A DNA stretch of 64,000 bases from an uncultured Actinomycetes bacterium (GCA_963717845.1 CAVQXH010000001.1:1825865-1889864); one strand, 5' to 3'; shown: positions 1 through 64,000, numbered from the stretch's first letter. A program made the numbers and translations. Notes: a model not told the origin generated them from the sequence alone.

Positions 1-10
1 GGCGGCCGCG

Positions 11-641
11 ATGCCGCGCCAGAACCGGGTCACGCCGCTCGGCGAGCTGATCCCCGCCCCCGCCCGCGGCCTCGTCTACGGCAACCGCGGCTGCCTGCAC
101 GACGCGCACGGCCGCATCCGCCGCCATTTCGCGACGAAGCGCTGGATCGCCTGCAGGCTCGAGTTCCGCGGCTGGCAGCGCGGCCCGATGATGCAGCCCG
201 GCCGCTTCACCGAGCTCTTCTTCCTCGACGAGGCGACCGCCTTTGCCGCCGGCCACCGCCCGTGCGCGCTCTGCCGGCGCGAGGACTACAACCGCTTCGG
301 CCGGATCTGGGCCGGGCTGCATCCCGGCCAGGCCGGCGCCGACGCGATCGACGCCCAGCTGCACGGCGAGCGGCTCGATCCGGGCGCGACCCGGAGCAAG
401 CACCCACGCCGCCGCCTACGACTCGCTCCCCGACGGCGCCTACGTGCTCCTCGCCGGCGACCCCTACCTCGTGCTTGGGCGGGAGCTCAGGCTGTGGTCG
501 CCGTCGGGCTACGCCGCCCGCCGGCCGCGGCCGGCGCGCGGGCAGGCCGAGGTGGTCACGCCGCCGTCGCTCGTCGCGGTGCTGCGGGCGGGCTGGGACG
601 GCGCCGCCGTCCCGCTTCTGCACCCGTCGGCCGTTGGGTGA
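11..641 (+). pseudogene. conserved hypothetical protein; reading frame broken by a +1 shift near nt ~400
   Basis: ORF 11..673 has a plausible N-terminus (MPRQNRVTPLGEL..GCLHDAHGRI..RPCALCRREDYNRF) that turns into Arg/Pro junk after about aa 130. The +1 frame (ORF 243..641) carries a plausible, high-GC3 C-terminus (AAYDSLPDGAYVLLAGDPYLVLGRELRLWSPSGY..LLHPSAVG*). The junction lies at ~395-410. Confidence 0.6.
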
Positions 642-670
642 ATGACCGGTGCCTGGCACCGGTCATTCAC
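638..670. terminator. perfect 16-bp inverted repeat (gtgaatgaccggtgcc / ggcaccggtcattcac) between convergent genes; likely bidirectional terminator hairpin
   Basis: The 33-nt palindrome was read directly. It overlaps the TGA of the + gene (639-641) and the stop of the - gene (670-672). No U-tract follows. Confidence 0.55.
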
Positions 671-1038
671 TAGCCGCCGTTCACCAGGCCGACCAGATGG
701 CCCTCGGGGTCGTTGAAGAGGGCGACGATCAGTCCGCCCATGACCTCGTCCGGGCCCATCAGGCGCGTGCCGCCCAGGCTCTCGACCTGCTGCAGCGCGG
801 CCTCGACGTCCGGCACGGCGACATAGAACGTGATGTGGCCGTCGTAGCCCTCGGGGGCCTGGCCGATGCCGCCGCCGATCCCGACGCCCTCGGCCGAGAG
901 GTTGTCCTCGCGGGCGACGACGCCGTAGCCCATCGGGTTGTCCGCATCGAACTCCCACCCGAACAGGCCCGAGTAGAAGCTGTGCAGCTTCTTGACGTCC
1001 TTGCCCGCCACCTCGAAGTGGACGACCGGCTGTCCCAT
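670..1038 (-). CDS. VOC (glyoxalase/bleomycin-resistance/dioxygenase) family protein
   Basis: 122-aa ORF: MGQPVVHFEVAGKDVKKLHSFYSGLFGWEF...ITFYVAVPDVEAAL..LGG, a typical single-domain VOC fold signature. Confidence 0.85.
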   Translation of the reverse strand: MGQPVVHFEVAGKDVKKLHSFYSGLFGWEFDADNPMGYGVVAREDNLSAEGVGIGGGIGQAPEGYDGHITFYVAVPDVEAALQQVESLGGTRLMGPDEVMGGLIVALFNDPEGHLVGLVNGG

Positions 1039-1101
1039 GTGCGCGCTCCTTGCCGTTGGTAGAGGGCCGAGAGTCTAAACGCCCCGGCTACCCTGAGCCC
1101 G

Positions 1102-1434
1102 ATGCGGGCTGCAAACCTCGCGCTGCGCTTCCTCCTCGAGCTGGCTGCGCTCGCCGGGCTGGCGGACTGGGGGCTGCAGATCGGCAGCGGCCCGGTCCGG
1201 ATCGTGCCGGCGATCGCCGCGGTCGCCGCCGCCGCGGTCGTCTGGGGCCTGTGGTGCGCGCCCAGGTCGCAGCGGCGGCTGCCGCAGCCGGGTCGCACGG
1301 TCGTCGAGGCGGCCGTGTTCGGACTGGGCGCGGTGGGATTCGCCGCCGCCGGTCACACATCGGCCGCGGTCGTGTTCGCCGTGCTCGCCGTCGCGAACTG
1401 GGTGCTGCTCTTCGCCTGGGGTCAGGATCCCTGA
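1102..1434 (+). CDS. YrdB/DUF2568-like small membrane protein
   Basis: 110-aa ORF starting MRAANLALRFLLELAALAGLADWG with 3-4 hydrophobic helices. The ANLxLRFLLEL N-terminus is characteristic of DUF2568. Confidence 0.7.
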   Translation: MRAANLALRFLLELAALAGLADWGLQIGSGPVRIVPAIAAVAAAAVVWGLWCAPRSQRRLPQPGRTVVEAAVFGLGAVGFAAAGHTSAAVVFAVLAVANWVLLFAWGQDP

Positions 1435-1793
1435 GCGCCGGCAGGCTGCGCCGCCAGGAAGCGTCCGAGCTGCGCCGCCGATCGCGGCTCGATCGCCGGC
1501 AGATCGCCGATGCCGTACCCGGCCAGAGCCTCGCGCAGCCCCCGGCGGCGGCCGACGACGGCGAGCACGTAGCCGTGCCGGGCGAACTCCTCGGCCTGCT
1601 CGGCGGCCTGCTCGAGCAGCGGGCCGGCCACGTCGTCGGGATAGGCCGCGGCCGGCAGCTGGATCGCGCCCCAGCCTGCCCGCTCGAGCTCGGCCAGCCC
1701 GTCGATCCCGCCCTCGGCCGGGTTCAGCAGCTCGTCCGCGATCAGGGCGATGCGGTAGCCGCGCGCGTCGCCCGCGTCGGTGCGCTCAGCCAC
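1422..1793 (-). CDS. hypothetical protein
   Basis: 123-aa ORF with balanced, non-junk composition. Its start overlaps the stop of the upstream same-strand ORF 1786..2337 by 8 nt, which is operon-like. Confidence 0.5.
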   Translation of the reverse strand: MAERTDAGDARGYRIALIADELLNPAEGGIDGLAELERAGWGAIQLPAAAYPDDVAGPLLEQAAEQAEEFARHGYVLAVVGRRRGLREALAGYGIGDLPAIEPRSAAQLGRFLAAQPAGAQGS

Positions 1794-2337
1794 CTGCGGG
1801 CTCGATCAGCGCGGCGACGGCGGCCCGGTTCACCTCGTCGTCGTGGCCGGGGAGCTGGTGCGTGATCCCGGTCGCGCGCGGCAACGGCACGCCGCGCGCG
1901 GCCAGCTCGGCCTCGAGCTCCTCGATGAAGATGCCGCTCCCGGGCGAGAGCTCGTCCGTGCCGTCCGGCCATTCCGGCCGGCCGTGCCGCGCGGGATCCG
2001 AGCTCGTCACGTGCACGCCCATCGACGGGCTGCCCTCGAGGCCGACGAGGATGACGTCGTCGCCCGCGCGCACGTGGAACTCGATCGCGCCGGCGACCGA
2101 GGCCGCCAGGTGCCGGCAGTGGCGCCGGTAGGCCGTCGTGTCGAGCTGCTCCTTCACCGCCCAGAACCGGTGCAGGCCGGTGAAGGCGAGCTCGGGGCAT
2201 GGCATCTGCTTCAGCTGCCAGTCGCGCTCCCGCAGGACGGCGACGAGCGGCGAGTACACGCCCGGGCACCGCGCCCCGCCCGAGCACTTGGAGTTCTGGT
2301 TGAGGAGGCAGTGGGCGACGAACGCGACTCCTGGCAC
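1786..2337 (-). CDS. Cys-rich conserved hypothetical protein (DUF523-like N-terminus)
   Basis: 183-aa ORF: MPGVAFVAHCLLNQNSKCSGGARCPGVYSPL..MPCPELAFTG. It is divergent from pflB. The function is not recognised with certainty. Confidence 0.6.
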   Translation of the reverse strand: MPGVAFVAHCLLNQNSKCSGGARCPGVYSPLVAVLRERDWQLKQMPCPELAFTGLHRFWAVKEQLDTTAYRRHCRHLAASVAGAIEFHVRAGDDVILVGLEGSPSMGVHVTSSDPARHGRPEWPDGTDELSPGSGIFIEELEAELAARGVPLPRATGITHQLPGHDDEVNRAAVAALIEPAGG

Positions 2338-2462
2338 GGGCTCACTATAGGTGCTGGGGGAGGACTACGGCCCCCGGTTAGGTGAGCCCCCCGATGCGGA
2401 TGTCGCCCCATCCCGCCGAGAATTCGTGCAGTCGCAGACGTTCCAGGAAAGGCCGCCCTCAC

Positions 2463-4733
2463 ATGCTCTCCACCACCGCCGACGCTCGTGCCAACACGCC
2501 CGACCCGCACCGCGGATTCCGCCCCGGCCCCTGGCTCGAGGGCGCCGATGTGCGTGACTTCATCCAGCGCAACTTCTCGCCCTACGCCGGAGACGCGGCC
2601 TTCCTGGAAGGGCCGACCGACCGCACGACCCGCGTCTGGGACATCCTGCGCGGCCTCATGGGGGAGGAGCGCGACCGCGGTGGAGTGCTCGACGTCGACG
2701 CCTCCACGCCGTCTGCGATCACCGCCCACGCACCGGGGTACATCAGCCGCGACGACGAGCTGATCGTCGGCCTGCAGACCGATGCGCCGCTGCGGCGCGC
2801 GATCTTCCCCAACGGCGGCTGGCGGATGGTCGAGGCCGGCCTCGCCGCCTACGGCTTCGAGCCCGACGAGCGCGTGCGCGAGATCTTCACGAAGTACCGA
2901 AAGACGCACAACGACGGCGTCTTCGACGCCTACACGCCCGAGATCCTGGCCGCGCGCAAGGCCGGCGTCGTCACCGGCCTGCCGGATGCCTACGGCCGCG
3001 GCCGCATCATCGGGGACTACCGCCGCGTCGCGCTCTACGGCGTCGACCAGCTGATCGAGTGGAAGCGTCAGGAGCGGGCGGAGCTCGATCACGAGTTCGG
3101 CACCGAGGAGATCATCCGCGACCGCGAAGAGCTGGCCGAGCAGATCCGTGCGCTCGCCGAGCTGCGGACGATGGCGGCGGCGTACGGCCACGACATCTCG
3201 GGCCCGGCAGCGACCGCCCACGAGGCCGTGCAGTGGGTCTACTTCGCCTACCTGGCCGCCGTCAAGGAGCAGAACGGGGCGGCCATGTCGCTCGGGCGCA
3301 CCTCGACGTTCCTCGACGTCTACTTCGAGCGCGACCTGGCCGACGGCACCCTGGCGGGCGAGCGCGAGGCCCAGGAGCTCGTCGACGACTTCGTCATGAA
3401 GCTGCGGGCGGTGCGCTTCCTGCGCACGCCCGAGTACGAGCAGCTCTTCTCGGGCGATCCCACCTGGGTGACCGAGTCGCTGGGCGGGGTCGGCGAGGAC
3501 GGCCGGCCGCTGGTCACGAAGTCGAGCTTTCGCTACCTGCAGACGCTGCGCAACCTGGGCCCCGCGCCCGAGCCCAACATGACCGTGTTCTGGTCGCCGC
3601 TCCTGCCCGAAGGGTTCAAGCGGTTCTGCGCGCAGGTGTCGATCGAGACCAGCTCGATCCAGTACGAGTCCGACGAGTGCATGCGGCCCCGCTTCGGCGA
3701 CGACACCGCGATCGCCTGCTGCGTCTCGGCCATGACGGTCGGCAAGCAGATGCAGTTCTTCGGCGCGCGCGTCAACCTGGCAAAGGCGCTCCTCTACGCC
3801 ATCAACGGCGGCCGCGACGAGATGACGGGCGTGCAGGTCGGCCCCGCGCTCGAGGCGATCACCGCCGACGGCCCGCTCAACGCCGCCGACGTCGAGGCCC
3901 GCTTCGACCGGATGCTCGACTGGCTCGCCGAGACCTACGTCCACGCGCTCAACTGCATCCACTGGAGCCACGACAAGTACGCGTACGAGCGGATCGAGAT
4001 GGCGCTGCACGACCGCGCCGTCCTGCGCACGATGGCGTGCGGCATCGCCGGCCTGTCGGTCGCCGCCGACAGCCTGTCGGCCATCAGGCACGCGACGGTG
4101 TGGCCGGTCCGGGACGAGTCCGGCCTGGTCGTCGACTACCGCGTCGAGGGCGAGTTCCCCACCTACGGCAACGACGACGACCGCGTCGACGAGATCGCGG
4201 TCGACCTGGTGCACCGGTTCATGGAGAAGGTGCGCAGGCATCCGACCTACCGCAACGCCGTGCACACGCAGTCGGTGCTCACGATCACGAGCAACGTCGT
4301 CTACGGCAAGCACACGGGCAACACGCCGTGCGGCCGCCGCGCGGGCGACCCGTTCGCGCCCGGCGCAAACCCGATGAACGGCCGCGACACCCACGGGATG
4401 GTCGCCGCCGCCCTGTCGGTGGCCAAGATCCCGTACGAGGACGCCGAGGACGGGATCTCGCTCACGACCACCGTGACGCCCGACGGCCTCGGCCGCACGC
4501 CCGACGAGCGCGTCGGCAACCTGGTCGGCGTGCTCGACGGCTACGTGGCCGAGGGCGGCTTCCACATGAACGTGAACGTGCTCGACCGCCGGACGCTCGA
4601 GGACGCGATGCAGCACCCGGAGAAGTATCCGCAGCTCACGATCCGCGTCTCGGGATACGCGGTCAACTTCGTCCGCCTCACCCGGGAGCAGCAGCTGGAC
4701 GTGATCAGCCGCACGTTCCACGGGAGCGTCTGA
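2463..4733 (+). CDS. pflB: formate C-acetyltransferase (pyruvate formate-lyase), a glycyl-radical enzyme
   Basis: The ORF 2382..4733 shows full-length PFL similarity. The C-terminal glycyl-radical motif ([28 protein letters not shown]) and the active-site Cys-Cys (IACCVS) are present. The ATG at 2463 (MLSTTAD..) is preceded by aggaaagg. Confidence 0.95.
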
Positions 4734-4738
4734 CCCTC

Positions 4739-5515
4739 GTGCCACACGAAGCCCACGCCCACGCTCACGCCGCGGCGCCGGAGGCCGCTCGCGCCGGGCG
4801 CGTCCACAGCTGGGACGTCTCGACCGGCGTCGACGGGCCGGGCACCCGCCTGGTCGTGTTCCTGGCCGGGTGCCCCCTGCGCTGCCTGTACTGCCAGAAC
4901 CCCGACACGTGGCACATGCGCGACGGCCGCCACCGCACCGTGGCCGACATCGAGCGGCGGATGCGCCGCTACGCCCGTTTCGTGACGACCGCCGGCGGCG
5001 GCGTCACCGTCTCGGGCGGCGAGCCCCTGCTCCAGCCGGCGTTCACCCGCGACCTGTTCGAGGCGGCCAGGCGGCTCGGCCTGCACACCGCGCTCGACAC
5101 CTCGGGGTTCCTGGGCGCCCGCGCCGACGACCGCCTCCTGGCGGCGACCGACCTGGTGCTGCTCGACATCAAGGCGGGCAGCGAGGACACCTGCCTGCGC
5201 CTGACCGGCGGTGCGCTCGCCCCGGCGCTCGCCTTCGCCGATCGCCTGGCGCAGCAGCGAACGCCGGTGTGGGTGCGCTACGTGCTCGTGCCGGGCTGGA
5301 CGGACGCGCCGGACGAGGTCGAGGCGGTCGCCGACCGGTGCGCGGCGCTTGCCAACGTCGAGCGCGTCGACGTGCTCCCGTTCCACCAGCTCGGCCGGTC
5401 GAAGTACGAGCGCCTGGGCCTGCCGTTCGCGCTCGCGGACACCCCGCCGCCGACCCGGGATCAGGTCGCGGCCGCACGGGCCGTGTTCGCGGCCCGCGGG
5501 CTCGACGTGTCGTAG
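4739..5515 (+). CDS. pflA: pyruvate formate-lyase activating enzyme (radical SAM)
   Basis: This is the last ~258 aa of the long ORF 3059..5515. The GTG at 4739 lies 6 nt after the pflB stop. Motifs: CPLRCLYCQNPDTW (CxxxCxxC) and the GGVTVSGGEPLLQ SAM motif. Confidence 0.93.
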   Translation: MPHEAHAHAHAAAPEAARAGRVHSWDVSTGVDGPGTRLVVFLAGCPLRCLYCQNPDTWHMRDGRHRTVADIERRMRRYARFVTTAGGGVTVSGGEPLLQPAFTRDLFEAARRLGLHTALDTSGFLGARADDRLLAATDLVLLDIKAGSEDTCLRLTGGALAPALAFADRLAQQRTPVWVRYVLVPGWTDAPDEVEAVADRCAALANVERVDVLPFHQLGRSKYERLGLPFALADTPPPTRDQVAAARAVFAARGLDVS

Positions 5516-5522
5516 CCGCCAG

Positions 5523-7040
5523 CTAGGGCTTGTAGCCGGGCGGCGGCGGTTTGCATTCGCGCGCGACGAGCGCGCGCATGTGGGCGACCTCGCCGGCCTG
5601 GGCCGGCTGCGAGGCGATGTTCTGGAGCTCGTAGGGATCCGTCTTCAGGTCGTAGAGCTCCTGATAGCCGCCGGTGTAGCGCGTGTACATGTACCGCGTG
5701 CTCCTGATCCCGCAGAACGCGGGCGTGAGGCCGGGCGGGTTGCCCTCCATGTGCTCGAGCAGGAACTCGGATCGCCAGGGTGGCGTTGGCGTCTTGCCCT
5801 GCAGGAAGGGCAGGAAGCTGCGGCCCTCCACAGGCGGGTGCTTGGCGCCGGCGATCGCCGCGAGCGTCGGCGCCCAGTCGATGTTCACGATCAGATGGCG
5901 GTCGGTCGCCGGTTTGGTGGTGGCCGGCTCGTAGCGCACGACCAGCGGCACCCGCAGCGCCTCGTCGTAGGGCACCTGCTTGCTCGAGACGCTCAGCCGG
6001 TGCTCGCCCCAGCTGATGCCGTTGTCGGAGGCGAACAGGATCACGCTGTGGGCGAGCCGGTGGGTCGCGCGCAGCGACGCGACGATCTTGCCCACCTCGT
6101 TGTCGACGGTCACGAGCGTCTGGTACTCGGCCTGGCGCTGGGCGTAGATCTGGTCGGTCTGGACCGGGTCGAAGCGGTGCAGGGCGCGGATCCAGGGCGG
6201 CTTGTCAGAGACGTCCGCCTCGTTGAAGCTCGGCGGCCGGTACTGGGGCAGGTGGGCGAAGCGGTTGGCGTACCTGTGCTGCGGGAACGACGGCAGGTGC
6301 GGCGCGTACGGGGCGTAGTAGGCGAACACGGGCTTGTTCGCCGGGGCGGTGTCGATGAAGCGGGTGGTCGCATCGCCGAAGTAGGTCGTCGAGTAGGCAG
6401 CGACCGTCTGCGGCAGCCGGCAGGCCGGCTTGCGCTTGCACGCCCCGGGCGCGTTGGAGAAGACGTAGTAGGGGTAGTACGCGGGCTCGTAGTCGAACGC
6501 GACCCAGCGGTCCCACCCCGGCGGCACCCCGCCGGCGTAGGAGTTCAGGTACTTGCCGAAGAGGCCGGTGTCGTAGCCGTCGGCGTGCAGCCACGTGGCG
6601 ATGGTCGAGCGGTCGTCTCCGTGCTGCTTGAACGCGGGGGCGCCGCCGAAGGGCGGGTGGTTGTCGTAGACGCCGGTCGTGTGGGCGTAGTTGCCGGTCA
6701 GGATGCTCGCCCGGCTGGGACAGCAGAGCGAGTCCGAGACGAACGAGTTCTGGAAGGTGACGCCGTGCTTGACGAGCAGCTTCTGCACGTTCGGCATCGA
6801 CCAGAGCGTGTCCCAGCGCTGGTCGTCGGTCAGGATCACGATCACGTTCGTGCGCGTGGTCTTGGCGACCACGACCTGGTCGGGCGGCGCCGTCCCCGCC
6901 CGGCCGCTGCCGGCGGTGCCTCGCGAAACGAGCACGGCTGCCGCCACGATCAGCACGGCCGCCGCGACCGCAAGCCATCTGCCGCGCAGCCTGGGCGTCA
7001 TCGTGATCGGGGAGCGTACCGGCACATGACCGGGCACCAT
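5523..7040 (-). CDS. Cys-type sulfatase (arylsulfatase / N-acetylglucosamine-6-sulfatase-like), exported
   Basis: 505-aa ORF with an N-terminal hydrophobic anchor (WLAVAAAVLIVAAAVLV), NVIVILTDDQRWD, the sulfatase signature SLCCPSRASILTG, and a later SDNG..GEH motif. Confidence 0.9.
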   Translation of the reverse strand: MVPGHVPVRSPITMTPRLRGRWLAVAAAVLIVAAAVLVSRGTAGSGRAGTAPPDQVVVAKTTRTNVIVILTDDQRWDTLWSMPNVQKLLVKHGVTFQNSFVSDSLCCPSRASILTGNYAHTTGVYDNHPPFGGAPAFKQHGDDRSTIATWLHADGYDTGLFGKYLNSYAGGVPPGWDRWVAFDYEPAYYPYYVFSNAPGACKRKPACRLPQTVAAYSTTYFGDATTRFIDTAPANKPVFAYYAPYAPHLPSFPQHRYANRFAHLPQYRPPSFNEADVSDKPPWIRALHRFDPVQTDQIYAQRQAEYQTLVTVDNEVGKIVASLRATHRLAHSVILFASDNGISWGEHRLSVSSKQVPYDEALRVPLVVRYEPATTKPATDRHLIVNIDWAPTLAAIAGAKHPPVEGRSFLPFLQGKTPTPPWRSEFLLEHMEGNPPGLTPAFCGIRSTRYMYTRYTGGYQELYDLKTDPYELQNIASQPAQAGEVAHMRALVARECKPPPPGYKP

Positions 7041-7074
7041 ACGGTTGCGGTTCTAAGCCGCCGCTGAACCGAGC

Positions 7075-7458
7075 CTAAGAACTTGCTGAGGTCTGGTCCG
7101 GCTCCTGGTAGAGGCCGATCACGTTGCCGCCCGGGTCGCGGAACCGCGCCGTGATCTCGGGTGCATCCGCGCCGATCTCCTGCACGATCTCGCCGCCCGC
7201 CGACCTGACCTTCGTGATCGTCTCGGCCACGCTGTCGACCATGACGTAGACCAGGAGGCCCGGCGTCGGCGACGGCGGCCGGCCCGTCACCCAGGCGCCG
7301 CTGACCTCGCCGACGGCGTCGTCGAAGGCGGTGGCCCCGTCGCCGCGCAGCCGCGGCTCCCATCCGAACACCGCCTGGTAGAAGGCCGCCGAGGTGGCCA
7401 CGTCGGTGGCGGGCACCTCGAGGTAGCAGATCTTGCCGTTTCCGGGGGTGGGGGGCAT
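7075..7458 (-). CDS. VOC/glyoxalase family protein
   Basis: 127-aa ORF: ICYLEVPATDVATSAAFYQAVFGWE..LLVYVMVDSVAETITKV..GGEIV..FRDPGGNVIGLYQ. Confidence 0.8.
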   Translation of the reverse strand: MPPTPGNGKICYLEVPATDVATSAAFYQAVFGWEPRLRGDGATAFDDAVGEVSGAWVTGRPPSPTPGLLVYVMVDSVAETITKVRSAGGEIVQEIGADAPEITARFRDPGGNVIGLYQEPDQTSASS

Positions 7459-7483
7459 CGATGGCCAGACTAGCGCGAGTCGC

Positions 7484-8404
7484 TCAGCGCGCGAAGAGGT
7501 TGCGCAGCAGGAAGAGCAGGTTGGCGGGCCGCTCCGCCAGGCGGCGCATGAGATACGGGTACCACTGCGGCCCGAACGGGGTCGCGACGAGCACCTTGTA
7601 GCCGCGGGCGACGAGATCGAGCTGGAGCTGCGGGCGAACGCCGTAGAGCATCTGGAACTCGAACCGGTCGCGGCCGTAGCCGCGCGCCTCGGCGAGCAGG
7701 GCGGCCGCCTCGATCAGCCGCTCGTCATGCGTGGCGATCGCGACGTACGCGCCCCCATCGAGCGCCCGCTCGACCATCCGCCCGTACACCGCGTCGACGT
7801 CGCGCTTGTGCGGGTAGGCGATCTCGGTGGACTCGAGGTAGGCGCCCTTCACGACCCGCAGGTTGGGCGCGAGCGGGAGCAGCGCCTCGAGGTCGGCCGG
7901 CGTCCGGTACAGGTAGGCCTGCAGGACGCAGCCCACGTTGTCGCGGCCGCTCTCGCGCAGGCGCCGGTAGATGCGCAGCGTCGCGTCGACGACGCCGGAG
8001 TGCTCCATGTCGATGCGCACGAAGTTGGCATGCGTGCCCGCGTGGTCGACGAGCTGGGCGATGTTCTCGAAGGCGAGGTCCTCGTCGATCAGGAGCCCGA
8101 GCTGGGTCAGCTTGAGCGCGAGGTTCGCCCGCAGGCCGCGCTCGGCGATCCGGTCGAGCACCGTGCGGTACTCGCCGACGAGCGCCGCGATCTCCTCGCG
8201 CGACTCGATGTCCTCGCCGAGCAGCGTCGTGTTGGCGTGGAGGCCCCTTCGGTTCAGCTCGGCGAGCACCGCCAGGCAGTCGTCGAGCGTCTCCCCGGCC
8301 ACGAAGCGCGCCGCCCCCAGGCGGGCGCCGTAGCGGGTCATGAACGCGCGCGCCCGGCGATCGTTGGCCGCGGCCAGGATCGCGGTCCGGGCGAGGTCGC
8401 TCAC
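7484..8404 (-). CDS. proline dehydrogenase
   Basis: 306-aa ORF with a monofunctional PRODH-like sequence (FVAGETLDDCLAVLAELNRRG..NTTLLGEDI..IDMEHS..VVKGAYLE..IATHDERLI..FEFQMLYGVR). Confidence 0.85.
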   Translation of the reverse strand: MSDLARTAILAAANDRRARAFMTRYGARLGAARFVAGETLDDCLAVLAELNRRGLHANTTLLGEDIESREEIAALVGEYRTVLDRIAERGLRANLALKLTQLGLLIDEDLAFENIAQLVDHAGTHANFVRIDMEHSGVVDATLRIYRRLRESGRDNVGCVLQAYLYRTPADLEALLPLAPNLRVVKGAYLESTEIAYPHKRDVDAVYGRMVERALDGGAYVAIATHDERLIEAAALLAEARGYGRDRFEFQMLYGVRPQLQLDLVARGYKVLVATPFGPQWYPYLMRRLAERPANLLFLLRNLFAR

Positions 8405-8408
8405 GCCG

Positions 8409-9440
8409 TCAGCCGGCGCTCGACGACGCCCACAGGTTGATCTCGCTCTCGGTCGCGTAGCGGTCGATCGCCGCCAGCTCGTCGGCGCTGAAGCCGAGCC
8501 GGTCGATGGCGGCCACGTTGTTCTCGAGCTGCGCGACGCTGCTCGCGCCGATCAGCGTCGAGGTGACGCGCGCGTCGCGCAGCGTCCACGCGAGCGCCAT
8601 CTGCGCGAGCGACTGGCCGCGGCCCGCGGCGATCTCGTTCAGCGCCCGCACCTTCGCCATCGTCTCGTCCGTCAGCAGGTCGGGCGAGAGCGAGTCGTTG
8701 CGGCTCGCCCGTGAGCCTTCCGGGATGCCGTTCAGGTAGCGGTCGGTGAGCATGCCCTGCGCGAGGGGCGAGAAGGTGATGCAGCCGATGCCCTCCTCGC
8801 CCAGCGCGTCCAGGAGCTCGGGCTCGATCCAGCGGTTGAGCAGCGAGTAGGACGGCTGGTGGATCAGCAGGGCGACGCCCATGTCGCGGAGGATGGCCGC
8901 CGCCCGGCGCGTGTCCTTCGCCGAGTACGACGAGATCCCGGCGTACAGGGCCTTGCCCGAGCGCACCGCGTGCGCGAGCGCGCCCATCGTCTCCTCGAGC
9001 GGCGTGTCCGGGTCGAACCGATGCGAGTAGAAGATGTCGACGTAGTCGAGGCCCAGCCGGTGAAGGCTCTGGTCGAGGCTCGCGAGCAGATACTTGCGCG
9101 AGCCGCGGTCGCCGTACGGGCCGGGCCACATGTCCCAGCCGGCCTTCGTCGAGATGATCAGCTCGTCACGGAACGGGGCCAGGTCGCGCCGCAGCAGGCG
9201 GCCGAAGTTCTCCTCGGCCGAGCCGTAGGGGGGACCGTAGTTGTTCGCGAGGTCGAAGTGGGTGACGCCGAGGTCGAACGCGCGCCGCACGATCGCCGCG
9301 CTCGTGTCGAGCGGCCGGTCGTGGCCGAAGTTGTGCCACAGGCCGAGCGACACGGCCGGCAGGTCGAGGCCGCTGCGCCCGCAGCGGCGGTAGGTCATGC
9401 GCTCGTAGCGGCCGGGCGCGGGCTCGTAGCGGGTCACCAT
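8409..9440 (-). CDS. aldo/keto reductase (YghZ/L-glyceraldehyde-3-phosphate reductase-like)
   Basis: MTYRRCGRSGLDLPAVSLGLWHNFG..THFDLANNYGPPYGSAEENFG is a typical AKR14 signature. I chose the start at MVTRYEP (9440). The ORF extends to 9590, but that extension is low-quality sequence. Confidence 0.9.
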   Translation of the reverse strand: MVTRYEPAPGRYERMTYRRCGRSGLDLPAVSLGLWHNFGHDRPLDTSAAIVRRAFDLGVTHFDLANNYGPPYGSAEENFGRLLRRDLAPFRDELIISTKAGWDMWPGPYGDRGSRKYLLASLDQSLHRLGLDYVDIFYSHRFDPDTPLEETMGALAHAVRSGKALYAGISSYSAKDTRRAAAILRDMGVALLIHQPSYSLLNRWIEPELLDALGEEGIGCITFSPLAQGMLTDRYLNGIPEGSRASRNDSLSPDLLTDETMAKVRALNEIAAGRGQSLAQMALAWTLRDARVTSTLIGASSVAQLENNVAAIDRLGFSADELAAIDRYATESEINLWASSSAG

Positions 9441-9655
9441 CGCCCGGCAGGATACGACCTCGGAGCAGGCAGGGCCGTCAGATCCCCGCCGATCCGCACG
9501 CCGGCGCGCGGATCGCGCCGGCGCCCCAGCCACTAAAAACTGCCTAAGAATGCGGCCCACAGGCCCGAATTGCGTTGCGCACACCGCCACCCAGGCCGCA
9601 TAGTGGGGTCAGTGTCCCGGGATGGACACCGGGGAGAAACCCTGCCGAGGAGGAC

Positions 9656-10369
9656 GTGGTGAGCGGACGCCTGAAGCGCCGGATTGTGATCGCAGCGGTC
9701 GTGCTCGGCGTTGTGGGGCTCGGAGGAACCGCCCTCGCCACGTCCTCCTCGGGCGGCAACTCGTTCCTGGACGATGTCGCCCACCGTCTGGGCATCTCCC
9801 CGGCGAAGCTGCAGCACGCCATCAACGGCGCACAGGCCGACCAGCTGAACACGCTCGTCAAGCAGGGCCGGCTGACCCGGGCCCAGGCAAACGCGATCGA
9901 GAAGCGCCTGAAGGCGCGTAACGGCGCGCCGTTCGCAGGCCCCTTCGGCGGCCCGTTCGGCGGCTTCCGCCACCACGGCTTCCGCGGCGGCCCGCATCCG
10001 TTCTTCGGCTTCGGCCTGATGGGGTCGCTGCAGTCGGCGGCTGCCTACCTGGGGATCTCGCCGGCAGCGCTCGGCAAGGACCTGCGGTCGGGCAAGACGT
10101 TCGCCGCGATCGCGAAGGCGAACGGCAAGTCGGTGAGCGGCCTGGAGACGGCGCTGCTCGCGCCGGCGAAGGCGCACCTCGACTCCGCCGTGAAGGCCGG
10201 CCGGCTGACGAAGAGCCAGGAGGGCAAGCTCGTGAAGATGCTCACCGGCGGGATCGACCGGCTGGTGACCCACGGCTTCCGCTTCGGCGGCCCGATGCAC
10301 CCTGACTGGGACGGCGACCACGGCATGCAGAACGGCGCCAAGCCGGCGCCCAGCGCCTTCGGTCTGTGA
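9656..10369 (+). CDS. secreted/anchored protein with two LTxxQ-containing repeats and Gly/Phe/His-rich tails (CpxP/Spy/ZraP- or DUF2680-like)
   Basis: GTG at 9656/9659 follows gaggagga. Signal/anchor: RRIVIAAVVLGVVGLGGTALA. Two modules share LGISPA.L ... GRLT(R/K)(A/S)Q ... HGFR.GGP. Confidence 0.75.
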   Translation: MVSGRLKRRIVIAAVVLGVVGLGGTALATSSSGGNSFLDDVAHRLGISPAKLQHAINGAQADQLNTLVKQGRLTRAQANAIEKRLKARNGAPFAGPFGGPFGGFRHHGFRGGPHPFFGFGLMGSLQSAAAYLGISPAALGKDLRSGKTFAAIAKANGKSVSGLETALLAPAKAHLDSAVKAGRLTKSQEGKLVKMLTGGIDRLVTHGFRFGGPMHPDWDGDHGMQNGAKPAPSAFGL

Positions 10370-10370
10370 G

Positions 10371-10778
10371 CTAAGCCCCGGCCGGCACGAGCACGCTCGC
10401 CTCGCCGTCGACCACCTGCGTCTCGCCGACCCACGCCCGCGTCGCCAGGGTCGCACGCCGCCTGCCCTCGTCCCAGGCCGTCACCTCGACCTCGCAGCGG
10501 ACGTCGTCGCCGGGCCGCACGGGAGCCGTGAACCGCAGTTGCTGGCCGAGGTAGATCGTGCCCGGACCGGGCAGCTCGCTCGCGATCAGGGCCGAGAAGT
10601 ACGCCGCGGTGAGCATGCCGTGGGCGACGCGGCCGCGAAAGGGCGTCGTGGCCGCATAGGCGTCGTCGAGGTGCACCGGGTTGCGGTCGCCCGACACGGC
10701 GGCGAACGCCTCGATCGTCGCGTCCGAGACATGCACCGTGCGCTCGGCCCGGCTGCCGACCCGAAGCGGCCCGCTCAC
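10371..10778 (-). CDS. MaoC-like (R)-specific enoyl-CoA hydratase / dehydratase
   Basis: This is the C-terminal 135 aa of ORF 10371..11453: FAAVSGDRNPVHLDDAYAATTPFRGRVAHGML (hot-dog hydratase motif). The GTG at 10778 overlaps the stop of the upstream SDR gene (ATGTGA). Confidence 0.85.
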   Translation of the reverse strand: MSGPLRVGSRAERTVHVSDATIEAFAAVSGDRNPVHLDDAYAATTPFRGRVAHGMLTAAYFSALIASELPGPGTIYLGQQLRFTAPVRPGDDVRCEVEVTAWDEGRRRATLATRAWVGETQVVDGEASVLVPAGA

Positions 10779-11518
10779 ATGTACAGCCCACCGTTGATGT
10801 CGAGGCACGTGCCCGTCATGTAGTCGCCCTCGGACGCGACGAACACCGCGGCCTGCGCGATCTCGCCGGGGCGGGCGAAGCGGCCGAGCGGCACCCGCGC
10901 GAGCAGCCGCTCCCGGATCGGCTCGGGCACGCTCGCGAGCATGTCGGTGTCGGTGAACCCGGGGCAGATGCAGTTGGCCGTGACGCCGAACCGGGCCAGT
11001 TCGAGCGCGAGCGACTTCGTCCAGGCGATCAGGCCGCCCTTCGCCGCCGCGTAGTTGGCCTGGCCGAAGTTGCCGAGCTCGCCGACGAAGCTCGAGACGG
11101 TGACGATCCGGCCGAAGCCGGCCGCGCACATGGGCTCGACCACGGCCCGCGTCACCCGGTGCGTGCCGGTCAGGTTGACGTCGATGACCGCGGTGAAGTC
11201 CTCGTCGGTCATCTTGCGCACCGTCGCGTCGCGGGTCACGCCGGCGTTGTTCACCAGGACGTCGATGCGGCCGAACGCCTCGATCGCCGCGGCGGCGAGC
11301 GCGGGCCCGGTGGCGGGATCGGCGATCGAGCCGGCCACCGCGATCGCCCGGCCGCCGCCGGCGGTCACGGCCGCCGCCAGCTCCTCGGCGGCCTCCCGCG
11401 ACGCGTTGTGGTTGACCACGAGCGCGCATCCGCGCTCGGCCAGGAGCTCGCACACCGCGCGGCCGATGCCGCGGGCGCCGCCCGTCACGATCGCCGCTCT
11501 GCCGTCGAGGTCTGCCAC
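10775..11518 (-). CDS. fabG: SDR family 3-oxoacyl-[ACP]/acyl-CoA reductase (FabG-like)
   Basis: AAIVTGGARGIGRAV (TGxxxGxG), NNAG, and S..YAAAKGG catalytic motifs are present. I chose the start at GTG 11518 (VADLDGRAAIVTGG). The ORF upstream of that is junk. Confidence 0.9.
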   Translation of the reverse strand: MADLDGRAAIVTGGARGIGRAVCELLAERGCALVVNHNASREAAEELAAAVTAGGGRAIAVAGSIADPATGPALAAAAIEAFGRIDVLVNNAGVTRDATVRKMTDEDFTAVIDVNLTGTHRVTRAVVEPMCAAGFGRIVTVSSFVGELGNFGQANYAAAKGGLIAWTKSLALELARFGVTANCICPGFTDTDMLASVPEPIRERLLARVPLGRFARPGEIAQAAVFVASEGDYMTGTCLDINGGLYM

Positions 11519-11543
11519 CAGACGGCGATTGTATGCAGCCGGT

Positions 11544-12422
11544 TCAGCCCAGGTGCTCGACGAGGAACGCGAGCGTGCGCGCCCAGGCGTCGCGGGCGGC
11601 GCGGACGCGATATCGCGGCCGCGTGTCGTTGAAGAAGCCGTGCGGCGCGCCCCGGTAGACGTGGTGGTCGAAGCGCTTGCCCGCGCGCTCCATCGCCTCG
11701 GCGAACGGGGGCACGCTGGCCGTGATGCGGGTGTCCTTGCCGCCGTAGAGGCCCAGGAGGGGGCTGGCGATGCGGCCGACACGCCCGGCCGGCGGGGCCG
11801 TGCCGTAGAAGACGACCGCGGCGTGCAGATCGGGCTCGCCGCACGCCAGCAGGCCGGCCAGCCGGCCGCCCATCGAGAAGCCCAGGGCGCCGATCTGGCC
11901 GTTGCAGTCGGGATGGTCGCGCAGGTGGGCGACCGCCCCGCGCAGCTGGGCGACGAAGGAGTCGGGGGCCTCGACGGTGGAGCGCACGGCCGCGAGCGAC
12001 TCCTCGATGCGGCCGCGCTCGGTCTCCGGCAGCGTGGCGAGCGCGTGCGCGCGCACCTCCGGATCGACCAGGCCGCCGGGGGGCAGGGAGTCGGCCAGCC
12101 GCTTCAGCGCGCCGACGCGGTCGGCCGCGAGCTCGGCCGGGCGGCCGTCCCCGTGGGCGTAGAGATCGGGGACGAGCGCCAGGTAGCCGGCGGCGGCGAT
12201 GCGGTCGGCCACGTCGCGGATGTGAGCGTCGGCGCCCCAGGCGCCGTGCACCACGATCACCGCCGGCAGCGCTCCCCGGGCCGCGGCGGGCCGGACCATG
12301 CCGGCAGGCGTGGCTGAGCCGTTGCTCGCAAAGCTCGTCTGCGAGATGGAGTGCTGCACGCCGTCCCCCCGGGTCGCGTCCTCGACCACCGCAGCATAGC
12401 AGCAGAAGCTTGCATGTGACAA
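11544..12422 (-). CDS. dienelactone hydrolase family protein
   Basis: PAVIVVHGAWG..GALGFSMGG (nucleophile elbow)..LLGLYGGKD..GAPHGFFND. The start may instead be GTG 12389, because 12422 sits inside the divergent marR promoter. Confidence 0.8.
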   Translation of the reverse strand: MSHASFCCYAAVVEDATRGDGVQHSISQTSFASNGSATPAGMVRPAAARGALPAVIVVHGAWGADAHIRDVADRIAAAGYLALVPDLYAHGDGRPAELAADRVGALKRLADSLPPGGLVDPEVRAHALATLPETERGRIEESLAAVRSTVEAPDSFVAQLRGAVAHLRDHPDCNGQIGALGFSMGGRLAGLLACGEPDLHAAVVFYGTAPPAGRVGRIASPLLGLYGGKDTRITASVPPFAEAMERAGKRFDHHVYRGAPHGFFNDTRPRYRVRAARDAWARTLAFLVEHLG

Positions 12423-12438
12423 ACAACTTTGCTACGTT
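12410..12438 (+). promoter_or_regulatory. putative promoter of a leaderless marR transcript (TTGCAT-17nt-TACGTT; start codon 6 nt after the -10)
   Basis: TTGCAT at 12410-15, a 17-nt spacer, TACGTT at 12433-38, then gaggcc, then the ATG at 12445. No Shine-Dalgarno sequence is present. Confidence 0.5.
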
Positions 12439-12444
12439 GAGGCC

Positions 12445-15353
<2,909 letters not shown>

Positions 15354-15361
15354 CGGCGAAG

Positions 15362-15420
15362 CTTAGGACGAGACCGATGAATTCTCGCCTTGCAGGGAAT
15401 TTACGTCCGTCTTAGGATGA
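15362..15420 (+). promoter_or_regulatory. direct repeat CTTAGGA(C/T)GA x2 (15362-71 and 15411-20) upstream of, and overlapping, the response-regulator start
   Basis: The two 10-mers differ at one position and lie 49 nt apart in an AT-enriched divergent intergenic region. OmpR-family regulators typically bind direct repeats. Confidence 0.35.
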
Positions 15421-16112
15421 CGATCGATACTTTGGCTGTGGAAGTCCTGATAGTCGATGACGAGCCGGCGGTGGTCGACGCGCTCGACCGCGCGCTCGTG
15501 CAGGAGGGCTACTCGGTCGTCTCGGCCGGAGACGGCCGGTCGGCGCTCGAGCGCGTGGCCAGCGCCCACCCGGACGCCGTCATCCTGGACGTGATGATGC
15601 CGCACATGAGCGGCCTCGAGGTGTGCCGGCGGCTGCGCGCGAGCGGCGATCGCACGCCGGTGCTGATGCTGACGGCGCGCGACCAGGTCACCGACCGCGT
15701 CGCCGGTCTCGACGCCGGCGCCGACGACTACCTGGCCAAGCCGTTCGCGCTCGAGGAGCTGCTGGCGCGGCTGCGCGCGCTGCTGCGGCGCACGACGGCC
15801 GACGACGGCCAGGGCGTGCTGCGGTTCGCCGATCTCACCATCGACCCCACCACGTACGAGGCCCGCCGCGGCGACCGCGTCATCGAGACCACCCGCACCG
15901 AGTACCTCCTGCTCGAGCTGCTCATGCAGCACCCGCGCCAGGTGCTGACCCGGGCCACGATCTTCGAGCGCGTGTGGGGGTATGACTTCGGCTACGCGTC
16001 CAACTCGCTCGACGTCTACATCGGCTATCTGCGCCGCAAGACCGAGGCGGGCGGCGAGCCGCGCCTGATCCACACCAAGCGCGGCATCGGCTACGTGCTG
16101 CGGGAGCCGTGA
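15417..16112 (+). CDS. OmpR/PhoB-family response regulator
   Basis: [41 protein letters not shown] receiver domain plus a C-terminal winged helix ([33 protein letters not shown]). Confidence 0.92.
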
Positions 16113-17467
16113 GCTTTCGCCTGCGCCTGACGCTGTCGGTGGCCGCGGCGGTGGCCCTGGCGGTGGCGGCGGCGTGCGCCGTCGCCTACGTCGTCGTCGG
16201 CGAGCAGCTCTACAGCCAGATCGACTCGGGCCTGCGCACGGAGTCTGCGCGCGTGCAGCAGCGGATCGCCGAGCCCTTCTTCCGCATCCCGCCCACGGGA
16301 CTCTTCTCGGGCACCGAGAACGACTACATGCAGGTGGTGGCGCCGGACGGGACGATCATCGCGCAGTCGAGCGGGATCAACGGCAAGCTGCCGATCACGC
16401 AGGGGGCGATCGCCGCCGCCCGTGGGCGACAGGGGCTGACGCTGAGCGACATGACGGTGCAGGGCATCCACCTGCGCGTTGCGACGGTCACGCTGCCCGG
16501 GGGCAATGCGTCGCTCCAGATCGCGCATCGCCTGACCGACGCCGATGTCGTCCTCTCGAAGCTGCGCATCTGGTTCCTGCTGGTCGCCGTCGGCGGCGTC
16601 GCGCTGGCGGCGCTGCTCGGGGCCTTCGTGGCGCGCGACGCGCTGCGGCCGGTGCGGCGGCTGACCGAGGAGGCCGAGCACGTCGCCGAGACGTACGACC
16701 TCTCCCGCCGCATCGAGGTGTCGGGCAGCGACGAGCTGACCAGGCTCGCCGCGAGCTTCAACACCATGCTGGCCGCGCTCGAGCAGGCGGTCGCCGCCCA
16801 GCGCCAGCTCGTCGCCGACGCGTCGCACGAGCTGCGCACGCCGCTCACGAGCCTGCGCACGAACTTCGAGGTGCTGCTGCGGCCGGGGCCGCTGCCCGAC
16901 GAGAGCCGGCGCAAGCTCGTGCGCGACGTGCATCGCCAGTTCGACGAGATGGCCGCGCTCGTGGGCGACATCGTGGAGCTCGCGCGCGACGGCCAGCCGC
17001 AGAGCGAGGAGGACGAGGTGCGTCTCGATGTGCTCGTGGCCGACGCCGTCGAGCGGGCCGAGCGAAACGCGCACGACGTCAGCTTCCGGCTCGTCGCGCA
17101 GCCCACGCTGGTGCGGGGCGTGCCGGCGCGGCTCGACCGGGCCGTGACCAACCTGCTCGACAACGCCGCCAAGTGGAGCCCGGCCGGCGAGGTGGTCGAG
17201 GTCGAGGTCGCAGGCGGCACGGTGGGCGTGCGCGACCACGGGCCCGGCATCGCCGAGGATGACCTGCCGTTCATCTTCGATCGCTTCTACCGCTCCGCCG
17301 AGGCCCGCAGCATGCCCGGCTCCGGCCTGGGCCTCGCGATCGTGCGCCAGGTGGCCGAGACGCACGGCGGCCAGGTCACGGTGGAACGGCCCCCCGGCGG
17401 CGGCAGCCGCTTCGTGCTGACGGTGCCCGCGCTGCCGGTGCCGACCGAGGACCTCGTCGACGCGTGA
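16109..17467 (+). CDS. sensor histidine kinase (2 TM, HAMP, HisKA, HATPase_c)
   Basis: 4-nt GTGA overlap with the regulator gene. H-box ([14 protein letters not shown]), N-box ([10 protein letters not shown]), G1 (RDHGPGI) and G2 (GSGLGLAIV) are present. Confidence 0.92.
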
Positions 17468-17675
17468 GCCGCCGTCGCGGCGCTGCCGTCAGCTGGAAGA
17501 TCTCGACAAAACCTTAGCCCGCCCTCAGACTGTTCTTAGGTGGGCTGTGTTCAATAGCACTCACAGCCCGCGTGACCTCCTCGGAGACGCCCGGGGTAGC
17601 CCGCGAGCCGGCTATCGGGAGACAAGCCGGCCGCTGGGCCCCCGGTGCATCGCAGGTCGCGTGGTGGGCGGTGAA

Positions 17676-17717
17676 CCCGCCCGGCTAACGGGTAACCCCT
17701 CCCCGTGGCCGGGCGGG
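17676..17717. terminator. strong GC hairpin (10-bp perfect stem cccgcccggc/gccgggcggg plus an inner 5-bp stem) just 3' of the minus-strand kinase stop
   Basis: Stem 17676-85 pairs with 17708-17; the inner stem is acggg/cccgt. No U-tract. An alternative helix gggcgg(17666-71)/ccgccc(17677-82) competes for the same bases. Confidence 0.45.
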
Positions 17718-17734
17718 AGATCGCCGCGGAAAGC

Positions 17735-19438
17735 TCAGGCGCCGGCGGCGGAGACGACGCAGGGCGTCTCGGCCTCGATCTCGGCGCCGGGGAGCTGGAA
17801 TGCGATCCGCGTGCCCTCGCCGGGGGCGGAGTCGATCTCGATCTCGCCGCCGGCGAGCCGGATCCGCTCGATCGTGGCGTCGAGGCCCAGGTGCATGCGG
17901 GTGCGGTGGCGGTCGAGCGCGCGGTGCACGTCGAACCCGCGGCCGTCGTCGGAGATGGTGCCGCCGCAGCGCGCCGTCCTCGTGGACGAGGGTCACCTCG
18001 AGCCGGTGGGCGCGGGCGTGGCGGCGCACGTTCGCGACCCCCTCTCGCACGATCCGGTAGACGAGCGTCTCGAACGCCTCCGAGTAGCGCGGCACGTCGA
18101 CGTGCGCGTCCACCTCGAGGCCGAGCTCGTGGTTGGCGTGGTCGACCAGATCGCGGACGGCGTGCGCGAGGCCGTGCGCCTCGAGCAGCGGCGGGCGCAG
18201 CTCGAACATCAGCCGGCGGGTGCGCTCCAGGGCCAGGGCCAGGGTGTCGCGGGCCCGCACCGCGGCCTGGGCGGCGGCCTCGGGCTGGCCGCGCTCGTCG
18301 GACAGGCGCTGGCGGTCGAGCGAGAGCAGCGTCGCGGTCAGCACCTGGACCGTGTCGTCGTGCAGCTCCTCGGCGATCCGGGCGCGCTCGTCGGCCTCGG
18401 CGCGCAGCATCTGGTTCAGGACGAGCCGGCGCTGCTCCTCGGCATCGAGCAGGGCCGTGCGCAGCTGCTCGCTCTCGCGCAGCCGGCGGAAGCTCAGCGA
18501 GACGCGCACCGCGACCGCCAGCAGGACGAGCACCGAGAGCACCATCGCCACCTGGTTGGCCGCGTTGATCAGGTCGAGCGCCTGCAGGGTCACCGCGATC
18601 AGTGCGAAGACCGCCGTGAACCCGACCACCGGCCGTGCCGGCGTCGCCCGCGGCTGCGCCTGAGGGCACGATCGCCGCGGTCGCCATCAGCGCCGCCGCG
18701 AGCGGGACGAGCGTCTGCCGCCATCCTCCCGGCAAGCCCGGCGACCGCCGCGGTGCCGTGGTAGAGCGAGAGCGCGTCGGCGGCCACGAGCACGACGCCG
18801 CCGGCGAAGAGCAGCCAGCGCTCGCGCTGCCCGCGCGACGCGGCGAGCGCGGCGCAGCCGGCCATCACGCCGAGCAGCGCCAGGTCGGACGCGACCCAGA
18901 TCCCGTCGACGGCGATCCCCCGCACCTGCTGGTGGGTGTGGGCGAGCAGCGGCCGCAGGCCGACCTCGGCCGCGACGGCGGCCAGAGTTACGCCGCCGAT
19001 CAGCCCGTCGACCACGAGGCCGGCGTCGAAGCGGGCGGCGCGGCTGCGGGCCAGCAGCACGACGCAGGCGATCACGAACGGGTAGAAGGTCAGCCAGAGC
19101 AGCCCGGCCGACGGCGTGAACGACGCCATCCCCTGGTGCAGCCGCGGCGCCGCCGCGATCGAGACGGTTCCGTAGCCGACGAGGCCGACGGCGAGCGCGG
19201 CCCACGCCGCCCGGTCGGCGCGGTCGGCGAGAGCGCGGCCGAGCACGGCCAGGCCGCACAGCACCATCGCGACGGCGTACAGCCTCGCGTCGACGGCCGA
19301 GCCGGCCCACGAGCCCGCCGGTCCGAGGGCGACCCGGGCGACATGCACCGCGGCCAGCCCCACCGCGGCGGCGGGGAGGGCGGCCAGCAGCAGATGGCGG
19401 CGGCGCCGGAGATGCGGATATGCCGAGACGACTTGCAT
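17735..19438 (-). pseudogene. NarL-type (HisKA_3) sensor histidine kinase with a multi-TM N-terminal domain; three +1 frame breaks; no cognate regulator gene adjacent
   Basis: Four ORF pieces join by +1 steps: 18599..19516 (TM region from MQVVSAYPHL), 17551..18735 (LPGGWRQTLVPLAAALMATAAIVP), 17685..18629 (..AEELHDDTVQVL H-box..REGVANVRRHA) and 17735..17929 (DDGRGFD-type tail..GLDATIERIRLAGGEIEIDSAPGEGTRIAF). The junctions are at ~18735, ~18630 and ~17963. Confidence 0.7.
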
Positions 19439-19605
19439 GTCTGGTATCGTCGCTGACTCGGCCGCCGCTCCGTCTCCCCGCTTCGGGGGATCGTCCGTCC
19501 CCCCTCGTGGTGACACACTGAATTCTTACATAAGCAGGCTTTTTTTGACTATCGCACAGGTCCTGCCAGCGCCGCAGCGCGCGCGATCGGTCGTACACTC
19601 CGGGG

Positions 19606-19839
19606 ATGCCCGCCTTCAGGATCGAGCGCAACGACCGGGGGCGCCTGTCGCGTGCGCACGATCGGGTGCTGCGGCGACCCCGGCCGCTGAGCGCGCGAGT
19701 ACGACCAGGCCTTCCTCGAGCAGACGCTCGCCGAGGGCGGCACGCTCGTCTCGACGGGCCCGGACGGGGTCGAGCTGATCGATCGCCGCGGCCGCACCCA
19801 CCGGCTCGGCCCGCGCGTCACGCGTCCGGCTCAGTCTGA
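19606..19839 (+). CDS. small hypothetical protein (possibly frame-broken near ~19695)
   Basis: The ATG lies 6 nt after a TACACT -10-like hexamer (leaderless layout). GC3 is high in MPAFRIERNDRGRLSRAHDRVLRRPRPL. The +1 frame continues plausibly (EYDQAFLEQTLAEGGTLVSTGPDGVELIDRRGRTHRLGP). The true 3' end is unresolved, and the ORF overlaps the unlikely tail of the antisense ATPase ORF. Confidence 0.3.
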   Translation: MPAFRIERNDRGRLSRAHDRVLRRPRPLSARVRPGLPRADARRGRHARLDGPGRGRADRSPRPHPPARPARHASGSV

Positions 19840-22241
19840 GGCCGGCGGCTCGCCGCTTCGACGCTCGGGCGGGGCGCGTCTGGGGCGGATGCGGGTACGG
19901 CGAGAGGCCGGCCCAGGCCATCAGCCGGATCCCGGCGATGGTCGCGACGATCATGATCAGGGCGTCCAGCAGGTCGGGCTGGGCGAGGGCGAAGAAGTCG
20001 CGCGCCGGCTCGGCGCTCAGCGTCCCCAGGTAGGCGGCCCCGAGCGCGCCGACGAGCGCCACGATGCCGATCGCGTACGACCGGCTGGCCGCCATCCGCT
20101 CGGGGTCGAGGACGAGCAGCAGGTAGAGGCCCAGGGCGACGAACACGGTGACCGCGGCGGTGCGCGCGTCGGTGATCGACCGCACCCGCACGGCCCGCTC
20201 GAGCAGGTAGGCGGCCAGCACCGCGGCCGCCATCACCGCGCCGGCCGGGATCGAGAACCGGGCCACGCCGGCGCAGGAACGAGCTCTGTGTCGGGGCGTT
20301 CGGTCGACGGGATCAGCGCGATCACGAAGCCGGGGATGCCGACGGTGACCGTGGCGGCCAGCGTCAGGTGGCGCGGCAGCAGCGGGAAGCCGGCCGTGGT
20401 GAGCCCGAACGTCAGGATCACGAAGGCCGCGAACACGGTCTTCGTCACGAACAGGCGCGCGACCCGGTGGATGTTCAGGATGATCTGGCGGCCCTCGCCG
20501 ATCGCCGCGGGCACGGCGGCGAAGCTGTCGGTGACGAGCACGCTGTCGGCCACGCTCTTGGCCATCTGCGCGCCGCTGCCGAGCGCGATCGCGAGGCGCG
20601 AGCCCTTCATCGCCGGGACGTCGTTCACGCCGTCGCCGATCATGGCCACGTACCGGCCGGAGCCCGCCAGCGCCTCGATCAGCATCCGCTTGTGCTGCGG
20701 GGAGAGGCGGGCGAAGACGGTCGACCCGGTGGCCGCGAGCGCGAGCTCGGCGCCCGGCTCGGGCAGGTCGGCGCCGTCGACCGGCGGCCCTTCGACCTCG
20801 ATTCCGGCCCGCTCGGCGACCGCGGCCACGGTGGTGGGCGAGTCGCCGGACATCACCTTGACGGCGACGCCCTGGTCGCGCAGGAAGGCGATCGTCGCGG
20901 CCGCCTCGGGCCGGACGTGCTCCTCGAGCACGATCACGGCCAGCGGCTCGATCGCGGGCGGGGGAGCGCCGTCGGCTCCCGGCGCGGTGAGCTCGGCCGG
21001 CGTGCTCCCGAGCACCAGCGTGCGCCTGCCGGCGCGCTCGTGCTCGGCCACGAGGGCGGGCGCCGCGTCGCCCCGAGCAGGACGTCCGGCGCGCCCAGCA
21101 CGAGCGTGTGGTCGTCGCCCTCGAGGCGGCAGGCGCTCCACTTCCACCGCGACGAGAAGGGCACCTCGGAGACGGCCGGCCGGGCGGTGCCCGGCAGTGC
21201 CGCCGCGATCGCGTCCACCGTGTCGTTGCGCGACGTCGTGCTCGCGGCGAAGTCGCGCACGTGGCGCTCGGCGTCGGCCGCGTCGGTCGTCCCGACAGGC
21301 GTCACGCCGTGCAGCGCCAGGGTGCCGTCGGTGAGCGTGCCCGTCTTGTCCATGCACACCGTGTCGACGTTTGCGAGCGACTCGACGGCGTTGAACGCCT
21401 GCACGAGCATGCCGCGGCCGGAGAGCCGCACCGCGGCGACGGCGAACGTGAGGCTCGTGAGCAGCACGAGCCCTTCCGGCACGAGCGTGACGATGCCGGC
21501 GGTCGCCGTGGCCGAGGCCGACCGAAACGGCGCGTGGTGGCGGATGAGCACCCACACGAAGGCCGCTCCGAGCGGGAGCATCACCGCCGTCGTCACGAGC
21601 AGGAGCCGGTTGATCTGGAGCTCGAGCGGCGAGCGCCGGTAGCGGAACTCGCGCGCCTCGCCCACGACCTGGGACGCGTAGCTCGACTCGCCCACACGGT
21701 TGACCAGGTACCGCCCGGCGCCCTCGACGCAGAACGACCCGGACAGGATCTCGTCGCCGACACCCTTCGCGACGGCCCGTGACTCGCCGGTGAGCTGCGA
21801 CTCGTCGAGCATGAGGGCCGAGCTCTCGACCACCGCGCCCGTCCGCCACCACCTGGTCGCCCGGGCGCAGCGCGACGACGTCGCCGTACGACGACCTCGC
21901 CCGCGGGAATCGGTCTGCTCGCGGCCGTCGCGGACGGCGCGCGCGTGCGGCGCCACCAGCAGCGCGAGCCGGTCGAGCGCGCGCTTGGCGCGGACGTCCT
22001 GGAGGATGCCGATGCCCGTGTTCGCCACCAGGACGCCTCCGAACAGGCCGTCCGCCGGCCTGCCCGCGGCCAGGATCACGACCCAGAACGCGCCCAGGAT
22101 GAGGTTGAAGAGCGTGAGCGTGTTCGACCGCACGATGCTCGCGTACGAGCGGCTCGTGACGGCCGGCTCCTGCGGTGGCGCCGCCTCCAGGCGGCGGCGG
22201 GCCTCGACCTCGGTGAGCCCGGTGAGCCTGGCTTCGGTCAC
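19616..22241 (-). pseudogene. P2-type (PEGL-motif) cation-transporting P-type ATPase with multiple frame breaks
   Basis: Motifs: CMDKTGTLTDG, MSGDSPTTV, MIGDGVNDVPAMK, LVPEGLVLL. The A-domain reads correctly only after three +1 steps (~21910, ~21887, ~21835: IPAGEVVV / GDVVALRPGDQVVADGR / VVESSALMLDESQLTGES). Further frame changes occur at ~21065, ~20283 and ~20265. The true 3' end is probably near ~19860 rather than 19616. Confidence 0.75.
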
Positions 22242-22304
22242 CCCCCCGAGTCTAGGGACTCGCCGTCGGGCACCCTCCCCGCTCCGAGGTAGTTGATGGT
22301 CCGC

Positions 22305-22355
22305 AATACTTGACTGCTCAGTATTATCCTGATAGGGTTCGTTGCGTAGTCAAGT
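22305..22355. promoter_or_regulatory. divergent promoter/operator region: TTGACT-17nt-TAGGGT promoter for the + operon, embedded in nested inverted repeats
   Basis: AATACT(22305-10)/AGTATT(22320-25) and ACTTGACT(22308-15)/AGTCAAGT(22348-55) are exact inverted repeats. TTGACT at 22310-15 is followed by a 17-nt spacer and TAGGGT at 22333-38. The region is an AT-rich island between the ATPase and yceI-like genes. Confidence 0.5.
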
Positions 22356-22383
22356 TTTCCCAACCAGCGGAGGGCAAATCCCA

Positions 22384-22937
22384 ATGAGCACACTCGAATC
22401 GACCGCGACCGGCACGCTCCCCACGGGGACATGGCAGCTGGATGCCGTGCACTCCCAGGTCGGCTTCGCCGTCAAGTACATGGTCGGCACCTTCCGGGGC
22501 AGCTTCTCGCCCGTCGCAGCCACCCTGTCGGTGGCCCAGGACGGCGAGCGTCAGCCTGACCGGGTCGGCGCGGGCCGAGAACGTGCAGGTGCAGGAGCCG
22601 AACCTGGTCGCGCACCTGCTCTCGCCCGACTTCTTCGACGCCGAGCGCGCACCCGAGCTCGGCTTCCGCTCGACCGACGTCCGCGTCTCCGGCGACCATC
22701 TGGTCGTCGACGGCGACCTGACGCGTCAAGGGCGTCACGAAGCCCGTCACCCTCGAGGGCGACGTCACCGAGCCGATCACCGACCCCTACGGTCGCGAGC
22801 GGATCGGCCTCACCCTCGCCGGCTCGATCGACCGCACCGAGTTCGGCATCACGTGGAACAACCCGCTGCCGAGCGGCAAGTCGGCGCTCGCGAACGAGGT
22901 CACCCTCGCCGCCGAGCTCTACCTGGTGAAGGAGTAA
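22384..22937 (+). pseudogene. YceI family (polyisoprenoid-binding) protein, two +1 frame breaks
   Basis: The ATG at 22384 follows ggaggg. WQLDAVHSQVGFAVKYMVGTFRGSF is the YceI signature. The frame steps +1 at ~22549 (..VSLTGSARAENVQVQEPNLVAHLLSPDFFDAERAPEL) and at ~22724 (VKGVTKPVTLEGDVTEPITDPYGRERIGL..EFGITWN..LYLVKE*). Confidence 0.8.
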
Positions 22938-22945
22938 CGGTCGCG

Positions 22946-23504
22946 ATGAAGGTGCTCGGCGTCTCAGGCAGTCTGCGGGCGGACTCGCACAACACGCTGC
23001 TCCTGCGCGGAGCGGCGGAGCTCCTGCCCGCCGGGGTGGAGCTCGAGCTCTGGCACGGCCTGCGGGACGTGCCCCCCTACGACGAGGACTCCGACGTCGA
23101 GCCGGCCCCTCCGGCGGTCGCCGCGCTGCGCGCGGCGCTCGCCGGGGCGGACGCCGTCCTGTTCGCCACGCCCGAATACAACTCGTCCGTCCCGGGGCAG
23201 CTGAAGAACGCCCTCGACTGGGCCTCGCGCCCGCTCGCGACCAACCCGCTGCGCAACCTGCCGGTGGCCGTCGTCGGGGCGAGCACGGGCGCCTTCGGGG
23301 CGGTGTGGGCGCAGGCCGAGCTGCGCAAGGTGCTGGCGGCGACCGGCGCGCGCGTCGTCGAGGGCGAGGTCGCCGTCGGGCATGCGCACGAGAAGCTCGC
23401 GGCCGGCGGGGCGCTGCTCGACGAGAACCTGCGCGATCAGCTCGCTCGAGGTGACGGACGGCCTGGTCGAGGCCGTCCGCATGCGCACCGCCATCGCTGC
23501 CTGA
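22946..23504 (+). pseudogene. NADPH-dependent FMN reductase, one +1 frame break near the 3' end
   Basis: MKVLGVSGSLRADSHNTLLL..VLFATPEYNSSVPGQLKNALDWASRP. The frame break at ~23447 restores a plausible tail (EVTDGLVEAVRMRTAIAA*). Confidence 0.8.
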
Positions 23505-23516
23505 ACGCCGCTTCCG

Positions 23517-23768
23517 TCAGTGCGAGGCGCGGGGGCCGCTCAGGCGGGGGTACAGCGCGACGAGCCCGATCGCCACGATCACTGCGGTGATGAATCCGCC
23601 GCCGAAGCCGAGCAGCGGCCGCACCACGAGGCCGGCGATCAGCATTGCGACGATGCCGATCAGCAGTGTCGCGACGAGGCTCATGTCGTCGCGACCGGGG
23701 TGCAGCAGCCGCCCGAGGGCGCCGACGGCAAGGCCGGCGACGAGCAGCACGATGATGAAGAGGAGCAT
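23517..23768 (-). CDS. GlsB/YeaQ/YmgE family stress-response membrane protein
   Basis: 83-aa ORF: MLLFIIVLLVAGLAVGALGRLLHPGRDDMSLVATLLIGIVAMLIAGLV..GGGFITAVIVAIGLVALY. Confidence 0.8.
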   Translation of the reverse strand: MLLFIIVLLVAGLAVGALGRLLHPGRDDMSLVATLLIGIVAMLIAGLVVRPLLGFGGGFITAVIVAIGLVALYPRLSGPRASH

Positions 23769-24035
23769 GGCCGGACTCTACCGGCGCGGGCGGCGCGCTC
23801 GGGCGGGCGCTGCCGGTGTGAGCGCACGAGCTCCGGGTGCTTCACCGGCTGCTGCTTGCCGCAGCGCTCGCAGCGCCGGTGCCACAGCTGGCCCTCGTCG
23901 TAGAGCGACTCGAGCACCCAGCGATGGCGGCAGTCGCGCTCGAGCGCGAGCCTGTCCTCACGCTTCGCGCCCAGCCACAGCACGAGCAGCGCCAGGCAGA
24001 GGCAGATGTCCGACCACGTTCGAGATCACGGGCAT
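23681..24035 (-). CDS. possible small membrane-anchored Cys-containing protein (reading frame uncertain)
   Basis: An ATG at 24035 (MPVISNVVG) joined by a +1 step at ~24010 to ICLCLALLVLWLGAKREDRLALERDCRHRWVLESLYDEGQLWHRRCERCGKQQPVKHPEL. The ORF as given runs into the next gene. A further shift would give a TAG just before 23768. Confidence 0.3.
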
Positions 24036-24081
24036 GGCCTACCCGCGCCGCGCGCCGCCCAAACACCCGTGCAACGCGCTC

Positions 24082-24432
24082 CTAGGGGAGCAGGTGGACG
24101 GTGCGGCTGATCATGGTCATGTCGAGGATCCGCCGGATCGAGGGCGATCCGCAGACGAGCTCGAACCGGCCGCCGCGCTCGGCCATCCGCTGGGCCGACG
24201 CGAGGATCACGCCGAGCGCAGTCGAGTCGAGGAATGTGACCGACGCCGCGTCCACCCGCAGCACCGAGCAGCGCTCCGCCTCGGCGGCGTCGAGCGCCTC
24301 GCGGAGGGAGTCGGCGGAGTTGATGTCAAGCTCGCCGTCGACACGGACGACGGTCGCCGTCTCTTCGATCGTGTCCCGGGTGAATCGCGCCGAAGTCGCC
24401 CTGGGCGCGCCGCTGCTGCTGGCGTCTTCCAT
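24082..24432 (-). CDS. STAS-domain anti-sigma-factor antagonist (RsbV/SpoIIAA-like)
   Basis: The start is taken at MEDASSS (24432). VVRVDGELDINSADSLREAL..LRVDAASVTFLDSTALGVIL contains the phosphorylatable Ser in the DST motif. Confidence 0.85.
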   Translation of the reverse strand: MEDASSSGAPRATSARFTRDTIEETATVVRVDGELDINSADSLREALDAAEAERCSVLRVDAASVTFLDSTALGVILASAQRMAERGGRFELVCGSPSIRRILDMTMISRTVHLLP

Positions 24433-24599
24433 TCCCCAACACCTTACCCCGCCGGCGACCTCGCCCACCACCGAAGCGGCCCGTGCGGCGTTGCCTTGAG
24501 ACACGACCGTACCACACGCCCGGCTGCGATGTTTGAACGGCAGCCGGGACCGCACACGTCTCTTCCAGGAAACGTGATCTCGAGAGGAGACCGCACCGC

Positions 24600-25370
24600 A
24601 TGCATTCAGATTCACATCGCACAGACATCGAGCTCGTCGCCGCCAATCGCCGCGACGGCGATTCTGCGTCGCGCGAGCAGCTCGTGATGCGTCACGCCGG
24701 CCTGGTGCGCTCGATCGCGCGCCGCTACAACGGCCGCGGCCTGGCGCAGGAGGACATCGAGCAGACCGGGTACCTCGGCCTGATCCAGGCCGTCGACCGC
24801 TACGACCCCTCGCGGGGCGTGCCGCTGCGGGCGTATGCAGCGCGGACGATCGAGGGCGAGATCATGCACCTCTTCCGCGACCGCGGCTGGGCGGTGCGGG
24901 TGCCGCGCTCGCTGCAGGAGATGAGCCGGCGGGTGGCGTCGGTGCGCGAGCGGCTCGGGCACAAGCTCGGGCCGGTCGCCGTCGCTGCAGGAGCTGGCCG
25001 AGGCCACCGGCGAGACCGAGGAGCGGGTCGCCGAGGCGATCGCCGCCGGCCGTGCCTATACGGCCGAGCCGCTGGTCGATCCCGACGCCAGCCGCCGAGC
25101 GCGGGCACGTCCGACGGCGTGCCGCCCGGCCGGGTGCTCGCGACCGACGAGGTCGGCTTCACGGCCGTCGAGGATCGCGACCTGCTCGAGCGGGCGATGC
25201 GCTCGCTCCCGGCCCGGGAGCGGCGGATCGTCGGGCTGCGGGTCTATCACGACCTCACGCAGGCCGAGATCGCGGCCCGCACCGGCATCAGCCAGATGCA
25301 CGTCTCGCGGCTCCTGCGGGCGTCGCTCGACGCGATCGAGGCCGAGATCGACGCCACCGCCATCGCCTGA
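24600..25370 (+). pseudogene. sigma-70 family sigma factor, SigB/SigF group, with three +1 frame steps in region 3
   Basis: Region 2 (DIEQTGYLGLIQAVDRYDPSRGVPLRAYAARTIEGEIMHLFRD) and region 4 (LTQAEIAARTGISQMHVSRLL) lie in one frame. The stretch between them is junk unless read as RSPSLQELAEATGETEERVAEAIAAGRAYTAEPLVDPDAS / AERG / TSDG, with shifts at ~24972, ~25093 and ~25106. Confidence 0.8.
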
Positions 25371-25381
25371 CGCGGCAGGGC

Positions 25382-25755
25382 CTAGGCGTGCTGCGGAGCG
25401 GCGGCGCCGGCGATCGCGGCCGCACGTGTGGGCGCGGTCGCCAGCCGCCCCTCCAGGCCGGTGAGCTCGAGCAGCCGGCGCACGCCGTGGCCGGTGCTCT
25501 CGCCGAGCGCCACGCTGAAGCCGACGCCGCGCTCGCCGGCCTGCTCGCGCGCGCAGATGAGCACGCGCAGGACGGTCGAGTCGATGAACGTCGTCTGCAG
25601 CAGGTCGATCGACGACCGCGGCGCCCGAGTCCGAGGGCGGCGTCCACGCGGCGCTGCAGCTCGGGGGCGGTGGAGAGGTCGTGCTCGCCGGTGACGGTGA
25701 CCACCTCGACGCCCGGCTCCGCCCGCTCGACGACGATCCCGCTCACGCCCGGCAC
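25382..25755 (-). pseudogene. second STAS-domain anti-sigma-factor antagonist, frame break at ~25622
   Basis: ORF 25288..25755 (VEVVTVTGEHDLSTAPELQRRVDAALGLG) joins ORF 25382..25564 (..IDLLQTTFIDSTVLRVLICAREQAGERGVGFSVAL..RRLLELTGL). The join needs a 1-nt deletion or two insertions. Confidence 0.75.
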
Positions 25756-25777
25756 GCTAGTTCTGCCGTGCCGGCGC

Positions 25778-26221
25778 TCACGGCGGCGGGGTGCCCAGGT
25801 CGAACGTCATCCGCACGAGCGTGCCGTTGCCCAGCGTGTCGATCTCGAGCGCGTCGGCGATCGCGGCCATCACCGGCAGGCCGACGCCGAGCCCCGGGCT
25901 GTCCACGCGCGGCGCCATCCCGCTGCCGTGGTCGCGCACTGTGACGACGACCCCGCCCCCTGCCGAGAGCGCTGCGGCCACCTCGAACTGCCCCTCGCCG
26001 TCGGCGTAGGCGTGCAGGACAGCGTTCGCGCATGCTTCGGTCACCGCCAAGGCGATGTCCGAGATGCGCTCGTCGGAGAAGCCGGACGCCTCGAGCAGAC
26101 CGCGCAGCGCATGCCTCACGAGCGGCACGTTGTCAGCCTCGGCGGCAAGCTCCAACTCGAACCCGGACGAGTTCGGAGCCATTGTTTCGGGAGATACCCG
26201 TCGCATCGCTCTCTTACTCAT
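25778..26221 (-). CDS. anti-sigma factor / serine protein kinase (RsbW/SpoIIAB-like, HATPase_c)
   Basis: LVRHALRGLLEASGFSDERISDIALAVTEACANAVLHAY..VVVTVRDHGSGM..GLGVGLPVM..GTLVRMTF. The ATG overlaps the stop of the upstream phosphatase gene (ATGAGTAA). Confidence 0.88.
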   Translation of the reverse strand: MSKRAMRRVSPETMAPNSSGFELELAAEADNVPLVRHALRGLLEASGFSDERISDIALAVTEACANAVLHAYADGEGQFEVAAALSAGGGVVVTVRDHGSGMAPRVDSPGLGVGLPVMAAIADALEIDTLGNGTLVRMTFDLGTPPP

Positions 26222-28952
26222 TCCCCGTCAGCCGCAGGACAATCACGGCGACGTCGTCGGCCGGTGGGCCGGGCTTGAACTCGAGCACCGCCCGCTCGAT
26301 GCGATCGGCGATCCCGGCCGCGCTCATCCCCGCCGACGCGCGCAGGAGCTCGACCAGCCGCTCCTCGCCGAACATGCGGCCGTCGATCCGCTCCTCGGTC
26401 ACGCCGTCGGTGTGGAAGACGACCGCGTCGCCCGGGTGCAGCTCGACGCGCAGGTCGGACAGCTGCACCTGCTCGTAGATGCCGAGCAGCGTCCCCGGCA
26501 TGCCGGCCTCTTCGACCGTCCCGTCGCGCCTGATCATGAGCGGCGGCGGGTGGCCGCCGCAGCAGATGGTCAGGCTGGCCCCGGCGGCGGTCGTCTCGAG
26601 CCGGCCGAGCGCCACGGTGCAGAAGCGGCGCTCGATCGCCTGGCGCAGCAGCGCCTGGTTCAGCGTCCGCAGGATCACGCGCGGCGAGCGCTCGCGCACC
26701 GCCGCGGCTCGCACCGTGTGGCGGGCGATGCCGGTCAGCGCGGCCGCCGGAGCTCCCTTGCCGCAGACGTCGCCGATGGCCAGGAAGAGGTCGCCCTCGC
26801 CCGTCTCGAACGCGTCGTAGAAGTCCCCGCCGACATCGCCGCCTCCACCGGCCGGATGGTAGACGGCGGCCAACTCGACACCGGGGACGTCGGGCAGGTC
26901 GGGCGGCAGCAGGCTGCGCTGGAGCGTGCGGGCGACCTGATCGCGGTCCTGGTAGAGCCGGGCGGTGTCGATGGCGGTGGCGGCGCGGCGGGCGAGCTCG
27001 GTCGCGAACGCGATGTCGTCGTCGCCGTAGGTGCGCCCGGACTCCGCCGTCGCCAGCGTGAGCGTCCCGTGCGTCCGCCCGCGGGCCGAGAGCGGCGCCA
27101 CGATCACCGAGCGCATGCCCAGGCGCGCGCAGGATCGCGCGATGCTCGTCGTCTCGCGCGGCCCGCTCGAGGAAGGCCTCCGGCGACGTCGGTGTGGCGC
27201 TCGCCGCGGCCGGCGTGGAGCACGCTCGCGCCGACGGCGGCGTCGGGGTCGGCCGGGTAGCGGCGCACCAGGTCGCGGACGAGCTCCACCTTGGCCGGGT
27301 CGGAGTGCGCGACCGAGACCTGGTGGGCGCCGTTTGCGTCGACGAGGTCGATCGCGCACCAGTCGGCCAGGTGCGGCACGATCAGGCGGGTGAGATCGCC
27401 GAGCGGGGCGCGGAAGTCGAGCGACTCGCCGAGGACGTCGGACGTCCGGGCCAGCAGCTCGAGCCGCAGGCGCGCGTTCTGCTCGGCCTCGTACGCCTGG
27501 GCGCGGTCGACGGCGAGCGCGATCCGCCCGGCCGCAAGCCCGATCAGGTCGATCTCGTCCTGCCCGAGCGGCCGCGGCGAGAGCCAGTCGGTCTGCAGCA
27601 CGCCGACCGTGCGCGGACCGACCCGCAGCGGTGCGGCCATCAGCGTGTGGACACCGCGCCCGCCCATGAGCGGCCCGGTCTCGGCGTCGGTCGGGTCGTG
27701 CAGGACGACGGGCTCGCCGGCCGCCACCGGGCCGGCGACCGAGCTGTCGTCGGCGCCGATGCGCAGGCTCTGGCCGGCATCGATGCCGAGCCCGCTCGTG
27801 GCCCGTACCGTCAGCTGCTCGCCGCCCGGCTCCATCAGGAGCACGGCGGCGGCGTCCGAGGCGAGCTCCTCCCGCAGCAGCGCCAGGATCTCGTCCAGCA
27901 GGTCGTCCAGGTCGACGTGCGAGAGCGCCGCGTCCGAGAGCCGCTGGAGGCGCTGCGCGGCGTCGGCGCGCTCGCGGGCCTGGCGCAGGAGCACGCTGTT
28001 GTCGACCGCGACCGCTGTCCGCCGCGCGAGCTCCTCCGCCACGGCGATGTCCTCCGGGCCGAACGGTGGCGCGGCCGCCGCAGCCGAGGAGCAGCATCGC
28101 GCCGAGCGTGCGGCCGCGGGCGGCGAGGGGCAGGATGACGGCGGACTTCGCATCGATCTGGCGCACCGCCTCGATGTGCTGCGGCCCGCGCAGCCGGCCC
28201 TGCAGGACGTCGTCGCTGAGCGTGGTGAGGATCTCGGTGCGGCCCTCGCGCAGGGCGGCCGTCATGTGCACGCCGTCCGGGTCGGGCGGGAACGCCCGCA
28301 GCCGCTCGGTCAGGGGCGCACGCGCCCGGTCGGCGTCGGCGACGGCCACACGGCGCATCCCGCCCGCCTCGTCGAGCAGGTCGATGGCGCACACATCGGC
28401 CAGCCACGACGCCGCCAGCCGGGCCACGCCCTGCAGGCCCGCCTCGGGGTCGAGCGACCGGGCCAGCATCTCGCTCGCCTGCAGCAGCAGCTCCAGGCGC
28501 AGCTGGGCGGGCTGGACATTCTCGTCGCTGCGCTGCTCGAGCGCGACGCTGATCGAGCCGGCGGGGTTGCCGTCGGCGTCGCTCACGGGCGCGCTGACGA
28601 CCCGGATGCGGATGCGCGAGCCGTCCTTGCGCAGCGCGGGCATCTCGCCGTCCCACACGCCGCCGCCGCGCACGCGGCTGCGGGCCTCGCCGACGATCGC
28701 CGGCTCCGTCCGGCCGCCGCCGAGGTCGGCCGCGGGCCGGCCGACGACCTCGCGCGCGTCCCACCCGAACAGGCGCTCGGCCTGGTGGTTCCAGGCGACG
28801 ATCGTCCCGTTCGCGTTCGTCGCGATGATCGCCGCCGGCGCGCGCTCGATCACCTCGCCGCTCGCGATGCCTGCGAGCGCGATCTCGGCGTCGCTCATGT
28901 CCGCGGCGCCGCCGGCCGGGACGCGCCGCTCGCCTCTGAGCGCCAATGGCAT
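26214..28952 (-). pseudogene. PAS-GAF-GAF-PP2C (SpoIIE/RsbU-type) serine phosphatase with three +1 frame steps
   Basis: N-terminal PAS (IIATNANGTIVAWNHQAERLFGW). The GAF regions are partly readable only in ORF 27104..28153. The C-terminal PP2C domain has GGDFYDAF..AIGDVCGKG..VFHTDGVTE. The junctions are at ~28082, ~27183 and ~27122. Confidence 0.85.
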
Positions 28953-29029
28953 GCGCCAGCCTAGTCGCGCTCTCGGAGGGGTGTCAATCGGGGTGGGTGG
29001 TCGGATGGCGGATCATCTACTGTTGTGTG

Positions 29030-29359
29030 ATGGCGGCGATCGACGGCACAGTCAGCCTGCGCGTGCTGGGGTCGGCGCCGGCGACGGCAGTGGCCGAGCC
29101 GTTGCTGCTCGCCCTGGGGGCGCGGGCAGGGCTCGACGTGGCCAGCCTGGACGAGCTTGCGATGGCGCTCGGCCTGGCGGTGCGGCGGGCCGGGCGGCCG
29201 CTCGTGATCGAGCTCACGCCCGCCAGCGGCCGGCTGACGGTCGCCGTCTGGCCACTCGCCCCGGGCGGCCTGCGCGAGTGCCGGGAGGTGCTGCGCGGCC
29301 TGGTGGGGGCGGTCGAGGTCGACGACGACGGCGAGCGGCTCGTGATGCGTGCCGGCTGA
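29030..29359 (+). CDS. small RsbW-like protein lacking recognisable ATP-binding boxes (putative non-kinase anti-sigma factor)
   Basis: 109 aa from MAAIDGTVSLRV. LDELAMALGLAVRRA and GRLTVAVWPL resemble the N-terminal half of the RsbW fold. Its stop overlaps the GTG start of the downstream sigma gene. Confidence 0.55.
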   Translation: MAAIDGTVSLRVLGSAPATAVAEPLLLALGARAGLDVASLDELAMALGLAVRRAGRPLVIELTPASGRLTVAVWPLAPGGLRECREVLRGLVGAVEVDDDGERLVMRAG

Positions 29360-30056
29360 ACCGGCCGGGCGGCTGGCTGTGCTGGCGGCCGCGGGCTCGA
29401 GCGCCGCGAAGGCCGAGCTCGTGCGTCGGATGGGGCCGCTCGTCGGCCGCCTGGCGGCCCGGATCGCGAGCGAGCGCGTGCCCCGGCAGGATCTCGAGCA
29501 GGCCGGCATGGTGGGGGTGCTGGCTGCCGTGGACGGGTTCGACCCCTCCCGCGGCACGGACTTCGAGCCGTACGCCACCCGGTTCGCGCTGGGCGAGATG
29601 CTCGCCCTGGCCCGGCAGGCCGCCGCGGTGCATGTGTCGCGCACCGGCCGCGACCTCGCCGCCGCGGTCGAGGGCACCGCGAGCGAGCTGACCGCCGAGA
29701 GCGGCGCGGCGCCGACCATCGCCGAGATCGCAGCTCGGGCGGGCCTGGACGAGGAGCAGGTGGTGATCGGCCTGCGCGCCCGCCGGGCGCTGGCCGCGCC
29801 GAAGGGCGGCGAGGAGGAGCTCCTGGAGGCGCACGGCGGCTACGAGGACGCGATCGAGCAGGTCGAGCGCCGGCTCGACCTGGGCCTGCGGCTGCGCGCC
29901 CTCGACGAGCGCTCGCAGCTCGTCGTCGCCATGCGGTTCGGGCTCGAGCTCTCGCAGGCCGAGATCGCCGGCCGCCTGGGGATCTCGCAGATGCACGTCT
30001 CCCGGCTGCTGCGGGCGGCGCTCGACCAGCTCTGGGGTGGAGACGAGCCCGGCTAG
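29349..30056 (+). CDS. sigma-70 family sigma factor, SigB/SigF group (second copy)
   Basis: DLEQAGMVGVLAAVDGFDPSRGTDFEPYATRFALGEM and LSQAEIAGRLGISQMHVSRLLRAAL. The reading frame is intact. Confidence 0.88.
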   Translation: MPAEPAGRLAVLAAAGSSAAKAELVRRMGPLVGRLAARIASERVPRQDLEQAGMVGVLAAVDGFDPSRGTDFEPYATRFALGEMLALARQAAAVHVSRTGRDLAAAVEGTASELTAESGAAPTIAEIAARAGLDEEQVVIGLRARRALAAPKGGEEELLEAHGGYEDAIEQVERRLDLGLRLRALDERSQLVVAMRFGLELSQAEIAGRLGISQMHVSRLLRAALDQLWGGDEPG

Positions 30057-31108
30057 ACGGGCGGAGCGTCGATCCAGGCGGTGCGGTCGGGCGGCCCGGG
30101 CGCGATCCGCACCTGGGGCGGCGACGACAGCTCGGCCCAGATCGACCCGAACGTGATCCACGGATGCCCCGGCTCGGGCACCACGCACAGGGGTGCGGCC
30201 CGGTCGGCCAGCACCCGCTCACAGTCGGCTCCTGCCGTCACCGTCGGGGCAGCAGATGTGATCGCGGCCAGCCGGGTGTGCGAGTCGGGCGCGCCCGCGG
30301 CCGGCCGGACGGGATCGAGGTCGTCGCTTCGCAGCGGATGGTTGGTGTGGCAGAACCGCCCCGAGCCGTCGTCCGAGCGCACCGCCCCCGCCGCCGAGCA
30401 CTCGTAGCCGGCAACGCCGGCGGCGTCTGCGAGCGCGTAGTGCTGCCCCGAGGCGTGCGGCACGCGCTCGAGGAACGCCGCCGCCGCGGCCGCGCTCCTC
30501 TGCTCAAGGACGCCGCGCATCACGAAGGCGACCGGCAGGCCGACATCGGAGTGGCGCAGCATCGCCAGCGTGTTCACGCACACGCCGACGCCGGAGGCGT
30601 TCACCCCGGTCAGGCCGATCATCCCCGCTGCGGTCAGGACGACGCTCGGCCCGGCCGCGCCGTCGATGCGCAGGATGGCCTGGGCGCCGTCCATGCGCTC
30701 GGGCAGGTCCATGTTCTGCGCCAGCACCGCCGGGCGCCCGTTCTCGGCCGCCACGGCCACCAGGCTGCACGCGTTCCGCGGCTGCGCCGGCGCGGTGAAC
30801 CACCACTCCTCGTCCATCAGGTTCAGCGCCAGGATGCGCTCGAACGCGATCCCGGCGGCCTCGGCGATCCCGCCCACCTCGTCCAGGAGGTCAGGCGTCT
30901 GGTGCCGGATCGCATCCACGAAGCCGGTCGTCTCGACGAGCTCGGCGACGAGCGTCTCCGGGTGACGGCCGAGCCGGGTCGCGACGTGGGCGTCCCAGCG
31001 CTCGAGCAGCGCCTCGATCGAGGCCCGCAGCGCCTCGCCGTGGGCCCTGCCGCGCTCGCGCGCGCCGCCGCGGCAGTCGACGATCGCATCGGGTGTCACG
31101 GCCATCAC
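30053..31108 (-). CDS. C45 family peptidase / acyl-CoA:6-APA acyltransferase-like Ntn hydrolase
   Basis: 351-aa ORF: RGRAHGEAL..ILALNLMDE..NACSLVAV (nucleophile Cys)..LAQNMD..VNASGVGVCVNTL..HTNH. Confidence 0.8.
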   Translation of the reverse strand: MMAVTPDAIVDCRGGARERGRAHGEALRASIEALLERWDAHVATRLGRHPETLVAELVETTGFVDAIRHQTPDLLDEVGGIAEAAGIAFERILALNLMDEEWWFTAPAQPRNACSLVAVAAENGRPAVLAQNMDLPERMDGAQAILRIDGAAGPSVVLTAAGMIGLTGVNASGVGVCVNTLAMLRHSDVGLPVAFVMRGVLEQRSAAAAAAFLERVPHASGQHYALADAAGVAGYECSAAGAVRSDDGSGRFCHTNHPLRSDDLDPVRPAAGAPDSHTRLAAITSAAPTVTAGADCERVLADRAAPLCVVPEPGHPWITFGSIWAELSSPPQVRIAPGPPDRTAWIDAPPV

Positions 31109-31171
31109 ACCCGATCCTACCGGCGTCGATCGCCTCTATACGAGCCGGAATTGCTGCGCTACGTTGAGAGC

Positions 31172-32057
31172 GTGCGGTCGCCCCGCCTGCTGATCCTCGT
31201 CCTGGCGCTGACCACCGCATGTGGCCAGGCCGGGGCCACGAACCCGGCCACGCCGCCCGCCTCGACCCGATCCGGCGGCCCGCATGCGCGGGTCGCGCTC
31301 GCCGGCTTCGCCGCCCGCACGGCCCGCGCCGGAAGCGCGCGCGTGGCGATGCACATGACGATGAGCGGCGTGCCCAGCGCGGGCACGATCGAGGTCGATG
31401 CGACCGGCGTCGTCGCGTTCCGCAGCCGGGCCGGGTCGATGCAGCTGCGCATGACCTCGCCGGCCACCGGCTCCGTCCTGCGCATCCGCGAGATCACGCT
31501 CTGGCCGGTCGTGTACATGCGCTCGCCGCTGTTTGCGAGCGAGCCCCACAGCAAGGGGCCGTGGGTGAAGCTCGACCTCGCCCGGATCGAGCGCCGCCAC
31601 GGCGTCGACGTGAACGCGCTCGCCACCACGGGCGGCAACGATCCCGGCGAGATGCTCTCGACGCTTGCCGGCGAGTCGGACTCGATCGCGACCGTCGGCC
31701 ACGCGCTCGTGCGCGGCGTCACGCACCACCCACTACCGGGCGGTCATCGACCTCTCGAAGGTGGCGGCGTCGGCGCCGCCGGCCCTGCGGGCGGCCGCGC
31801 GCCGCTCGGAGGCGCACCTGGAGGCCATGCTCGGCAAGCATCTGATGCCGATGGACGTGTGGATCGGCGGGGACGGCCTCGTGCGCCGCGTCGCCTACCG
31901 CACGTCCGTGCCGATCGCCGGCGCGACGGGAACGCTGACGACGTCGGTGCGGCTCGAGCTGTTCGGGTTCGGCGTGCCCGTGCACGTGACCGCGCCGCCG
32001 GCATCCCGCACGACCGATCTCACCGCTGCTGTCGCGGCGGGCGCCGGCTCGGGATAG
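31172..32057 (+). pseudogene. lipoprotein of unknown function, one +1 frame break at ~31725
   Basis: GTG at 31172. Lipobox: LLILVLALTTACGQ. ORF 30164..32071 joins ORF 31665..32057 at ..VRGVTH/THYRAVIDLSKVAASAPPAL. The same GCTACGTTGAG-N3-start layout is seen at marR. Confidence 0.65.
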
Positions 32058-32067
32058 TCTCACCCGC

Positions 32068-33003
32068 GTGAGCGGGATCGCGCACTGGGACGCAGTCGCC
32101 GGAGCGCGGCGGGCGGCGGGGCACCTCGACGCGGAGTGGCTCGACCTGGGCAGCGCGGCCGGCAGCGTCACGGTCGGGCTGCAGCTGATCCGGATCGCCC
32201 CGGGGGCGTGGTCGACGCCCGCACACATCGAGCACGCCGAGGAGGAGATCTTCTGGGTGCTGCGCGGGACGGGGCTCTCGTGGCAGGACCGTGGCGACGG
32301 CCCGTCCACGTACGCGGTCGGCGCCGGCGACTGTCTGGTGCACCTGGTGCGTGAAGAGGCGCACACGCTCCAGGCCGGCCCGGACGGACTCGACGTGCTT
32401 GCGTTCGGCGAGCGCGGCCTGGGCGGCGGTGCGCACCTGCCCCGCGCGGGCGTCTCGTGGCACGGGCCGAGCTGGGTGCGCTCCGGCGGCGAGCCGACGC
32501 CGTGGCAGGCCGAGGCGGCGGCGGGGCCGCCGCAGCTCGTCCCGCCCTCGCCGCGCCCGGGCTCGATCGTGCACGTCGACGCCGTGCCCGGCAAGCGCCG
32601 CGACGGGGCCACCGTCAGCCGCGATCGCCGCGACCTGGGCCGTGCGGCCGGGTCGGAGCGAACGGGCCTCACCCACGTCGTCGCCGCCGCCGGCAAGCTG
32701 GGCGCTCCGCCGCACTGCCACTCGGCCGACGAGGAGCTCTTCGTCGTCCTCGACGGCGAGGGGACGCTGCTCCTGGGCGACGACGAGCACCCGGTGCGCC
32801 CGGGCACGATCGTCTCGCGCCCGGCCGGAACGGCGGTCGCCCACACGCTGCGGGCCGGCGCGGGCGGGCTCGTCTTCCTGGCGTACGGCACCCGCGTGCC
32901 GGACGACATCTGCTACTACCCCCGCTCCGGCAAGCTGTTCTTCCACGGGCTCGGTGCGGTCGGCCGGCTCGAGCCGGCGGACTTCTGGGAGGGCGAGGAC
33001 TGA
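32068..33003 (+). CDS. bicupin-domain protein
   Basis: 311-aa ORF with two cupin-like units (PAHIEHAEEEIFWVLRGTG..GDCLVH and PPHCHSADEELFVVLDGEGTLLLGD..RPGTIVSRPAG). Confidence 0.75.
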   Translation: MSGIAHWDAVAGARRAAGHLDAEWLDLGSAAGSVTVGLQLIRIAPGAWSTPAHIEHAEEEIFWVLRGTGLSWQDRGDGPSTYAVGAGDCLVHLVREEAHTLQAGPDGLDVLAFGERGLGGGAHLPRAGVSWHGPSWVRSGGEPTPWQAEAAAGPPQLVPPSPRPGSIVHVDAVPGKRRDGATVSRDRRDLGRAAGSERTGLTHVVAAAGKLGAPPHCHSADEELFVVLDGEGTLLLGDDEHPVRPGTIVSRPAGTAVAHTLRAGAGGLVFLAYGTRVPDDICYYPRSGKLFFHGLGAVGRLEPADFWEGED

Positions 33004-33050
33004 CCCCCATCACCGCGATCTCCCGACCGGCGGCGGGCGAGCCCGAGGGG

Positions 33051-33645
33051 ATGCTCGTGCTGATCCACGGCCGCGGGGCCGACGAGCACGACCTCTACCC
33101 GCTCGCCGACGCGCTGGATCCGGGCGGGCGGCTGGTGGCGGAGCTGCCGCGCGGGCCGCTGCGCCTGCCCCCGGGCGGCGCCCACTGGTACGTCGTCTAC
33201 GAGATCGGCCGTCCCGATCCCGACACGTTCCTGCCCACGTTCGCAGCGCTCGGCGAGTGGCTGGATGCGACCGCCGCGGCCCACGGGCTCGCCCCCGACC
33301 GCGTGGTGATCGCCGGGTTCTCGCAGGGGGCCGTGATGTCCTACGCGCTCGGCCTCGGCGCCGGGCCGGCCCCGTCCTGCGGGGATCATCGCGCTCTCCG
33401 GATTCATCCCCGCGGTGCCGGGCTTCGAGCTCGATCTGGCCGGCCGGGCCGGCCTGCCGGTGGCCATCGGGCACGGCGCGCTCGACCCGGTGATCGGCGT
33501 CGAGTTCGGGCGCAGCGCCCGGGCGCTCCTGGAGGAAGGCGGGCTCGCCGTCCGCTACCAGGAGTCGCCGATGCCGCACAGCATCGACCCGGCGTTCCTG
33601 CACGAGCTGCGCGGCTGGGTCGCCGGGGTCATCCCGGGGCGCTGA
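33051..33645 (+). pseudogene. phospholipase/carboxylesterase-family alpha/beta hydrolase, +1 frame break at ~33365
   Basis: LVLIHGRGADEHDL..VVIAGFSQGAVMSYALGLGAG joins RPRPAGIIALSGFIPAVPGFELD..AIGHGALDPVI..MPHSIDP (ORF 33415..33645). The start is uncertain: ATG 33051, or CTG 33000. Confidence 0.7.
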
Positions 33646-33683
33646 TATCATTGTCGACGCAACTACCACCGCAGGGGGTGCGG

Positions 33684-34154
33684 ATGGGGGAGGATTCGGC
33701 GGCAGGTGTGGCGCTTCTGACGAAGGACGAGCTGGCCTCGTGGCGCGGGTTCTTACGCGTGCACGCGGCCCTCGCGCGTGACCTCGATGCCGAGCTGATC
33801 GCGGGCCACGGCCTGCCGCTCTCGTCGTACGAGGTGCTTCTGACGGTCGCAGACGCGCCCGAGGAGCGCATGCGGATGTCCGAGATCGCCGACTCGGTGC
33901 TGCTCTCTCGAAGCGGGGTCACGCGGCTCGTCGACCGGCTCGAGCGCGACGGCCTGGTCGAGCGGATTCCGTGCGAAGACGACGCCCGCGGCCAGTACGC
34001 CGTCCTGACCGCCCGCGGCCGCGAGGTGTTCGACGCCGCCCGCGCGACGCACCTGGCCGGGGTGCGGCGGCGGTTCCTGGAGCAGTTGGACGCGGAGGAG
34101 CTGCGGCGGATGGCGGGCTTCTGGGAGCGACTCGTTCCGGGCGCGACCGGGTAG
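33684..34154 (+). CDS. MarR family transcriptional regulator
   Basis: ASWRGFLRVHAALARDLDAEL..LSSYEVLLTVADAPEERMRMSEIADSVLLSRSGVTRLVDRLERDGLVERIPCEDDARGQYAVLTARG. Confidence 0.88.
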   Translation: MGEDSAAGVALLTKDELASWRGFLRVHAALARDLDAELIAGHGLPLSSYEVLLTVADAPEERMRMSEIADSVLLSRSGVTRLVDRLERDGLVERIPCEDDARGQYAVLTARGREVFDAARATHLAGVRRRFLEQLDAEELRRMAGFWERLVPGATG

Positions 34155-34170
34155 GTTCCGGGGTGTCGTC

Positions 34171-36489
34171 GTGAGCCGCAGCCTCGACACCTACCGCCGC
34201 AAGCGTGACCCCGCAAAGACGCCGGAGCCCTTCTCCGGCGACGGCGGCGGGGGGAACGAGCCGATCTTCGTGGTCCAGCGCCACGACGCCCGCCGGCTGC
34301 ACTTCGACTTCCGCATCGAGCGCGGCGGCGCCCTGCAGAGCTGGGCCGTGCCCAAGGGCATCCCGCTGCGCAAGGGCCAGCGCCACCTGGCGGTGCACGT
34401 CGAGGACCATCCGCTCGACTATGCGACGTTCGAGGGCGAGATCCCGGCCGGTGAGTACGGCGCCGGGACGGTCGAGATCTGGGACCGCGGCCACTACGAG
34501 CTCGTCGAGGAGAAGCGCGACGGCGGCCTGACCGTGCGCCTGCGCGGCGAGCGCCTGAACGGCCTGTGGACGCTCGTGCCGACGCACATCGACGGCAACG
34601 AGCGCAACTGGCTCATGATCCGCAAGGACGAGGGTGAGGGCGGCGCGGGAGCCGAGGCCGCCGGCCTGCGGCCCATGCTGGCGGTGGCGGCGTCCGAGCT
34701 GCCCACCACCGGGAACGACTGGGTGTACGAGATCAAGTGGGACGGCTATCGCGTGCTCGCCGCGGTCGACGGCGGCGACGTGACGCTGCGCAGCCGCAAC
34801 GGCAACGATCTGACCGGGCGCTTCGGGCAGGTGGCCGGGGCGCTGCCGGCCGCGCTGCGTAGCTCCGACTGCGTGCTCGACGGCGAGGTGTGTGCGCTCG
34901 ACGAGGACGGCCGCCCCCGCTTCTCGCTGCTCCAGCACGGCGGCGGCGCGCTCGCCATGTACGTCTTCGACCTGCTGCGGCTCGACGGCCGCGACGTCAC
35001 CGGCCTGCCGCTCCACGAGCGCCGCGACCTGCTCCAGGAAACGCTCATCCCCGGCGACGTGATCCGGCTCTCGGTCGCGTTCGCAGACGGGCCGGCGCTG
35101 CTCGAGCAGTCGCGGCAGCTGGGGCTCGAGGGCGTGCTCGCCAAGCGCGGCTCGAGCCGCTACCTGCCCGGGAAGCGCACCGAGTCGTGGCTGAAGATCA
35201 AGTCGGTGCAGCGCCAGGAGCTGATCATCGCCGGCTACACCCGTGGCCAGGGCCGCCGCGGGGGCGCGTTCGGCGCGCTCGTGCTCGCCATCGAGCGCGG
35301 GGGCGAGCTGGTGTGGGCGGGCAACTGCGGCACCGGCTTCGACGACGCCGAGCTCGACTTCCTGGTGGAAAAGCTCGAGCCGTTGCGGCGCAAGACGTCC
35401 CCGCTCGCCGTCACGCCGAAGATGGCGAAGGTGCGCGCGGCCGACGTGACCTGGGTGCAGCCGGAGCTCGTCTGCGAGGTCGAGTTCCTCGAGTGGACGC
35501 GCGACGGCCGGCTGCGGGCACCCTCGTACAAGGGCCTGCGCGACGACAAGGAGGCGAAGGACGTGCATCGCGAGCATCCCCGGACGGAGACGTCCGCCAT
35601 CCCGGGCCGTGACCTGAAGCTCGGCAACCTCGACAAGGTGTTCTGGCCGGACGAGGGCATCACGAAGGGCGACCTGATCGACTACTACCGGGCCGTGGCC
35701 GACGTTGTCGTGCCGCTGTTGCGCGACCGCCCGTTCACGATGAAGCGGTACCCCGACGGCATCGCGGCCAAGCCGTTCTTCCAGAAGAACGCGCCGTCGC
35801 ACATGCCCGACTGGATCCCGACGGCGGAGTTCTCCGCCACGTCGCGCGAGGACCGCTCGAAGCGGATGATCAACTACCCGCTCGTGAACGAGGAGGCGGC
35901 GCTCCTGTGGATGGCGAACATGGGCTGCATCGACCTGAACGCCTGGCTGTCGCGGGCCGACAAGGCCGACCGGCCCGACTTCGCCCTCTTCGACCTCGAC
36001 CCGACGCCGGAGGCGGGGTTCGCCGCCGCCGCGGAGGTTGCGCTGCTCGTGCGCGACGCCCTGGCAGCCGTCGACCTGCGCGGGTATCCCAAGACGAGCG
36101 GGGCCGACGGCGTCCACGTGCTCGTTCCGCTCGCCCGCCGCTACGGCTACGACCAGACCCGCGGGCTCGTGCTCGCGATCACGCGGGCGCTCGCGTCGAT
36201 GCGGCCCGACCTCGTGACGACCGAGTGGTCGAAGGCGAAGCGCCACGGCGTCCTCATCGACGCGAACCAGAACGGCCCGGGCCGGACGATCGCCTTCGCC
36301 TATTCCGTGCGCCCGCACCCGGGCGCGCCGGTGTCGGCGCCGCTCACGTGGGACGAGCTCGCGGCGGGTGTGGAGCCCGGGGATTTCACCATGACCGCCA
36401 TGCTCGACCGGCTCTCCCGGCTGGGCGACCTGCACGCGCCCGTGCTCGAGGACCACCAGGCGCTCGGCCCCGCGCTGCGCTCGCTCTGA
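34171..36489 (+). CDS. ligD: ATP-dependent DNA ligase LigD (3'-phosphoesterase + ligase + polymerase/primase domains)
   Basis: PE domain: FVVQRHDARRLHFDFRIE..WAVPKG..HVEDHPLDY. Ligase domain: YEIKWDGYR (KxDG) and WLKIK. Pol domain: FWPDEGITKGDLIDYY..GCIDLN..FDLDP..KTSGADGVHV. Single intact 772-aa ORF. Confidence 0.93.
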   Translation: MSRSLDTYRRKRDPAKTPEPFSGDGGGGNEPIFVVQRHDARRLHFDFRIERGGALQSWAVPKGIPLRKGQRHLAVHVEDHPLDYATFEGEIPAGEYGAGTVEIWDRGHYELVEEKRDGGLTVRLRGERLNGLWTLVPTHIDGNERNWLMIRKDEGEGGAGAEAAGLRPMLAVAASELPTTGNDWVYEIKWDGYRVLAAVDGGDVTLRSRNGNDLTGRFGQVAGALPAALRSSDCVLDGEVCALDEDGRPRFSLLQHGGGALAMYVFDLLRLDGRDVTGLPLHERRDLLQETLIPGDVIRLSVAFADGPALLEQSRQLGLEGVLAKRGSSRYLPGKRTESWLKIKSVQRQELIIAGYTRGQGRRGGAFGALVLAIERGGELVWAGNCGTGFDDAELDFLVEKLEPLRRKTSPLAVTPKMAKVRAADVTWVQPELVCEVEFLEWTRDGRLRAPSYKGLRDDKEAKDVHREHPRTETSAIPGRDLKLGNLDKVFWPDEGITKGDLIDYYRAVADVVVPLLRDRPFTMKRYPDGIAAKPFFQKNAPSHMPDWIPTAEFSATSREDRSKRMINYPLVNEEAALLWMANMGCIDLNAWLSRADKADRPDFALFDLDPTPEAGFAAAAEVALLVRDALAAVDLRGYPKTSGADGVHVLVPLARRYGYDQTRGLVLAITRALASMRPDLVTTEWSKAKRHGVLIDANQNGPGRTIAFAYSVRPHPGAPVSAPLTWDELAAGVEPGDFTMTAMLDRLSRLGDLHAPVLEDHQALGPALRSL

Positions 36490-36586
36490 GCGGGCGGCGC
36501 GAGTTTCCCGCAATCTGCGAACATACGTTCGCGTTCGAGGTGAGATCCGGCGGTGGCCGCGCGCGTTCCTGTGCCAGACTGCAGGC

Positions 36587-39500
36587 ATGGTGGTGACCGA
36601 GGGAGAGCGCCGCGTCGTGGCCGTGCTGATGGCCGACGTCGCCGGGTCGACGACGATCGGGGAGCAGCTCGGTCCCGAGCGGTCGAAATTCCTGTTCGAC
36701 GAGGTCGTGCGGCTCATGGCCGAGCAGATCGAGCGCTACGAGGGCACGGTCGCCCAGCTGCTCGGAGACGGCCTCCTGGCCGTGTTCGGCGCACCGGTGG
36801 CGCACGAGGACGACAGCGAGCGGGCGGTGCGGGCCGGGCTTGCGATCCAGCGCGCCCTCGCTGCCTACTCCCGCGAGGTGAACGAGGCCTACGGCATCGA
36901 GCTGAAGGCGCGGGTGGCGGTGAACACCGGCCCGGTGCTGATCACGCCGGACGCCGCCGGCGCCGATCGCTGGAACGCGCTCGGCGACACGGTCAACGTC
37001 ACCGCCCGCCTGCAGGCGCTCGCCGGCGAGGCCGACGTGACGCTCGGCCCGGGCACCGCGGCGCAGGTGCGCGACTGCTTCGAGCTCGAGGAGCTGGGGC
37101 CGACCGAGCTGCGCGGGCGCAGCCGCCCGGTCGACCGCTTCCGGGTCGTCGAGCGAGCGCGATCGCCACTCGCGGCCGGCCGACGGGCCGCTGCTCGGGC
37201 GCGATGCGGAGCTTGCGAGCGTGCGCGGCGCGCTCGAGCGGACGGCCGAGGGCATCGGCGTCATCGTGTCCGTGACGGGGGAGCCGGGCATCGGCAAGTC
37301 GCGGCTCGTGGCCGACGCCGTGGAGCCGCTGCGCGATCGCGTGCGCCTGCTGGTCGGCCGCAGCCTGTCCTACACCCAGGGATTCTCGTACTGGCCGATC
37401 CGCGATCTCCTGCGCGACTGGCTCGGGGTGTCTGCGACCGCCAGCGAGGCGCGGGTGCGGTTCGACCTCAAGGCCGCACTGCACGAGCTGTACGGCGCCG
37501 GCGGCGACGAGCTCTATCCGTTTCTGGCCAACCTGCTCGGGCTGCTCGAGAGCGACCGGCGGGCTGCGGCCGACCTGCGCGAGCTCTCGCGCGACTCGCT
37601 GCACCGGCGCAGCCTCGAGGTCGTGGCCGGGCTGCTGCAGCGGCTCGCGGACGACCGGCCGCTGCTCGTCGTCTTCGAGGACCTGCACTGGGCCGACGAG
37701 CTCACCCTGCAGGCGGTCGAGAGCCTCTTCGAGCTGACCGAGACCGAGTCGCTCGGAATCGTCATGCTCTACCGCAGCGAGCGCGAGCTGCCGTCGTGGG
37801 GGATGGGCGAGCGCGCCCGGCAGCACTACCCTCACCGTTACGTAGAGGTTGAGCTTCGTGCGCTCAGCGGCGATGTCACACAGGCGCTCGCCCAGGCGCT
37901 CGCCGACGCGCCGCTGCCCGCGGCCGTCGCCGACCTGATCGCCCAGCGAGCGGGCGGAAACCCGCTGTTCGTGAGCGAGGCGCTGCGCGACCTGGTCGAG
38001 CGCGGCGCGCTGCGGCGGTCAAACGGCGGCTGGGAGCTGGCCGTGGAGCCCGGCCAGCTCGAGGTGCCCGCGCTCGTGCAGGGGGTGCTGCAGGCCCGCC
38101 TCGACCGGCTCGATCCCGTCGCCCGCGAGGTGGTCGCCGTGGCGGCGGTGATCGGCCGCCGCTTCGGCATGCCGCTGCTCGAGCGCGTCCTGGATCCCGA
38201 CACGCTGCCCGGGGCGCTCACGGAGCTGCAGCGGCTCGACCTGATCGTCGAGGAGCGCCGCCGTCCCTTCCCCGAATACCGGTTCCGGCACGGGCTCGTC
38301 CAGGAGGCGGCCTATGCAGGGCTGACGGAGAGCGACAGAAGGACGCTGCACGGCCGGGTCGGCCGGGCGCTCGAAGAGCTCGTGGGCGACGAGAAGAGCT
38401 CCGCCACGCTCGTGCTGCTGGCCCGGCACTTCAGCGCGGCCGACGACCCTGCGAAGGCGGCGGAATACCTGATCCGGGCCGGCGATGAGGCCCGGTCGAT
38501 CTACGCCGACCAGGAGGCCATCCGCCACTACCGGCAGGCGCGCGAGTTCCTCGGCCGGCTCGGCGACGATCGCCGCTCGCGCGAGACCCTGTTCAAGATC
38601 GCGCTCGTCCACCACCTGGCGTTCAACTTCGGCGAGGCCGAGCGGGCCTATGACGAGGCGTTCGCCTGCAAGGTGCAGCCGTTCGAGCAGCCCGAGCCCA
38701 CCGAGCGGATCGTGACCGCGCTGCTGCGCCCGAACGCCCTCGCCCCGGGCCTGGAGTACATCGCCGAGACGAGCGCGCTCACAGCCCACCTGTTTCGCGG
38801 CCTCCTGATCATCGACCGCGATCTGAACGTGATGCCGTCGCTCGCGGAGAACTTCCGGGTGTCCGGCGACGGGCTCACCTACCTGTTCCAGCTGCGCGAG
38901 AGCGCGTGCTGGAGCGACGGCCGGCCCGTGACGGCGCACGACTTCGTCTACACGTGGGAGCGGGCCCGGCAGCGCTCGACGGTGACGGCGTTTCTGCTCG
39001 AGGACGTCGAGCAGGCGACGGCGCTCGACGACCACACGCTCGAGGTGGTGCTGCGCGAGCCGCGCAACTACTTCCCCTACATCCTGGCGTCGACGTATGC
39101 CTACCCGTGGCCGCGCCACCTGTGCGAGTCGCTGGGCGACGAGTGGCACCGCCAGCAGCCGCTCGTCTCGAGCGGGCCGTTCCTGCTCTCCGACATGGGC
39201 GAGGACAGCATGACCCTCGTCGCGAACCCGCGCTGGAGCGGCCGGCGCGGCAACCTGCGCGAGATCGAGGTCAGCTTCCGTGTCCACGGCAACCTGGTGG
39301 ACGAGCTGTGGCGCTCGGGGCAGGTGGACGTGCTCGCAAGCCCCTACTCGTCGGACGAGTGGGACGACTCGTGCACCGAGTTCGCGGCGTCGCTGGGGAC
39401 GACGATGATCGGCTTTCGCACCGATCACGCCCCGTTCTCCGACCTGCGGCTGCGCCAGGCCGTGGCGGCCGTGCTCTCACCGGTCGGCGCGGCGTACGCC

Positions 39501-40142
39501 GACGTCGGGCTCGTCAGCCGGCCCGCGACCGGCGGCGGCCTGCTGCCCCCGGCGATGCCGGGGCATGACCACCACGTCGCCGAGCTCACCGGCGTCGCCG
39601 GGGCCCGGGCGCTGCTCGCCGCCGCCGGTCATCCCGGCGGGGAGGGGCTGGGGCCGCTGCAGATGGTGATCGCAAGCGGCCTCGAGCTGCTGGAGGAGCC
39701 GATCCGCGCGGCGCTTGCCGAGGTCGGCCTGGGCGTCGAGTTCGCGATCAGCCCGCGGGCCGATCGCATCGCCGACAAGCCGTCCGACCTGTGGATGACC
39801 ACGTGGCTGGCCGACTACCCCGACCCGGAGGGGTTCTTCCGCGGCCTGCTCACCGATCCCTACGATCCGCTCGTCGACGAGAGCATGACGCGGGAGGTGG
39901 TCGAGCTGCTCGACCAGGCGCGGGCGTCGAGGGACCAGGACGAGCGGCTGGCGCTGTACGGGCGCGTCGACCGGCTGCTCGTCGCGGAGTGGGTCGCGGT
40001 CGTCCCGCTGGCCTACTCGCGCACCGCGCTCTTGCGGCGGCCGTGGGTGCACGGCCTGTGGGCGAACGCGCTCACGTCGTTTCGCCTGGACGGCGTCATG
40101 GTCGAGCGGGAGCCCGCGCAGCCGCCGGACGCCGCAGGGTGA
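36587..40142 (+). pseudogene. multidomain signalling protein: class III adenylate/guanylate cyclase - AAA_16/STAND P-loop NTPase - TPR-like helices - family-5 solute-binding (SBP_bac_5) domain; one +1 frame break at ~37170
   Basis: Cyclase: VVAVLMADVAGST..LLGDGLLAVFGAP..ALGDTVNVTARL. P-loop: VTGEPGIGKSRL. Walker B: LLVVFEDLHWAD. SBP5-like from ~38697: LVRxD-type IIDRDLNVMPSLAENFRVSGDGLTYLFQLRESACWSDGRPVTAHDFVYTWER. ORF 36587..37852 and ORF 37221..40142 join in ..RFRVVERARSPLA / RPADGPLLGRDAELASVRGALE. No signal peptide or lipobox is present. Confidence 0.8.
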
Positions 40143-41104
40143 GCGCCGCAGACGGGCCGCGCGCCTCGGCGCGCGCGCCGGCGGTTGCCGCGCGCCCTCC
40201 CGCGTTCGAGCTTGCCGCCGCCTTCGCGTCGATCTACCTGGTGTGGGGGTCGACGTTCCTGGCGATCCGCTACGCGGTCGAGACGATCCCGCCGTTCGCG
40301 ATGATGGCCGTGCGCTGCCTGCTCGGCGGCGGCATCCTGCTCGCCATCGCGCTCGTCCGCGAGCGCGGCGTCGTCTGGCCCACCAGGCGGGAGTGGGGCG
40401 GAGCGCTGGTGCTCGGCGGGTTCCTGTTCGTCGGCTGTCACGGCGTGCTCGCCTACGCCGAGGAGCGCGTGCCGTCGGGCATCGCCGCCCTGTGCCTGGC
40501 GACGATCCCCCTGTTCGTGCCGCTGCTGGCGTGGTCGCTGCCGGGCGGCTCGCCGCCGTCGCGGCGGCGCGCGGCCGCGCTCGTGGCCGGATTCGCCGGC
40601 GTGGCGCTGCTGGTGGCGGCGCAGGGAACCGGCGGCGGCCTGCACCCCGCCGATGCGCTGCTCCTGCTCGGAAGCGCGCTCTCGTGGGCCGCGGGGACGG
40701 TGGCGACCCGGGTCGTGCCCGTGCCGCGGTCGCCGACGATGGGCGCGGCCATGCCGCTGCTCGCCGGCGGCTGCGTCCTGACCGTGATCGCGCTCGCGTC
40801 GGGCGAGCTCTCGAGCGGCCGGATCGACCACGTGTCGGGACGCTCCCTGGGCGGTCTGGCCTATCTGATCGTGTTCGGCACGGTGGTCACGTTCTCGGCC
40901 TACGTCTGGCTGCTGCGCCAGGTCGCGCCCGCCCGCGTGGCCACCTACGCATTCGTGAATCCCGTGGTGGCGGTCGTGCTGGGCTGGGCGCTCGCGGGCG
41001 AGTCCCTGACCGTCGGCGCTGTGGTCGCAAGCGCCGTGATCGTGCTGGCCGTCGCCGTCGCGGTGTCCGAGCGCGAGCCGGCACCGGTCGGCGCGCCGAG
41101 CTGA
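40139..41104 (+). CDS. EamA/DMT-family transporter (10 TMS)
   Basis: The GTG at 40139 overlaps the stop of the upstream gene (GTGA). IYLVWGSTFLAIRYAV and a second EamA repeat (LGSALSWAAGTV..FVNPVVAVVLGW) are present. Confidence 0.85.
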   Translation: MSAADGPRASARAPAVAARPPAFELAAAFASIYLVWGSTFLAIRYAVETIPPFAMMAVRCLLGGGILLAIALVRERGVVWPTRREWGGALVLGGFLFVGCHGVLAYAEERVPSGIAALCLATIPLFVPLLAWSLPGGSPPSRRRAAALVAGFAGVALLVAAQGTGGGLHPADALLLLGSALSWAAGTVATRVVPVPRSPTMGAAMPLLAGGCVLTVIALASGELSSGRIDHVSGRSLGGLAYLIVFGTVVTFSAYVWLLRQVAPARVATYAFVNPVVAVVLGWALAGESLTVGAVVASAVIVLAVAVAVSEREPAPVGAPS

Positions 41105-41131
41105 GATCGCGGCCGGCACTCGGACGAGAAT

Positions 41132-41163
41132 TTGACACCGACACACTCGCGATATATCATGAT
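41132..41163 (+). promoter_or_regulatory. near-consensus sigma-70-type promoter (TTGACA-17nt-TATCAT) with an overlapping ATCATGAT palindrome upstream of padR
   Basis: TTGACA at 41132-37, a 17-nt spacer, TATCAT at 41155-60. The palindrome ATCATGAT is at 41156-63, and the CGCGATA direct repeat flanks it. AGGAGG at 41193-98 precedes the ATG at 41204. Confidence 0.6.
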
Positions 41164-41203
41164 GCTACGCGATAGTCACAAACAAGGATTCTAGGAGGAT
41201 TCG

Positions 41204-41848
41204 ATGACATACGCAGAATCGATCCCGATGGGCGGACAGGGCCGACGCGGCCGCCGCTGCCATCGGGGCATGTTGATGTTCGCCGGCAAGCGCCGGCACG
41301 GCCGTGATCCCTTCGGGTTCGGCGGCTGGGGGCCGGGCCGGGGCGGGCCCGCAGCGTTCTTCGGCGGTGGCCGCCGGGCCGGCCGGGGCGACATCCGCGC
41401 CGCCATCCTGGCGCTCCTCGCCGAGCAGGAGATGCACGGCTACCAGATCATCCGCGAGCTCAGCGAGCGCACCGGTGGTGCCTGGCAGCCGAGCCCCGGA
41501 TCGGTCTACCCGACCTTGCAGCAGCTCGAGGACGAGGAGCTCGTCACCGAGCAGAAGTCCGACACCGGCCGGCGCGTGTACGAGCTGACCGAGGCCGGGC
41601 GCGAGCGGGCGGCGGCGCTGCCGTCGCCGGCCCCCTGGGAGCAGGCCGCCGCCGAGGCCCAGGACGAGCACGCCGACCTGCGCGGCCTGGTGTTCCAGGT
41701 GCTCGGGGCGGTGCGTCAGGTCGCCGGAGCGGGCACGCCCGCGCAGATCGAGGCGGCTTCCGAGGTGCTGCGCTCCGCGCGGCGCAGCCTGTACCAGATC
41801 CTGGCCGAGGACGAGGCTCCCGGCGAGGAGCCCGGCACCACGGTCTAG
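41204..41848 (+). CDS. PadR family transcriptional regulator with an Arg/Gly-rich N-terminal extension
   Basis: DIRAAILALLAEQEMHGYQIIRELSERTGGAWQPSPGSVYPTLQQLEDEELVTEQK..GRRVYELTEAGR is a canonical PadR wHTH, preceded by about 60 aa of RG/FG-rich sequence. Confidence 0.9.
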   Translation: MTYAESIPMGGQGRRGRRCHRGMLMFAGKRRHGRDPFGFGGWGPGRGGPAAFFGGGRRAGRGDIRAAILALLAEQEMHGYQIIRELSERTGGAWQPSPGSVYPTLQQLEDEELVTEQKSDTGRRVYELTEAGRERAAALPSPAPWEQAAAEAQDEHADLRGLVFQVLGAVRQVAGAGTPAQIEAASEVLRSARRSLYQILAEDEAPGEEPGTTV

Positions 41849-42771
41849 CCCAGAGGCACCGGGTTCGACCAGGCCGTCCCGCCGCCGCCGTCCGCAAGCT
41901 CGATGCGGCCGGCGGCGGCGCCGGGCGGCGGCGAGAGCTCCACGGCCGTGATCAGGCCGGCCGAATCGCGTTCGACGATCTTCGAGCGGTGCCGGTAGGC
42001 CAGGCGGCCGACGTTCGCGCGGGCGCCGTCCTCGGGCCCGGTCAGGAGGGTCACCGACCGGCACGGGCTAGAGCGCACCAGGATGCCCCCGGCGGTCGGC
42101 TCGATCGCGTCGAAGCGCGGCCCGGTCGTCCCGTAGCCGGCACCCGTGCGCAGCGCCTCGAGCACGCCTGCGGCGGTGGGCTCCTTGACCCGCGCCATCG
42201 TCCAGGCGTAGCCGGAGTCAAAGCCGGCGTAGTGGGTGTCGTCGCAGGCGACCGCGAAGCAGGACTGCCCCGAGTCGAGCAGCATGTCCCAGTGCACCGC
42301 CGAGAGGCCGCGCCCGTTCTCGATCTCACAGCCGGCGTTGTACACCTCGACCCCGGCGACGGCCGGCAGGCCCCTGACCTCGTCCATCGGAGCGCCGCTC
42401 CAGTAGGGATGGGCGACGTAGGCAATGCCGCCGTGATCGGCCACGAACTGCATCGCGTCGGGCAGGTCCGGGTAGGAGCGCTCGTCCTCGGCGTCGACGT
42501 CGGGCTCCCGTTCGAGCCCGTAGACGAGCACGTCCACCCAGCCGCCGGTCGTTGTGCGGCACGTGAGCTCGATCCCGCGCACGAGCACGATGTCGTCGCG
42601 CTCCGGCGGCTCGGTGATCGTCCAGTGGTCGGTGACGGCGAGCGCATCCCACTCGGCAAGCGCGTAGTGGTCGGCGAGCGCGTGGGGCCGCAGCTCGCCG
42701 TCGGAGCGGGTGGTATGGGCATGCAGCGCGCAGCGCAGCCAGGTGCCCTCGATCGCGAAGGGGTTCGTCAT
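41845..42771 (-). CDS. PHP-domain (CehA/McbA-like) metallohydrolase
   Basis: The start is taken at MTNPFAIEG (42771), within the long ORF 41845..44892. LRCALHAHTTRSDG (HxH)..VTDHW..AYVAHPYW..CDDTHY. Confidence 0.8.
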   Translation of the reverse strand: MTNPFAIEGTWLRCALHAHTTRSDGELRPHALADHYALAEWDALAVTDHWTITEPPERDDIVLVRGIELTCRTTTGGWVDVLVYGLEREPDVDAEDERSYPDLPDAMQFVADHGGIAYVAHPYWSGAPMDEVRGLPAVAGVEVYNAGCEIENGRGLSAVHWDMLLDSGQSCFAVACDDTHYAGFDSGYAWTMARVKEPTAAGVLEALRTGAGYGTTGPRFDAIEPTAGGILVRSSPCRSVTLLTGPEDGARANVGRLAYRHRSKIVERDSAGLITAVELSPPPGAAAGRIELADGGGGTAWSNPVPLG

Positions 42772-42812
42772 CGGCGTGCGCGCGAATCTACCAGCGCCCT
42801 TCCTGCGCTGAG

Positions 42813-44828
42813 TCAGGCGGACGCCGCCCGGCGCAGCGGCACGACGTTTCCGACCGAGTGCTGCTCTGTCCCGGGCAGCGCGACCAGGGGAGTCAGGCCC
42901 GCGGCGCCGCCCGGCGTGGGCCGGCCGAGCAGGTAGCCCTGACCCGAGCTCGCGCCGAGGCTCGTGATCGTGTGCAGCTCGGCAGGCGTCTCGATGCCTT
43001 CCGCGCAGATGAGCGCCTGCGCGCTGTCGGCGAAGAACACGAACGCCCGGACGACGGCGGCCTTGAGCGGATCCGTGTCGACGCCGGCGACGAGCGAGCG
43101 GTCGAGCTTGATCACGTCCGGGCGCATCCGCACCAGCTGGGCGAACCCGGCGTAGCCGGCGCCGGCGTCGTCGACCGCGATCCGCGCCCCCCGGGCGCGC
43201 AGCTCGTGCAGCGCATGCTCGAGCTCGGGGCCCTCGGTGACCAGGGCATCCTCGGTCACCTCGATCGTGATCGCCGAGAGATCGTCGGGCAGGCCGATCC
43301 GGTTGCGGGCGCTGAGCAGCACCTTCGGGCTGATGTTGAGGTTGATGGACGGAACGGCCGGACGGTCGGGCGCGTCGAGCGCCGCCCGCACCGCGGCCGC
43401 CTCGAGCTCGATGGCGAGGTCGTGGGCATGGGCGAGCTCGAACCACTCCTGCGGGTTTCGCCAGTCGGCCTCGGGAAAGCGTGACAGCGCCTCGTGCCCC
43501 AGCACCTCGCCCGTCTGGAGATCGACGATCGGCTGGAACACCGGCGTGATCGCGGTCGGGTTGTCGATGATGGCGAGCAGCTCGGCCCGCTCGGCCTCGG
43601 CGTTGCTGGGCGCGTTCTCGAGCGCGCGGCTGTAGCTGCGCGTGCCGGACCGCGTCGGCTTGCCCGCGATGAGGGCCATGTCGGCGCGGCGCAGGAGCTC
43701 GTCGGCCGTCATGCCGGGCGAGGCGCTGGCGATCCCGATCGTGGCCGTGATGATCGCCCCGCGGCCGGCGCGCAGCGCCGCGTGCACGGCGTCGGCGATC
43801 CGCTCGGCGCGCTGGTTGCGTCCCGCCGCGATGATCGCGAACTCGTCGCCGCCGATGCGGTAGGGCACCGCGTCGATGCCCTCGCAGGCGGTGGTGAGCG
43901 CGGCCGCGAGCTGGCAGATGCGCTCGTCGCCGACCTGATGGCCGAGGCCGTCGTTGACCGCCTTCAGGCCGTCCATGTCGACGAGCAGCGCATGCAGGCC
44001 GCTGTCGCCTGCGAGCGAGCGGCGGATGTCCTCTTGGAAGCAGCGGTGGTTGCGCAGGCCCGTGAGGCTGTCGCGCAGGGCCGCGTCGCGCAGGTGCCCG
44101 ATCTCGCGCCGGTTCGCCTCGGCCAGGCGCCGGCGCAGGCGCAGCATCCGCACCACCGTCCACGAGATCGTCAGGCAGAGGATGCCGGTGATCACGACCA
44201 CGATGCTGGCGCGGCGATCGGTCGTCTGCGAGCTCGCGAGGCTCGCGTTCGCCTCGCGCTGGTGGCCGGCGACCTGGCGATCGGCAATCCGCAGCATGCT
44301 GCCGAGCAGCGGGCGCACGACCGTCGAGTCGACGGCACCCACGCCCTGCGCGTTCAGGTTCGCAGCCATCGTGGTCACGCGGTCGACGCCGATCGCGAGC
44401 CGGCGGCCGTCGCGGTTGAGCGCCGCGATCGCGCGCCGCTCGGCGCTGGGCGCCTCGGAGTCGCGGCCGGAGACCGACGCGGTGAGCTGCGCCAGGGCGA
44501 TGTCGACCGAGCCCGTTGAGCGCGTCAGCACGCTGCCGTTGTTCGGGACGGGGTTGATGACGTATGCGTGCTCGGCCAGCTCGAGCCGCTCGATGGCGTC
44601 GCGCGCGCGGGTGTAGGCGCCTGCGGCGACCGAGGCCGTCCGCACGCGCTCGCTCGCCCGGCTTGTCGTCGAGATGGTGAACCACGAGAGCGCCGTCAGC
44701 CCCGCCATCGCCACGACCGTGGCCACCAGGACCGCAGCGGACCAGCCCGCTTCGCGCAGGAAGTGGAGCCGCTGGGTGGGGCTGTTCTGTGCCGTTCCGC
44801 CGGCCGGCGCGGTGGCGTTCTGGAGCAC
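42813..44828 (-). CDS. membrane-bound GGDEF-EAL protein (diguanylate cyclase/phosphodiesterase) with a periplasmic sensor loop
   Basis: Two TM segments flank a ~170-aa loop. RDSLTGLRN..VDMDGLKAVND..YRIGGDEFAI (GGDEF). FQPIVDL..GHEALSR (EAL)..DDAGAGY..IKLDRSLV..CAEGIET. Confidence 0.9.
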   Translation of the reverse strand: MLQNATAPAGGTAQNSPTQRLHFLREAGWSAAVLVATVVAMAGLTALSWFTISTTSRASERVRTASVAAGAYTRARDAIERLELAEHAYVINPVPNNGSVLTRSTGSVDIALAQLTASVSGRDSEAPSAERRAIAALNRDGRRLAIGVDRVTTMAANLNAQGVGAVDSTVVRPLLGSMLRIADRQVAGHQREANASLASSQTTDRRASIVVVITGILCLTISWTVVRMLRLRRRLAEANRREIGHLRDAALRDSLTGLRNHRCFQEDIRRSLAGDSGLHALLVDMDGLKAVNDGLGHQVGDERICQLAAALTTACEGIDAVPYRIGGDEFAIIAAGRNQRAERIADAVHAALRAGRGAIITATIGIASASPGMTADELLRRADMALIAGKPTRSGTRSYSRALENAPSNAEAERAELLAIIDNPTAITPVFQPIVDLQTGEVLGHEALSRFPEADWRNPQEWFELAHAHDLAIELEAAAVRAALDAPDRPAVPSINLNISPKVLLSARNRIGLPDDLSAITIEVTEDALVTEGPELEHALHELRARGARIAVDDAGAGYAGFAQLVRMRPDVIKLDRSLVAGVDTDPLKAAVVRAFVFFADSAQALICAEGIETPAELHTITSLGASSGQGYLLGRPTPGGAAGLTPLVALPGTEQHSVGNVVPLRRAASA

Positions 44829-44933
44829 GGGGAATCCTCGTGGAGACGCTTGGGGTCATGCTCAGAGTGGCGGACGCCCGAATGGGTGACAACCACCCGG
44901 AAAGGTGTCATCGTTCTGACGTAGGGTGATGGG

Positions 44934-45473
44934 GTGCGCATCCCGCGGCTCACGACGCCCCGGCTGATCGTCCGCGAGCTGCATGCCGCCGACCGGGCCG
45001 CGGTCGAGCACGTGGCCGGAGGCGACCGGGCGCGGTGGCTCGAGTGGACCGGCCTGGCCTACGAGCAGCTCGATGAGCTGCGCCAGCCGCCCTACGGCGA
45101 GCGCGGGATCGAGCTGCGCGAGTCGGGCGAGCTGGTCGGACTGGTGGGGCTCGTGCCGGCGCTCGGCCCGTTCGGGCTCCTGCCCTCGTGGCCGGAGCCG
45201 GGCCGCCGTTATCGCCCCGAGGTCGGCATGTACTGGGCGGTCGCGCCGGAGCATCGCCGCCGCGGCATCGCCGCCGAGGCGGCCGCCGCCCTGATCGCCT
45301 ACGCATTCGCCGAGGTGGGGCTCGACCGCGTGATCGCCACCACCGAGCACTGCAACGTTGCGTCGATCGGCGTCATGCGCCGGCTCGGCATGCGCATCGA
45401 GCGCAACCCCGAGCCCGAGCCCGCCTGGTTCCAGGTGGTCGGGATCCTCGCCGCCGGCGCGCCCGGCCCGTGA
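44934..45473 (+). CDS. GNAT family N-acetyltransferase
   Basis: RLIVRELHAAD..VGMYWAVAPEHRRRGIAAEAAAALIAYAF..LDRVIATTEHCNVASIGVMRRLGM. The GTG lies 6 nt after TAGGGT (leaderless layout). Confidence 0.85.
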   Translation: MRIPRLTTPRLIVRELHAADRAAVEHVAGGDRARWLEWTGLAYEQLDELRQPPYGERGIELRESGELVGLVGLVPALGPFGLLPSWPEPGRRYRPEVGMYWAVAPEHRRRGIAAEAAAALIAYAFAEVGLDRVIATTEHCNVASIGVMRRLGMRIERNPEPEPAWFQVVGILAAGAPGP

Positions 45474-45514
45474 CGCCGTGGCAAGATCCCGATCCAGACG
45501 AGAAAGGGGAGAGC

Positions 45515-45841
45515 GTGGAGACATCCGCACCAGGGAAGTTCCAGATCGTGATCCGCTTCCGGGGACCCGACTACGAGGCGTGGAAGACCGTGTTCGACGC
45601 CCACGAGCCGCAGCGGGTGAAACACGGTGCGGTCGGACACTGGATCGCGCGCTCGGTCGACGATCCCAAGGAGTACATCGGAGTGGTGGAGTTCACCTCC
45701 CGCGGCGGCGCCCACGCCTACGCGGAGGATCCCGACCGTATGGACGTCCAGCGGGCGGTGCACGTGGACGGCGGCCCGCACAACAAGACCTGGGACGAGA
45801 CCATCGTCGAGACGATCGCAGCGGTCACGTACGTCGGCTGA
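45515..45841 (+). CDS. small hypothetical protein (possibly a dimeric alpha/beta-barrel fold)
   Basis: GTG at 45515 follows aaagggga. 108 aa with good composition: KFQIVIRFRGPDYEAWKTVFDAHEPQRVKHGAVGHWIARSVDDPKEYIGVVEF. The fold call is a guess. Confidence 0.6.
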   Translation: METSAPGKFQIVIRFRGPDYEAWKTVFDAHEPQRVKHGAVGHWIARSVDDPKEYIGVVEFTSRGGAHAYAEDPDRMDVQRAVHVDGGPHNKTWDETIVETIAAVTYVG

Positions 45842-45846
45842 GGCGA

Positions 45847-46638
45847 GTGGCCGGCCTCCACTTCGAGACCGCCGGCGCGGGCGACCCGCTGGTGCTCGTC
45901 CACGCCGGCATCTGCGACAGCGGCATGTGGGACCCGCAATGGCGTTCGCTCGCCGGGTCGCATCGCCTGCTGCGCCATGACATGCGCGGCTTCGGCCGCT
46001 CGCCGCTGCCGCCGGGGCCCTATTCGAACGCGCGCGACCTGCTGGACGTCATGGACGCGGCCGGGTTCGGCCGGGCCGCAATCGCCGGCACCTCGCTGGG
46101 CGGCAGGGTCGCGCTCGAGGTTGCCGTGGCCGCGCCCGACCGCGTGTCCGCCCTCGTGCTGGTCGGCTCGGGCCTGACCGGCCACGAATGGTCACAGGCG
46201 GCGCGCGACTACGGCGCCGCCGAGGATGCGGCCGTCGAGCGAGGCGACCTCGACGCCGCCGCCGAGCTCAACGTGCGCTTCTGGGTGGACGGGCCGCAGC
46301 GCGACGCGACGCAGGTGGACGCCGCGGTGCGCGACCACGTCCGGGCGATGCAGCGGCGGGCGCTCGACCTGCAGGTGCCGATGTGGGAGGAGGCCGACGA
46401 GGAGCCGCTCGTACCGGATCTGGGCGATCGCCTCGGCGAGGTCCGCCAGCCCGCGCTCGTGCTGGTGGGCGAGGTCGACCAGCCGGACATCCACGCGATC
46501 GCGGCCCGGCTCGTCGCGGGCATCCCGGACGCCGCCTTCGCGACGATCCCGGCCGCCGCGCACCTGCCGAGCCTCGAGCGGCCCGAGCCGTTCGACCGGC
46601 TCGTGACCGGCTTCCTCAGTGCGAGCGCACCGGCCTGA
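45847..46638 (+). CDS. alpha/beta hydrolase fold protein
   Basis: PLVLVHAGICDSGMWDPQW..MRGFGRSP..IAGTSLGGRVALE (GxSxG)..LVLVGS..IPAAAHLPSLERPE. Confidence 0.85.
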   Translation: MAGLHFETAGAGDPLVLVHAGICDSGMWDPQWRSLAGSHRLLRHDMRGFGRSPLPPGPYSNARDLLDVMDAAGFGRAAIAGTSLGGRVALEVAVAAPDRVSALVLVGSGLTGHEWSQAARDYGAAEDAAVERGDLDAAAELNVRFWVDGPQRDATQVDAAVRDHVRAMQRRALDLQVPMWEEADEEPLVPDLGDRLGEVRQPALVLVGEVDQPDIHAIAARLVAGIPDAAFATIPAAAHLPSLERPEPFDRLVTGFLSASAPA

Positions 46639-48625
46639 GCGAGCGCGCGATGGCGAGCATCTCGGGGTCGGTCAGGTCGTCGAGCAGCGTGTTCTGCACC
46701 CAGTAGGCGATGCCGCCCTGGACAAAGGCGATGGTCTGGATGTGGCTGCCGTTGAAGAAGAAGAGGTAGTCGCGGCCGTCCAGGTGGCGGGTGGCGTTGG
46801 GCGTCTCGAGCAGCGGAGCGGCCGTGAAGCGCGTCTCCTCGATGCCCCAGTACGCGTCGCCGCTCGGGCTCGCCATGTGGAACACGGCGTAGGTCGAGTT
46901 CAGGCCGTGCCCCGCCGCGGGGATGGCGTAGACGCGGGTGGGTGAGGTCGATGTGCCCTGGCAGCTCAGCACGCCGGGCCCGGCCGGCGCCGGCACCCAC
47001 GGGCACAGGGTCGAGTCGGCCTGGGCGACCGTCGGGTACATGACCGGGAAGTGCAGCGCCTGCTGCGCGTGCACGAAGTCGGCCCGGTAGGACGACGTGG
47101 GCGTGATCGTCGATGGCGGGCCCGTCGGCCGCTTGGGCTGCTTCTTCGGCGCCGTCACCGCCAGCTTGCCCTTGAACCCCGGGCCGATCACGAGAGCGAC
47201 CTGCACCCGCGGTCCGGTCATCGCCGCGACCGCGGCGGGCATGGCGGCGGCCGAGGCGTTGCCGACGATGTGGGCCAGGTCGGCGGCTGCGGCCGCCGCG
47301 CCGGGGCGGTAGTAGGCCCACGTCGTCGTGTACCCCGAGCCGGGAGCGTTCCCGGCCTTGGCGGTGTAGCCCCACGCCTTGAGGGCCTTGACCGTGCGCC
47401 CGGCGGCGCCGTTCAGGCCGTTGCCGTTCAGCACCGCCACCTTCACGCCCGTCGGTGTCACCGCCGGCTTCCACACGGGCTTCTTGTGCGCCGGCTTGCC
47501 GGGCAGCGTCCCGGCGGCGCTCGAGAGCAGCCAGGGGTGCTTCCACTGGAAGATCGCCTGGGAGAGGTTCGTCACGTTCAGCGCCGCCTCGCCGTCCGGG
47601 GCCGTGTAGGGCGTCCAGCCGAGGTGCACGCTGACGATGTGCGACCGGGCGTTGTAGGCGGTGGCGGCGAAGCTCAGGAGGGTGCGCGGACTGGGGGCGT
47701 GGCCGCCCGGGCCGACGATCGTGACGCTGCTCGAGAGCGCTCCCAGCAGGTTGTTGATGAACGGGATGTCGGTCACCGAGATGCCGTGGATGCGGGCCGA
47801 GGCGCGGGCCTCGAACGCGCGCAGGAACATCTGCTGGCGGGCCTGGCGGTGGAAGTCGTCGTCGGTGTGGCGGTAGCGCGAGAAGGCGAGAGCGTCGGCG
47901 CCGCTCAGGCGCTGGTACCCGGGCTTCACGTCGATCGCCGAGAAGCCCGTGTACTGCGACTGCGCCGGCGGGTTGTAGTAGTACTGGTCGACGTTCACGT
48001 AGATCCCGCCGAGCGTGTCCACGAGCCGCTGGAAGCCGGTGAAGTCGACGTTCAAGAGGTAGTTGGGCTTGACGCCGGTCACCGCCTCCACCGTCTCCAG
48101 CGAGCGGGCGTCACCGCCCTCGGAGTAGGCGGAGTTGATCTTGGCGCCCAGGCTCGGCACCCACAGGTCGCGCGGGATCGAGAGCAGCGAGACCATGTGG
48201 TGCTTCGGATCGAGCCGCGCCAGCATCAGCGTGTCGGAGAGGCCGTTCTTGCCGGTCGCGCCGTTGCCGCGGTGGTCGGAGCCGATCAGGAGGGCGGTGA
48301 TCGGCTGGCTCGAGGTGGGGATCGTCGGCACGAGCTTCTTCGACGCGGTCCTGTCGGTGCCGTGCAGCTTCGTGACCTTGTTGTAGATGTTGTTCAGGTA
48401 CCAGAGCTCGTACCCGCCCGCGCCGAGCACGGCCAGCAGGATGATGCCGAGCACGGCCAGCGTCCAGCGGGCCCAGCGGGGCAGGCGGTGGCGCCTGCGG
48501 CGCCACTTGCGCCGAGGCGGCTTGGGCGGCTCGCTGCCGTATACGACCATCTTCGGTGCGCGCCGGGGGGAATCTCCCTCGCCGGGGCCTCTGGGCGGCG
48601 TCTGGGTTGCCAAACGGCTCCTCAA
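46616..48625 (-). CDS. LCP (LytR-CpsA-Psr) family protein with a LytR_C region and an additional ~190-aa C-terminal domain
   Basis: TM anchor, then ITALLIGSDHR..SDTLMLARLDP..LSIPRDLWV..INSAY..NYLLNVDFTGF..RYRHTDDDFHRQARQQ. LytR_C-like: VKVAVLNGNGLNGAAGR. The Cys-containing tail is of unknown function. Confidence 0.88.
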   Translation of the reverse strand: MRSRLATQTPPRGPGEGDSPRRAPKMVVYGSEPPKPPRRKWRRRRHRLPRWARWTLAVLGIILLAVLGAGGYELWYLNNIYNKVTKLHGTDRTASKKLVPTIPTSSQPITALLIGSDHRGNGATGKNGLSDTLMLARLDPKHHMVSLLSIPRDLWVPSLGAKINSAYSEGGDARSLETVEAVTGVKPNYLLNVDFTGFQRLVDTLGGIYVNVDQYYYNPPAQSQYTGFSAIDVKPGYQRLSGADALAFSRYRHTDDDFHRQARQQMFLRAFEARASARIHGISVTDIPFINNLLGALSSSVTIVGPGGHAPSPRTLLSFAATAYNARSHIVSVHLGWTPYTAPDGEAALNVTNLSQAIFQWKHPWLLSSAAGTLPGKPAHKKPVWKPAVTPTGVKVAVLNGNGLNGAAGRTVKALKAWGYTAKAGNAPGSGYTTTWAYYRPGAAAAAADLAHIVGNASAAAMPAAVAAMTGPRVQVALVIGPGFKGKLAVTAPKKQPKRPTGPPSTITPTSSYRADFVHAQQALHFPVMYPTVAQADSTLCPWVPAPAGPGVLSCQGTSTSPTRVYAIPAAGHGLNSTYAVFHMASPSGDAYWGIEETRFTAAPLLETPNATRHLDGRDYLFFFNGSHIQTIAFVQGGIAYWVQNTLLDDLTDPEMLAIARSLRPVRSH

Positions 48626-48768
48626 TTGCAGCGGCCGGCGGCTCGCTGCGACGTTCGCGGGGCACGGGTCGGCGGAGTATACGCCCCTCGTTTGACGGTC
48701 AGGTTGGAGACCCGTTTGACGACCGCGCGCCGAACACGGGGACGCCGGCGGGCGTCCCGGGCGTATCG

Positions 48769-49842
48769 ATGCACATGCGGATCGCCCGGATTGCGGTGGT
48801 TGTGGGGTGCTGCACAGGCGCGGCAGGGTGCGCCGGTTCGGGGGCGGGATCCTCGCCCCAAACAGCTTCCTCGCACCATGTTCGTGTGCCCCATCACCAT
48901 CCGCCCGCCGGTCACCGCCGGGTGGGCAGCCCGGCCCCCGCCGCCCCCGTGCGGCGGGTGGCGCTCGTCACCGCGGAGGGCGAGGACGAGGTGCTCGCCG
49001 TGTCGCTTCCCGGCGGTCGCGTGACCGGCCGCGTGAGGCTGGCCGCGCGCCCGACCACCGTCGCCGCGGGGGCGGCCGGTCCGGCGGTGGCGGTGAGCCC
49101 CGAGTCTGGCACCGTCACGATCCTGCGGCCGCGGACGCTGCGGCCGGTCGCCGTCCTGCGCGGCTTCCGCTCGCCCCAGATCGCGGCGGTCGCTCCCGGC
49201 GGCCACTGGGCGCTCGTGAGCGATGCGGGGGCCGGCACCGTCGCTGCGATCGACCTCGACACGGGCCGGATCGCGGATCGCGTCCGGGTCGGCCACGGCG
49301 CCCACCACCTCGCCATCAGTCCCGACGGCGCCGCCGCGTGGGTGGCGCTCGGCGAGACGGCGCGGACGATCGTCACGCTCGACTGCTCCGACATGCTGCG
49401 CCTGCGTGTGACCGGCCGGCTGCATCCGCCCGTGACGGCGCACGACCTGGCCTTCAGCCCCAGCGGAGCCACCGTGTGGGTCACCTCGGCCGCGGCGCCG
49501 TACGTGACGGTGTTCGACGCCGTGTCGGGCCGGCCCCTGGCGCGCGTGCCCGCCGGCGCGCCGCCCCAGCACGTCGCCTTCGCCGGGCCGGGCAGCCCTC
49601 GCGCCTACATCGCGAGCGGGTACGGCTCGGCGCTCGAGATGGTCGATCCGGGCAGCCGCCGGGTCGTGCGCCGGAGCGCGCTTCCGTACGGCTCCTTCAA
49701 CCTGGCCGTGGCCGGCGGCGTGGTCGTGACGACATCGCTCCTGGACGGCCGCGTGACCGAGCTCGCCGCGGCGACGCTGCGGCGGCTCGTGCAGCGCACC
49801 GTCGCGCCCGAGGCGCGCGCCGTCGCGATCGCCGGGTGGTGA
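48769..49842 (+). CDS. lipoprotein with YVTN/YncE-type beta-propeller repeats
   Basis: MHMRIARIAVVVGCCTGAAGCAG (lipobox). Repeats of the type HHLAISPDGAAAWVA, AHDLAFSPSGATVWVT and PQHVAFAG. Confidence 0.75.
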   Translation: MHMRIARIAVVVGCCTGAAGCAGSGAGSSPQTASSHHVRVPHHHPPAGHRRVGSPAPAAPVRRVALVTAEGEDEVLAVSLPGGRVTGRVRLAARPTTVAAGAAGPAVAVSPESGTVTILRPRTLRPVAVLRGFRSPQIAAVAPGGHWALVSDAGAGTVAAIDLDTGRIADRVRVGHGAHHLAISPDGAAAWVALGETARTIVTLDCSDMLRLRVTGRLHPPVTAHDLAFSPSGATVWVTSAAAPYVTVFDAVSGRPLARVPAGAPPQHVAFAGPGSPRAYIASGYGSALEMVDPGSRRVVRRSALPYGSFNLAVAGGVVVTTSLLDGRVTELAAATLRRLVQRTVAPEARAVAIAGW

Positions 49843-49866
49843 GCGCCGGGCTAGAGTCACCGGGTC

Positions 49867-50817
49867 GTGGAGCAGATGCCGATCGGACCGCTCGAGGTGT
49901 CCCGCGTGGGCCTCGGCTGCAACAACTTCGGCGGCCGGCTCGACCTGGCCCGCACGCGCGCGGTCGTGGATGCCGCCCTCGACGCCGGCATCACCTTCCT
50001 CGACACGGCCGACATCTACGGCAACCGCTCCGGGCCGGCCGTGTACGACCGGCACGGTGCGAGCGAGGCGATGCTGGGCGAGGTGCTGCACGGCCGTCGC
50101 GACCGCGTCGTCCTGGCGACCAAGTTCGGTGGGGACATGGGCGACGCCGCCCCGGCCCGAGGCGCACCCGAGTACGTGCGGCGCGCGCTTGACCGCTCGC
50201 TCGAGCGCCTGCGCACCGACCACGTCGACCTGCTGTACTACCACTGGCCGGACGACGTGACGCCGATCGCCGAGACGGTCGCCGCCATGGCCGATCTGGT
50301 GCAGGCCGGGAAGATGCGGGCGATCGGCGTCTCCAACCTGACGCTCGCCCAGCTCGACGAGGCGGCGCGCGCGGGCCCGATCGCTGCGCTCCAGAACGAG
50401 TACTCACTGCTCGAGCGCGCGGCCGAGCGCGAGCTCCTGCCGCGCTGCCGCGAGCTCGGGGTGGCGTTCGTGCCCTACTACCCGCTCGCATCCGGCCTGC
50501 TCACCGGGAAGTACCGCCACGGCCGGCCGCCTCCCGCCGGCTCGCGCTGGGACGGTGGGGAGGCCATGACCGACGGCACCTGGGTCAGCCCGGGCGTCGA
50601 GGCTTCGCAGGCGGCGTTCGCCCTCGTCGACCGCCTGGCGGCATACGCCGGCGAGCGCGGTCACAGTCTGCTCGAGCTGGCCATCGCCGGGCTTGCGTCG
50701 CGGCCGGGTGTGGCCTCGGTGATCGCGGGCGCGACGACCCCCGAGCAGGTGCGGGCAAACGCCGCCGCCGGCGATTGGGTGCTGACGCCGGAGGAGCTGC
50801 GGGCGATTCCGGCCTAG
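49867..50817 (+). CDS. aldo/keto reductase
   Basis: GLGCNNFGGRLD..GITFLDTADIYGN..DLLYYHWPD..IGVSNLT..ALQNEYSLLER..PYYPLASGLLTGKY. Confidence 0.9.
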   Translation: MEQMPIGPLEVSRVGLGCNNFGGRLDLARTRAVVDAALDAGITFLDTADIYGNRSGPAVYDRHGASEAMLGEVLHGRRDRVVLATKFGGDMGDAAPARGAPEYVRRALDRSLERLRTDHVDLLYYHWPDDVTPIAETVAAMADLVQAGKMRAIGVSNLTLAQLDEAARAGPIAALQNEYSLLERAAERELLPRCRELGVAFVPYYPLASGLLTGKYRHGRPPPAGSRWDGGEAMTDGTWVSPGVEASQAAFALVDRLAAYAGERGHSLLELAIAGLASRPGVASVIAGATTPEQVRANAAAGDWVLTPEELRAIPA

Positions 50818-51248
50818 GCGCTGGCGGAGCGCTCCGACGCTCGCAGCCGCTCGGCCAGCGTGCGCATGAGCTCGAGCGCGATCTTCGGCTCGGCCGTGAC
50901 CACCTTCAGGAACGCCGAGCGTCCGAGCAGCATCGCGAGCACCTCGGTCTGCGCCTCGACCGTGGCGGTACGCGGAGCGCCGTCGAGCAGCGCCATCTCG
51001 CCGAACGAGTCTCCGGCCTTCAGCCGCACCGAGCGCTTGCCCGGCGGCTTGACGAGCGCCTCGCCGTCGAGGATGACGTAGAAGTTGTCCGCGCGCTCGC
51101 CCGCGCGCACGATCGGGGTGTAGCGCGCGTACCGGCGGGTCTTGGCCAGGGCGGCGATCTGGTTCAGGTGGCGCTTGGAGAGGCCGGCGAACAGGGGGAT
51201 CTGGCCAAGCACATCGGCCCACCCGCGGCCCATCGCATCCGACGGCAT
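50814..51248 (-). CDS. stand-alone cyclic-nucleotide-binding domain protein
   Basis: 144 aa from MPSDAMGRGW (caggag RBS). IPLFAGLSKRHLNQIA..GERADNFYVILDGEA..GDSFGEMALLDGAPRTATVEA (FGE..RTA signature). No DNA-binding domain is present. Confidence 0.85.
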   Translation of the reverse strand: MPSDAMGRGWADVLGQIPLFAGLSKRHLNQIAALAKTRRYARYTPIVRAGERADNFYVILDGEALVKPPGKRSVRLKAGDSFGEMALLDGAPRTATVEAQTEVLAMLLGRSAFLKVVTAEPKIALELMRTLAERLRASERSASA

Positions 51249-51396
51249 CGAGGTCTCCTGGATCGGGGAGGCGAGTATTTCACGATCGAGGCCGAGCTGG
51301 CGACGCCGGCACCGCCCGCACCTCGCGCAAGAGATCGACGCGCCGGCCGAGCGGCTCGCGACCGCAGCGGGTAAAGTCTGCGCGGAGGCGTAGACG

Positions 51397-52635
51397 GTGC
51401 GGGGGCTCACACGGAGGCGGCTGCTCGCGATGACGGGCGGCGGTGCGGCCGGAATGGCCGTCGTCGGCGCGGGCGGATACGCCGCGGCGCACCCGGGCGA
51501 CCCACGGGCCGACACGGTGCCGTTCCTCGGCCCGCACCAGGCGGGGGTGACGACGCCGCCGCAGGAGCGGCTGATGTTCGCGGCGTTCGATCTCACGATC
51601 ACGACGGCCGCCGAGCTGCGCGACCTGCTGCGCGCCTGGACGCACGCGGCGGCGCTCATGACCGCCGGCCGGCCCGTCGGGTCGCCGGCGGGCGCGCCCG
51701 ATGTCGCCCCCGCGGACACCGGCGAGGCCGTCGGCCTTCCCCCTGCGCGGCTCACGCTCACCTTCGGGCTCGGACCCGGCGTCTTCCTGCAGGGTGGGCA
51801 CGATCGGTTCGGCCTCGCGTCACGCCGCCCGCAGGCGCTCAGGCCGATCGGCCCGCTGCCCGGCGATCGGCTGGTCGCCGCGATCTCGGGCGGCGACCTG
51901 TGCGTGCAGGCGTGTGCCGACGACCCGCAGGTCGCCTTCCACGCCGTGCGCGACCTGGCCCGGATCGGGCGTGGGGCGGTCGTGATGCGCTGGGCGCAGC
52001 TCGGCTTCGGGCGGGCGGCGGCGACTTCGAAGAGCCAGGCGACACCGCGCAACCTGCAGGGCTTCAAGGACGGGACGAACAACCTCGCCGCCGCCGACGC
52101 CACCGAGATGCGCCGCTTCGTCTGGGTGGGCAGCGACGAGCCGCAGGCGTGGATGCGCGGTGGCACGTACGTCGTGACGCGCCGGATCCGCATGTTCATC
52201 GAGAAGTGGGACCGCTCGCAGCTCTCGGATCAGGAGGAGACGATCGGCCGCTCCAAGCTCTCCGGCGCGCCGCTCGGCGAGCATGCCGAGCACGACCCCG
52301 TGAACCTGGGGGCGCGCAACCCCGACGGCACGCTCGTGATCCCCGCCGACGCTCACATCCGCGAGGCCTCGCACGTCACCAACGCCGGTGTGCGCATCCT
52401 CCGGCGCGGCTACTCGTTCACCGACGGCATCGACCCGGAGACCGGCGAGCTCGACGCCGGCCTGTTCTTCGTCTGCTTCCAGCGCGACCCGCACGCCCAG
52501 TTCGCCGTGCTCCAGCGCCGGCTCGGGGCGAGCGACGCCCTGAACGAGTACATCCAGCACACGTCGAGCGCGGTCTTCGCCGTCCCGGCCGGGATCCGCC
52601 CGGGCGGGTACGTCGCAGAGGAGCTGTTCGGGTGA
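51397..52635 (+). CDS. efeB: Tat-exported Dyp-type peroxidase (EfeB-like)
   Basis: Twin-arginine signal LTRRRLLAMTGGGAAGMAVVGAG. FLGPHQAGV..QGFKDGTNN..GTYVVTRRI..DAHIR..RRGYSF..AGLFFVCFQRD. Confidence 0.9.
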   Translation: MRGLTRRRLLAMTGGGAAGMAVVGAGGYAAAHPGDPRADTVPFLGPHQAGVTTPPQERLMFAAFDLTITTAAELRDLLRAWTHAAALMTAGRPVGSPAGAPDVAPADTGEAVGLPPARLTLTFGLGPGVFLQGGHDRFGLASRRPQALRPIGPLPGDRLVAAISGGDLCVQACADDPQVAFHAVRDLARIGRGAVVMRWAQLGFGRAAATSKSQATPRNLQGFKDGTNNLAAADATEMRRFVWVGSDEPQAWMRGGTYVVTRRIRMFIEKWDRSQLSDQEETIGRSKLSGAPLGEHAEHDPVNLGARNPDGTLVIPADAHIREASHVTNAGVRILRRGYSFTDGIDPETGELDAGLFFVCFQRDPHAQFAVLQRRLGASDALNEYIQHTSSAVFAVPAGIRPGGYVAEELFG

Positions 52636-53390
52636 GCTTCGACGTCTCGGCAGACGCGTACGACCGGTTCATGGGCCGCTACTCGCTGACGCTCTCGCCG
52701 CAGCTCGCAGAGCTTGCGGGTGTCGCCGTCGGGGCGCGCGCGCTCGACGTCGGCTGCGGCTCGGGGATGCTCACGGCCGAGCTGGTCGCGCGGCTCGGCG
52801 CCGCCGCGGTTGCGGCCATCGACCCCGAGGAGCTCTTCGTCGCCGCGGTGCGGGAGCGCAACCCGGGCGTCGACGTCCGCCATGGCGCCGCCGAGGACCT
52901 GCCGTTTGCCGACGCCGAGTTCGACGCGGCACTGGCGCAGCTCGTGATCCACTTCATGGCCGATCCGGTCGCCGGCCTGCGCGAGATGGCGCGGGTGACG
53001 CGGCCGGGCGGCGTCGTGGCGGCGTCGGTGTGGGATCTCGCCGGCGGCCGGGCGCCGATCACGCCGTTCTGGCGGGCCGCGATCGAGCTCGATCCGGGCA
53101 CGCGCGACGAGTCGGCCCGGGCCGGGGCGCGGCAGGGCGACCTGCCCGCGCTCTTCGCCGCCGCGGGGCTCGCGGACGTGCGCTCAGCCGAGCACCACGC
53201 GAGCGTCGAGCACCCGACCTTCGCCGACTGGTGGGATCCGTTCGCCCTCGGGGTGGGCCCGGCGGGCGTCTATCTGGAGGGGCTCGACGGCGATCACCGC
53301 GCGGCCCTGCGCGAGCGCTGCCGTGCGCTGCTCGGCGACGGCCCGTTCACCCTTCCCACCGTGGCCTGGGCTGCGCGCGGTACGGCCTAG
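52632..53390 (+). CDS. class I SAM-dependent methyltransferase
   Basis: GTG at 52632 overlaps the peroxidase stop (GTGA). ALDVGCGSGMLTAEL (motif I)..FDAALAQLVIHFMADP..MARVTRPGGVV. Confidence 0.85.
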   Translation: MSFDVSADAYDRFMGRYSLTLSPQLAELAGVAVGARALDVGCGSGMLTAELVARLGAAAVAAIDPEELFVAAVRERNPGVDVRHGAAEDLPFADAEFDAALAQLVIHFMADPVAGLREMARVTRPGGVVAASVWDLAGGRAPITPFWRAAIELDPGTRDESARAGARQGDLPALFAAAGLADVRSAEHHASVEHPTFADWWDPFALGVGPAGVYLEGLDGDHRAALRERCRALLGDGPFTLPTVAWAARGTA

Positions 53391-54412
53391 CCGGCGACCG
53401 TCGCCCGATACGCCTCGGGGTCGGTGGCGCCCTCCGTGGCGATCAGGAGCACGCGGCTGCCCGTTCCCAGGCCGACCGCTGTGCGCAGCGCCGAGCAGGC
53501 ATCCTCGGTCGCGAGAGCGCGCAGCCCTGCCAGCGTGGCCGCGCCGCAGTCGCCGATGACGAGACCAGCGCCGGCGAGCTCGCGCATGGCTGCGTGCGCC
53601 TCGGCGTCGGAGACCGTCACCATGCCTGCGATGCCGGCGCGCAGCGACGGCCAGGCGGTCGTCGAGATCTCGGCGCAGTCGAGCCCGGCCATGCTGGTGC
53701 CGGGGTTCGCCACCGCCGTCAGCCGGCCGGCTGCGAGCGACGCGGTCAGGCAGGCGGCCGTGTCCGGCTCGACGCCGACCACCGGGATGCCCGCGTCGGC
53801 GCCGTGGCGGGCGGCCGCCGCGGCCAGCGACCCGCCGCCCACGGGCACGAGGATCAGGTCGAATTCCCCCTGCGCCGCCGTCTCTGCGAAGAGCGTGTGG
53901 TAGCCGTCGATCGCCCAGTGCGCCGGGCCGGAGTCGCCGACATCGGCGAGTGCCATCGTGCCGGGCCGCTCGCCCTCCTCCGCGGCCACCGCGACCGCCT
54001 CCTCGTAGGTGCCGGCGGTGACGACGACCTCGGCTCCCTCCGCCGCGATCGCCTCGCGCCGGGCGGGGGCCGAGCGGGCGGGCAGGAGGATGCGGCACGA
54101 AAGCCCGCGCAGCGCCGCGACATGGGCGACGGCGCGGCCGTGGTTGCCCGCGCTCGCCGTCACGAGCGTGTGCACGTCGGGCCGCTCGCGCAGGGCACGC
54201 TCGACCGCCCATGAGGCGCCGAGCACCTTGAACGCCGGGAGCCCCAGCCGGTCGGACTCGTCCTTGGCCGCCACCGCCGCGAGCCCGAGCTCTGCGGCCA
54301 CCGGGGCCAGGTCGCGCAGGGGCGTCGGCCGGTAGTCCGCGAGCGCCGTATGGAACGCGATCGCGTCGGTGCTCGGCGCGGGCACGGCCGCGACGTCGAG
54401 CGAGGGGTTCAC
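53387..54412 (-). CDS. PLP-dependent enzyme, diaminopropionate ammonia-lyase-like (fold type II)
   Basis: YRPTPLRDL..VAAKDESDRLGLPAFKVLGASWAV (Lys in FK)..SAGNHGRAVA..VPVGGGSLAA. The start is GTG 54412, with 54424 as an alternative. Confidence 0.8.
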   Translation of the reverse strand: MNPSLDVAAVPAPSTDAIAFHTALADYRPTPLRDLAPVAAELGLAAVAAKDESDRLGLPAFKVLGASWAVERALRERPDVHTLVTASAGNHGRAVAHVAALRGLSCRILLPARSAPARREAIAAEGAEVVVTAGTYEEAVAVAAEEGERPGTMALADVGDSGPAHWAIDGYHTLFAETAAQGEFDLILVPVGGGSLAAAAARHGADAGIPVVGVEPDTAACLTASLAAGRLTAVANPGTSMAGLDCAEISTTAWPSLRAGIAGMVTVSDAEAHAAMRELAGAGLVIGDCGAATLAGLRALATEDACSALRTAVGLGTGSRVLLIATEGATDPEAYRATVAG

Positions 54413-54447
54413 AAGCGCACGCACGCGCCGGATTCTGTCACCCCCGG

Positions 54448-55218
54448 TTACCGGCCGGCGATCCGGTAGAGCTCGACCCAGTCCCACACGTCGAGCTCGT
54501 GCGGACGCGCAGCGGTGTGGAGCCCGCGGTCGCGCGCGAAGCGCTTCCACGTGCGCGGAGGGATCGCGATCGCCCGGCGCACCGGCCGGGCGTCGCGTGT
54601 GAACCCCTCGCGCAGGAACGCCCGGTAGCCCGGCGCGTCGCAGGGGGCGAGCAGCGCCGGCCGGCGCGGCGCGATCGCGAGCACCGCGGCATCGACGGCC
54701 GGCCGGGGGTCGAAGCAGGCGGCCGGCAGGTGCCGCTCGGTCTGAAGCCGCCACCACGGCAGCCATCCGAGCGCGAGCAGCGTCGTCGGCCGGGTCGCGG
54801 CCCGCTTGCGGGCGAAGCCGTCCTGCACGATCAGCTCGGCCCGGCGCAGCGGCGTCGCCGGGTGGTCGAGCAGGCGGTGCAGGATCGGTGTGGTGATCGC
54901 GAACGGGATGTTCCCGAGGACGCGGTGCGGTTCGGTCACGGCGGGTGTGTGCAGGAAGTCGGCCTGAACGATGGTCAGCCGGGCGCCGGCGTGGCGGCGC
55001 CGCAGCGACGCCGCGAGCGCCGGGTCGAGCTCGACCGCCACAACGCGCGCTCCGGCCCGCAGGAGGGGCGCCGTCAGCCGTCCGAAGCCGGCCCCGATCT
55101 CGACCACCAGCTCGTCCGGGCGCACGTCGGCCGCCGCGACGATCTCGCCGGCCAGCCGTCCGCTACGCAGGAAGTGCTGCCCGCCGGCCGGCGGGAGCGG
55201 TGTGCCGCGCTCGCGCAC
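54448..55218 (-). CDS. Erm/KsgA-family rRNA adenine N6-(di)methyltransferase, Erm-like
   Basis: GGQHFLRS (GQNFL motif), VVEIGAGFGRLT (SAM motif), GNIPFAITTPIL (NIPY motif). 256 aa, directly downstream of a DHA2 efflux gene on the same strand. Confidence 0.8.
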   Translation of the reverse strand: MRERGTPLPPAGGQHFLRSGRLAGEIVAAADVRPDELVVEIGAGFGRLTAPLLRAGARVVAVELDPALAASLRRRHAGARLTIVQADFLHTPAVTEPHRVLGNIPFAITTPILHRLLDHPATPLRRAELIVQDGFARKRAATRPTTLLALGWLPWWRLQTERHLPAACFDPRPAVDAAVLAIAPRRPALLAPCDAPGYRAFLREGFTRDARPVRRAIAIPPRTWKRFARDRGLHTAARPHELDVWDWVELYRIAGR

Positions 55219-55259
55219 GGCCGCGGACCATCACCATGCAGCAACCCATGCCGGCCAGT

Positions 55260-56723
55260 CTACTCGGCCTCGGCCGCCGCCAGCTGCCCGTGCATCGCCT
55301 CCTCGCCCTGGGCGGCCGGCAGGCCGGGGCGCAGGACGGTGGCGGCGATCGCGGCGCCGGCGAGCGTGAACACGGCCCCGATCAGGAAGGCCACGTGGTA
55401 GCCGCCGTTCAGCGCCACCAGCGGGCCCTCTCCGGAGGCGCGCAGGTCGGACGTGTGCTGCGCGGCGACGCTCGCGAGCACGGCCAGGCCGAGCGCGCCG
55501 CCCATCATGAACGAGGTGTTCACGATCCCGGAGGCCAGGCCGGCCTCGCTCGGCGCGACGTCGCTCATCGCCGCCAGGAGCAGCGGGTTGAACGCCAGCC
55601 CGCCGCCGAACGCGAGCAGGATCATGCTGGGCAGGACGTCGGTCACGAAGCTGCCGCCGACCGGCGCGCGCGCGAAGAGCACGAGCCCGATGGTCGCGAG
55701 CGACATGCCGAGCGCGAGCGGCAGCCGGATGCCGAACCGCATCACGATCTTGGCCGAGAGCCCGAGCGAGAACGCGCCCATGATGAGGTTCGTCGGCAGG
55801 AAGGCGAGGCCGACCCGCAGCGGGCTGTAGCCGAGCACGATCTGCAGGTAGAGGGCGGAGAGGAAGAACCACGCGAACAGGCCCGCCGCCCACAGGATGC
55901 TGATCACGTTCGCGGTCGAGACGTTCCGCAGCCGGAAGAGGCCGAGCGGCATGAGCGGCGAGGCGACGCGCGACTCGATCACGAGGAAGAGCGCGAGCAG
56001 CGCGGCCGCGGCCCCGAGCAGCCCGAGCGTCTGCGTTGACGTCCAGCCCGCCTGGTTGCCGTTCACGATCGCGTACACCGCGAGCATCAGGGCCGCGGTC
56101 ACCGTGACGGCGCCGGCGACGTCGAGGCGCCCCGCACCGGCGGTGCCGCGCCCGGACGGCAGCAGCACGAGGCAGAACGCGAACACGGCGATCCCCACCG
56201 GGAGGTTCACGATGAAGATCCAGTGCCAGTCGAGCAGGTCGGTGAGGACGCCGCCCAGCAGCACGCCGACGGTGCCGCCGCCGGCCGCGACGAAGCCGAA
56301 CACGCCCATCGCCTTCGCCCGCTCGCCCGGCTCGGTGAACATCGTCATGATCAGCGAGAGCGACACGGCCGAGACGATCGCGCCGCCGAGGCCCTGCACG
56401 GCCCGCGCGCCGATCAGCACATGCTGCGAGTCCGCGAGGCCGCAGGCCAGGCTCGCGGCCGTGAAGAGCGCGATCCCGATCAGGAAGAGCCGGCGCTGTC
56501 CGAACAGGTCGCCCAACCGGCCGCCCAGGAGCAGGAAGCCGCCGAAGGTGAGCAGGTAGGCGTTCACGACCCACGCGAGCGACGTCTCCGAGAACCCGAG
56601 GCTCTGCCGGATCGACGGCAGCGCGACGTTCACGATGGTCGTGTCGAGGACGATCATGAGGCTCCCGCCGCAGAGCAGGATCAGCGCCAGCCAGCGCCTG
56701 CGTGCGTCGTCTACGTGTGTCAT
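55260..56723 (-). CDS. MFS transporter, DHA2 (EmrB/QacA, 14-TMS) family
   Basis: IMIVLDTTIVNVALPSI..GGRLGDLFGQRRLF, about 14 TM segments, and an aggag RBS upstream of the ATG at 56723. Confidence 0.9.
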   Translation of the reverse strand: MTHVDDARRRWLALILLCGGSLMIVLDTTIVNVALPSIRQSLGFSETSLAWVVNAYLLTFGGFLLLGGRLGDLFGQRRLFLIGIALFTAASLACGLADSQHVLIGARAVQGLGGAIVSAVSLSLIMTMFTEPGERAKAMGVFGFVAAGGGTVGVLLGGVLTDLLDWHWIFIVNLPVGIAVFAFCLVLLPSGRGTAGAGRLDVAGAVTVTAALMLAVYAIVNGNQAGWTSTQTLGLLGAAAALLALFLVIESRVASPLMPLGLFRLRNVSTANVISILWAAGLFAWFFLSALYLQIVLGYSPLRVGLAFLPTNLIMGAFSLGLSAKIVMRFGIRLPLALGMSLATIGLVLFARAPVGGSFVTDVLPSMILLAFGGGLAFNPLLLAAMSDVAPSEAGLASGIVNTSFMMGGALGLAVLASVAAQHTSDLRASGEGPLVALNGGYHVAFLIGAVFTLAGAAIAATVLRPGLPAAQGEEAMHGQLAAAEAE

Positions 56724-56836
56724 CTTGGTGAGGCTCCTTCGGATTCGAGTCAGGGGTGAAGACCCGCCTTGGCCCTGAAACTCATCGCCTCCTCACCGTA
56801 GCGCGGCGCGGGCCGGGCCGGCCGGGGAAGCGTCGC

Positions 56837-59027
56837 TCAGGCCGCGGGAGCGGGGGCCGGATCCGGGCTGTCGTCGAAGACGCCGGCGCCCTCGACGTTC
56901 AGGTGGGGCAGCACGCCGTCGAGCCACGCCGGCAGCCACCAGCTTCTCCGGCCCAGGAGCTCCATCACCGCAGGCACGAGCATGCAGCGGACGACGGTGG
57001 CGTCGAGGGCGATCGCGACGGCGAGGCCGAGCCCGAACTCCTTCACGACCGGATCGCCGTTCAGGAGGAAGCTCGAGAACACGAACACCATGACGAGCGC
57101 CGCCGAGGTGATCACGCGGCCGGTCGAGGCCAGGCCCTCGACGACGGCCTCGCCGGCGTCGGCGGTCGCGTGGTAGCGCTCCTGGATCTGGCTGACGAGG
57201 AACACCTCGTAGTCCATCGAGAGGCCGAAGAGGATCGCGAACATGAGCAGCGGCGCGAAGCTGACGATCGGGATCGCGTGCGGGAGGCCGACGAGGCCGA
57301 TGGCGTGCCCCTCCTGGAACACGAACGTCACGACGCCGTAGGCCGCGCCGACCGAGAGCAGGTTCATGATCGCGGCCTTGATCGGGATCACGACCGACCG
57401 GAACGCCACCATCAGCACGAGGAAGCTCAAGAGGACGACGATCGCGATCATCAGCGGCAGCTTCGCCCCGATCTTCTCGGCCAGGTCGATGTAGCCGGCG
57501 GTCTGGCCGCCGACATACGCCGTCAGGTTGGTCCCGGCCAGCGCTTTGGGGATCACCGTGTCGCGCAGGTTGGTGACCAGATCCTCCGTCTGCGATGCCG
57601 AGGGCGACGTCGTCGCGATCGCGCTGAAGACCGCGCCCGTGCCGCTCGGATCCACCGTCGCCGGGGCGACGGACTGCACGCCGGGCGTCTTGGAGATGGC
57701 GCTCTGGAGCGCCGCCAGGCGCGGATCGGTCGATGCGTCCCCGCCGGGCTGGCCGGGCTTCGCCGGCGTCCCGAATTGCACCGCGATCAGGAGCGGCCCG
57801 TTCGATCCGGCGCCGAAGCCCTGCGTGATCGTGTCGTAGGCCTGGCGCGACGTGGTCGATGTGGGCAGCACGCTCTGGTCGGACTGGCCCAGCCGCAGGT
57901 GGATGAGCGGGAACGCGAGCACGAGCAGGAGGACGGTGCTCCCGATCAGGTACGGCCACGGGCGGCTGCCGACGGCCCGGGCCATGCGCGCCCAGCCGTG
58001 CGGCTGCTGGTCGTCGGGGTGGGTGCGGCCGAGGTGGACGCGCAGCGAGTTGATGTGCGCGCCGAGCGCGCCGAGCAGCGCCGGCAGCAGCGTGACGGCG
58101 GCGAGCACCGAGACGGCGACGGCGATCGCGGCCGTGTATCCGAGCGTCGACACGAGCGGGATGCCGGCGACGAAGAGCGAGCACAGAGCGATCACGACGG
58201 TCACGCCCGCGAAGACGACGGCGCCACCCGAGGTGGCCGTCGCCCGCGCGATCGATTCGTCCATCGGCACGCCGTTTGCGAGCTGCAGCTTGTGCTTGGT
58301 GACGATGAAGAGGGCGTAGTCGATACCGACGCCGAGGCCGATCATCGTCGCCAGGGTGGGCGCGACGGTCGGCACCGCGGTCGCGTGGCCGACGGCGGTG
58401 ATCAGCGCGAGGCTCGTCGAGCAGGCCGAGGACGGCGGTGATGATCGGAAGCGCCATCGCGGTCGCCGTCCCGAAGGCGAAGAGCAGGATGATCACCGCG
58501 GCTGCGAGCCCGACCGCCTCGCTGCTCTCGGTGGAAGGCCGCGAGAGCTTCTGGCCGACGTAGCCGCCGACCGCCGGCTCGAGGCCGGCCTGCGCGGCCG
58601 GTGCGGCGGCGTCCAGGATCGCCTGTGCCTCGCCGGTCGTCGTGTCGCTCGAGCCGATGTTGAGCGTGACCGAGATGTACCCCGCCTTGCGGTCCTTGCT
58701 GATGAGCGCCGATGCGCCCTGGTCGAGCGGGCTCACGACACGGGTGACGTGGGGGAGCGCCTTCAGGTTCTTGACGGTGGCGTCGATCGCGCTCGTGCTG
58801 GCCTGGTCACCCAGCGTCCCGTTGCGATCGAGCAGCGTGAGCGGGATGCTGCCGTAGGCCTGCTGGGGCAGCTTCTCCTGGAGCAGGTCGGTCGCGCGCG
58901 TGGATCCGGTGCCGGGCAGCGTGAGGTTGTCGTTCCACTGCTGGCCGAGCGACGCCGCCCACAGGTGCAGTCCGACCGCGACCACGAGCCAGACGGCGAT
59001 CACCGCCCAGCGCCGGCGCACACACAT
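56837..59027 (-). pseudogene. MMPL/RND-family transporter, one +1 frame break at ~58425
   Basis: ORF 56793..59120 (RRRWAVIAVWLVVAV..periplasmic loop..LFAFGTATAMALPIITAVLGLL) joins ORF 56837..58375 (TSLALITAVGH..IGLGVGIDYALFIV..second 6-TM bundle..FGLSMDYEVFL). The start is assigned to ATG 59027 but is uncertain. Confidence 0.8.
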
Positions 59028-59142
59028 TCGCCCCACCCAGTAGAGGGCGCGAGTCAGCGATCGACCCCCATCGGTCGGCGAGCATAACAGGGGCGGATCT
59101 GGACGAGCCGTTCCGCGCAAACACTAACTCTTGACTTGACAG

Positions 59143-59655
59143 TTAGACTGCGAGTGGCTCGAGCAGCCGGTGCGGCGTGCCCAGGGCGATTGTCACCGCG
59201 TCGTCGCGGACGGCCGGGCGATCGGGGACGCGCTCCGAGATGATGTCCTCTGGGATCGGAAACACCCTGCAAAACGGGCAATTGCCGCGATCATCGAGGA
59301 CAGTGCCGCAGGTGGCGTGCCGGAAGGTGCGGCTGTTCGCAGAGCGGTGGCGGCCACCCCAGACGAGCAGCGCATACAGCACGGGCCACAGCTCGCGGCC
59401 GGCCTGCGTGAGCTCGTACAGATGCCGGCCGCCGTGGTCGGGGTCGGGCCGGCGCTCGAAGATCCCGTCCTCGACAAGGCCGGCGAGCCGGCTCGAGAGC
59501 ACCGCCTTCGGGACGTCCAGGTGGGCCTGGAAGTCGCTGAAGCGGCGCACGCCGTAGAACGCGTCGCGGAGGATCAGAAACGTCCAGCGCTCTCCGATCA
59601 CCTCGAGCGAACGGGCGATGGAGCAGTCCTGGTCGTGGTAATCCTTGCCGAGCAC
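59143..59655 (-). CDS. HxlR family transcriptional regulator with a Cys-containing C-terminal extension
   Basis: CSIARSLEVIGERWTFLILRDAFYGVRRFSDFQAHLDVPKAVLSSRLAGLVEDGIFERR is a canonical HxlR wHTH. Confidence 0.88.
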   Translation of the reverse strand: MLGKDYHDQDCSIARSLEVIGERWTFLILRDAFYGVRRFSDFQAHLDVPKAVLSSRLAGLVEDGIFERRPDPDHGGRHLYELTQAGRELWPVLYALLVWGGRHRSANSRTFRHATCGTVLDDRGNCPFCRVFPIPEDIISERVPDRPAVRDDAVTIALGTPHRLLEPLAV

Positions 59656-59677
59656 GGCGGCAGTATAGAGGATATGG

Positions 59678-59727
59678 GTTCAATCATCGAACTTCTCTGC
59701 TAGCCTCATCGAGTTCAATCACTGAAC
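59678..59727. promoter_or_regulatory. two copies of the palindromic 15-mer GTTCAATCA-NN-GAAC in the hxlR/MFS divergent intergenic region (candidate operators)
   Basis: gttcaatcatcgaac (59678-92) and gttcaatcactgaac (59713-27). Each is GTTC-N7-GAAC. They lie in an AT-enriched 91-nt spacer. Confidence 0.5.
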
Positions 59728-59746
59728 TCACATCGGAGGCCCGCGG

Positions 59747-60946
59747 ATGGCGACACATCACGCACTGATGACCAGAGCAGCCCGACGACCTGTGGCATGG
59801 CTGCCGGCGGCGGCCGTCCTGATCGGCGCCGGCTGGGGCTCGAACCAGTTCACGCCGATGCTGCTCGTCTACCACCAGCGGCTCGGCCTCGGCACGGGCA
59901 CGCTCGAAGCCCTGTTCGGCGTCTACGCGCTGGGCCTGATCCCCGGCCTCCTCATCGGCGGGCCGCTCTCGGACGCCCGCGGGCGGCGCACGGTGGTCGT
60001 CCCCGCCGCGGTGCTCTCGCTCGCCGCGACCATCGCCCTGGCGGCGGCCGGTGGCCACGTTGCGATCCTGTTCGCCGGGCGCCTTCTCGCCGGTGTCAGC
60101 AGCGGCGCGGCGTTCAGCGCAGGCACCGCCTGGCTGCGCGACCTCTCTCGCCCCGGCTCAGGTGCAGCCGACGGGCATGCCGCGGCCCGGCGGGCGGCGG
60201 TCGCGATGACCGCCGGCTTCGCGCTCGGGCCGCTCGTGGCCGGGCTGCTCGCGCAGTGGGCGCCGGACCCCGAGGTGGTGCCGTATCTGCCGCACATCGC
60301 CCTGGCGCTCGCCGTCATCGCGCTGCTGCGGGACGCTCCGGAGACCGTGGTTGCGGGGGCCGCCGGCTCTGCCCGCCCGGCCCGCCGGCGCGGGGACGGG
60401 GCGCGGTTCTGGCGCGTGGTCGCGCCGATGGCGCCCTGGGTGTTCGCCTCTCCGGCGATCGCGTTCGCGCTGCTTCCGAGCGTCGTCGGCGCGCAGCACG
60501 CGACCGACGGCCTGGCGCTGGTGGCCGCGATCACCGCGCTCACGGCGTTCGCGGGGGTGCTGATCCAGCCGCTCGGACGGCGGCTCGACCGCAGCCCGCG
60601 TGGCAACCGGGCCGCGACCGTGGGACTCGTGACCGTCGCCGCCGGCCTCGGGCTCGGCGCCTACACCGCCCACGCGCAGGAGGTGTGGCTGCTCGTGCCG
60701 TGCGCGATCGTGCTCGGGTGCGCGTACGGTCTGTGCCTGGTCGGCGGCCTGGTCGAGGTGCAGCGCATTGCCGGCCCCGACCGCCTCGCCCGCCTGACGG
60801 CGCACTACTACGCCCTCACGTACCTCGGTTTCGCGGCGCCCTACCTCTTCGCCGTCGGCGCGCAGGTCACGAGCTACGCGGCGCTGCTCTGCGCCGCCGC
60901 CGTGCTGGCGCTCGGCACGGCGGCGGTCGTCGGTCGCCAGGAGTGA
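59747..60946 (+). CDS. MFS transporter (12-TMS)
   Basis: 399-aa ORF with a ggagg RBS. GGPLSDARGRRTVV (MFS motif A-like) and about 12 hydrophobic segments. Confidence 0.85.
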   Translation: MATHHALMTRAARRPVAWLPAAAVLIGAGWGSNQFTPMLLVYHQRLGLGTGTLEALFGVYALGLIPGLLIGGPLSDARGRRTVVVPAAVLSLAATIALAAAGGHVAILFAGRLLAGVSSGAAFSAGTAWLRDLSRPGSGAADGHAAARRAAVAMTAGFALGPLVAGLLAQWAPDPEVVPYLPHIALALAVIALLRDAPETVVAGAAGSARPARRRGDGARFWRVVAPMAPWVFASPAIAFALLPSVVGAQHATDGLALVAAITALTAFAGVLIQPLGRRLDRSPRGNRAATVGLVTVAAGLGLGAYTAHAQEVWLLVPCAIVLGCAYGLCLVGGLVEVQRIAGPDRLARLTAHYYALTYLGFAAPYLFAVGAQVTSYAALLCAAAVLALGTAAVVGRQE

Positions 60947-60959
60947 TGCCGCCCCGCGT

Positions 60960-61655
60960 CTAGGCCGGCGCCTGCGACTTCACGTACTCGATGTAGCCGC
61001 GCACGTCGGCGGCCGGCTCGGTGTAGGCGTCGCCGAGCGTGTCGGCCATCGCCTCCATGTACTCCTTCGCCCAGTCGGGCAGGTCGTAGTCGATCGAGGC
61101 GAGGAACTCGAGCGTCGCCGCGAGGCGGATGTCGGCCGTCGAGGGGTGGTCGCCGCCGATGAACTTCTTGCCGTCGAGGAAGAACGTGTGGTAGACGTCG
61201 AGCGGCTCGGCGAGCGCGGCCTCGGCGGCCTGCTGGGCCGCGGCCTTGGCCTCGGGGTCGGCGTCCGAGGAGCCCACCTCGCCCGGGTACTGCGGGAAGT
61301 TGAGCGTCGGATACGTCGCCCGCGCCACCAGTGGGTAGAGCGTCCCGATCAGGTAGAAGTTGGCGCTGTCGATCATCGCCCGCTGGCCCGGATCGCTCGG
61401 GTAGAACTGCTCGAGGCCGTGCGTGTTGCACAGGTAGGACATGATCGCGCAGCTCTCCCACAGGGTCGCCCGCGGCAGGCCGGCGTGCTCGATCATGGGG
61501 GTCAGGTGGGCCGGGTTCATGGCCAGGAACTCGGGGGTGCGCGTGTTCCCCCACGCGTCGATCTCCTCGCAGTCGAGCCCCGCCGCGCGGACGAAGATCC
61601 GGACGGTCAGGTTGTTCACGCTCGGCTTGAGCACGTGCATCTTCATTGCCGCCAT
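60960..61655 (-). CDS. glutathione S-transferase family protein
   Basis: 231-aa ORF with a thioredoxin-like N-domain (PEFLAMNPAHLTPMIEH..LWESCAIMSYL) and a helical C-domain (GGDHPSTADIRLAATLEF). Confidence 0.8.
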   Translation of the reverse strand: MAAMKMHVLKPSVNNLTVRIFVRAAGLDCEEIDAWGNTRTPEFLAMNPAHLTPMIEHAGLPRATLWESCAIMSYLCNTHGLEQFYPSDPGQRAMIDSANFYLIGTLYPLVARATYPTLNFPQYPGEVGSSDADPEAKAAAQQAAEAALAEPLDVYHTFFLDGKKFIGGDHPSTADIRLAATLEFLASIDYDLPDWAKEYMEAMADTLGDAYTEPAADVRGYIEYVKSQAPA

Positions 61656-61665
61656 CCCAGTCCTC

Positions 61666-62247
61666 CTAGTACGGGTCTTTCGGTGAGCGGTCGTCGGAGA
61701 GCGACGGCCGCGACCGCCTGATCATGTCCTCGATGGCATCTGCCAGGTGGATCTCGACGATGTTGCGATCTCCGCGCTGCTCGCGCAGCTTGTGCGCCTC
61801 GAGCAGGACGTCGGAGTGGGTGTAGCCGAAGGGCGGCTCGAAGCGGTAGGAGGCGAGCTCGATCAGGAGGCCGAGCGGGTCCTCGAAGTAGATCGAGTCC
61901 ATGAAGCCGCGGTCCTTGACGCCGCTGTGGGAGATCCCGCGCTCGTCGAGCCGCTCGACCGTCTGGTGGAACGTGGCCTGCGACAGCGAGAACGCGATGT
62001 GGTGCACGCAGCCGGGATCGGTCGCCGTCCGGGTGGGATCGGGCGTGCGCTCCTCGTTCGTGAAGATCGTGATCAGGCGGCCGTCGCCGGGGTCGAAGTA
62101 GAGGTGGCTCTCCGACGCGTTGTCGAGGTTGGGCTGCTCGAACACGAACGGCATGCCGAGGACGCCCTCCCAGAAGTCGATCGACGTCTGCCGGTTGGCG
62201 CCGACGATCGTGATGTGGTGCACGCCCTGGCTCTGGATCTTCCTCAT
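61666..62247 (-). CDS. VOC family ring-cleaving dioxygenase/glyoxalase-like protein
   Basis: GVHHITIVGANRQTSIDFWEGVLGMPFV..HLYFDPGDG..VHHIAFSLS..FMDSIYFEDPLGLLIELA. Confidence 0.8.
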   Translation of the reverse strand: MRKIQSQGVHHITIVGANRQTSIDFWEGVLGMPFVFEQPNLDNASESHLYFDPGDGRLITIFTNEERTPDPTRTATDPGCVHHIAFSLSQATFHQTVERLDERGISHSGVKDRGFMDSIYFEDPLGLLIELASYRFEPPFGYTHSDVLLEAHKLREQRGDRNIVEIHLADAIEDMIRRSRPSLSDDRSPKDPY

Positions 62248-62264
62248 AGTTGCGCCTGCAAAGG

Positions 62265-63716
62265 CTACTCCACCTGACGCGCACCCGCCTGCGCGATCAG
62301 CTCCAGCAGGTGCTCGCGGGCAGGCCCTGGCGCGGTCGTGCTCGCCGGCGGCTGGGCGCGGGCCGCCTTGAGCGCCCGGGCGCGGTCGATCACCGGGGTG
62401 TTGTGGGCGAGCGCGCCGACGGGGTCAAGCTGCATGTCGGCGCGCATGACCGCGCGGAAGACCTCGGCATCCTCCTCCGCGGCGGGGACCACGGTGCTCT
62501 CGACGAGGCCGATGCCGGTGTCGGGGTCGTCCCACTCCGGCTGGCCACGGTAGCGCCGGGCGGCGGCGCGGTCGCGGGCGAGCGAGAGCTCGTGCCGGCC
62601 GCGGATCTCGCCGCCGAGCCGCTCCTCGAAGGCAAGCGCCTGGGCCTCGTGGTCGCCGGGGTGCGCGGCGAGCAGGTCGACCAGCGTGACTGCGCTTACG
62701 AGCGCGACGCCTGAGCCCCAGGCGTAGAGCGAGTCGAGCTGGCAGCGGGCGTCGCCGATCACGTGCAGGCCGAGCGCCACGGGGCGGCCGTCGACGACGA
62801 AGTGGCGCAGCACGTTTCGCTCCTGCCCCATCGCCGCGACCGGGCCGATCGGCGTGGCCCGGCCGGGGTCGAGCCAGTCCTCGCTCTCGGGCAGCGTACG
62901 GGCGGCCGCCATGTGCACGGCCTCGTGGCGCAGGCCGCGCAGCTCGTGATCCCAGGCCGGCGGCGAGAGCTCGACGCAGAAGGTCGACGCGTCGGCGCCG
63001 AACAGCTCGTAGCTCATGTAGCCGGGGTCGCCCTCGACCGCGAGCCGCGCCGATACGCGGTGGTCCTCGCCGGGGCGCCGGTGGATGCGGAAGAACCGGG
63101 TGAAGGTGACGTAGCCGCACCCCTCCGAGAACTCCGCGGGCGCATGCGCGCCGATCGCCTCGAGCCAGCGCGGCACCGGCACGAGCCTGCCTCCGGCGAC
63201 GACCACGGTGCCGGCGGCAATGGCCCGCCCGTCGCGCGTGCGCACGCCCGTGACGCGGGGGACGCCCGGCATCGGCGACGGCTCCGCGACGAGCCCGGTC
63301 ACGTCGCACCCGGTGCGGATCGCGACCGTCGGCTCGGCCGCGACCGTCTGGCGGAGGATGCCCTCGAGCACCGCCCGCCGGCACATGATCGCGAGGAGCT
63401 CCGCGTCCTCGGGGCGGCGCTCGTCGCCCGGCATGTCGCGCGCGTAGTCCAGGAGGGGCGCCCCGGCCGCGTAGAGCCGCTCGACCACGTCGGGGGCGCG
63501 CTCGGTCAGCAGCATCCGGAAGCCCGGCAGGAACGTGTGGCCGAGCGGCGCCTGCGGGATCCCGGGCCGCTTCCACTCCGACCACATCTGCTCCGTCGCC
63601 GCCGGCACCTGGGCGGGGTCGCGCTCGCACAGGACCACCTCCCGCCCCTGCCGTCCCAGGAGCAGGGCGGTCGCAAGCCCGCCGATCCCGGCGCCGACGA
63701 TGACCACCTCTGCCAT
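62265..63716 (-). CDS. FAD-dependent oxidoreductase / flavoprotein monooxygenase-like
   Basis: VVIVGAGIGGLATALLLGRQGREVVLCERD (GxGxxG + acidic residue), and a later GDA motif (HVIGDARCQ). Intact 483-aa ORF. Confidence 0.8.
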   Translation of the reverse strand: MAEVVIVGAGIGGLATALLLGRQGREVVLCERDPAQVPAATEQMWSEWKRPGIPQAPLGHTFLPGFRMLLTERAPDVVERLYAAGAPLLDYARDMPGDERRPEDAELLAIMCRRAVLEGILRQTVAAEPTVAIRTGCDVTGLVAEPSPMPGVPRVTGVRTRDGRAIAAGTVVVAGGRLVPVPRWLEAIGAHAPAEFSEGCGYVTFTRFFRIHRRPGEDHRVSARLAVEGDPGYMSYELFGADASTFCVELSPPAWDHELRGLRHEAVHMAAARTLPESEDWLDPGRATPIGPVAAMGQERNVLRHFVVDGRPVALGLHVIGDARCQLDSLYAWGSGVALVSAVTLVDLLAAHPGDHEAQALAFEERLGGEIRGRHELSLARDRAAARRYRGQPEWDDPDTGIGLVESTVVPAAEEDAEVFRAVMRADMQLDPVGALAHNTPVIDRARALKAARAQPPASTTAPGPAREHLLELIAQAGARQVE

Positions 63717-63725
63717 CGGCCGAAT

Positions 63726-64000
63726 CTACTCGATGCCGAATTCCGCGCGGGCGGCGGCTGCAGAGACCGTGTTGCCCTTCCGCTCCCACAGCCGGACGGC
63801 ATCCCGCGCGGCACTCGTCGCGTCGTCCCGCCGGCCGGCGGCCCGCAGGACGATCGCGAGATCGAGCTGCGTGTCGGCGCGGTCGTGCAGATAGTCGGTG
63901 GAGGCCATCAGCGCCGCGGCGTCGAGGGCGAGCTGGACGGCCTCGTCGCAGCGGCCGTCGTGGGCGAGGACGCGGGCCCGGATCCTGCGCCAGACCGCCC
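63726..64000 (-). CDS. C-terminal end of a TPR-repeat protein (5' part lies beyond the window)
   Basis: The frame stays open from the window edge to the stop at 63726: ..RVLAHDGRCDEAVQLALDAAALMASTDYLHDRADTQLDLAIVLRAAGRRDDATSAARDAVRLWERKGN (TPR-like helices). Confidence 0.55.
   Translation of the reverse strand, partial: AVWRRIRARVLAHDGRCDEAVQLALDAAALMASTDYLHDRADTQLDLAIVLRAAGRRDDATSAARDAVRLWERKGNTVSAAAARAEFGIE

Follow-up and report, generated by a model that had tools for sequence, protein, structure and literature searches.

A STAND nucleotidyl cyclase with a C-terminal OppA/DppE-like SBP5 domain as its presumed cytoplasmic sensor

Described STAND cyclases and cytoplasmic SBP5 regulators

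The mycobacterial proteins Rv0386, Rv1358 and Rv2488c combine a class IIIc cyclase, an AAA_16/MalT-type ATPase, TPRs and a LuxR helix-turn-helix (HTH). A protein encoded in the 64,000-nucleotide stretch of DNA analysed here (the window), from an uncultured Actinomycetes bacterium, likewise begins with a class III cyclase, after which come a P-loop STAND ATPase and helical repeats, but it ends in a family-5 solute-binding (SBP5) domain of ~490 residues where the mycobacterial proteins end in a LuxR DNA-binding domain. Judged by its described features, the Rv0386 type also resembles this protein in having a Gln/Asn pair in place of Lys/Asp. The mycobacterial Gln/Asn pair was reportedly tied by Castro et al. 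in 2005 to adenylyl cyclase with a guanylyl side activity. Both the pair and the adenylyl and side guanylyl activity of the mycobacterial enzyme are echoed in a preprint (bioRxiv 10.1101/2024.03.06.583649). With SBP5 instead of LuxR, the protein would have one output (the cyclase) and a candidate ligand sensor, not two outputs. The contrast with LuxR-ended cyclases, drawn in the original prediction, holds: the C-terminus is SBP5, and a Pfam search of the protein for an HTH domain found none.

In E. coli MalT, maltotriose and ATP bring about oligomerization, which activates the effector. MalT has the same AAA_16-type NOD, arm and helical sensor as the protein described here, but in MalT the superhelical repeat domain does the sensing and a LuxR HTH at the C-terminus is the effector, whereas here the effector is an N-terminal enzyme and the repeats lead into an SBP5 domain of the Venus-flytrap type. 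The TOMM kinase/cyclase fusion (TIGR03903) shares a core of cyclase, AAA_16 and helical repeats, and its NCBIfam model (TOMM_kin_cyc) gave a partial match (216.8 bits over model positions 480-934, against a cut-off of 705.75); the N-terminal kinase of that family is absent here, and the TOMM protein has no SBP5 domain.

A cytoplasmic SBP5 sensor as such has precedent in SgrR and DsvR, HTH regulators with a C-terminal cytoplasmic SBP_bac_5 domain (PMC13060122). In both, an SBP5 domain free of export signals is the input of a one-component regulator, as presumed here, although in SgrR the N-terminal HTH is fused straight to SBP5 without a STAND ATPase or cyclase. Membership of the SgrR family was rejected because the HTH is absent and the NCBIfam SgrR model matched very weakly (18.6 bits, cut-off 476). 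The transport receptors OppA, MppA, DppA and DppE have the same fold (TM up to 0.84) at 19-24% identity to the SBP5 domain; unlike them, the latter lacks a signal peptide or lipobox as well as adjacent ABC genes, and is covalently joined to a signalling protein. What appears to be new, judging from sequence, is a known type of STAND cyclase bearing an OppA/DppE-like SBP5 domain as its presumed sensor. Full-text literature searches turned up no account of SBP5 functioning as the sensor of a STAND protein, in agreement with the original prediction. Our favoured hypothesis, held with moderate confidence, is that the locus encodes a single cytoplasmic one-component receptor, a ligand-gated STAND nucleotidyl cyclase with a C-terminal OppA/DppE-like SBP5 sensor.

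Domain architecture and the frame break at 37151

Once a single-base frame break is repaired, the polypeptide of ~1,184 residues comprises cyclase, STAND NTPase, TPR-like and SBP5 domains (Table 1). In frame A, Pfam Guanylate_cyc matched at E=1.6e-16 (60.9 bits, cut-off 21.9). Frame B, which stays open between 37041 and its stop codon at 40140-40142, carries AAA_16 (E=1.9e-23, well over its cut-off) and SBP_bac_5 (E=2e-51, 175.7 bits against a cut-off of 32.4); removing the G at 37151 places the whole domain set in one frame. The TPR_12 match fell below its cut-off (E=3.1e-06, 27.7 bits against 30.1), but six consecutive stacked helices were modelled at repaired residues ~581-693 (residues 393-505 of the AlphaFold model), and PF13424 is precomputed in several homologues. 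The four-part fusion read in the original prediction was therefore borne out, with PF00211, PF13191 and PF00496 all significant; the C-terminal ~480 residues proved to be a strong SBP_bac_5 match, and the start of this domain, placed at ~38697, fell within the observed range (about nt 38676-38700). Every part of the protein is under purifying selection (omega 0.07-0.6).

Table 1 Positions of the features in the window, with reading-frame and domain notes.
Feature	Position	Strand	Note
Class III nucleotidyl cyclase domain	36587..37150	+	Repaired residues 1-188; Pfam Guanylate_cyc
Extra G, +1 reading-frame shift	37151..37151	+	DNA alignment to L001, L002, L003
STAND NOD module (AAA_16 + helical/winged-helix arm)	37152..38327	+	Repaired residues ~189-580
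TPR-like helical repeats	38328..38675	+	Repaired residues ~581-696; link STAND module to SBP5 domain
Family-5 (cluster C) solute-binding domain + stop codon	38676..40142	+	Repaired residues 697-1184; SBP_bac_5
Fast-evolving, possibly mosaic SBP5 segment	39270..40020	+	About residues 896-1145; identity and dN comparisons
EamA/DMT-family transporter gene	40139..41104	+	GTG start overlaps cyclase-gene TGA stop
GGDEF-EAL protein	42816-44828	minus	
cNMP_binding protein	50817-51248	minus	

At the break, the window reads gtcgtcGagcgag where the orthologues L001, L002 and L003 read gtcgtc-agcgag in a DNA alignment, and tblastn changes frame precisely at 37151. The original prediction was right that the window sequence contains a break, but its position is 37151 and not ~37170. 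If the frameshift were genuine, the gene would be a pseudogene or split in this strain, with one product made of a 188-residue cyclase domain and 233 out-of-frame residues up to 37852, and a separate STAND-SBP5 protein that could start at GTG 37221. Consistent with this, the given sequence does contain the extra G, outside any homopolymer run, an ORF of 973 aa that begins with GTG lies downstream, and other assemblies include truncated members of the family among their gene calls (P0025, P0029, P0070). However, unrelated neighbouring genes are also broken, by two further single-base insertions (three within 18 kb altogether). With 3 of 17 compared genes hit, and two intact orthologues as the reference each time, the pattern points to consensus errors. 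No decay is visible either: the halves on either side of the break share ~96% protein identity with L001, at an omega of ~0.1. The family itself is intact: over 120 clusters of homologues, at 53-87% identity and 1167-1205 aa long, have PF00211, PF13191 and PF00496 in one frame, and these bear out the repair on which the original prediction relied. Given these intact homologues and the other two insertions within 18 kb, an assembly error is the most likely cause of the break, and the gene is probably intact in the organism; a genuine frameshift we regard as improbable.

The cyclase domain possesses the metal-binding residues Asp17 and Asp61, the substrate pair Gln57/Asn130 and the transition-state residues Asn137 and Arg141, a full class III catalytic set in one chain and hence a homodimer-competent one. 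Across 24 homologues, D17, D61, N130, N137 and R141 never vary, and Q57 is conserved in at least 90%. The closest solved structures were Cya2 (2w01, 2.6e-19) and CyaB (3r5g, 1.4e-14), with the motifs aligned: Gln57 aligns with a Lys of CyaB and a Glu of Cya2, and Asn130 with a Thr of CyaB, and the canonical adenine-specifying Lys/Asp (or Lys/Thr) pair looked for in the alignment was absent. The domain is thus predicted to be an active class III nucleotidyl cyclase of the Gln/Asn variant, with an Rv0386-like pair, and its product could be cAMP, cGMP or another nucleotide, a choice that this pair does not assign. A reading of the N-terminal ERRVVAVLMADVAGST as a Tat signal was rejected, as the segment is the first cyclase strand and bears a metal-binding Asp.

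In the STAND module, Walker A (GEPGIGKS, Lys237) and Walker B (VVFEDLHWAD, Asp365) are both invariant in 24 homologues. The AlphaFold model of the NOD (pLDDT 89.3) found its best Foldseek matches in the STAND-TPR protein 6mfv, CED-4, Apaf-1, Avs3 and MalT (8bob), with E values of 6e-9 to 2e-7 and TM scores that are low (0.3-0.44) owing to inter-domain pose. Motifs and model together suggest a STAND P-loop NTPase of the MalT/AAA_16 clade, in which the NOD is followed by a helical/winged-helix arm and then by repeats.

The SBP5 domain and its relatives

The AlphaFold model of the SBP5 domain (pLDDT 91.6) has a complete two-lobed fold, and Foldseek returned 170 PDB matches at E<=1e-3, including unliganded DppE (8azb, TM 0.84), YliB, OppA and MppA; the structural comparison suggested in the original prediction for residues ~700-1185 thus placed the domain with DppE, OppA and MppA. 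The OppA match (1b05, E=6.3e-31) spans OppA residues 34-498. The top 50 fold matches score alike and have ligands that span peptides, Ni, sialic acid, opines and EDTA. Asp1076 is the counterpart of OppA Asp419, which we take to anchor the peptide alpha-amino group; the surrounding WLADYPDP aligns with WCADYNEP of OppA, and the Asp of this WxADYPDP motif is invariant in 59 sequences, whereas OppA Arg413 is not kept, a Met occupying its position here. From this one conserved Asp, combined with generic cluster-C similarity, a peptide-like ligand or one with a free amine seems probable.

The protein was found to lack a signal peptide, a lipobox and transmembrane segments, its SBP5 domain shares the chain with a cyclase and an NTPase that use ATP, and no ABC permease or ATPase gene lay next to it in any of 10 gene contexts. 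Since the protein lacks an export signal, it is cytoplasmic, as originally proposed. The domain therefore has the SBP5 fold but is no transporter receptor, and the database name 'ABC transporter substrate-binding protein' is misleading; we presume it to be a cytoplasmic ligand sensor.

Part of the domain is unusually variable. Nucleotide identity to L001 was 0.67-0.77 in the fast-evolving segment (Table 1) compared to 0.90-0.96 in most flanking 150-nt windows, and in 9 of 10 pairwise comparisons this segment had ~3-fold higher dN and an omega of 0.33-0.60 compared to ~0.2. Such rapid evolution would also be compatible with a structural, autoinhibitory or protein-binding module that docks a partner or mediates oligomerization while the signal enters elsewhere, for example through the TPRs, which are the usual STAND sensors. 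In addition, SBP5 occurs in tandem, two to four times over, in certain relatives (such as P0121 and P0127), which is odd for a simple ligand switch. A non-sensor role is nevertheless unlikely in our estimation: the complete two-lobed fold is kept with high model confidence, the OppA-type ligand-anchoring Asp and its surrounding motif are invariant, and in SgrR-type regulators cytoplasmic SBP5 domains do serve as sensor modules.

The architecture is widespread in soil Actinomycetota and Chloroflexota (in the latter, L008 of the Anaerolineaceae and L014 of the Caldilineae), and the survey that the original prediction had called for found it conserved in more than 120 homologue clusters. We surveyed the relatives of the SBP5 domain as the nearest 150 representative clusters at 50% identity. 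Nearly all lie at the C-termini of AAA_16 STAND proteins, with the NTPase module upstream in at least 71 of the 150 and at least the arm/TPR region in about 39 more; a secretion signal was present in only one. The effectors upstream of STAND-SBP5 in these relatives were a cyclase, a Ser/Thr kinase (Pkinase), BTAD, or BTAD together with Pkinase, and such interchangeability is as expected if the C-terminal part is a common input. That STAND proteins with kinase and BTAD effectors also have the SBP5 sensor had been overlooked in the original prediction. It is tempting to suggest, though we hold this tentatively and as slightly short of an even chance, that MalT-type STAND ATPases of Actinomycetota and Chloroflexota adopted SBP5 as a general cytoplasmic ligand sensor, that one TPR-SBP5 input drives outputs of three kinds or more (class III cyclase, Ser/Thr kinase, BTAD/SARP transcription activator), and that the fast-evolving part of SBP5 may diversify ligand specificity among close relatives. 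If true, this would define an unrecognised class of one-component receptors through which intracellular peptides or metabolites are coupled to cAMP, phosphorylation and transcription.

Proposed mechanism and gene context

Sequence and models show the order of the domains, the intactness of the catalytic, P-loop and ligand-anchor residues, the folds, the cytoplasmic location and the conserved architecture. Ligand gating, ligand class, product and oligomerization are inferred, the mechanism being drawn from the known working of STAND proteins and class III cyclases. At rest, the sensor and TPR arm would keep the ADP-bound NTPase module closed. A small cytoplasmic ligand, probably peptide-like or with a free amine, would enter the SBP5 cleft and free this lock, allowing ATP exchange and oligomerization, and the N-terminal cyclase domains could then meet as the homodimers that class III catalysis requires. 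A cAMP burst would follow, perhaps accompanied by a little cGMP in view of the Gln/Asn substrate pair.

Another reading is an Avs/Pycsar-like antiphage STAND system, in which phage products are detected by a variable sensor and the immune signal comes from the cyclase: the cyclase domain has weak PycC matches (7e-12, 43 bits), the sensor half evolves fast and Avs3 is among the NOD fold matches. However, Guanylate_cyc scored higher than PycC, PADLOC gave no match for the STAND-SBP5 part, the effectors of the sister architectures are regulatory (BTAD, Ser/Thr kinase) instead of toxic, and the surrounding genes are of the housekeeping kind, with no adjacent effector gene bearing a cNMP receptor. 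We consider an antiphage role very improbable and retain the ligand-gated receptor.

Downstream of the receptor gene, a GTGA overlap at 40139-40142, read from the sequence, joins it to a gene whose product has two EamA repeats (PF00892, E=4.8e-36) and is YedA-like, at 213.2 bits under the YedA equivalog cut-off of 270 (NCBIfam). The same 4-nt overlap is found in L001, L002 and L003, EamA likewise lies downstream in L086 with the same LigD-cyclase-EamA-PadR synteny, and a strong promoter-like site occurs only after EamA, before PadR. The placement of this site fits a two-gene unit, and with the overlap kept as well the two proteins could form a functional pair in which SBP5 senses a cytoplasmic metabolite moved by the EamA exporter and cAMP reports or regulates its flux. 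This pairing would be a special case of the ligand-gated receptor and not an alternative to it. We find it quite doubtful, given that EamA is not adjacent to homologues of 79%, 63%, 63%, 62% and 54% identity, nor to the cyclase homologue in any of 80 loci retrieved from GTDB genomes (0/80), and that the pairing goes with a single synteny block instead of with the protein family. Of the original prediction, the GTGA overlap with EamA thus stands, while a general module of transport and ligand-gated cyclase does not; co-transcription of EamA and its start/stop overlap are confined to this lineage, and EamA is at most a lineage-specific accessory. In the contexts compared, no conserved gene neighbour hinted at a pathway. 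The cNMP-binding and GGDEF-EAL proteins that had been pointed out nearby do exist, both encoded on the minus strand.

Domain composition of the repaired protein

With a single extra G at 37151 removed, the gene at 36587-40142 encodes a predicted cytoplasmic polypeptide of ~1,184 residues in which a class III cyclase with its full catalytic set and an entire STAND NTPase are joined to helical repeats and a complete family-5 solute-binding (SBP5) domain that keeps the peptide-anchoring aspartate. Apart from the exact position of the frame break, the features described in the original prediction are all present in this DNA (G+C ~72%), essentially where they had been placed and far beyond chance. 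HMM searches of the two reading frames returned significant matches to Guanylate_cyc, AAA_16 and SBP_bac_5, with TPR_12 just below threshold (27.7 bits against a Pfam cut-off of 30.1). NCBIfam gave partial matches to a TOMM kinase/cyclase fusion, over the cyclase-ATPase-repeat core, and to OppA, MppA-like, SapA, NikA, DppA and GsiB proteins, with a very weak match to SgrR.

Features of the cyclase-STAND-SBP5 gene and its surroundings (residue numbers refer to the repaired protein)
Feature	Window position	Strand	Residues	Evidence or remark
Gene of unknown function, 301 aa	31151-32024			further frame switch at ~31722; single-base insertion relative to both orthologues
Abhydrolase_2 gene	33057-33642			further frame switch at ~33362; single-base insertion relative to both orthologues
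LigD-type ATP-dependent DNA ligase/primase-polymerase	34171-36489	+		full-length, 772 aa; immediately upstream of the cyclase gene; syntenic in homologous loci L001, L002 and L086
Class III nucleotidyl cyclase domain	ORF from ATG 36587	+	1-188	Pfam Guanylate_cyc E=1.6e-16, residues 9-180
Second frame	open from 37041 to TGA 40140-40142	+		Pfam AAA_16 1.9e-23, SBP_bac_5 2e-51
STAND module		+	~189-580	AAA_16; Walker A GEPGIGKS (Lys237), Walker B VVFEDLHWAD
TPR-like helices		+	~581-696	six stacked helices in the AlphaFold model
SBP5 domain		+	697-1184	complete family-5 solute-binding domain, SBP_bac_5 2e-51
EamA (DMT-family) transporter gene	40139-41104	+		GTG start overlaps the cyclase stop codon (GTGA, 40139-40142)
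Promoter-like site	41132-41160			TTGACA-17-TATCAT, 11/12, sigma-70-like
PadR-family gene	41204-41845
GGDEF-EAL protein	42816-44828	minus		present
Stand-alone cNMP_binding protein	50817-51248	minus		1.7e-17

The metal-binding residues Asp17 and Asp61 of the cyclase and its transition-state residues Asn137 and Arg141 align with those of the solved enzymes Cya2 (2w01) and CyaB (3r5g) and are invariant among 24 homologues, and this complete catalytic set in a single chain implies a homodimeric enzyme. The substrate-defining pair is Gln57/Asn130, in which Gln57 aligns with a Lys of CyaB and a Glu of Cya2 and Asn130 with a Thr of CyaB. Such a Gln/Asn pair is a distinguishing trait of Rv0386, a mycobacterial STAND cyclase that acts as an adenylyl cyclase with guanylyl side activity. 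The Rv0386 pair is restated in a 2024 preprint (bioRxiv 10.1101/2024.03.06.583649). Both Walker motifs are invariant in the homologues aligned, and the AlphaFold model of residues 189-696 (pLDDT 89.3) had as its top fold matches the archaeal STAND-TPR protein 6mfv, CED-4, Apaf-1, Avs3, MalT and plant NLRs.

The SBP5 domain is nearest by sequence to OppA (6.3e-31, spanning OppA residues 34-498), MppA and DppE. Its model (pLDDT 91.6) superposes on unliganded DppE with a TM score of 0.84 and also on YliB/GsiB, OppA, MppA, DppA and NikA, in keeping with the family-5 fold predicted for this C-terminal region. The motif WLADYPDP aligns with OppA WCADYNEP, which places Asp1076, invariant at its position in 59 family members, opposite OppA Asp419, to which peptide ligands bind through their alpha-amino group. 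No signal peptide, lipobox or transmembrane segment was found in the repaired protein, and this absence, together with two ATP/GTP-using domains ahead of the SBP5 domain, means that the protein must be cytoplasmic, as had been proposed. Tat/Sec export of the SBP5 domain was ruled out, the sole stretch of "RR + hydrophobic" type being the first cyclase strand, with no transmembrane segment.

The frame break at 37151

Searches by tblastn with close homologues placed a frame switch between residues 188 and 189, and aligning the DNA to the unbroken genes of three orthologues narrowed it to a single additional G at 37151 (gtcgtcGagcgag versus gtcgtc-agcgag), outside any homopolymer. The predicted break is therefore real in the window sequence, but lies about 20 nt upstream of the ~37170 first assigned to it. 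When all genes of the 18-kb syntenic stretch (17 compared) were set against two related contigs, two further genes, both upstream of LigD, proved to be interrupted in the same manner. With three of the 17 genes carrying a +1 insertion, the picture is the signature of assembly consensus errors rather than of three independent pseudogenes. Protein identity to the nearest orthologue is ~96% on either side of the break, with dN/dS ~0.1. A programmed frameshift was ruled out since the orthologues are in frame at the same site. The break is most probably an assembly artefact, what the gene really encodes in this lineage is almost certainly the repaired protein, and the original choice to treat the gene as conceptually repaired was sound. 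The pattern also suggests that the assembly behind the window as a whole is prone to indels.

Odd gene calls occur at the cyclase/EamA junction in other assemblies of the lineage as well: in the homologue cluster P0156 the SBP5 C-terminus is apparently joined to an EamA-like membrane segment, and locus L086 has a shortened EamA call of 169 aa (L086:7997-8506). Both are probably further frameshift artefacts.

SBP5 as a likely input module of STAND proteins

To our knowledge the signal that activates the Rv0386-type STAND cyclases is not known, 20 years after their description. The protein studied here has the same build as far as the repeats, but whereas the Rv0386-type cyclases end in a LuxR output domain, a likely additional input domain, SBP5, stands in its place, as the original prediction had noted. 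That SBP5 is the input of the STAND cyclase is likely.

We searched the SBP5 domain alone against 1.84 billion representatives, which gave 542 clusters at E<1e-30, and classed the best 150 of these with purpose-built domain HMMs. They comprised cyclase-NOD-arm-SBP5 proteins (18 clusters; NOD-arm denotes the STAND NTPase module with its helical/winged-helix arm), BTAD-NOD-arm-SBP5 proteins (~23), Ser/Thr kinase-containing proteins (~12), NOD-arm-SBP5 proteins (14) and N-terminally truncated arm/TPR-SBP5 proteins (~39), the remainder being mostly fragments. A secretion (lipoprotein) signal was present in one of the 150 (P0175); that cluster excepted, no classical secreted SBP was seen among them as a closest relative. 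Judged from these relatives, the SBP5 domain appears to be part of a STAND-specific clade.

Pfam confirmed Guanylate_cyc-AAA_16-SBP5, Zn-ribbon-cyclase-AAA_16-SBP5, BTAD-AAA_16-SBP5, BTAD-Pkinase-AAA_16-TPR-SBP5 and Pkinase-AAA_16-TPR-SBP5 architectures, the last in a Chloroflexia locus (L037:3197-7462) and in Ca. Aquidulcis (L017:3110-6982), as well as a BTAD-AAA_16 protein of 2,843 aa that carries SBP5 four times in tandem. The AAA_16-TPR-SBP5 part is therefore constant and the N-terminal effector variable, which is the pattern that would be expected of a shared input module in STAND proteins. Fusions of AAA_16-TPR-SBP5 to a Ser/Thr kinase, BTAD or both were seen in Chloroflexota and metagenomic lineages (P0170, P0182, P0171, P0165, L037 and L017). 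In some relatives (P0121, P0127, P0193) the SBP5 domain is present in two to four tandem copies, and one of 2,704 aa has four SBP5 domains and no other Pfam match.

The complete architecture is widespread. Homologues of the repaired protein form more than 120 clusters (1167-1205 aa, 53-87% identity, all with PF00211, PF13191 and PF00496), the named ones from Gaiellales or Gaiellaceae MAGs, and GTDB representative genomes add other Thermoleophilia/Actinomycetota and the Chloroflexota Anaerolineaceae (L008), Anaerolineales (L010) and Caldilineae (L014). Most other matches in the GTDB scan were common cyclase-AAA_16-TPR proteins that stop at about residue 650-700. One homologous locus carries, ~6 kb from its cyclase-AAA_16-SBP5 gene, a second and different STAND cyclase (Guanylate_cyc-NACHT-TPR, at least 817 aa; L004:17615-19561), a hint that these genomes have expanded their set of STAND cyclases. 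In public records the ~1,180-aa proteins of clusters P0001-P0120 go by "ABC transporter substrate-binding protein" or by "substrate-binding protein/class 3 adenylate cyclase"; the first of these names is misleading and driven by the C-terminal domain, and exposes a systematic mis-annotation of cytoplasmic signalling proteins.

By analogy with MalT, Apaf-1 and Avs proteins, and given the requirement of class III cyclases for dimers, the STAND switch would work in a MalT-like manner: the sensor would hold the NOD closed, ligand capture in the SBP5 cleft would release it, and ATP-dependent oligomerisation would bring the cyclase domains together as active dimers, producing a cyclic nucleotide that is probably cAMP, perhaps with some cGMP. 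We favour a peptide-like or amine-bearing molecule as the putative ligand because of the resemblance to OppA, DppE and MppA and the conserved Asp. Assignment by fold ranking was dropped, since peptide-, Ni-, opine-, sialic-acid- and EDTA-binding proteins score nearly alike. The fold is shared with ABC-transporter receptors, but the protein has neither an export signal nor an ABC partner. The ligand chemistry of this likely input domain is unusually tractable: SBP5 proteins are readily crystallised, have high ligand affinity and suit thermal-shift screening. If SBP5 gates the ATPase and cyclase, the family offers a direct way to define the ligand of a bacterial STAND protein besides MalT, to test oligomerisation as an activator of class III cyclases, and to reach the signals behind cAMP, kinase and SARP-type regulation in abundant, little-studied soil lineages such as Gaiellales and Anaerolineae. 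Given the broader pattern, in which SBP5 would serve as a swappable sensor of STAND proteins, it is a target worth pursuing and open to experiment.

Among functional precedents for SBP5 sensing inside the cell, SgrR/DsvR (PMC13060122) comes nearest; in all else the fusion protein differs from it. An antiphage system was set aside, as no PADLOC defence model matched the STAND-SBP5 part; the cyclase resembles Pycsar cyclases only in a generic way. Databases and automated annotation already show the architecture, and full-text literature searches found no paper on an SBP5-STAND-cyclase/BTAD architecture and no functional description of SBP5 as a STAND cyclase sensor, in agreement with the original prediction.

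Gene neighbourhood and divergence of the sensor domain

The EamA protein has two EamA repeats (4.8e-36, Pfam) and is YedA-like, below the NCBIfam equivalog cut-off. Its predicted coupling to the cyclase gene has local support only: the LigD-cyclase-EamA-PadR order and the 4-nt overlap are kept in L001 (87% identity), L002 and L003 (81%), and EamA follows the cyclase gene, with an incomplete call, in L086 (80%), but the pairing does not extend across the family. The order is not kept at homologues of 79% (neighbours cupin and amidase), 63% (GMC oxidoreductase), again 63% (APH), 62% (convergent HAD) and 54% identity (convergent PanK); these downstream genes vary, and no other neighbour is conserved across the gene contexts. 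The window EamA protein matched none of 80 GTDB loci, and ten gene contexts with tblastn of EamA against 85 loci ruled it out as a family-wide partner. The GTGA overlap is a property of one synteny block, not of the family.

The promoter-like site, of a kind expected ~0.1 times by chance in the region, lies between EamA and PadR, a position that fits a two-gene unit of cyclase and EamA in the window. A sigma-70 scan upstream of the cyclase gene found no site, and two terminator-like matches, both inside coding sequence, are at chance level. The cNMP_binding and GGDEF-EAL genes reported nearby do exist, both on the minus strand; such genes are common, and their proximity is weak evidence. In L001 (8107-9889) LigD and the cyclase gene are separated by two extra genes, one for an ECF-type sigma factor and one for a protein of 407 aa that has no Pfam match; neither occurs in the window (36490-36586) or in L002, which makes a ~1.8 kb indel.

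Between the window and L001, most 150-nt intervals running from LigD as far as about 39120 share 0.90-0.96 nucleotide identity; the value falls to 0.67-0.77 at ~39270-40020, within the SBP5 domain, and returns to ≥0.90 over most of EamA. Residues 896-1145 of the sensor domain are the fastest-changing part of the protein: in 9 of 10 pairwise comparisons among five orthologues, dN was about three-fold higher there (0.24-0.34 versus 0.08-0.10) and omega was 0.33-0.60 versus ~0.2 for the rest of the protein. In the window-L001 pair dS was also higher, which suggests recombination; the hotspot at 39270-40020 could stem from recombination or from sensor diversification. Every part of the protein is under purifying selection.
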